Assembly (NCBI GenBank): GCA_030248215.1
Contig: JASANG010001107.1
Span: forward strand, 1 to 64,000
Direction of reading: 5' to 3'
Source of the DNA: Enoplolaimus lenunculus
Lineage: Eukaryota
DNA: 64,000 nt
The notes under the pieces were generated by a model that did not search any database, was not told the DNA's origin, and was given only the letters and a program-made list of their open reading frames with translations. Below, piece after piece: positions 1 to 64,000 of the stretch. Numbering within the stretch: position 1 is the stretch's first letter; every line of letters begins with the position of its first letter. Position numbers and translations under genes: made by a program.

Positions 1-197
1 CTGGTTCTAAGTTTACAATGAAACAAAAACTGCGATTCAGATCTGCGTATTAGTCAAGATTTTGAGTCAGAAGTCTACTTAAGTCATGTGTCTGCAACCC
101 AGTCATTATCGCGTAAACTTTAAAGCCACCGACAAGCAGTCACGCTAAGCACAAAGGCCCAAAATTTGTTTAAATAAGGTATCACACAAATACTTAC

Positions 198-29282
<29,085 letters not shown>

Positions 29283-32200
29283 AGTTGTGTTGGAATAAAC
29301 AAAAATGAACTATAATTCAACCCTCAAGCGTTAGAAGCCGCCGCTGATATTACGCTTCTTACTAGCGTTTAAAGACTTCAAGCCCAAGTTAATAATCGTT
29401 TAAATCACCCAGCGTTTGATATATGATGCACAATGCACAATCGGCACAGGTAACCGTGAATATTTCCGTTTTCAATACAACTGTATTGTGGAACAGCCAA
29501 GTATGTCTGTATTTTTTTTGCTTTCAGCCTGTTTAGACAGTTTTCGAGACACTTTCAAAGAAAACGATCAAGCTCCGAAGAGTAAATAAGCAGCAATCCA
29601 AAGCTGAAACCCTGGTCGCGCAGTAGAAAATAAATTTGAACCAATTTATACAAACGTAGATTCATATAATCGCGTATAACAACACGGGTTTATTTTGATT
29701 CTTCGCTCTTCAAATATAAATATCAATGCAAGTAGTTCGATAAATTAATATGTACAACTTGAATAAATAATTATATATAACCGCAGAAAAATGATAACCT
29801 TGAGGTTCGTTTAATAATTAATATTTTTATTTACAGTCACAGACTTTAGGTATACCCTGAAAAATAATATACCTGGCTTACAACGCTTACCATTCCTCTC
29901 TGCGACAAAATGACTGCAGAAATGACGTTTGTAAACAAATTCATATGCTTAACCCTAAACCGAAGCCTTAGTAATGATAAAATTCGATAATTTCTAAAAA
30001 TGTGAGGGGAACACGTAACAAGAACAACGGCATTTTTTACGATTTCAATGTGTAATGCTGTTGAGACAAGAAATATTTCATTATTTTAACGAACTGTTTC
30101 ATACAAACTTTCAGCTCAGTTTTTAACAGCAATTATTTTACAACGAAAATATTCTGTTCGAAATTTCAGTCAGTTTGATTAAACAATTAAAAATTGTAAA
30201 ATCAAACACAGTGTTGCAAAAACTGACTTTGTTTGTGTTGTGCAAGAACGCTCATGTACGGTACATAAAACCTGGACGAGACCATTTATTATGTGCCAAA
30301 CAAGTTTATAAATGTCAACCACGTATGCGTACAAAAATAGACTCCTGGTTAACGAAGATCCCATGAGGAAACTCAATCCATAACGTAAACGTTGTCTGGT
30401 GCAAATTTAGGCACAAGCGTTCGATTTATTTCCATAAAATCGCTAATCGATACACAACCGTTAACAATTGTAAAACCGACTTTACGACCAAATCCATATT
30501 GAAATTATGTATTCAAACGCAAAACAAAGGTATTGTTTGCTTGAAATAGTCCTACTGGTTCCATCACTCCTATATCCGCCTGTCTTACACTTCCTCAAAA
30601 ATACATAAAAATGCCAAAAGCTAAAACCATCAAACAATGCGCGTAACCTAGTCTTCGGTATCTTGCATGTTGCTTTTAGCAATACGTACGTATATATACT
30701 ATGAGCAACTTCAACCCGCTGTGTGTATCAAACATTTCTACCCAACCAGAACGAGACCCATACACACCACAACCACAATCTTTAGTTCTTACCAATGTCA
30801 AACGTACCATGTGGACTGTCTAAAGCAAACACACCTCGTTAACCAGGGCGCGCGCCCGCTATCGCTTTACAAAACATGACTCAGCCAGGGTCTAAGTACC
30901 AAAATTTCATTTCTGGAGAGAATAACTACGTCTAAAAGGATTTGCAAGTGAGCGAAGCACTTGAGAAAAATTTTCATCTTCACTCTATTCTACAGCCTGT
31001 AAAAGTGACTTTTCTCAAATTTTTTCTGAAGTTTCACGGAGCGTTATATATACACCGCCTACCCCCTTTATATATGTACTGCTCAGAACTAAGCCATATA
31101 AAGCCTACAAACACAACTCGAAACACACCGGCGACAAACTGAAAGAACAGGAGCAGTGTATATCTACATGTTTTCCATAGTACATATACCGAAATCTAAA
31201 GTCGTTGCCGCATTTGCAACGCTCGGCACACAGACAACCCCTAAAGGCGTAGTACATATAGTCTCTTTAGTTCATTTTAGCTTTCGTCGCACAAGAAGAC
31301 ACAAATATAATAATATCCAATACATATGTACACATGAAGCCTATTTGACACACATACAAGGGAACCTAAAAGGGCAGCCAGGACTTTGGAAACTTACAGT
31401 TACATTCTGTAAAGATTTTGAACCGGCTTCTAGTAGGGAGTTTTTGCAAAGCGGGTCAACGATTTCAGTTAGTCAAGACAAAAAATCGGACCTATGACGA
31501 TTGCCCAAGCGAGACAATTTCCCAAACAAGCTACAGTTGTCCAATTCTGAACACAAGGGCACTGGGTACTGGAGGGCCGTGCCCCAAAAAAATTAAGTTG
31601 GTCTTTTGTGCCATTTACAAACCGAATCAACTGCGTCCACAAGAGGGTCACACTTCTGTGAATTCTGATGCGTCATGATTGATCATAAAGTGTCATAGAC
31701 ATCAAAGATTTGATCCATGTGATCCATATTTCATTATGACTTATGCAGTCTAAGAATGTCTGGTATTCTGGCTTCTCCTTTCCATGGAGTTATAACCTTT
31801 GGGCATTTGAAGAGTGGGGCGATTCCCCTAGGTTTAACCTGAGTAAATTTTGATAGCTTTTGCTACACAATATCCACTTGTGGCACGATTTAACGGCATT
31901 TTTGGCTGATAAATGCCTAAAGAAGTTGTGTATTCGAGTTAGAATCTAGGTTATCACCTACTTATGAAAATCGTTAAACTGTATATCATAGAGGATATAT
32001 ATGAAGCCCGCAACTCTGAATGAAACAAGGGGACATCAATCTGGGGACAAACCAAGAGTCGGGGCTTGGCTGTGGGGGCACCCACTTACCCCGGCCAGCC
32101 AAGGAAAGCCCAGATATTTACATAATATAAAAAAGACATCCATTTATATTCGAAACAATATTCAGTCATATGATTGTGGTTTTATTTAGCTACCTTCTTT

Positions 32201-32777
32201 ACATAGCTATCAGGAAATGATTAAACCCTTCCCTCATAGAGTAAACCATGAGCAAACAGATCAAGCCGCATACGCGAAATAATACATATTGAATGGTTTT
32301 TAACAATTGTTACGCGACTAATGTCCAGTACAAGACTACAAAATATTCGCAAATCATGAAAATCCAATCGAAAGGGTTCAAGTATCAAACCATTGTATGT
32401 AGTCGAGCCGAGATAGTAAACGTCCACCGCCCGAAAGTCTGAGGTTCGAATTTCAGCTTGAGATTGTACTTTAGATGAAATACAAAATATTCATGTTGAA
32501 AAAGGTTTAAGGTTTATATAAAGTAAACAATATTCAATTGTAAACATGTTTAAACTTTCGAGTCCATACCCTGCCGGGTGTGCAGTTCAAGAAAAATATA
32601 TTCAATATATTCTAAGTATCAACCCTTCACAGTTTGTTCTCGACGTAACGCTTTTAGATAGCTGGTTGCTCTATTTCCTTCTCTGATGGTTTACTTGCGA
32701 TATGGGTAATTTGCATATTTTCGGCTTCTGAGTGCTGCAATATAGCTTAGCGTGTAAAGGAGGTTGAAGAGGAGCGA

Positions 32778-32965
32778 TGGGCGGTTTCGGTTAAAACCCG
32801 AGACCGAGTCCGAGACGACTACCGAGACCGAGCCCGAGACGACTGTTGAGTCCGGCCAAAATGTCTCGGTCTCGGTCAGGGCGGTTTCGGTTAACAACCG
32901 CGACAGAGCCCGAGATCGAGACTTGACTACCGAGACCGGTCAAAAAAGTCTCGATCTCGGTCAAT
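32778..32965. repeat. GAGACC/GGTCTC-motif repeat, probable DNA-transposon MITE remnant; related bits at 46830-46935 and 47480-47530
   Basis: Multiple ACCGAG motifs in both orientations. Confidence 0.5.
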
Positions 32966-34989
32966 TTTTGGTCATCACCGAAAAACACTAAAATTTTCAA
33001 AATAAAGTATATCTAATGCTTTTTCGCAGTTTTTTCTACTGGAATGCAAACTGCTTTTGATTGGAGAATTGTACAGACAATACAGCTACAGGAACTCAAA
33101 CTATTTGTGTTGGATAAAACTGACTTGCACAATAATTATTTGGCTTCACCATATTTGCAAGTATAAATCAACGTTTTTAGTATACAAACGAAGCTGTGTG
33201 ACCGTGTGCCGTAATGTTTAATCTAATACAATGCTGTTTTGATTAGTCAATCAAATTATTCATTCAATATAAACCTTGCTTAATTTATTGTTTGCAGCGC
33301 AAATCAGTTTTCTCTAATATAGCCAAACTTGAACGCCCAATCAAAATTAGTCTGCATTCCAGTAGTTGTTTGGGTTGCCACGAACACAGTTGTCGTTTGG
33401 GACGTCCCAGTTGCTAACTGGGGCAAATAGCTGTTTGGAACACGACATGTATACTGAAACGAAAGCACTAAACGTACGTTCATACGTATAAGAAAGAAAA
33501 AGAACTAGAATTATTCCATTATAGCCAATATGTACCCTCTGAAAAGCCATGAAACGTTTCAAAATATTTTATTCAGCTATATTTTCTTACACCAAGAAAA
33601 GCTTGGTTGAAAGTCTAACCCTCGCCACATGATTAAATACAAAGCTGTACAACACAATTTTAGCATTAAAAACAGTTGTCTTTTGCAGTAAACCTTATTA
33701 AGCACAAACAAACCTTATTTGGATCGTTTAATAAAGCATAGAGTAATTCAGAAAAGCTGAAACTACCGGAACGTCAACTGAAGTTGATCAGAGCGTTCGA
33801 AAACAAAGTAAATTTTTGATGCAATATTATTGGTGGAAAGATTTCTGTTTTGGTAGTTGTTTATTGGCGCTGTTCACAACAACCAGCATTACAACGACGA
33901 TACAGTTTTTCAACTTTTAAATCCGTTCCTATTTTTTGTATTATCTAATTTGCTTGCGATCGCAATTTAATTCTGATCGACACAAATGTTAGCCGTGCAG
34001 CTTTCGCAAACAAAACTTTAATTTCCACTTTTCTGCGTGCTCGATTTGAAAAAATGGTGATGCACGCAAATTTCAATACGCACAGGTATTCTAGACAGAG
34101 CCCACTCTACATTAGTAACAAAATTTCCGAATGACATATATATCAGAGCGGGAACCGAAATTTGAAAAAATTACTGTAATCGGAAAGTTAAAAATACATG
34201 CCACAAAAAAACTGAAAAATTCATTTTAGTTTTGTTAGCTATATTATTGGTGAAATAACATCAGTTGAAAATAGGTATTTACTTAATCTGCTGCATTTTA
34301 GATTTTCATAACCCACGGAAGTGAAATCTGCATTCGATGGTTTATTTTCGGTGATTGTCAAGGTTTATACACTATACAATGAAATCAATTTTATTTTTAT
34401 TGTAATTTTGTAGTAAGTTTTAATTTTCACCGATCAAAACTTACTACCTGAGTTTTTAAATCCGGTAAAACTTTACCGGAACCGGACTGCCAAAAAATGC
34501 CGGAACGGGAACCACAATTCCGGTTGCACCCTAATATATATTATAATGTGTGTACAAAAAGCGAAGAATAAACAAAACCCGTGCCCATTGAAGCAAGCAG
34601 TTTGTTTTAGTGCCGCTTCTTATCTGAGATATGAAAAGCTCATGCCTCCACGGCACACAAATAGAACACGCCAAACACACTACAAAACTTCTTACTTGCC
34701 ACGACTGCCGAGTTTTATATTTGCGCATAGCCCACGCAAACACTACACTCACTCGTAAGGCCGGCAAAAGGAAGCATGACACACAGTGATACACTATACC
34801 ATGGGCGATTATACATAGATAACGAGGTAATTTAACAAAACTACTTTCTTAAAACAAAATACATACTCTGCCAAATGACAATAAATTAAAAACTAAGTTC
34901 TTTGAGCCCATCGTTCAACAATTTTATTTACAAAAACTATATATACGCATTGATTGCGTAATTATAGAAACATTCTCAATTTTTTCGAT

Positions 34990-35471
34990 ACATGTTTTCA
35001 GTACTAAGGGGTTTTCGTTGCGAGCAATCGGAATAAATTATTTATAATAAACCTTCAAGATCAATAATTAAATAGTTAGCTAATAGATAATTTGCATATT
35101 AGCTTAACTCATAAGCCTAAATTAGTACTTTTAAATTATTTCACTGATAACTAGGGTTACTGAAGGGTTTATGGGCGCGAGCAATTTAAATAAATTGTCT
35201 ATAAACCTCCAAAACCGATAATTGAACAGTTAGCTATTAGCTAATTTGCATATTAGCTTAACTCATAAGCCTAAATTAGGACTTTTAAATTATTTCACTG
35301 ATAACTAGGGTTACTGAAGGGTTTATGGGCGCGAGCAATTTAAATAAATTGTCTATAAACCTCCAAAACCGATAATTGAATAGTTCGCTCATAGCTAATT
35401 TACAGGGTGGAAACCGGAACTAGATTATTATGTCCGAGCTTCGCTCAACATATGTAGTTCTACTACGACCG
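34990..35471 (+). mobile_element. 5'-truncated copy of the HINE-like family
   Basis: Near-perfect 154-bp tandem duplication, then GCTTCGCTCAA and the GTAGTTCTACTAC hairpin. Confidence 0.7.
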
Positions 35472-37293
35472 TTTTCTATAATGACCCCTACAATATATAG
35501 TGTTTCCCTGCTCGGTTTCAATTCCGGTACTATACAATATACATACCACAATCAAGTGAGCCCAAGCAAAGAATTCCAAATAAAAAACATTACGTATGTA
35601 TTTGTAACCGATCATGTAACGAATCTAATCAAAGCAACGTCTTACAGGCTACTAGACTTTTCTTTCAAGTCTGAAAGCAGTATTTCCATAGCAGAAGAAT
35701 GAATTGCACATTTTTCAGAGTCGGTGAAACTAAACAATGCTGTGAATAAATTTAGTCCCCAGACTATTCAAATTTCTGAAATTCTAAACGATAAGCTTCC
35801 CTAACATGTATGTTGTATGTTTTCTTGACTTTCATCAGCAGAGGTTGCAACAAGATAGCTGTACAAAGAAGGTAGACATTCCGCTGTTTGTGCAAGGAGG
35901 TCTAGCCACTACGATAACCCAACACTTTTTAAGTTTGACGATTTATTGGTGTTGGCCTATAGAAATTTTTTTCACATTTTAATAGAATAACTGTAGGTTC
36001 CGAAAAAGGACACGCGTAAAAGTAGCATAAATTGCCCATGTCGCTCTAATTCTGTTGATTCACCTCCGTAGCAATGTACAGCCGGATATCCCGCTCCGGC
36101 TTCAACAAGTAATCCTAAATTACCGTGACTTAATTACTCTCTAGCCGGATATTGATGCATCTGGCTCTGGCTACGGTATTTTTGTTATCAGGTTGAACTC
36201 TGCTCCGTAGGTATAACTCTGTCTCCACCTACAAAGGTCACGTGAACATTCAGAACAGCATGTGTAATTTTTATTTTTACGCTAACCTTTTTCGGAACCA
36301 ATAGTTAATGGCTCAAAAACTAAATTGCACACACTGTTTACAGACCACAAATGTACTGAAACAAAAAATAATCAATGAGAGTATGTATTAATGATTTCAA
36401 ACGCCATACCCCACTACAGCTGTATTTCATTCTTAATCTGGCTTCAACTTGGTTCTATCTACAGCTGCGGCTGTGTACTTCCTACTGCGCATTTGTGCAC
36501 TTCTTCAACTCGGCTACAACTTAAACCTACCAAATAGCTAAATTTATCATAGTGATACATTAAGCTAACAAATTTAATAATCGTAGCCTAAGACGCGGTA
36601 ATACAGAATATCTAAAAATGCAGAGACAAAAAACTGACACAAAGTATTAAAAAATAATATCCTACTCATAGTAATGCCTAGTGACATGAAACTACCAGCC
36701 AAGTAGCTATTCTTGGCTTAATATATATGTAAACGTATATTATGTTGTCGTAGTCATTCATTTCGTAGGTTGGCTACAGACAACATACAATGAATATGTA
36801 TAATAAAGCTCATACCTTTAGTACCGCAGCAAAATTGTAGCACGGATTTGAGTTCTTCATAAAGATATCAAATATCAATACACAAACTAAGCCGATTTCG
36901 CCGGGGGAGGAATTTGTGATAGGGGGAAAATTTACCTGTGGCTAAGGTAATACCTGCGCTTTTTTACTGTTCAATGCTACAGTATTTACTTACATTTCGG
37001 CGCATGGTGCCAGTAATAAGGTAGGCTTAGGCTTTACATTATAGAATTCTAAGTTTACCAGTAACATATACAGCTATTCACGAAAATTTTGCTGCGGATG
37101 CGGTAGGGCTTTAACCCACGACGTACATTACCAGACCGATGCTCTAGCGGATGATATAATCTTTACACTTATCCCCGGTTTGGGGAGTGCTTCGCATTTA
37201 CATCTTGAAACAAACGAAGTTGTAGTTCGGTAGCTTTCGCATTTTTACAATAATGTTTAAACAAAAATTAGGTTTCGGTTCAATATTATATAA

Positions 37294-38433
37294 CCAGTCG
37301 TAGTAGGACTACATTTATTGAGCGAAGCTCGAACACACGTAAGCAATTAAGGTAATATGCAAATTAGTTATTAGCTAACTATTCATTTATCGGTTTTGGA
37401 GGTTTGTAAGCAATTTGCTCGGATTCCTCGCACCCAAAAACCTCTCAGCCACCCTAATAATTATTGGAATAATTTAAAAAGTCCTAATGTTGTCTCGTCA
37501 ATTAAGCAAATATGCAAATTATGTATTAGCTAACTATTCGACAATTGCTTTTAAAGGTCTTTAGACAATTTATTCAGATTCCTCGCACCCAAAAACCCAT
37601 TATTGCTGAAATTAAATTGCTTGTAACCCTAATAATTAGAGAAACATTGTAAAAACGCCTAATTCAGGTTATCAATTATACTTATATGCAAATTATCTAT
37701 TAGCTAACTACTCAATTATCGGTTTTTCGGTTTTAGACGTTTGTAAACAATTTATTCAGATTCCTCACACCAAAAAACCTTCAGTAAACCCTAATAATTA
37801 TTGAAATAATTTAAAAAGTCCTAATTTTGTCTTGTCAATTAAGCTAATATGCAAATTAGCTATTAGCTAACTATTCAATTATCGGTTTGGGATGTTTGTA
37901 AACAATTTATTTAAATTGCTCGCACCTAAAAACCCTTTATTGCTGAAATTATATTGCTTTTAACCTTAATAATTAGTGAAATATTGTAAGAAGTCCTAAT
38001 TTAGGCTTACAAACTATGCTAATATGCAAATTATCCATAAGCTAACTACTCAATTATCAATTTTGGAGGTTTGTAAACAGTCTACGGAGATTTCTCGCAC
38101 CCAAAAACCCTTTAATGCTAAAATTAGATTGCTTCTAACTGTAATAATTACTGAAATATTGTGGAAAGTCCTAATTTAGGCATAATTAATTATGCAAATT
38201 AGCCTGTAGCTAATAAACGGCTGAAAATTTTAAAACCCCAATGCGAGGTTAACACCCTAGGATAATTGGCTTTCAAACAAAAAAAGTTTATGAAAATCAG
38301 TTCAACCGTTCCTGAGATTCTTTTCAGACGGACGGACGGACAGACGGACATCCTCCACCTTTCGACCCCCAAGTACATAACATAAAACGCTTCGCGAAAC
38401 TCCGAGCTTCGCTTGGAGTTTCGCTTCGCTCAA
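37294..38433 (-). mobile_element. DINE-1/Helentron-associated (HINE)-like rolling-circle element with internal tandem repeats
   Basis: Subterminal inverted repeats TTGAGCGAAGC / GCTTCGCTCAA, terminal hairpin GTAGTCCTACTAC, (GTCY)n tract near 38326-38350, ~6 repeats of 154-175 bp. Confidence 0.75.
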
Positions 38434-41400
38434 AAAGTTCGAACTGGAGCGCAGTTTGTGTATGCAACAAAGGGCGGTATATAGTTTCTTCAACCCGTGT
38501 TTGCCCAAAACGATTTGATTTCGAAAATTTTCGCACATTTCGGCTTTCAATTATAGTTTATTAACAAAATTGAAGCAATTGGAAAAACACACAACTCCAA
38601 ATAACAATTTTTTAAACACAGAGTTTCCAATGTTTATATGATTAAGCATAATTTGCAAACAATACCGTAAAAATTCCGGTTCCTGCATCTTTGAATGCAC
38701 GAACAGGAACAGGAACCGCACAAAAAATCAACTCAAAACAGTAATCAAAATCGCGGTGCTTACTTTAAAACTCTGTAACTTTATATTTTAATTACGCTTT
38801 CCACCATTAGGTATATAACCACTAGATTTATAAACAAGCAAAAACCTCTGTGTTCAAACAATATTACCATCGCATTAACTTTTATACAAGACACAACAAC
38901 AATAACAGCAACCACATCAACGACATTAAAATAATCCATTCAGCTTTAGCAAATATAGCATTTCTACAGGAAACCCACGCTCTAAAATCAACCAAACCTT
39001 CATAAAAACCAGCTAACAGCCCATCTGAGCTCGCTGTATTCGCTACGTCTAGCGCAAACAACCTCTTTCATTTCAATCGATAATAATGATATCCAGACAA
39101 CACATTCATTTACTAAAAAACAAAAAATAGTATTAATCCGCACGTCCAAACTACAAGGGCGTAACCAGGATTTTACGGAAGGGAACATACAAATTTTTTA
39201 CAAAACTAGGATTCAACAGTATATACATTCAAAAGACTGTAAAAGAGTAAATTATTCGCCTCTCCGATAAATTTCGAGAAGAAATATATCCTGTTTATCC
39301 CTCCTCTTGCAATAGCCTATACCAAGCTAACGTAAGCTTCAGATCAAAGCTTGTGCCGCAAAATTACAGTGAAAGCATGCGCTACTCCACAACGGTCAAA
39401 CGGCCCATTAAGCCAATACCACATATATCACCAAATGAAAAAATACCAAAATATACTGCAAACAAAAAAGACATACCAAGCATATAAACATGCAAAACGA
39501 AACCGTGTCCTCAAGATATATAAAATACAGTACACACACTCCAACGAGCATCTCTGTCTGACTACATTCAGTCAAGACAATGAAAACTTGCCTCAAAACC
39601 CCATTCGAACTGAAACATCCCAGCAAACCGTGAACCAGTAGGATCAGTTACACCATGCGGTGCTTACCAAAAAAGCCAACCTATAATATACATTTCTATG
39701 CACACAATCTAACCTTAAGCACCAAAACGAAAATGTACATATGCAGCACGCGACCAAAATATTAACTAGGATAATTTCTCTCGATCTAACAAAACGCATT
39801 TCTGCCTCGATAGTGCTCACAAGGCACACGATCGGTTCTTACGTAAATCCATCTATATGTCGTCCTAGCTCAACAAAACCGAACCAACATTGCGCACTGA
39901 CAAAACCCATCAAACATATCTATCATGTCTCGCTAACCCTACTTATAAATTCCATAATATCATTGCTCCCTCGCTAAAGCGGCAACCATGCCTAGGCCTA
40001 CCAATGGCCAGCCTCACAAATTTCGAAAAAAAATTAACTCCAAAACAAGACAAACGTAAGCGAACAACTCTCATCTAAGGTTTAACGACGCTGCAGCCAT
40101 ACTAAAATTTACGACCAACCAACCTAAATGAATAAATCTTCGACTGGGTATAGATGCACTGCGTATTTGGTTCTTTTGATAATTTCAATTCACGAACGAA
40201 TTCACTCTAATTTTAATTTAGACAAAGCTGCCGGCACGAAATAAACAACGCCATTACGACATTAAAAAACCAAACTAAGCATCTGGGCAGTGCCATGTGC
40301 CGAGGTTGTTTAAATTAAAATTATATACCCACACAATGCTGCAGCAAAGGCCCTTAGAGCCAAACCGAACCGCACGCTCATCATTTTTTTCGCTGGCTTA
40401 GTGTATACTTGAAGCTAAAACGGGTAAAAAATTCAATGTAAACTAACAAAAGTCATGAATAACAGACCAGACCGACAGCATGTCTGTGCAATGGTTTGAT
40501 CTACAATTCAAGGTGTTGTGTATACAGATGGAGGGACGAAGGGTATATATCCGATCCTCAAATTCCTACAAAGACAAGAACAAACAGTTTCAACAGGCTT
40601 AGAATAACCTTCTGAATACAAAAGCTCAAAAAATTTGCTATTGGATTCGATTATTCCCTCCCGAAGCCAAATCCTGATTACCCCTTTGTCCAATTCAAAA
40701 GCGATCCAGCAGCATTTCGAAAGGATCTTCAACAGAGCGTAAACGGATAGTAATAATAACAGAAACGGAAACAGTTAGTGATCAAAAAACGAAAACTGAA
40801 AACGGATACTGAAGTATAAAAGTTTCAAAATGTTTTATTTTTCTGCCAAGACAATTGAAGCACGCAAATATTCACTTGGCTTTCAAACGTTTTACAGAAA
40901 AAAATAGCTGATGCACCAAATTTTGATATTTTGGATGAATTTCGTAAATATTATTTCATATAGAACAATTGCAGCAGGGTTCCAACGGAATTCCGATTGC
41001 GGAATTCCGATTTTTCGGTTATGAGCTGTTAAAGTGATTGAACTTAGATTTTGCCTGCTGTTTCGTTTGTTTGTCCATCTTTTTGTTTTATTCTTAGTAA
41101 AGTGTACTCAGTTGCTACTTGAAGAGCATCTAGCAAAGCAAATTATTCAGCTCATTATCAAAATCTGACTGCCATTGAAAATATTGAAATTTACCTTTTA
41201 ACAAATTACAAGATATAAATTTCAAATTCTATTTCATAACGGCAGGCAGTGATGTTAGCTCCACAAGGTTTCAAATATAGCTCGATATTTGGCCGAGCTG
41301 TATCCTTACTGCAATGAATTTAGTTTTTAATACAATTACTAAGACAAAAATTCCGATTCCGATTCCAGTTCTGACAAAAAAATTTATTCCGAACAAAATG

Positions 41401-42713
41401 TAAGTCCGACTGGAATCCTGAATTGCAGCATATTGTAATGAAAAACGGTGAAAAAACATTAAAAATCCCTACATTTAGTTCTCAAAAAAGTACCAAACTT
41501 TTAGCCAAACAAATCGAACGATACAATTTTCTGAAAATATAAAAAAATTTCACACCAAAACGTAGCAACCGCCGGCAAAAATACTACCGGAGCCGAAGAT
41601 AGATTTTCTGCCGGAGCCGAAGGTCAAACTTCTGCCGTAGTCGAAGGCACATCTCTGTTTGTACTTTGATATAGTGTTGTCAAAAATTGAGTTTTTAGGC
41701 TATTTTTTTGAAAAATTCCGGCAATTAGCTCATGAAAACTGTATAAAGAGTTAAAACCGAACGCACTGAATGATACATTTTTTGCAAATCTATGGAAAAT
41801 TTGATTACACAAATTGGCGAAAACTCCAGCAGGAAAATCCTGCCGAAGCAGGAGGCAGATTTCCGGGTGCATCTTGATAAGTACAAACAAATGCTGACTG
41901 CGAGAAGAAACAGATATATACTCGCACAGAAAATTTTGCGTTGACCGCATAAACTCTGCGTCTAAGATTTTTAAAAAATCCTTCAAAAAAATTCTGCATT
42001 TGGATGCGGATACTCGGAGACGGTGAACATGACTGGAATCAAAATGTAAACAGAGCATGAAAAATACCAAAAACGGAGTAATCAAAATGACGAAAAAACA
42101 AATGATTAATACTCCGGTATCAAAATCTTAAACATTAACAAAAAATCAAAAGGCACATTTAGGAGTCAACATGATCCAGGTGCACTAACATATTTTGAGC
42201 AATGCCCATCACTAATCACGATATATTCGTGAACTTCACTGGTTCAAGTCACCCATCATTCTTTCCAATTTTTTAAATGCTCGCTTTGAATAAAACTCCA
42301 CAAACGGAAAACACTTTACTCCGTGAAAACAAGAAACAATACTAACCGAAAGAAATTGTCTAAACTTAATATCTATTTTTATAATATCACCTTATACTAA
42401 AAAGCATAAACTTAGTTACAAATAGTATACTCTTGGATATGACTTAGTTGTAGCTGATATTGCAACAATGAACTTACCTCAGCCTTCACATACCGTAAAT
42501 TACCTTGTTCAATTTGACAAGGTGGTGCTTAATAACCAAAAAAGGTTGCGAGCGAAAAGCCAAACGCAATTCCAGTACTAACTTTCAATATAAAATTTTG
42601 GTAGTGATCCGGCAAAGGTTTGGCAGCCGTCTTGGATCACGCAGCGTTTGAACCACTGAGGCAAACAGAAAACTGAATATAGCAAAAGAAACCTTTCGAA
42701 CAAAAGCAAACAA

Positions 42714-44249
42714 TCATGTTTTTGCTCCAGAGCTCGCCGGAACTGACACTACAGCTTTTCCCATTACACACTCCAACGCTCCTGCAGTTTCTGCCATTAA
42801 TGCAAGCTGGTTTGCCTCTTTATAAACGCGATTCGACAACTTTTCCAACAACGCTAATATGCCAGGAGAGCTGTAGGCCTCGTGTTGATAAATATCAACA
42901 AAAACACCTGCAATATCAACAATGAAATGTGTAAACCGCTGACAACTGAGATATTTTATCAAAAACGCGACAAATTGTTTAAGCTGCGGAGGACTTCGCC
43001 CGGCAAGCGCTTTGCGAAGCGCTCCACGTCGTTGTAGTTCACGAATTAGAGACAATGTCACTTGGGGGCGTTTGTTGATAAAATACGGTGTCAGGGCTGC
43101 GTCTAAAGCCTTAGAGTACTGAAATGACTTCAAATATCGATCGTATCTCGGCAATTTTTCTTGCGGTTTAGATTGTACTACAACATCAGATTGTACGTAC
43201 GCCTCTTTAGCTAGACGATATTTATAACTGATATCGCGCTTTGCCGACTTCTCTTTTGAGGCAACATCGCTATCAACCGTCCTCCGTTGAATAGATATCA
43301 GCTTATCAGCCATTGCCGCAACAACGTACAAATCATCTGGCGAAACAGCAAAATCCAAAATAGGTGCTGGAAAGTCCAAACTACTCACTACCCCGTACGT
43401 TGTGAGATCATGGATTTTCACATGTTTGTCAAGTCCACCCGACAGCAAGCGCTTGTTACCGGTGGCAAACGCCAAACTAGTGATCGTTTTATGATGACAG
43501 CTTAACTGAATCAATTGACGCCCTCCTCCCACGCAATCCCATACTCTCACCACTGTACCACCAGCTGTTGCGAACATCGTATCATTTGGATACATCAAAA
43601 CTGACTCAACGGGACATCCGTGATCGACCGTCGCAACAGACGTTCCTGATCTTCGGTCCCACAGCTTTGCAGTGCCATCATACGACCCGGATAGCACCAA
43701 ATCTCCATTAGTTTCCCCAACAGCGCCAGCACGAACATAATCTATGTGTTCTTCGAATGTGTCCAAGCTCTCTTCGGCTGCGATATCGAACGTCCGTACA
43801 CGATGATCATCGCCAAACGACGCGACTATGTGCGTATTATGTGCAACACTGAATCGTGTCACGTGACACGCACGTGGTGCGTGCGCTCGAAATACACGAA
43901 GTTGACTTTTGGTCGCACAAGAAAATACACGAACAACGCCGTCGCCCCCTCCGGTGGCAAGGAGTTGCCCGTCACGCCGCAATGCCACACCCATTGCTGT
44001 GTCCCGCAGTGGTTTTCCAACACGTTTTGAGACGCAACCGGTGGATGGGTTATAAATGTTGATGTGTGCTGAACAAGCAACCGCGAATAAATACGGTGTT
44101 TGATTGCACATTGATACGGAATCAATATGACCAGTCTCTTGAATGGTTATAGGAAACGAGTACCGTTTCCAGTATAATTCATCTGAGGTCAACGTGTCGC
44201 CGGTGCGAAACTTAGGAGCGTGAATAATTTGAGTACGTTTAAAATCCAT
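42714..44249 (-). CDS. UTP15: U3 snoRNA-associated protein 15 homolog (WD40 repeats plus helical C-terminal domain), intronless, 511 aa
   Basis: ATG at 44249; WD40 repeats with UTP15-typical HIDYVRAG, SGSYDGTAKLWD, DHGCPVESVL, HHKTITSL, SGGLDKHVK; C-terminal YSKALDAAL and ELQRRGALRKALAGR. Confidence 0.9.
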   Translation of the reverse strand: MDFKRTQIIHAPKFRTGDTLTSDELYWKRYSFPITIQETGHIDSVSMCNQTPYLFAVACSAHINIYNPSTGCVSKRVGKPLRDTAMGVALRRDGQLLATGGGDGVVRVFSCATKSQLRVFRAHAPRACHVTRFSVAHNTHIVASFGDDHRVRTFDIAAEESLDTFEEHIDYVRAGAVGETNGDLVLSGSYDGTAKLWDRRSGTSVATVDHGCPVESVLMYPNDTMFATAGGTVVRVWDCVGGGRQLIQLSCHHKTITSLAFATGNKRLLSGGLDKHVKIHDLTTYGVVSSLDFPAPILDFAVSPDDLYVVAAMADKLISIQRRTVDSDVASKEKSAKRDISYKYRLAKEAYVQSDVVVQSKPQEKLPRYDRYLKSFQYSKALDAALTPYFINKRPQVTLSLIRELQRRGALRKALAGRSPPQLKQFVAFLIKYLSCQRFTHFIVDIAGVFVDIYQHEAYSSPGILALLEKLSNRVYKEANQLALMAETAGALECVMGKAVVSVPASSGAKT

Positions 44250-46473
44250 AGCTTTAAATAACAAGTCCAATGTAGTATGCTTTGCTGTAACAATAAACAA
44301 TGCAAATTTTCACGTCTACAAACAAACCTTTCAAAATCACGTCAAACAAAATAGATTCTATTGCATTCAACACCAATCTCTAAAATTTAAAACAATGACG
44401 CATATTAATGCAAACTTGCAGACAGGTCTCGGGCCCAAACATACTTTCCAATATACAACATAATCCAATTTTTAAACATTGATTTTTCTTAAAATTTCCA
44501 AATTTCTACATAACGAAATGTATACTTAGCTTTGAAACCAGGACTTAATTTTGGCATTGGCTTCAAATCACGAAAATCTTTTCTTAAATGACTCTCACAT
44601 ATGAGTGTCAGGGTACAACCGTAGGCCATTCTGTGGTTCCGGTAGAAAATCGACCTCCTGCTACGAGAGAACTTGATAAAATTGTTCCTGTTCTTAGACA
44701 ATGCCCTTAAGTAAGTTTGTGTCTGATGTGTTTTCAAAAGGTTTATATAGTTGTCAAACATTCTCAAAAAGGTAACTTAACATGTTTTTGGCACGTTTTA
44801 CAGCTTTAGTCTAATTTTTCTGGAGGGAAAAACACTAAGCTAGTAATCTTGGAGGAGGGGCGAAATATCAATTAAGGAAAGGCCAAATTAAAGACTAAAC
44901 GAAGGTTTAGTGTAATATGTCCGGTAGGAACCATACCAAGCTAGTAGATTTTCTGTAGACGAAATCCCAATAGGGAAAATTAAACTATAACACCAATAGT
45001 AAAACTTTTCTAAAATTTGTGATAACTATTTCATTGACAAGTATGTTTCACCTTCGGCAAGTCAACGTCTGGCTCCAATCTTTTCACTTCCAATCGCACC
45101 TTGCAGCACAGACTAACCACTGCCATTTAACAGCAGATATTCACGACACACAAGTATTAGAACTGCAACTTAACTCATTAGCATTCGCAACCTAATACAC
45201 GGCTTACAGTTGAGCTGCTACTAATCATATAAACGCAAACCATAAAAAGTTTACTGACCACGAATAAATCAAACGTATCCCACAAACACTGAATACGCAC
45301 TATTTAACCCAGTAAAATACGTTCAGAATTCACACTGCGCACCAGGGAACTTACCACTTCATTCGCGTACTAGTTTCTAATATTATAAACCGCTTTTGCT
45401 ACATAATAAAACAAAACGACGATGCTAAACATTCAATAGTTTTCAATAAACAAATCTAACAGCACTACGTCAGAAGCTGTGATACCAAAACACGTCTCCA
45501 ACCAATTCACATTGTAACTAGGCTCATTCACATTTTTTGACCGCATCGAACACATTTAGCCACTGCGTAATTTGTTTCAGCGCATGCAATGTATTTTTGC
45601 TGGTTTTTACATAACTTAATCGTTCATCATACTTCCAGGGTATGTTGACTTTATGCTCCATAAAATTTGGAAACGAAAATCGTTGAATCGCTAATTGACG
45701 TAGATCTTTACCGCAGTTTCAAACTGTCCAAATCTAGTTCGTTCTTAAATTATTTATGATATACGGTCAGTTACAAACATCTATAATGCGCCGAATATTA
45801 CATAATATCTGTATGCTGAAAACAAGAAACTATGTACCTACAAATGCGATATGTGATTTGTCAAATTGAATTAAAAACCTCCAAACAATTAATTTCTATC
45901 TACTAAATATATGATCAACCTCATCAACCTATAATAAATACCTTTAGCCAATATACCAATGAAACTGGGGATGCGCCGATTAATCGGCATCGGTAATAAT
46001 CGGCACTTTTCGTGAATATTGGCATCGGCACTGTTAAAAACATTTCCGATTGTTCTGTTGGAATGCTGTCAATTTCATTTCTGGGCGCATATCAGTGTGT
46101 GGTGGAAAAACTGTTACACCTCTTGCGTTTGAAAAAATTAATTGAAATCAGTGTGCCTGGTCAGAAAAACTGTTATCTCTCTTGCGTTTGTGTTTGAAAA
46201 AATTAGCTGAAATAAACTTTTCTTATAAAAATATAATCGTTTTTATGATGGTTCGGGTTTAAGTCTTCAAATAATGATGTAATGTAGTATTCTATCTGTT
46301 TATTAAGCATGTTGTACCAAAGTTGGAATCGGATTCGGTATCGGCAAAAATTTTGGCAACGGCACATTCCAAAATAAAAAATATAATAAAATACAACCCA
46401 TGACAAGACAATAATACTAAACTAAACCAAACTAACTAGACAGCGGTAGTAACGACTACACTTGACAAATACT

Positions 46474-48031
46474 TCATTGAAAAAGCCGGTTTATTTCGTT
46501 TTGCATTTCGGTTGGAAACGCTGACAAATCACTTCGGATACAAGATTTACACAATCGTCGTTCACAGTAATACAACGAACAAGTCTGCGCATCATTGCAA
46601 ACTTGTTCATTACAAGAACTGCAATGACTTCCCAGCACAATGAAGCTCGTGCCCTGTTCGCGCTCTTGAGGAGGAACAAATGGATCCTAAAATATATGAA
46701 CAGTTAGCATTAGTATATTCAACAATTTAACATAAATATACATTACATACATATATCCACATAAATATTTATAACGTTTGCACAGTTTCAATATTGCAAT
46801 GTATGTCGTAGTGCAAAATGCCACGCGGGCAGGGATGGGCCGTCTTGGTCAAAAAAACGACACGAAGACCGAGACCCAACCTACCGAGAGCCAGGCTTTT
46901 GGTCTCGGTTTCCAATTTTTAACCGTTACCGAAAATAAAAATAACATTTTAAAAAACATTTGAGTATTTTTATCTATTTTGAATTGCCGCTTCATACTAT
47001 TACACTAATAAATCGTCGCCATAATTTATTTTTATTTTATTTTTCACTTGGCTACAGTCCCCATACCCTTTGAACAGACTCGGGGAAATTTCACTGTCTC
47101 AAAACACTCTCCATCAGACAAAAAATAGACTGGAGAATTTTTTAACATAGCTTAAACGTTGTAAATGCGGATGACCCATTTTTACACGATGCCTTTAATC
47201 TTTTAAACGCGAAAATACAACGAATTCTGCTTTGCCACAATAAAATCAAAGTGTTTTGTGTTTCCTTTCAAAAAGTAGAATTTTGGGTAACCGGAGGGGT
47301 TACTCACAGCGCTGTAAAACCAGGTAGCGGTGTTCCACAATCGTTCGTTGTCTGTGTTGGTAGTCGAAATGCACCAGTATTTCCCGGCCAAAGCTGCGAT
47401 CCAAGAAAATTTTTTGTGATAACTTATAGCTTTTACACCTTTTTGGTCACGGTTTGCAAACTACAGACTGGAAAAAAGCAAGACCGAGATCAACCAAATC
47501 CCGCGACTTGCCAAGACCGAGACCGCCCATCCCTTCACGCGGTGTACCGCTTTGACACCAATAGTGTGGTTGGAATGCAAATTTGGCGCAGCATATGTAA
47601 CCAGCAAGCAACTTATATATTGCAGGCATCGAAATCGTTCGACCGTATTGTACGTACTTAATTGCATCCAAGTATGTATTGGCTTAGAGACACGTAAATA
47701 ATATCGGACTACTGCCACCGGTATCTTGTTAGCATTCTGCCTATAACAGTGTAATTACCTGAACAAAATTAAGCATTGAATAGTACTTTTCTCCTAGCAT
47801 ACTAATGGTGCTCTCTACTATTAAATCGTTAAACAAACGTATGCCAAGCAAAACTCACCGTGTTTACATAATATAATCTAGCAGTAACAAACTCACCTTC
47901 ATCAAATATACATCTTCAAAATAACTCAGTGATTTTGCGAAGGGCGGTGACCTTCCAAAGTAATCATAACATTCTGCCAAAGAACATATCTTGCAACAAA
48001 ATAGGTTAGAGCCATTTGACTCATTTGTCAT
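46474..48031 (-). CDS. CDPF1: Cysteine-rich DPF motif protein 1 homolog, 2 exons (47897-48031, 46474-46686), 115 aa
   Basis: Not in the ORF track; hand-spliced product MTNESNGSNLFCCKICSLAECYDYFGRSPP...EDVYLMK|DPFVPP...FIVLGSHCSSCNEQVC...CSLYY...CKSC...AFPTEMQ matches the CDPF1 CxxC/DPF pattern; gtgag donor, ttttag acceptor. Confidence 0.88.
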
Positions 48032-48989
48032 ATTTTGATAAACAATAAGACATTTAGTTTGCTAAATTACGTACATATGCCTACAAATTAAATACAAAGT
48101 ATTAAACGGTTAAAAGCGACAAAGTCGGGGAGAAAGACGAATGGCAATTTCCACCTATTCTTTAAATAATGGCGTTTCGCCTACCGCTAGCAGGGTGCAA
48201 CCGGATTTCCGATTCGATTACAATTTCGATTCATCTACGAGTTGCGATTCCGAGTCATTCTATTTGTTGTGATATGTTGCATAAGAATTGTGTATCATTT
48301 AGGTATTAAATGCTTTCGATGAGTTAACTTATCAAAAATAGATTGTACTTTAGCTTTACAGAACCAGAAGTTGTCGCCAATTTGTTAATGTGTCGTTTTT
48401 GACAACTGTTGCCAGTCAAGAGACATCCTAAATCAATATTATATTTGTTCATACAAATTGCCGTACAGTCTCAAAATTTCTAGTTCCGATACCGATTAGA
48501 ATTCCGGCACAAATTTGCTGTTCCGATTCCGATTCTACGTCTGACTCCATGTTCGCTTCGCTGACGTCATTTTCTTTGCAACTCTGCCTACCTGCACAAG
48601 CTTCTGTCGCCTACAGAAGTGGTATGACGAAGTGTCATCAGGGCTGTACCTACGTTTCGTTACCCATCTCGTAACTGCCTAGCAATGTTGTATGCGGTCT
48701 ACTTTTTGCGAGAGAATCTCGCAGATCATGTTACCTGTTATATAAACATAATAGTTTCTAACATTCGGTTCCAATGCGCAATCCGGTATTTTTCAGTCTC
48801 CCGTTAGGGAAATCTTAATATTTTTGCAAGAATTTCAAACCTGTTCTGTTTCAGGGTCTGACATTAAAATTAGTAAGATGTATATATGCGTGTTCATATT
48901 ACCTGAAACTATGGTTCAGCCATCATTCCTGTTCCGGCCGGAATTCCTGCAAAAATGAAATTCCTGTCCCTGTTCTTGTTTCTGCATTC

Positions 48990-49215
48990 AAAGATGTAGG
49001 AACCGGAATTTTTACGGTTTTGTGGCAAATTATTTTAATCATTTAATTATTGGAAAACTGTTCGCGAGCGATGTGTTTGCGCAAAACTTGATGATGAAAT
49101 AACTGAAAATTCGCTTGAGCGTTTTTTGACAACTTTTCTGGAAAATTCAGCAGTAATTCGGTGACGAAAATTATTTTAAATTCCGGTTTCTGTTCCTGTT
49201 CCAGTTACTGCAAAA
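48990..49215. repeat. dispersed repeat related to 27530-27850 and 38480-38720
   Basis: Shared TTTTTGACAA.TTTTCTG.AAAA..CA.CAGTAATTCGGTGA block and CCTGTT motifs. Confidence 0.55.
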
Positions 49216-49336
49216 AATCTTATGGCAAAGGTGAAGCGCGAACAAATTAACTGTCAGTGTGGTAGTATTGGTCGGGACCGTGATCTTCAATAATTCAGCA
49301 GTTCGAAAAACAGATGCGATGTGGATTCTAACTCAC

Positions 49337-49581
49337 TGTTGGTATACGTGATGTAGCAAGTGTATGTGCATAGTGTATTTAATGTAAGACATGCACATAG
49401 TACTAGAGATAAATATAATATCGATCGCGTGGTGTAATGGGTAGCGCGCTAGACTGGCGAACGAGAGGTCCGAGGTTCGATTCCCGGCATGACCATATGT
49501 TTCCAAAAATTTAAGGAGAAAAACCAAGTATATTCGCAGTACTTCTAGAAAAGGGGTCGTCGCGACCGTGCAGTGATGACA
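49337..49581 (+). mobile_element. family C tRNA-containing solo LTR
   Basis: TGTTGG...TGACA ends, tRNA-like 49423-49495 with A/B boxes, homologous to 62441-62690, which is preceded by a PPT; no clean TSD. Confidence 0.75.
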
Positions 49582-50239
49582 CGACCTTCACACACTTGAG
49601 TGAAGGCTCTACCATGTGATAAGTTTGTGATAAGTTGGGTAGGCTAGGGTACGACGGTTTTTAGATATGAGTTCTCATCAGCTGAAAATGAGGAACGCTC
49701 CCAGCAGGTTCCGAGCTCGGTCGACAGATTATCAGTCCAGCGCGCTATCCACTGAGCCACGCCGCCTCACAATCAACTGCTGAGTTTTTCCTGTTTTTAT
49801 GCCTTATAAGAACCTCAACTTTGTACACATGTATCTTGGTTCTTCCATGTTTTACTGCTGCTGCATATGAAGGCACTACATATGCAGTAGTGATTTTTAC
49901 CGATGTACAGCATCAGCATGAGGTTATTACTTGTCTCTATGCATCCGCATGTCACATCCCCCGGTTTTCTACAAGGTCGTCCCTTGACCGCCAACTTATG
50001 TTTTTGGTTCTACCGCGGCAGTTTGCCATTGCGGTGCCATCGTGGTCACCATGTGATAAGTTGGGCAGGCTAGGGTACGACGGTTTTAGTTCTGAGTTCT
50101 CAGCAGCTGAAAATGAGGGACGTGCCCAGGATGTTTCGAACTCGGTTGACAGATGATCAGTCCAGCGCGCTATCCACTGAGCCACGCTGCCTCACAATCA
50201 ACTGTTGAGTTTTTCTGTTTTTATGCCTTACAAGAACCT

Positions 50240-51439
50240 TGTCGGGTGGGGCCCCAGTGTGCACTCTGTGTCACACTGGTGCTCACCCTCGGCGTCCCTT
50301 GAGCTCCTAGCTATGTCATTCCTTTGACATGCAATCCCCCCAGTCTCGGTCTCGGTTTGGTATCGCGATTTATACATAACCGGTGTAATTTTACCTTGCC
50401 ATATTGCCTGCTCATTTGTCAAACACTGTGCTTTAACATGCTTGCCAAATTCTTATAAAACTTACTGTCTTTTCTGTCAATTTCGCTTATGTCAGTTACG
50501 TGTATTTTTACATATATTTCTTATTATGTTTTCAGGTACTAAAACCCCATTTTCTGACCAAATTCTATGCGCTCAGTTCATTGCGCATTCCCATTTCTAC
50601 AAATTCTTTCCCCTTTGACCCTTTTGTGCCAGTTCCCACATATCATATTTCTTGTGCTCTTATAAATGCTTATTTTCACGTTTTCAGGCGTCTCCTTCCC
50701 GTTTCCTACTAATTTTCAGGTGCTCATTCCATTTCGCACCTCCATTTCTGCCAATTCTGCCCCATTTGTGTCTTATTTGTCATAATTCTTTTTATGTCGG
50801 GATTATGATGATTCATTCATTCCGGAGTATTCTTATGATCACTTAGCTACTGTTTTGTGCGTAGCTGACGTAGTTTTACGTGTAAAAGATAGCAACATTT
50901 TCGGACGGATAAAAAGTATTATTTCTAGCCTTGACGGAGCGTTTAAAAGCATTAATTCGGAATCGGCGTATTTTGTTTGAACGGAATAATAATTTTCAGG
51001 CCTGGGGAACTGTTAGTTGCAATTTTCGTAATTTGTGTGTTATTGTTATAATTGTGCCCGGACGTGGTTTGGTTAGCAGTCCCGTAAGCTGTGTCTGACA
51101 GAATCTGCTTCTTTTTCGCGTATTTATTACATTTTCCCGCAACTTATAATTGTCGTAAAGCTTTTCGGCCGCATGGCCCTCGTTCAAAAGCAATAATCAC
51201 CAAAACTAGGGAAAATCGGTAATTAGTTTTAAACGGGACTAACGGGCTTGTGTTTACTATTTTGCGTTGCGCCTTTCTTAGTTGTTAGTAAAACGGATAA
51301 AACGTGTGTTATAAACCCGTACGAGCCATAGGAGTGTCTAAACTTGTGTTGAAACTGTTCCAGGATCAACCCGAAACTAGACCATACCCGCCTTCGGATC
51401 GGTCGAAAATTCCCGTTTTTGACCAGTCCAGACCTTACA
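50240..51439 (+). repeat. gypsy 5' LTR
   Basis: TG...CA, direct repeat of 59523-61310. Confidence 0.95.
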
Positions 51440-51454
51440 TGGTGACCACGACGG
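51440..51454 (+). promoter_or_regulatory. primer-binding site, tRNA-Trp-like
   Basis: TGGTGACCACGACGG immediately after the LTR; resembles the canonical Trp PBS TGGTGACCCCGACG. Confidence 0.8.
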
Positions 51455-51591
51455 TTGGTTTCTATGTTGATTTTGGACAGATTACATCGATCTCGAACAC
51501 ATTTTGGTTCGTTTTGTTCTTATTGACACTACCAACACATACTAAAGTCAACATCCGGTAAGTATCTGTTTTTGTTAATTAACCTCTCACT

Positions 51592-53590
51592 ATGATGTTA
51601 CACAGCCCGAAAAAGCGAAGTACACGCAATTCTGTCCTAGGTCGTACAGCATCTGAATCTGAGATTGATGAAATTACTGAGCATCAACCAGTTCAGGATA
51701 TTTTTGCCGAGCCATACACACAAAAATTTGACAATCCGGCTCTAGAAGCATCATGTACGACTATGAATGACACTCTTGCACAAAATAATAGCACACAGCT
51801 GCAAACAGTGCAAAATAATGTGTTAAAAGATATTCAAACAGTACAGGATAACGTTCAAGCAGTCAAACGTGACGTACTACGCGATGTCCAAACAGTACAA
51901 CACGAAGTTTTGACAATTCGCGAAGATGTGTTGACAGACGTACAATCAGTTCGCCATGATGTACAATCTGTTAGAACACAAGTTGAACAAGTGGAACACA
52001 CATTCGCTGAACAACTACAAACAGTTCAAAACGATTTACAAGGTACCTGTCGTAATATTGAAGACCGCCTTTACGGTGAAATTCAGGTGACTGACCAAAA
52101 CTTGCAAAAATTATCTACAGACTTTAACGCAAGTTAAACAGCGCCTAGCATATTGCGAAAACGCTCAAACAAACGTACAAACACCTATTCCAACTGATTT
52201 TACAACTCCAATTAATACAGGTGTTAAACAGGTACCCACGTCAACACCACGTCACAATGTTGCAAAAAACGCACATTTCGACTGCGATGACGACAACGAT
52301 TCGGAAATTGACGACACGAACCAACCACAACAGCGTGCTAACGCGTCAAATGTCAACACAAACGCAGCGGCGCATGTGCCGAATCCATATCCAGCACCAA
52401 TGCCGCCGATTATCGTTCACGCTGTCACAAAAGAATCACTGTCGATCAAACCGTACAATGGTTCAACAGATTTTGACAAATGGTTCAAAAAATTCAATCG
52501 ACAGCTTGACGAGCACAACATCAAAAACGACGACGAAAAATGGAAATGGTTCAAAAATAAAATCGAGGAAGATTCTCCAGCCGAGAACTATTGGCAATAC
52601 ATCGAGAATCCACATCGTCAATTCACCGCGCTCGATTATCACTCAGTCGTCAAATATTTCGAACAACTTCACACAACACGTCCAGAACACCAAGCCAAAG
52701 CACCCAAACAAGCGACAACACACGCAAGAACCACGCAAGAAAACAACCAACCACAAAAACAAAACAACCCACAAATATTCCACAAATTGACTGCTGGCAC
52801 TGACTAATCGTTCCATGATTTGAAGATTCGTGCAGCAAAAATCGAACAAATGCTGAATCTGCGAAATGAGCTATCTCCAGATCGCGACCAGCAGAGGTCG
52901 AAATTTGATAACAGGCAGAACGATCAAAACTCGCAGCGTCGAAACAATCAATACAATGCTTACAATCAGAAACAGCAACAGAATTCGCCTCAACGCAGTC
53001 AGCAACAGAGCCAGCCAGCAAAGCAAACAATCGAATTTTCGCCAAAATTACAATGCGAAAACAACGAATGGAAATTCGTCGAGCACACAAAATCAGTCAA
53101 GACAAGACCTGATCTGCAGAAACTGTGGCAAGCAGGGACATATGTCTTACAATTGCCGTAGCATTCAACAGCATGCATCGCCACAGAGTGACATTCGTGT
53201 TCGACATAGGTCAGGCCCGCCGAGTGGCCAAATTCCAGATTCAAACTATGAGCCACGTCCACTTATACCGACATGCACTCATTGCAAGAAGCGTGGACAT
53301 ACGGCTAGCGACTGCTGGTTCCGCAATGATAATATTGCAAGCCAAAATTTCAGTCAAACAAACTATGGCGGCGCAGTTCAGGCTCAAAGACACTTATCAA
53401 GCCTGTCGCAACACCAACTACTGCCGTTGTTAGCCAACCACAGGCTCAACAACCATTATCAAATACGCCTTTACGTAGTAATAACAACAATACAGCAGCG
53501 CAAACTGAATCTGCGCAAGTCAACATACGTCAACAACCAATTCCGACACAACAACCAGTTGCTGCACCTCCAGTCATCTCAACTGCTTGG
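51592..53590 (+). pseudogene. gag: gag, split over several frames
   Basis: N-terminal coiled-coil repeats, IKPYNGSTDFDKWFKKF, two CCHC knuckles (CRNCGKQGHMSYNC, CTHCKKRGHTASDC); frame breaks near 52140, 52800 and 53400-53590. Confidence 0.8.
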
Positions 53591-53593
53591 GGT

Positions 53594-54166
53594 GTGCGCA
53601 AAACTGGCCAACCGGCCTTGGCAGCCTTGACGCCAGCTGGTTTTAAACCACATACTAGTACATCTGTTGACGCAATATGTCATTTTACTAGCAAAGCGTC
53701 CAGATTCTTTATTGAGGCTGAGATCGATGACTACACAATTGTAGGTTTAGTTGACACAGGTGCTGAATTAACACTCATGCGTGATGATGTGTTTGCACAG
53801 TGTTTCGCACATCATGAAATTGACACTAAGGATATTATCGATTGCTATGGTTTCGCTGATAATGGTTCTATACCATCCTTAGGTTCAGTATCTCTCCATG
53901 TTAAGATTGGTCAAGTAATTGCACCAATTAAGATACATGTTGTTAAAGGTATTAATAATACTGTTATGTTTGGAGATGATGCTTTACGTATTTTCAGGTT
54001 AACAATCGATTACTTCAATATGAACGTTCGCTATCGCAACGAAGTCATTCCATCTTGGGCTTGGTCGTCTCCACTTGACACCGAGGCGGAGATCGCAACC
54101 AAGTGGGCACAAGTCTGCGAAATCGTTCAACCGGTTCAAATACCCCACCACAACAAAAACTACTAA
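53594..54166 (+). CDS. retropepsin aspartic protease, out of frame with RT
   Basis: LVDTGAELTLM active site and VMFGDDAL motif. Confidence 0.88.
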   Translation: MRKTGQPALAALTPAGFKPHTSTSVDAICHFTSKASRFFIEAEIDDYTIVGLVDTGAELTLMRDDVFAQCFAHHEIDTKDIIDCYGFADNGSIPSLGSVSLHVKIGQVIAPIKIHVVKGINNTVMFGDDALRIFRLTIDYFNMNVRYRNEVIPSWAWSSPLDTEAEIATKWAQVCEIVQPVQIPHHNKNY

Positions 54167-54436
54167 AAACCCCAGAACCAACGAACAAAAAACCAAGAAA
54201 ACAAAAACCCCAACACCCCCCCCCCCCATGGGTAGAGTGTCAGAAGACGTCGACGCTAGCGAAGTCATTCTCGATCGCGAAACAGCATTACAACATGTCG
54301 AATCACTGTCAACCGTTGATCAAATCAATCAAAACGACAACAAACCATCTGTCGAAATCGCAAATGTCAATCGACACGATAAACGTCAACAACGTGCTGA
54401 GCAAGTCACTCGTTTTGTCAGTCATTAAAACATCAG

Positions 54437-57400
54437 TTGCAACAAACATCCGACGTCGACTTGCCAGAAAAACTTAACTTTGACGATACTGATCTCAACG
54501 AATTTGAGAGACAATTGCTAAAGCTCATGTTGCACAACAATCGTGACTTGTTTGCACAACCAAATAAGCAAATTAATCATACCAGCCTTGACGTGAAACA
54601 TAAAATTAACATCGAACCACATGAACCAATTCAACAACGTATCTATCGAGTACCGTTTGGAAAACGTGAAACACTCAGCAAAAGTATCAGAGAAATGCTT
54701 GACCAAGGCGTAATTCGTCCATCAAAAAGCCCTTGGGCATTTCAGGTTGTCTTGGCGAAGAAAAAAGATGGAACCGACCGTGTCTGTATCGATTATCGAC
54801 CACTAAATGCTATCACAAAGAAAGATCGGTTTCCATTACCACGCATTGACGAAACTCTTGATGCGTTGAATGGCGCAAAATATTTCTCAACTATCGATCT
54901 GCGATCTGGCTATTGGCAAGTGCCAATGGATGAGGCAGACATTGAGAAGACAGCCTTCATCTGTCACGAAGGTCTGTTCGAATTCACGTCGATGCCATTT
55001 GGACATTGCAATGCTCCAGCAACATTTCAGCGCATGATGCAAATGACTCTTTCAGGTTTGCTCATGGAGTTCTGTTTGTGTTATCTTGACGACGTGATCA
55101 TATATTCGCCAACAATCTGGGATCACTATTATGACATCAACCAAGTGTTTCAGCGACTACGCGAAGCTGGTCTTAAGATCAAACCCAGCAAGTGTGACTT
55201 TGCGAAAAAGAAATTATTATTTTTAGGTCATCAAATATCTGAAGACGGTATAGCGCCAAATCCTGAAAAGGTTAAGGCAATTTTAGAGAGCCCAGTACCA
55301 AAGACGGTCACTGATGTCCGTGCTTTTTTAGGTCTCACCGGCTATTATCGTCAGTTCATCAAAGACTACAGCACAATCGCAAGTCCACTTTACAATTTAA
55401 CACACGGTAAGCTTAAGAAAGTCCAATTAAAAGAACGCTGGACTATAGACTGTCAAAACGCATTCGATACATTAAAACGACATCTCACTGAAGCACCAAT
55501 ACTAGCGTATCCGGACTTTACCAAGCCGTTTATTCTATATACTGATGCCAGCGATACTGGATTAGGTTATATATTAGCTCAAAAAAGCCTTGACGGTAGA
55601 GAGCGTGTGTTGTGCTATGGCAGTCGTAAATTAACAGACGCCGAAACGCGTTATGCGATCACTGAAAAAGAGTGTCTCGCTGTTGTGAAAGCACTAACAC
55701 AATTTCGTCCATATTTGCTTGGCAATTATACAACAATTATAACTGATCATTCGGCTTTGGTTCAAATACTTGACAAACGACGTTCACTCAATTTATTGAC
55801 AACAAGATTGGCCAAATTTGCATTACGAATTCAAGAATATGACTACGAAATTGTTTATCGAAAAGGACTGAATCATACAAATGCTGATGCATTATCGCGA
55901 CCACCAATATTACCAGATGAACCGTCTGAAATTAATGATGAACCATTAGATATGGAAAGCAAAGCTCAACAATCAGCTTTGTCTATTGCTCGTGCACGTG
56001 ATAGATATATAGCCGCTCATATCGACGCTGTAGAACGCAGTGATCATACATATGTTCGCGGTCCGGCTGCATTACCACCAAACGTGGTACAGCCTCCAGC
56101 ACAAGGAAATTTTGTGTTGGTTGATAATAATTCAGTAGGGTGCATTGACGCCGAAAGAGCGGACAGCGCTGCTACTGGTGAAAATATTGCAGGGTGCCTT
56201 GACGCCGAAAGAGGGGAAGACACTACTGCTGGAAATAATAATAATATAAATAATAATAATAATAATCGCGTGCAACGACAACAACAAGGTTTAAATGTCT
56301 ATATGGAACATTTTTCGACGGTATCACCATGGGATAAAACTCAATTGGTCGACGCACAGCGTCATGACGATAAACTTAAAAAACTGATTCAGTATCTTGA
56401 AACACAAGAAATGCCAGAAGGCATCGATCGCATCGAAAAACGATGGATCTTAGATCATGAACCATATTATGTCATATTCGATGAAGTCTTGTTTCATATC
56501 GCAAGACCAACGCGTCCAGCAACAATTGACTTTGCCGAATTGCAAGTCGTTGTTCCTGAAAACTTGCGCCTACCGTTGCTTGAACAGTATCATAGTACCA
56601 AGTACGGTGGTCATGTAGGTGCTAAGAAAGTATTTTGTAAGTTGACGCGTAAGTTTTATTGGCCAAACTGTATGAAAGACATTTCAGATTTTATAGAGAC
56701 ATGTATTCCGTGTTCTCGTTTTCGACAAGGTCCAAATCGCAAAGGACCATTACAACCAATTCAGCCAATTTTTCCGTTTCACATGATCGGAATCGATTTT
56801 GTAGGTCCATTGGCTGAAACACCATCTGGAAATAAATATATACTATGTGTCGTTGACTATTTCACAAAATGGGCAGAAGCGTACGCAACGCCAGATCAAA
56901 CTGCCTTGACGGTAATAAATATCATCATAAATGAGTGGATCCCAAGACATGGCGTTCCACGCATTATATTGTCTGACCAGGGATCAGCGTTTATTTCAGA
57001 GCTATTTAAATCTGAATTGACGGAAATCGGAACGCGTATTGCATATTCAGCGCCTTATCACCATCAGGCAAACGGTTTAGTTGAGCGCTGGAACCAAACA
57101 TTAGTTCGTATTCTCCGTCCGCTGTCCGAACAGTACGGTTCAGCGTGGGATACATTGCTTAACGCTGCGTTGTTTGCATATCGCACAATTCCGCATGCAA
57201 CAACAGGTCAAACACCTTATTTTATGGTACACGGACGCGATCCCAATATTCCTGGTGAAAACCAAATATATCCGGTACAGACAAAAGTTACACAGGACAC
57301 ATACGCTTCGCAGTTATTTGAGGAATTAACTCGCGCATGGGCTGAGGCTGCGTATCACATCGAACAAGCACAAATGAATTATAAATATTATTTTGACAGG

Positions 57401-64000: not shown

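Follow-up and report, generated by a model that had tools for sequence, protein, structure and literature searches.

The window, that is, the whole stretch of 64,000 nucleotides of Enoplolaimus lenunculus DNA that was analysed, contains three nested elements that hold the site of interest: TRIM B, a Gypsy element inserted inside the 5' LTR of B, and TRIM A, which lies inside the 3' LTR of the Gypsy (Table 1). Between LTRs of about 1.2 kb (1161 identities, 37 mismatches), the Gypsy carries protease, RT, RNase H and integrase in the order expected of an autonomous Ty3/Gypsy element, and its pol region, 54401-57877, gave Pfam matches to RT, RNase H, integrase and a PHD finger. The gag-protease region is broken across several frames, such that this copy is probably not active. 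Both TRIM A and TRIM B are shorter than 1 kb and have two LTRs (TG...CA), a non-coding interior, a primer site and a purine tract; B measures about 700 bases once the Gypsy insertion is subtracted, its 5' end being incomplete. The target-site duplication of TRIM A is of 5 bp, with the empty site present in the Gypsy's 5' LTR, and that of a solo LTR of family B is also of 5 bp, whereas the ends of the full B element have decayed. Judging solely by look-alike primer sites, we take the primers to be proline-like for TRIM A and tryptophan- or arginine-like for TRIM B. Beyond the 3' end of TRIM B (49606-49636), the last 10 bases of the LTR are repeated together with a few bases resembling the start of a primer site, which may be what is left of a tandem array.

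Table 1. Coordinates of the nested elements and of their parts in the window.
Feature	Position	Strand	Remarks
TRIM B 3' LTR	49627..49956	-	330 bases; tRNA-like box A/box B stretch at about 49695-49766
TRIM B interior	49957..50051	-	95 bases; primer site, hairpin 1, linker, hairpin 2, purine tract
Hairpin 2, TRIM B	49975..49989	-	AAGGGAC loop on a 4-bp stem; loop end 22 bases ahead of the 3' LTR
Hairpin 1, TRIM B	50012..50035	-	5-bp stem, 3-base 5' bulge, 4-bp stem, 3-base loop; from interior base 17
TRIM B primer-binding site	50037..50051	-	identical to that of the Gypsy at 14 of 15 bases
TRIM B 5' LTR, inner piece	50052..50239	-	LTR split by the Gypsy insertion
Gypsy element	50240..61308	+	inserted in TRIM B; 5-bp target duplication AACCT
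Gypsy primer-binding site	51440..51454	+	compared with that of TRIM B
Hairpin 2, Gypsy	59488..59506	+	6-bp stem; same loop and same 22-base distance
TRIM A	60572..61154	+	583 bases; in the Gypsy's 3' LTR; 5-bp target duplication GTTAG
TRIM A LTRs	60572-60809, 60917-61154	+	229 identities, 8 mismatches
TRIM A 5' LTR tRNA-like stretch	60680..60753	+	box A at about 60687-60697, box B at about 60730-60740, then TTTT
TRIM A interior	60810-60916	+	between its LTRs
Hairpin 1, TRIM A	60826..60849	+	from interior base 17
Hairpin 2, TRIM A	60884..60898	+	same as B at 15 of 15 bases; varies least within the interior of family A
TRIM B 5' LTR, outer piece	61314..61393 (start about 61314)	-	without the first bases TGT
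Solo LTR, family B	62722..62986	+	5-bp target duplication TCCGA

A third family with a tRNA in its LTR (family C) is present at 62441-63152 (-) and 49338-49579 (+), with Rfam tRNA matches at 49423-49495, 62524-62596 and 62997-63073. Its two copies at 62.4-63.2 kb resemble the LTRs of a single TRIM with an interior reduced to about 22 bases that ends in a purine tract, and the solo B LTR is inserted in that family C TRIM. Elsewhere the window contains a UTP15-like intronless gene at 42714-44309 (-), whose best matches are insect proteins at 41-42% and point to animal DNA, a stretch at 21907-22281 (-) that we presume to be a kinesin-like exon, a satellite-like dispersed repeat of 155-177 bases found in both orientations (20096-20570, 35040-35404 and 37343-38413), and a 12/24-base tandem array at 24912-25305.

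The box A/box B stretches in the LTRs of A and B led us to place both elements among the Helenus-like TRIMs. By eye, YGG and GGTTC can be read in TRIM A, where TRGCY departs by a single mismatch, and TRIM B has box A and a variant of box B. Neither ARAGORN nor Rfam made a call on the tRNA-like stretch in the LTR of A or B; that of B aligns with the Rfam-positive tRNA-like repeat at 49423-49495, and 1 of 200 shuffles aligned as well. Helenus (TRIMp3) is described, in the part of PMC10886601 available to us, as having tRNA-derived LTR sequence in which TRGCY and YGG mark box A and GGTTC marks box B, and its members resemble A and B in being shorter than 1 kb and non-coding, with two LTRs, a primer site and a purine tract, and, by eye, in the tRNA-like box A/box B of the LTRs. 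Judged from their sequence and from what that part describes, TRIM A and TRIM B appear Helenus-like in the sense of PMC10886601, barring the target duplications: those of animal Helenus are given there as 4 bp, whereas TRIM A and the solo B LTR have 5 bp, as do fungal and plant Helenus and Ajax. According to the same part of that source, the animal Helenus families are thought to depend on Gypsy, and transcription from the LTR by RNA polymerase III is untested for the published Helenus also. A TTTT run follows the tRNA-like stretch in the LTRs of both A and B and might end a polymerase III transcript ahead of the interior. After this run both LTRs have CAGCTG (60754-60764 in A, 49679-49689 in B), though they are otherwise unalignable.

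The LTRs of A and B aligned with a score of 23, which 12 of 200 shuffles reached and which is thus at chance level, and the interiors aligned end to end with a score of 63, reached by none of 200 shuffles. On this alignment, the two interiors are related along their whole length. Their primer sites are identical at 9 of 16 positions, and the linker has a 12-base gap in addition to its differences. Hairpin 1 begins 16 bases past the start of the primer site in both elements and preserves all 9 pairs, of which seven are invariant, one has changed on one side (U-G to C-G) and one on both (G-C to C-G); the unpaired bases of bulge and loop are conserved to the same degree as the stem. Between the families it is conserved above the linker, A and B sharing 21 of 24 bases in the hairpin and 10 of 22 aligned positions in the linker (Fisher p 0.004, for blocks picked after inspection). 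The preliminary description had claimed that the same fold follows the primer site in the two TRIMs despite their differing LTRs and primer sites, and the claim holds: both 24-mers read as written, the LTRs do not align and the primer sites differ. It had placed the copy of A exactly (60826-60849, +) and one end of B at about 50011 on the minus strand, one base off the true 50012.

For 29-mers around hairpin 1, the stability z-scores were -1.6 in A and -2.3 in B. In TRIM A, the predicted pair probabilities are high with the primer site either free or held unpaired. In TRIM B, hairpin 1 does not appear in the minimum-energy fold of the naked interior, in which a competing hairpin over the primer site is predicted to win, and its pair probabilities are 0.07-0.27 in the interior and 0.57-0.91 in a longer context. 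With bases 1-15 of the B interior held unpaired, the pairs are predicted to form with probabilities of 0.91-1.0, the loop-closing pair with about 0.65. Rfam covariance models gave no match over either TRIM interior at E up to 1.

Covariation in hairpin 1 is weak, consisting of one double change between two sequences. Under a null of random substitutions, three changes kept all pairs and included a double change in 1.7-2.7% of trials, a figure that carries no correction for the hairpin having been chosen; given just two sequences, a shuffle control (253 of 500) says nothing either way. Variants within family A were drawn from public contigs of three runs, representing at most two samples and one study, and the frequencies are depth-weighted and unphased. 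At 60836, T>C accounts for 26-50% of depth, which makes the U-G/C-G change a polymorphism inside family A, and in the loop 60840 C>T (AAC to AAT) stands at 29-34%. The two commonest variants of hairpin 1 in this family are pairing-neutral, yet about two thirds of the possible transitions in the hairpin would be so, and the two therefore prove little. Rarer is 60826 A>G (A-U to G-U) at 1-4%. At the putatively covarying pair, 60827 G>A reaches 1.4-5.2% against 0.4-1.2% for the partner C>T, and is thus a stem-breaking change without a matching partner frequency. Run X1 gave a summed variant depth per base of 3.5% for hairpin 1, 1.2% for the linker and 0.14% for hairpin 2. Common variants in family A thus respect the fold of hairpin 1, yet conservation of the block does not exceed that of the flank. 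Of the covariation originally proposed, the G-C to C-G double change is real and the wobble change is variation within family A; likewise, conservation above the flanks appears between the families and is reversed within A, where hairpin 1 varies more than the linker. Loose ends of run X3 at 60807-60846 carry what we take to be a cDNA template-switch adapter, so that this run may be cDNA, though it is listed as 'DNA?'; these ends were left out of the evidence.

The fold had been read at the outset as a selected RNA structure such as a packaging or dimerisation signal, and autonomous LTR elements had been suggested as a place to look for it. Neither the window's Gypsy nor any of 89 other loci contains the motif; with up to 3 mismatches allowed, its pattern had no match in the 703,824 bases that loci L012-L107 comprise, and it had none in viral contigs, where a single-protein scan found no match either. 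Eleven matches to the pattern in metagenome contigs were rejected as chance, since all of them have neither an LTR nor the second block and most are GC-rich. A covariance model built on the two sequences and run over 90 sources returned its own two inputs and one weak site in the window (E 0.41), and over five further assemblies one weak match (E 0.08) outside any LTR context. By eye, no structure common to the region after the primer site was seen in 20 Gypsy families or in the window's Gypsy. As hairpin 1 was found in none of these places, we know of no helper that carries it, and the packaging or dimerisation role stays unproven. The true helper of TRIM A may be another Gypsy family. Packaging found no direct support, and we consider it doubtful that hairpin 1 is specifically a packaging signal.

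We nevertheless think it fairly probable that hairpin 1 is a selected structure. Its conservation above the linker between A and B, its constant distance from the primer site and its predicted closing in B when the primer site is held unpaired speak for this part of the earlier proposal, and the variability within family A and the thin covariation speak against it. The main alternative is shared ancestry without selection on structure, either because an LTR was swapped onto one recent interior or because the block was kept as a protein or DNA site on which the fold is incidental. The single double change, the unpaired bases being as conserved as the stem, the variation of family A in hairpin 1 above that in the linker, the modest z-scores and the equal stability of TRIM B's hairpin 1 on the opposite strand would all agree with it. 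Nonetheless, A and B have drifted far apart in linker and primer site but not in the two hairpin blocks, a pattern not to be expected from a recent LTR swap, and pairing survives all three differences in hairpin 1, so that we regard ancestry without structural selection as unlikely.

Two other readings concern what the block might derive from or do. Hairpin 1 could go back to a tRNA D-arm/box A, as a relic or a mimic that template switching carried over from the LTR tRNA-like stretch, and as such may be an internal polymerase III element or pair with the D-loop of the primer tRNA. The primer site and hairpin 1 of A together align to the 5' half of A's LTR tRNA-like stretch with a score of 26 (0 of 1000 shuffles), and hairpin 1 of A alone with a score of 22 (2 of 1000), 24 comparisons having been made; this likeness keeps a D-arm origin in consideration. 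In the available part of PMC5371799, moreover, yeast Ty3 RNA is described as contacting the D arm of its primer. Against this, any primer site resembles the 5' strand of a tRNA by construction, the B version aligns to no LTR (461 of 1000 shuffles against A's LTR), a box B at the right distance is missing, and A and B keep the block despite their different primers, all of which makes the derivation quite unlikely in our estimation. Dimerisation, with hairpin 1 opening so that two RNA copies pair as an extended duplex, appears very unlikely: the predicted homodimers of both A and B lie 4.3 kcal/mol below two monomers and the 3' stem strand of B's hairpin contains a 6-base palindrome, but any hairpin can make such a duplex and A does not keep the palindrome. 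The earlier suggestion of a dimerisation signal also fits the loop poorly, as AAC (AAT in about 30% of family-A depth) has 3 bases that are not self-complementary, and hairpin 1 would be unable to kiss.

Unlike hairpin 1, hairpin 2 is common to the TRIMs and to the window's Gypsy. The sequence AAGGGAC occurs four times on both strands of the 64 kb, and three of these occurrences are the loops in A, B and the Gypsy, each flanked by a stem and located 22 bases from the LTR. Between the Gypsy and the TRIMs, both sides have changed in two of the four positionally shared stem pairs. In the window copies, the predicted probability of hairpin 2 with its 7-base loop is at most 0.04 in the isolated interiors, at most 0.18 in a longer context of A and at most 0.02 for each of the three copies in 100-base contexts, as other pairings take up CAAGG. 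The Gypsy LTR has at 50292-50303 an exact 9-base complement of the stretch around the hairpin 2 loop; long-range pairing of the two looked suggestive against dinucleotide shuffles, of which 8 of 300 did as well, but was rejected, since 22 of 200 did so in a second test and other families do not conserve it. Pairing of the loop with the start of the LTR is not conserved either, being found in 1 of 13 families at the level of 1 in 200 shuffles.

We then surveyed other Gypsy loci with a pol alignment, mostly apparent host DNA within symbiont assemblies. From 89 loci, 33 had flanking repeats, 27 of these a usable LTR start, and 23 families resulted; 56 loci without a flanking repeat, 6 of the 33 without a usable LTR start, 4 near-duplicates and the 7 weak loci L023-L029 were left out. 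The rule, set after the window examples, the published TRIMs and the survey loci had been inspected, asked for at least 4 pairs, a purine-rich loop of 5-7 bases that ends in GR(C/T), and a position 18-30 bases ahead of the LTR. Such a hairpin is present in 14 of the 23 families and missing in nine; 30 of 1104 shifted windows had one, as did 120 of 4600 shuffles. Leaving out L016, likely a chance match on a contig-end repeat, the count is 13 of 22. The distance to the LTR is 23-25 bases in 12 of the 14, the loops are mostly GGGAC, GAGGAC or GAGGGC, and stem pairs 2-4 include all four Watson-Crick types among 16 hairpins that had been selected for pairing. The predicted probability of the hairpin is at least 0.85 in 7 of 13 other Gypsy families. 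Many prokaryote assemblies (L030-L107) hold complete Gypsy elements with LTRs, so these assemblies likely include host animal DNA.

Published TRIMs of the Helenus type were inspected by eye for the same hairpin, within the part of PMC10886601 available to us. In its Data S1 part 5, 17 of 30 animal Helenus interiors have hairpin 2, 14 of them without a stem mismatch, and by host the counts are 13 of 13 in oysters, 2 of 2 in coelacanth, 2 of 2 in sturgeon and paddlefish, 0 of 1 in the ctenophore and 0 of 12 in the carp/zebrafish type. Many further Helenus interiors in parts 6-9 have it and many do not, and both Ajax interiors carry it (PMC10886601). The carp/zebrafish-type interiors, of 43 bases and without hairpin 2, show by eye about 13 bases complementary to the start of their own LTR in a Sirevirus-like manner (PMC10886601, Data S1 part 5). 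We hold it very probable that hairpin 2 is a selected structure in Gypsy elements, and as a cis signal it is better supported than hairpin 1.

Taking both blocks together, we lean slightly towards the explanation that hairpin 1 and hairpin 2 of the TRIM interiors serve as RNA signals for proteins supplied by a helper Gypsy. The TRIM RNA would then retain only what a Gypsy particle needs. Annealing of the primer tRNA would let hairpin 1 close beside the primer site, likely aiding primer loading or the capture of the RNA by Gag; in B, hairpin 1 is predicted to compete with the hairpin over the primer site and to win once the primer tRNA sits there. After strand transfer, reverse transcriptase would copy the purine tract and reach hairpin 2 about 16-18 bases past the junction of tract and LTR. 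We infer that hairpin 2 may be a general Gypsy signal acting in plus-strand primer formation, to which its fixed spacing points, or in RNA capture by Gag or reverse transcriptase, its conserved loop pointing to protein recognition. Hairpin 1 would be a lineage-specific 5' helper of primer loading and packaging, and probably not a dimerisation loop. Self-priming by the LTR tRNA-like stretch, for which 6 pairs were seen by eye, was discarded. A wider proposal, which we offer tentatively and rate somewhat short of an even chance, is that a Gypsy-wide RNA hairpin, its loop of GRGGAC type and its place 22-25 bases ahead of the 3' LTR, is the recognition signal by which TRIMs whose LTRs are unrelated take over Gypsy particles, that hairpin 1 is a primer-triggered switch of this lineage, and that the two together form the minimal cis set of a polymerase III-driven retroelement.

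With its 15-20 bases, conserved loop and fixed distance to the purine tract, hairpin 2 is a precise target for mutation. It also offers a means to pair TRIMs with their Gypsy helpers and a cheap landmark for annotating the boundaries of 3' LTRs. Hairpin 1 by itself would be a modest detail at the level of the family. How the dependence of TRIMs on a helper is maintained is stated as not known in the available part of PMC10886601 (Kojima, 2024).

Neither structured cis signals of LTR elements nor hairpins inside TRIMs are new in kind. For hairpin 2 as a Gypsy-wide motif, we found no description in the full-text literature, a search with most subscription journals and Repbase Reports outside its scope, and its presence in Gypsy elements may have been noticed previously. 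No such hairpin is found in the available parts of PMC13570524, PMC10085805, PMC3532108, PMC3350952 and PMC4918200. Interior hairpins are not mentioned in the available part of the Helenus paper, and an exact-motif search of the Helenus set published there found neither block letter for letter; in five of the oyster families a stem-loop comparable to hairpin 1, its 5' bulge rich in A, can be made out by eye behind the primer site (PMC10886601). The packaging signal (psi) of LTR retroelements is expected in TRIM interiors, conserved only as structure, and TRIM packaging signals are described as hard to find for that reason, as far as the available part of the ta-TRIM paper goes (PMC4558846). 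Compared with psi as presented there, hairpin 1 is missing from the candidate helper, which does share hairpin 2.

Hairpin 2 is most like the inverted repeat of Sireviruses in being a precisely placed structure by the terminal purine tract, proposed in their case to aid RNase H in plus-strand primer formation. It differs in that the right arm of the Sirevirus repeat is within the LTR and the purine tract in its loop, whereas hairpin 2 is wholly upstream, has a conserved purine loop and belongs to Gypsy-type elements. The interiors of biv-TRIMs and the conserved hairpin site of GalEa, compared by their description in the available part of PMC6934838, share with our elements conserved inverted repeats and a conserved segment, which ends there in AAAGGAC. 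The biv-TRIM hairpins are proposed in that part to replace a missing primer site, whereas TRIM A and TRIM B have canonical primer sites (PMC6934838).
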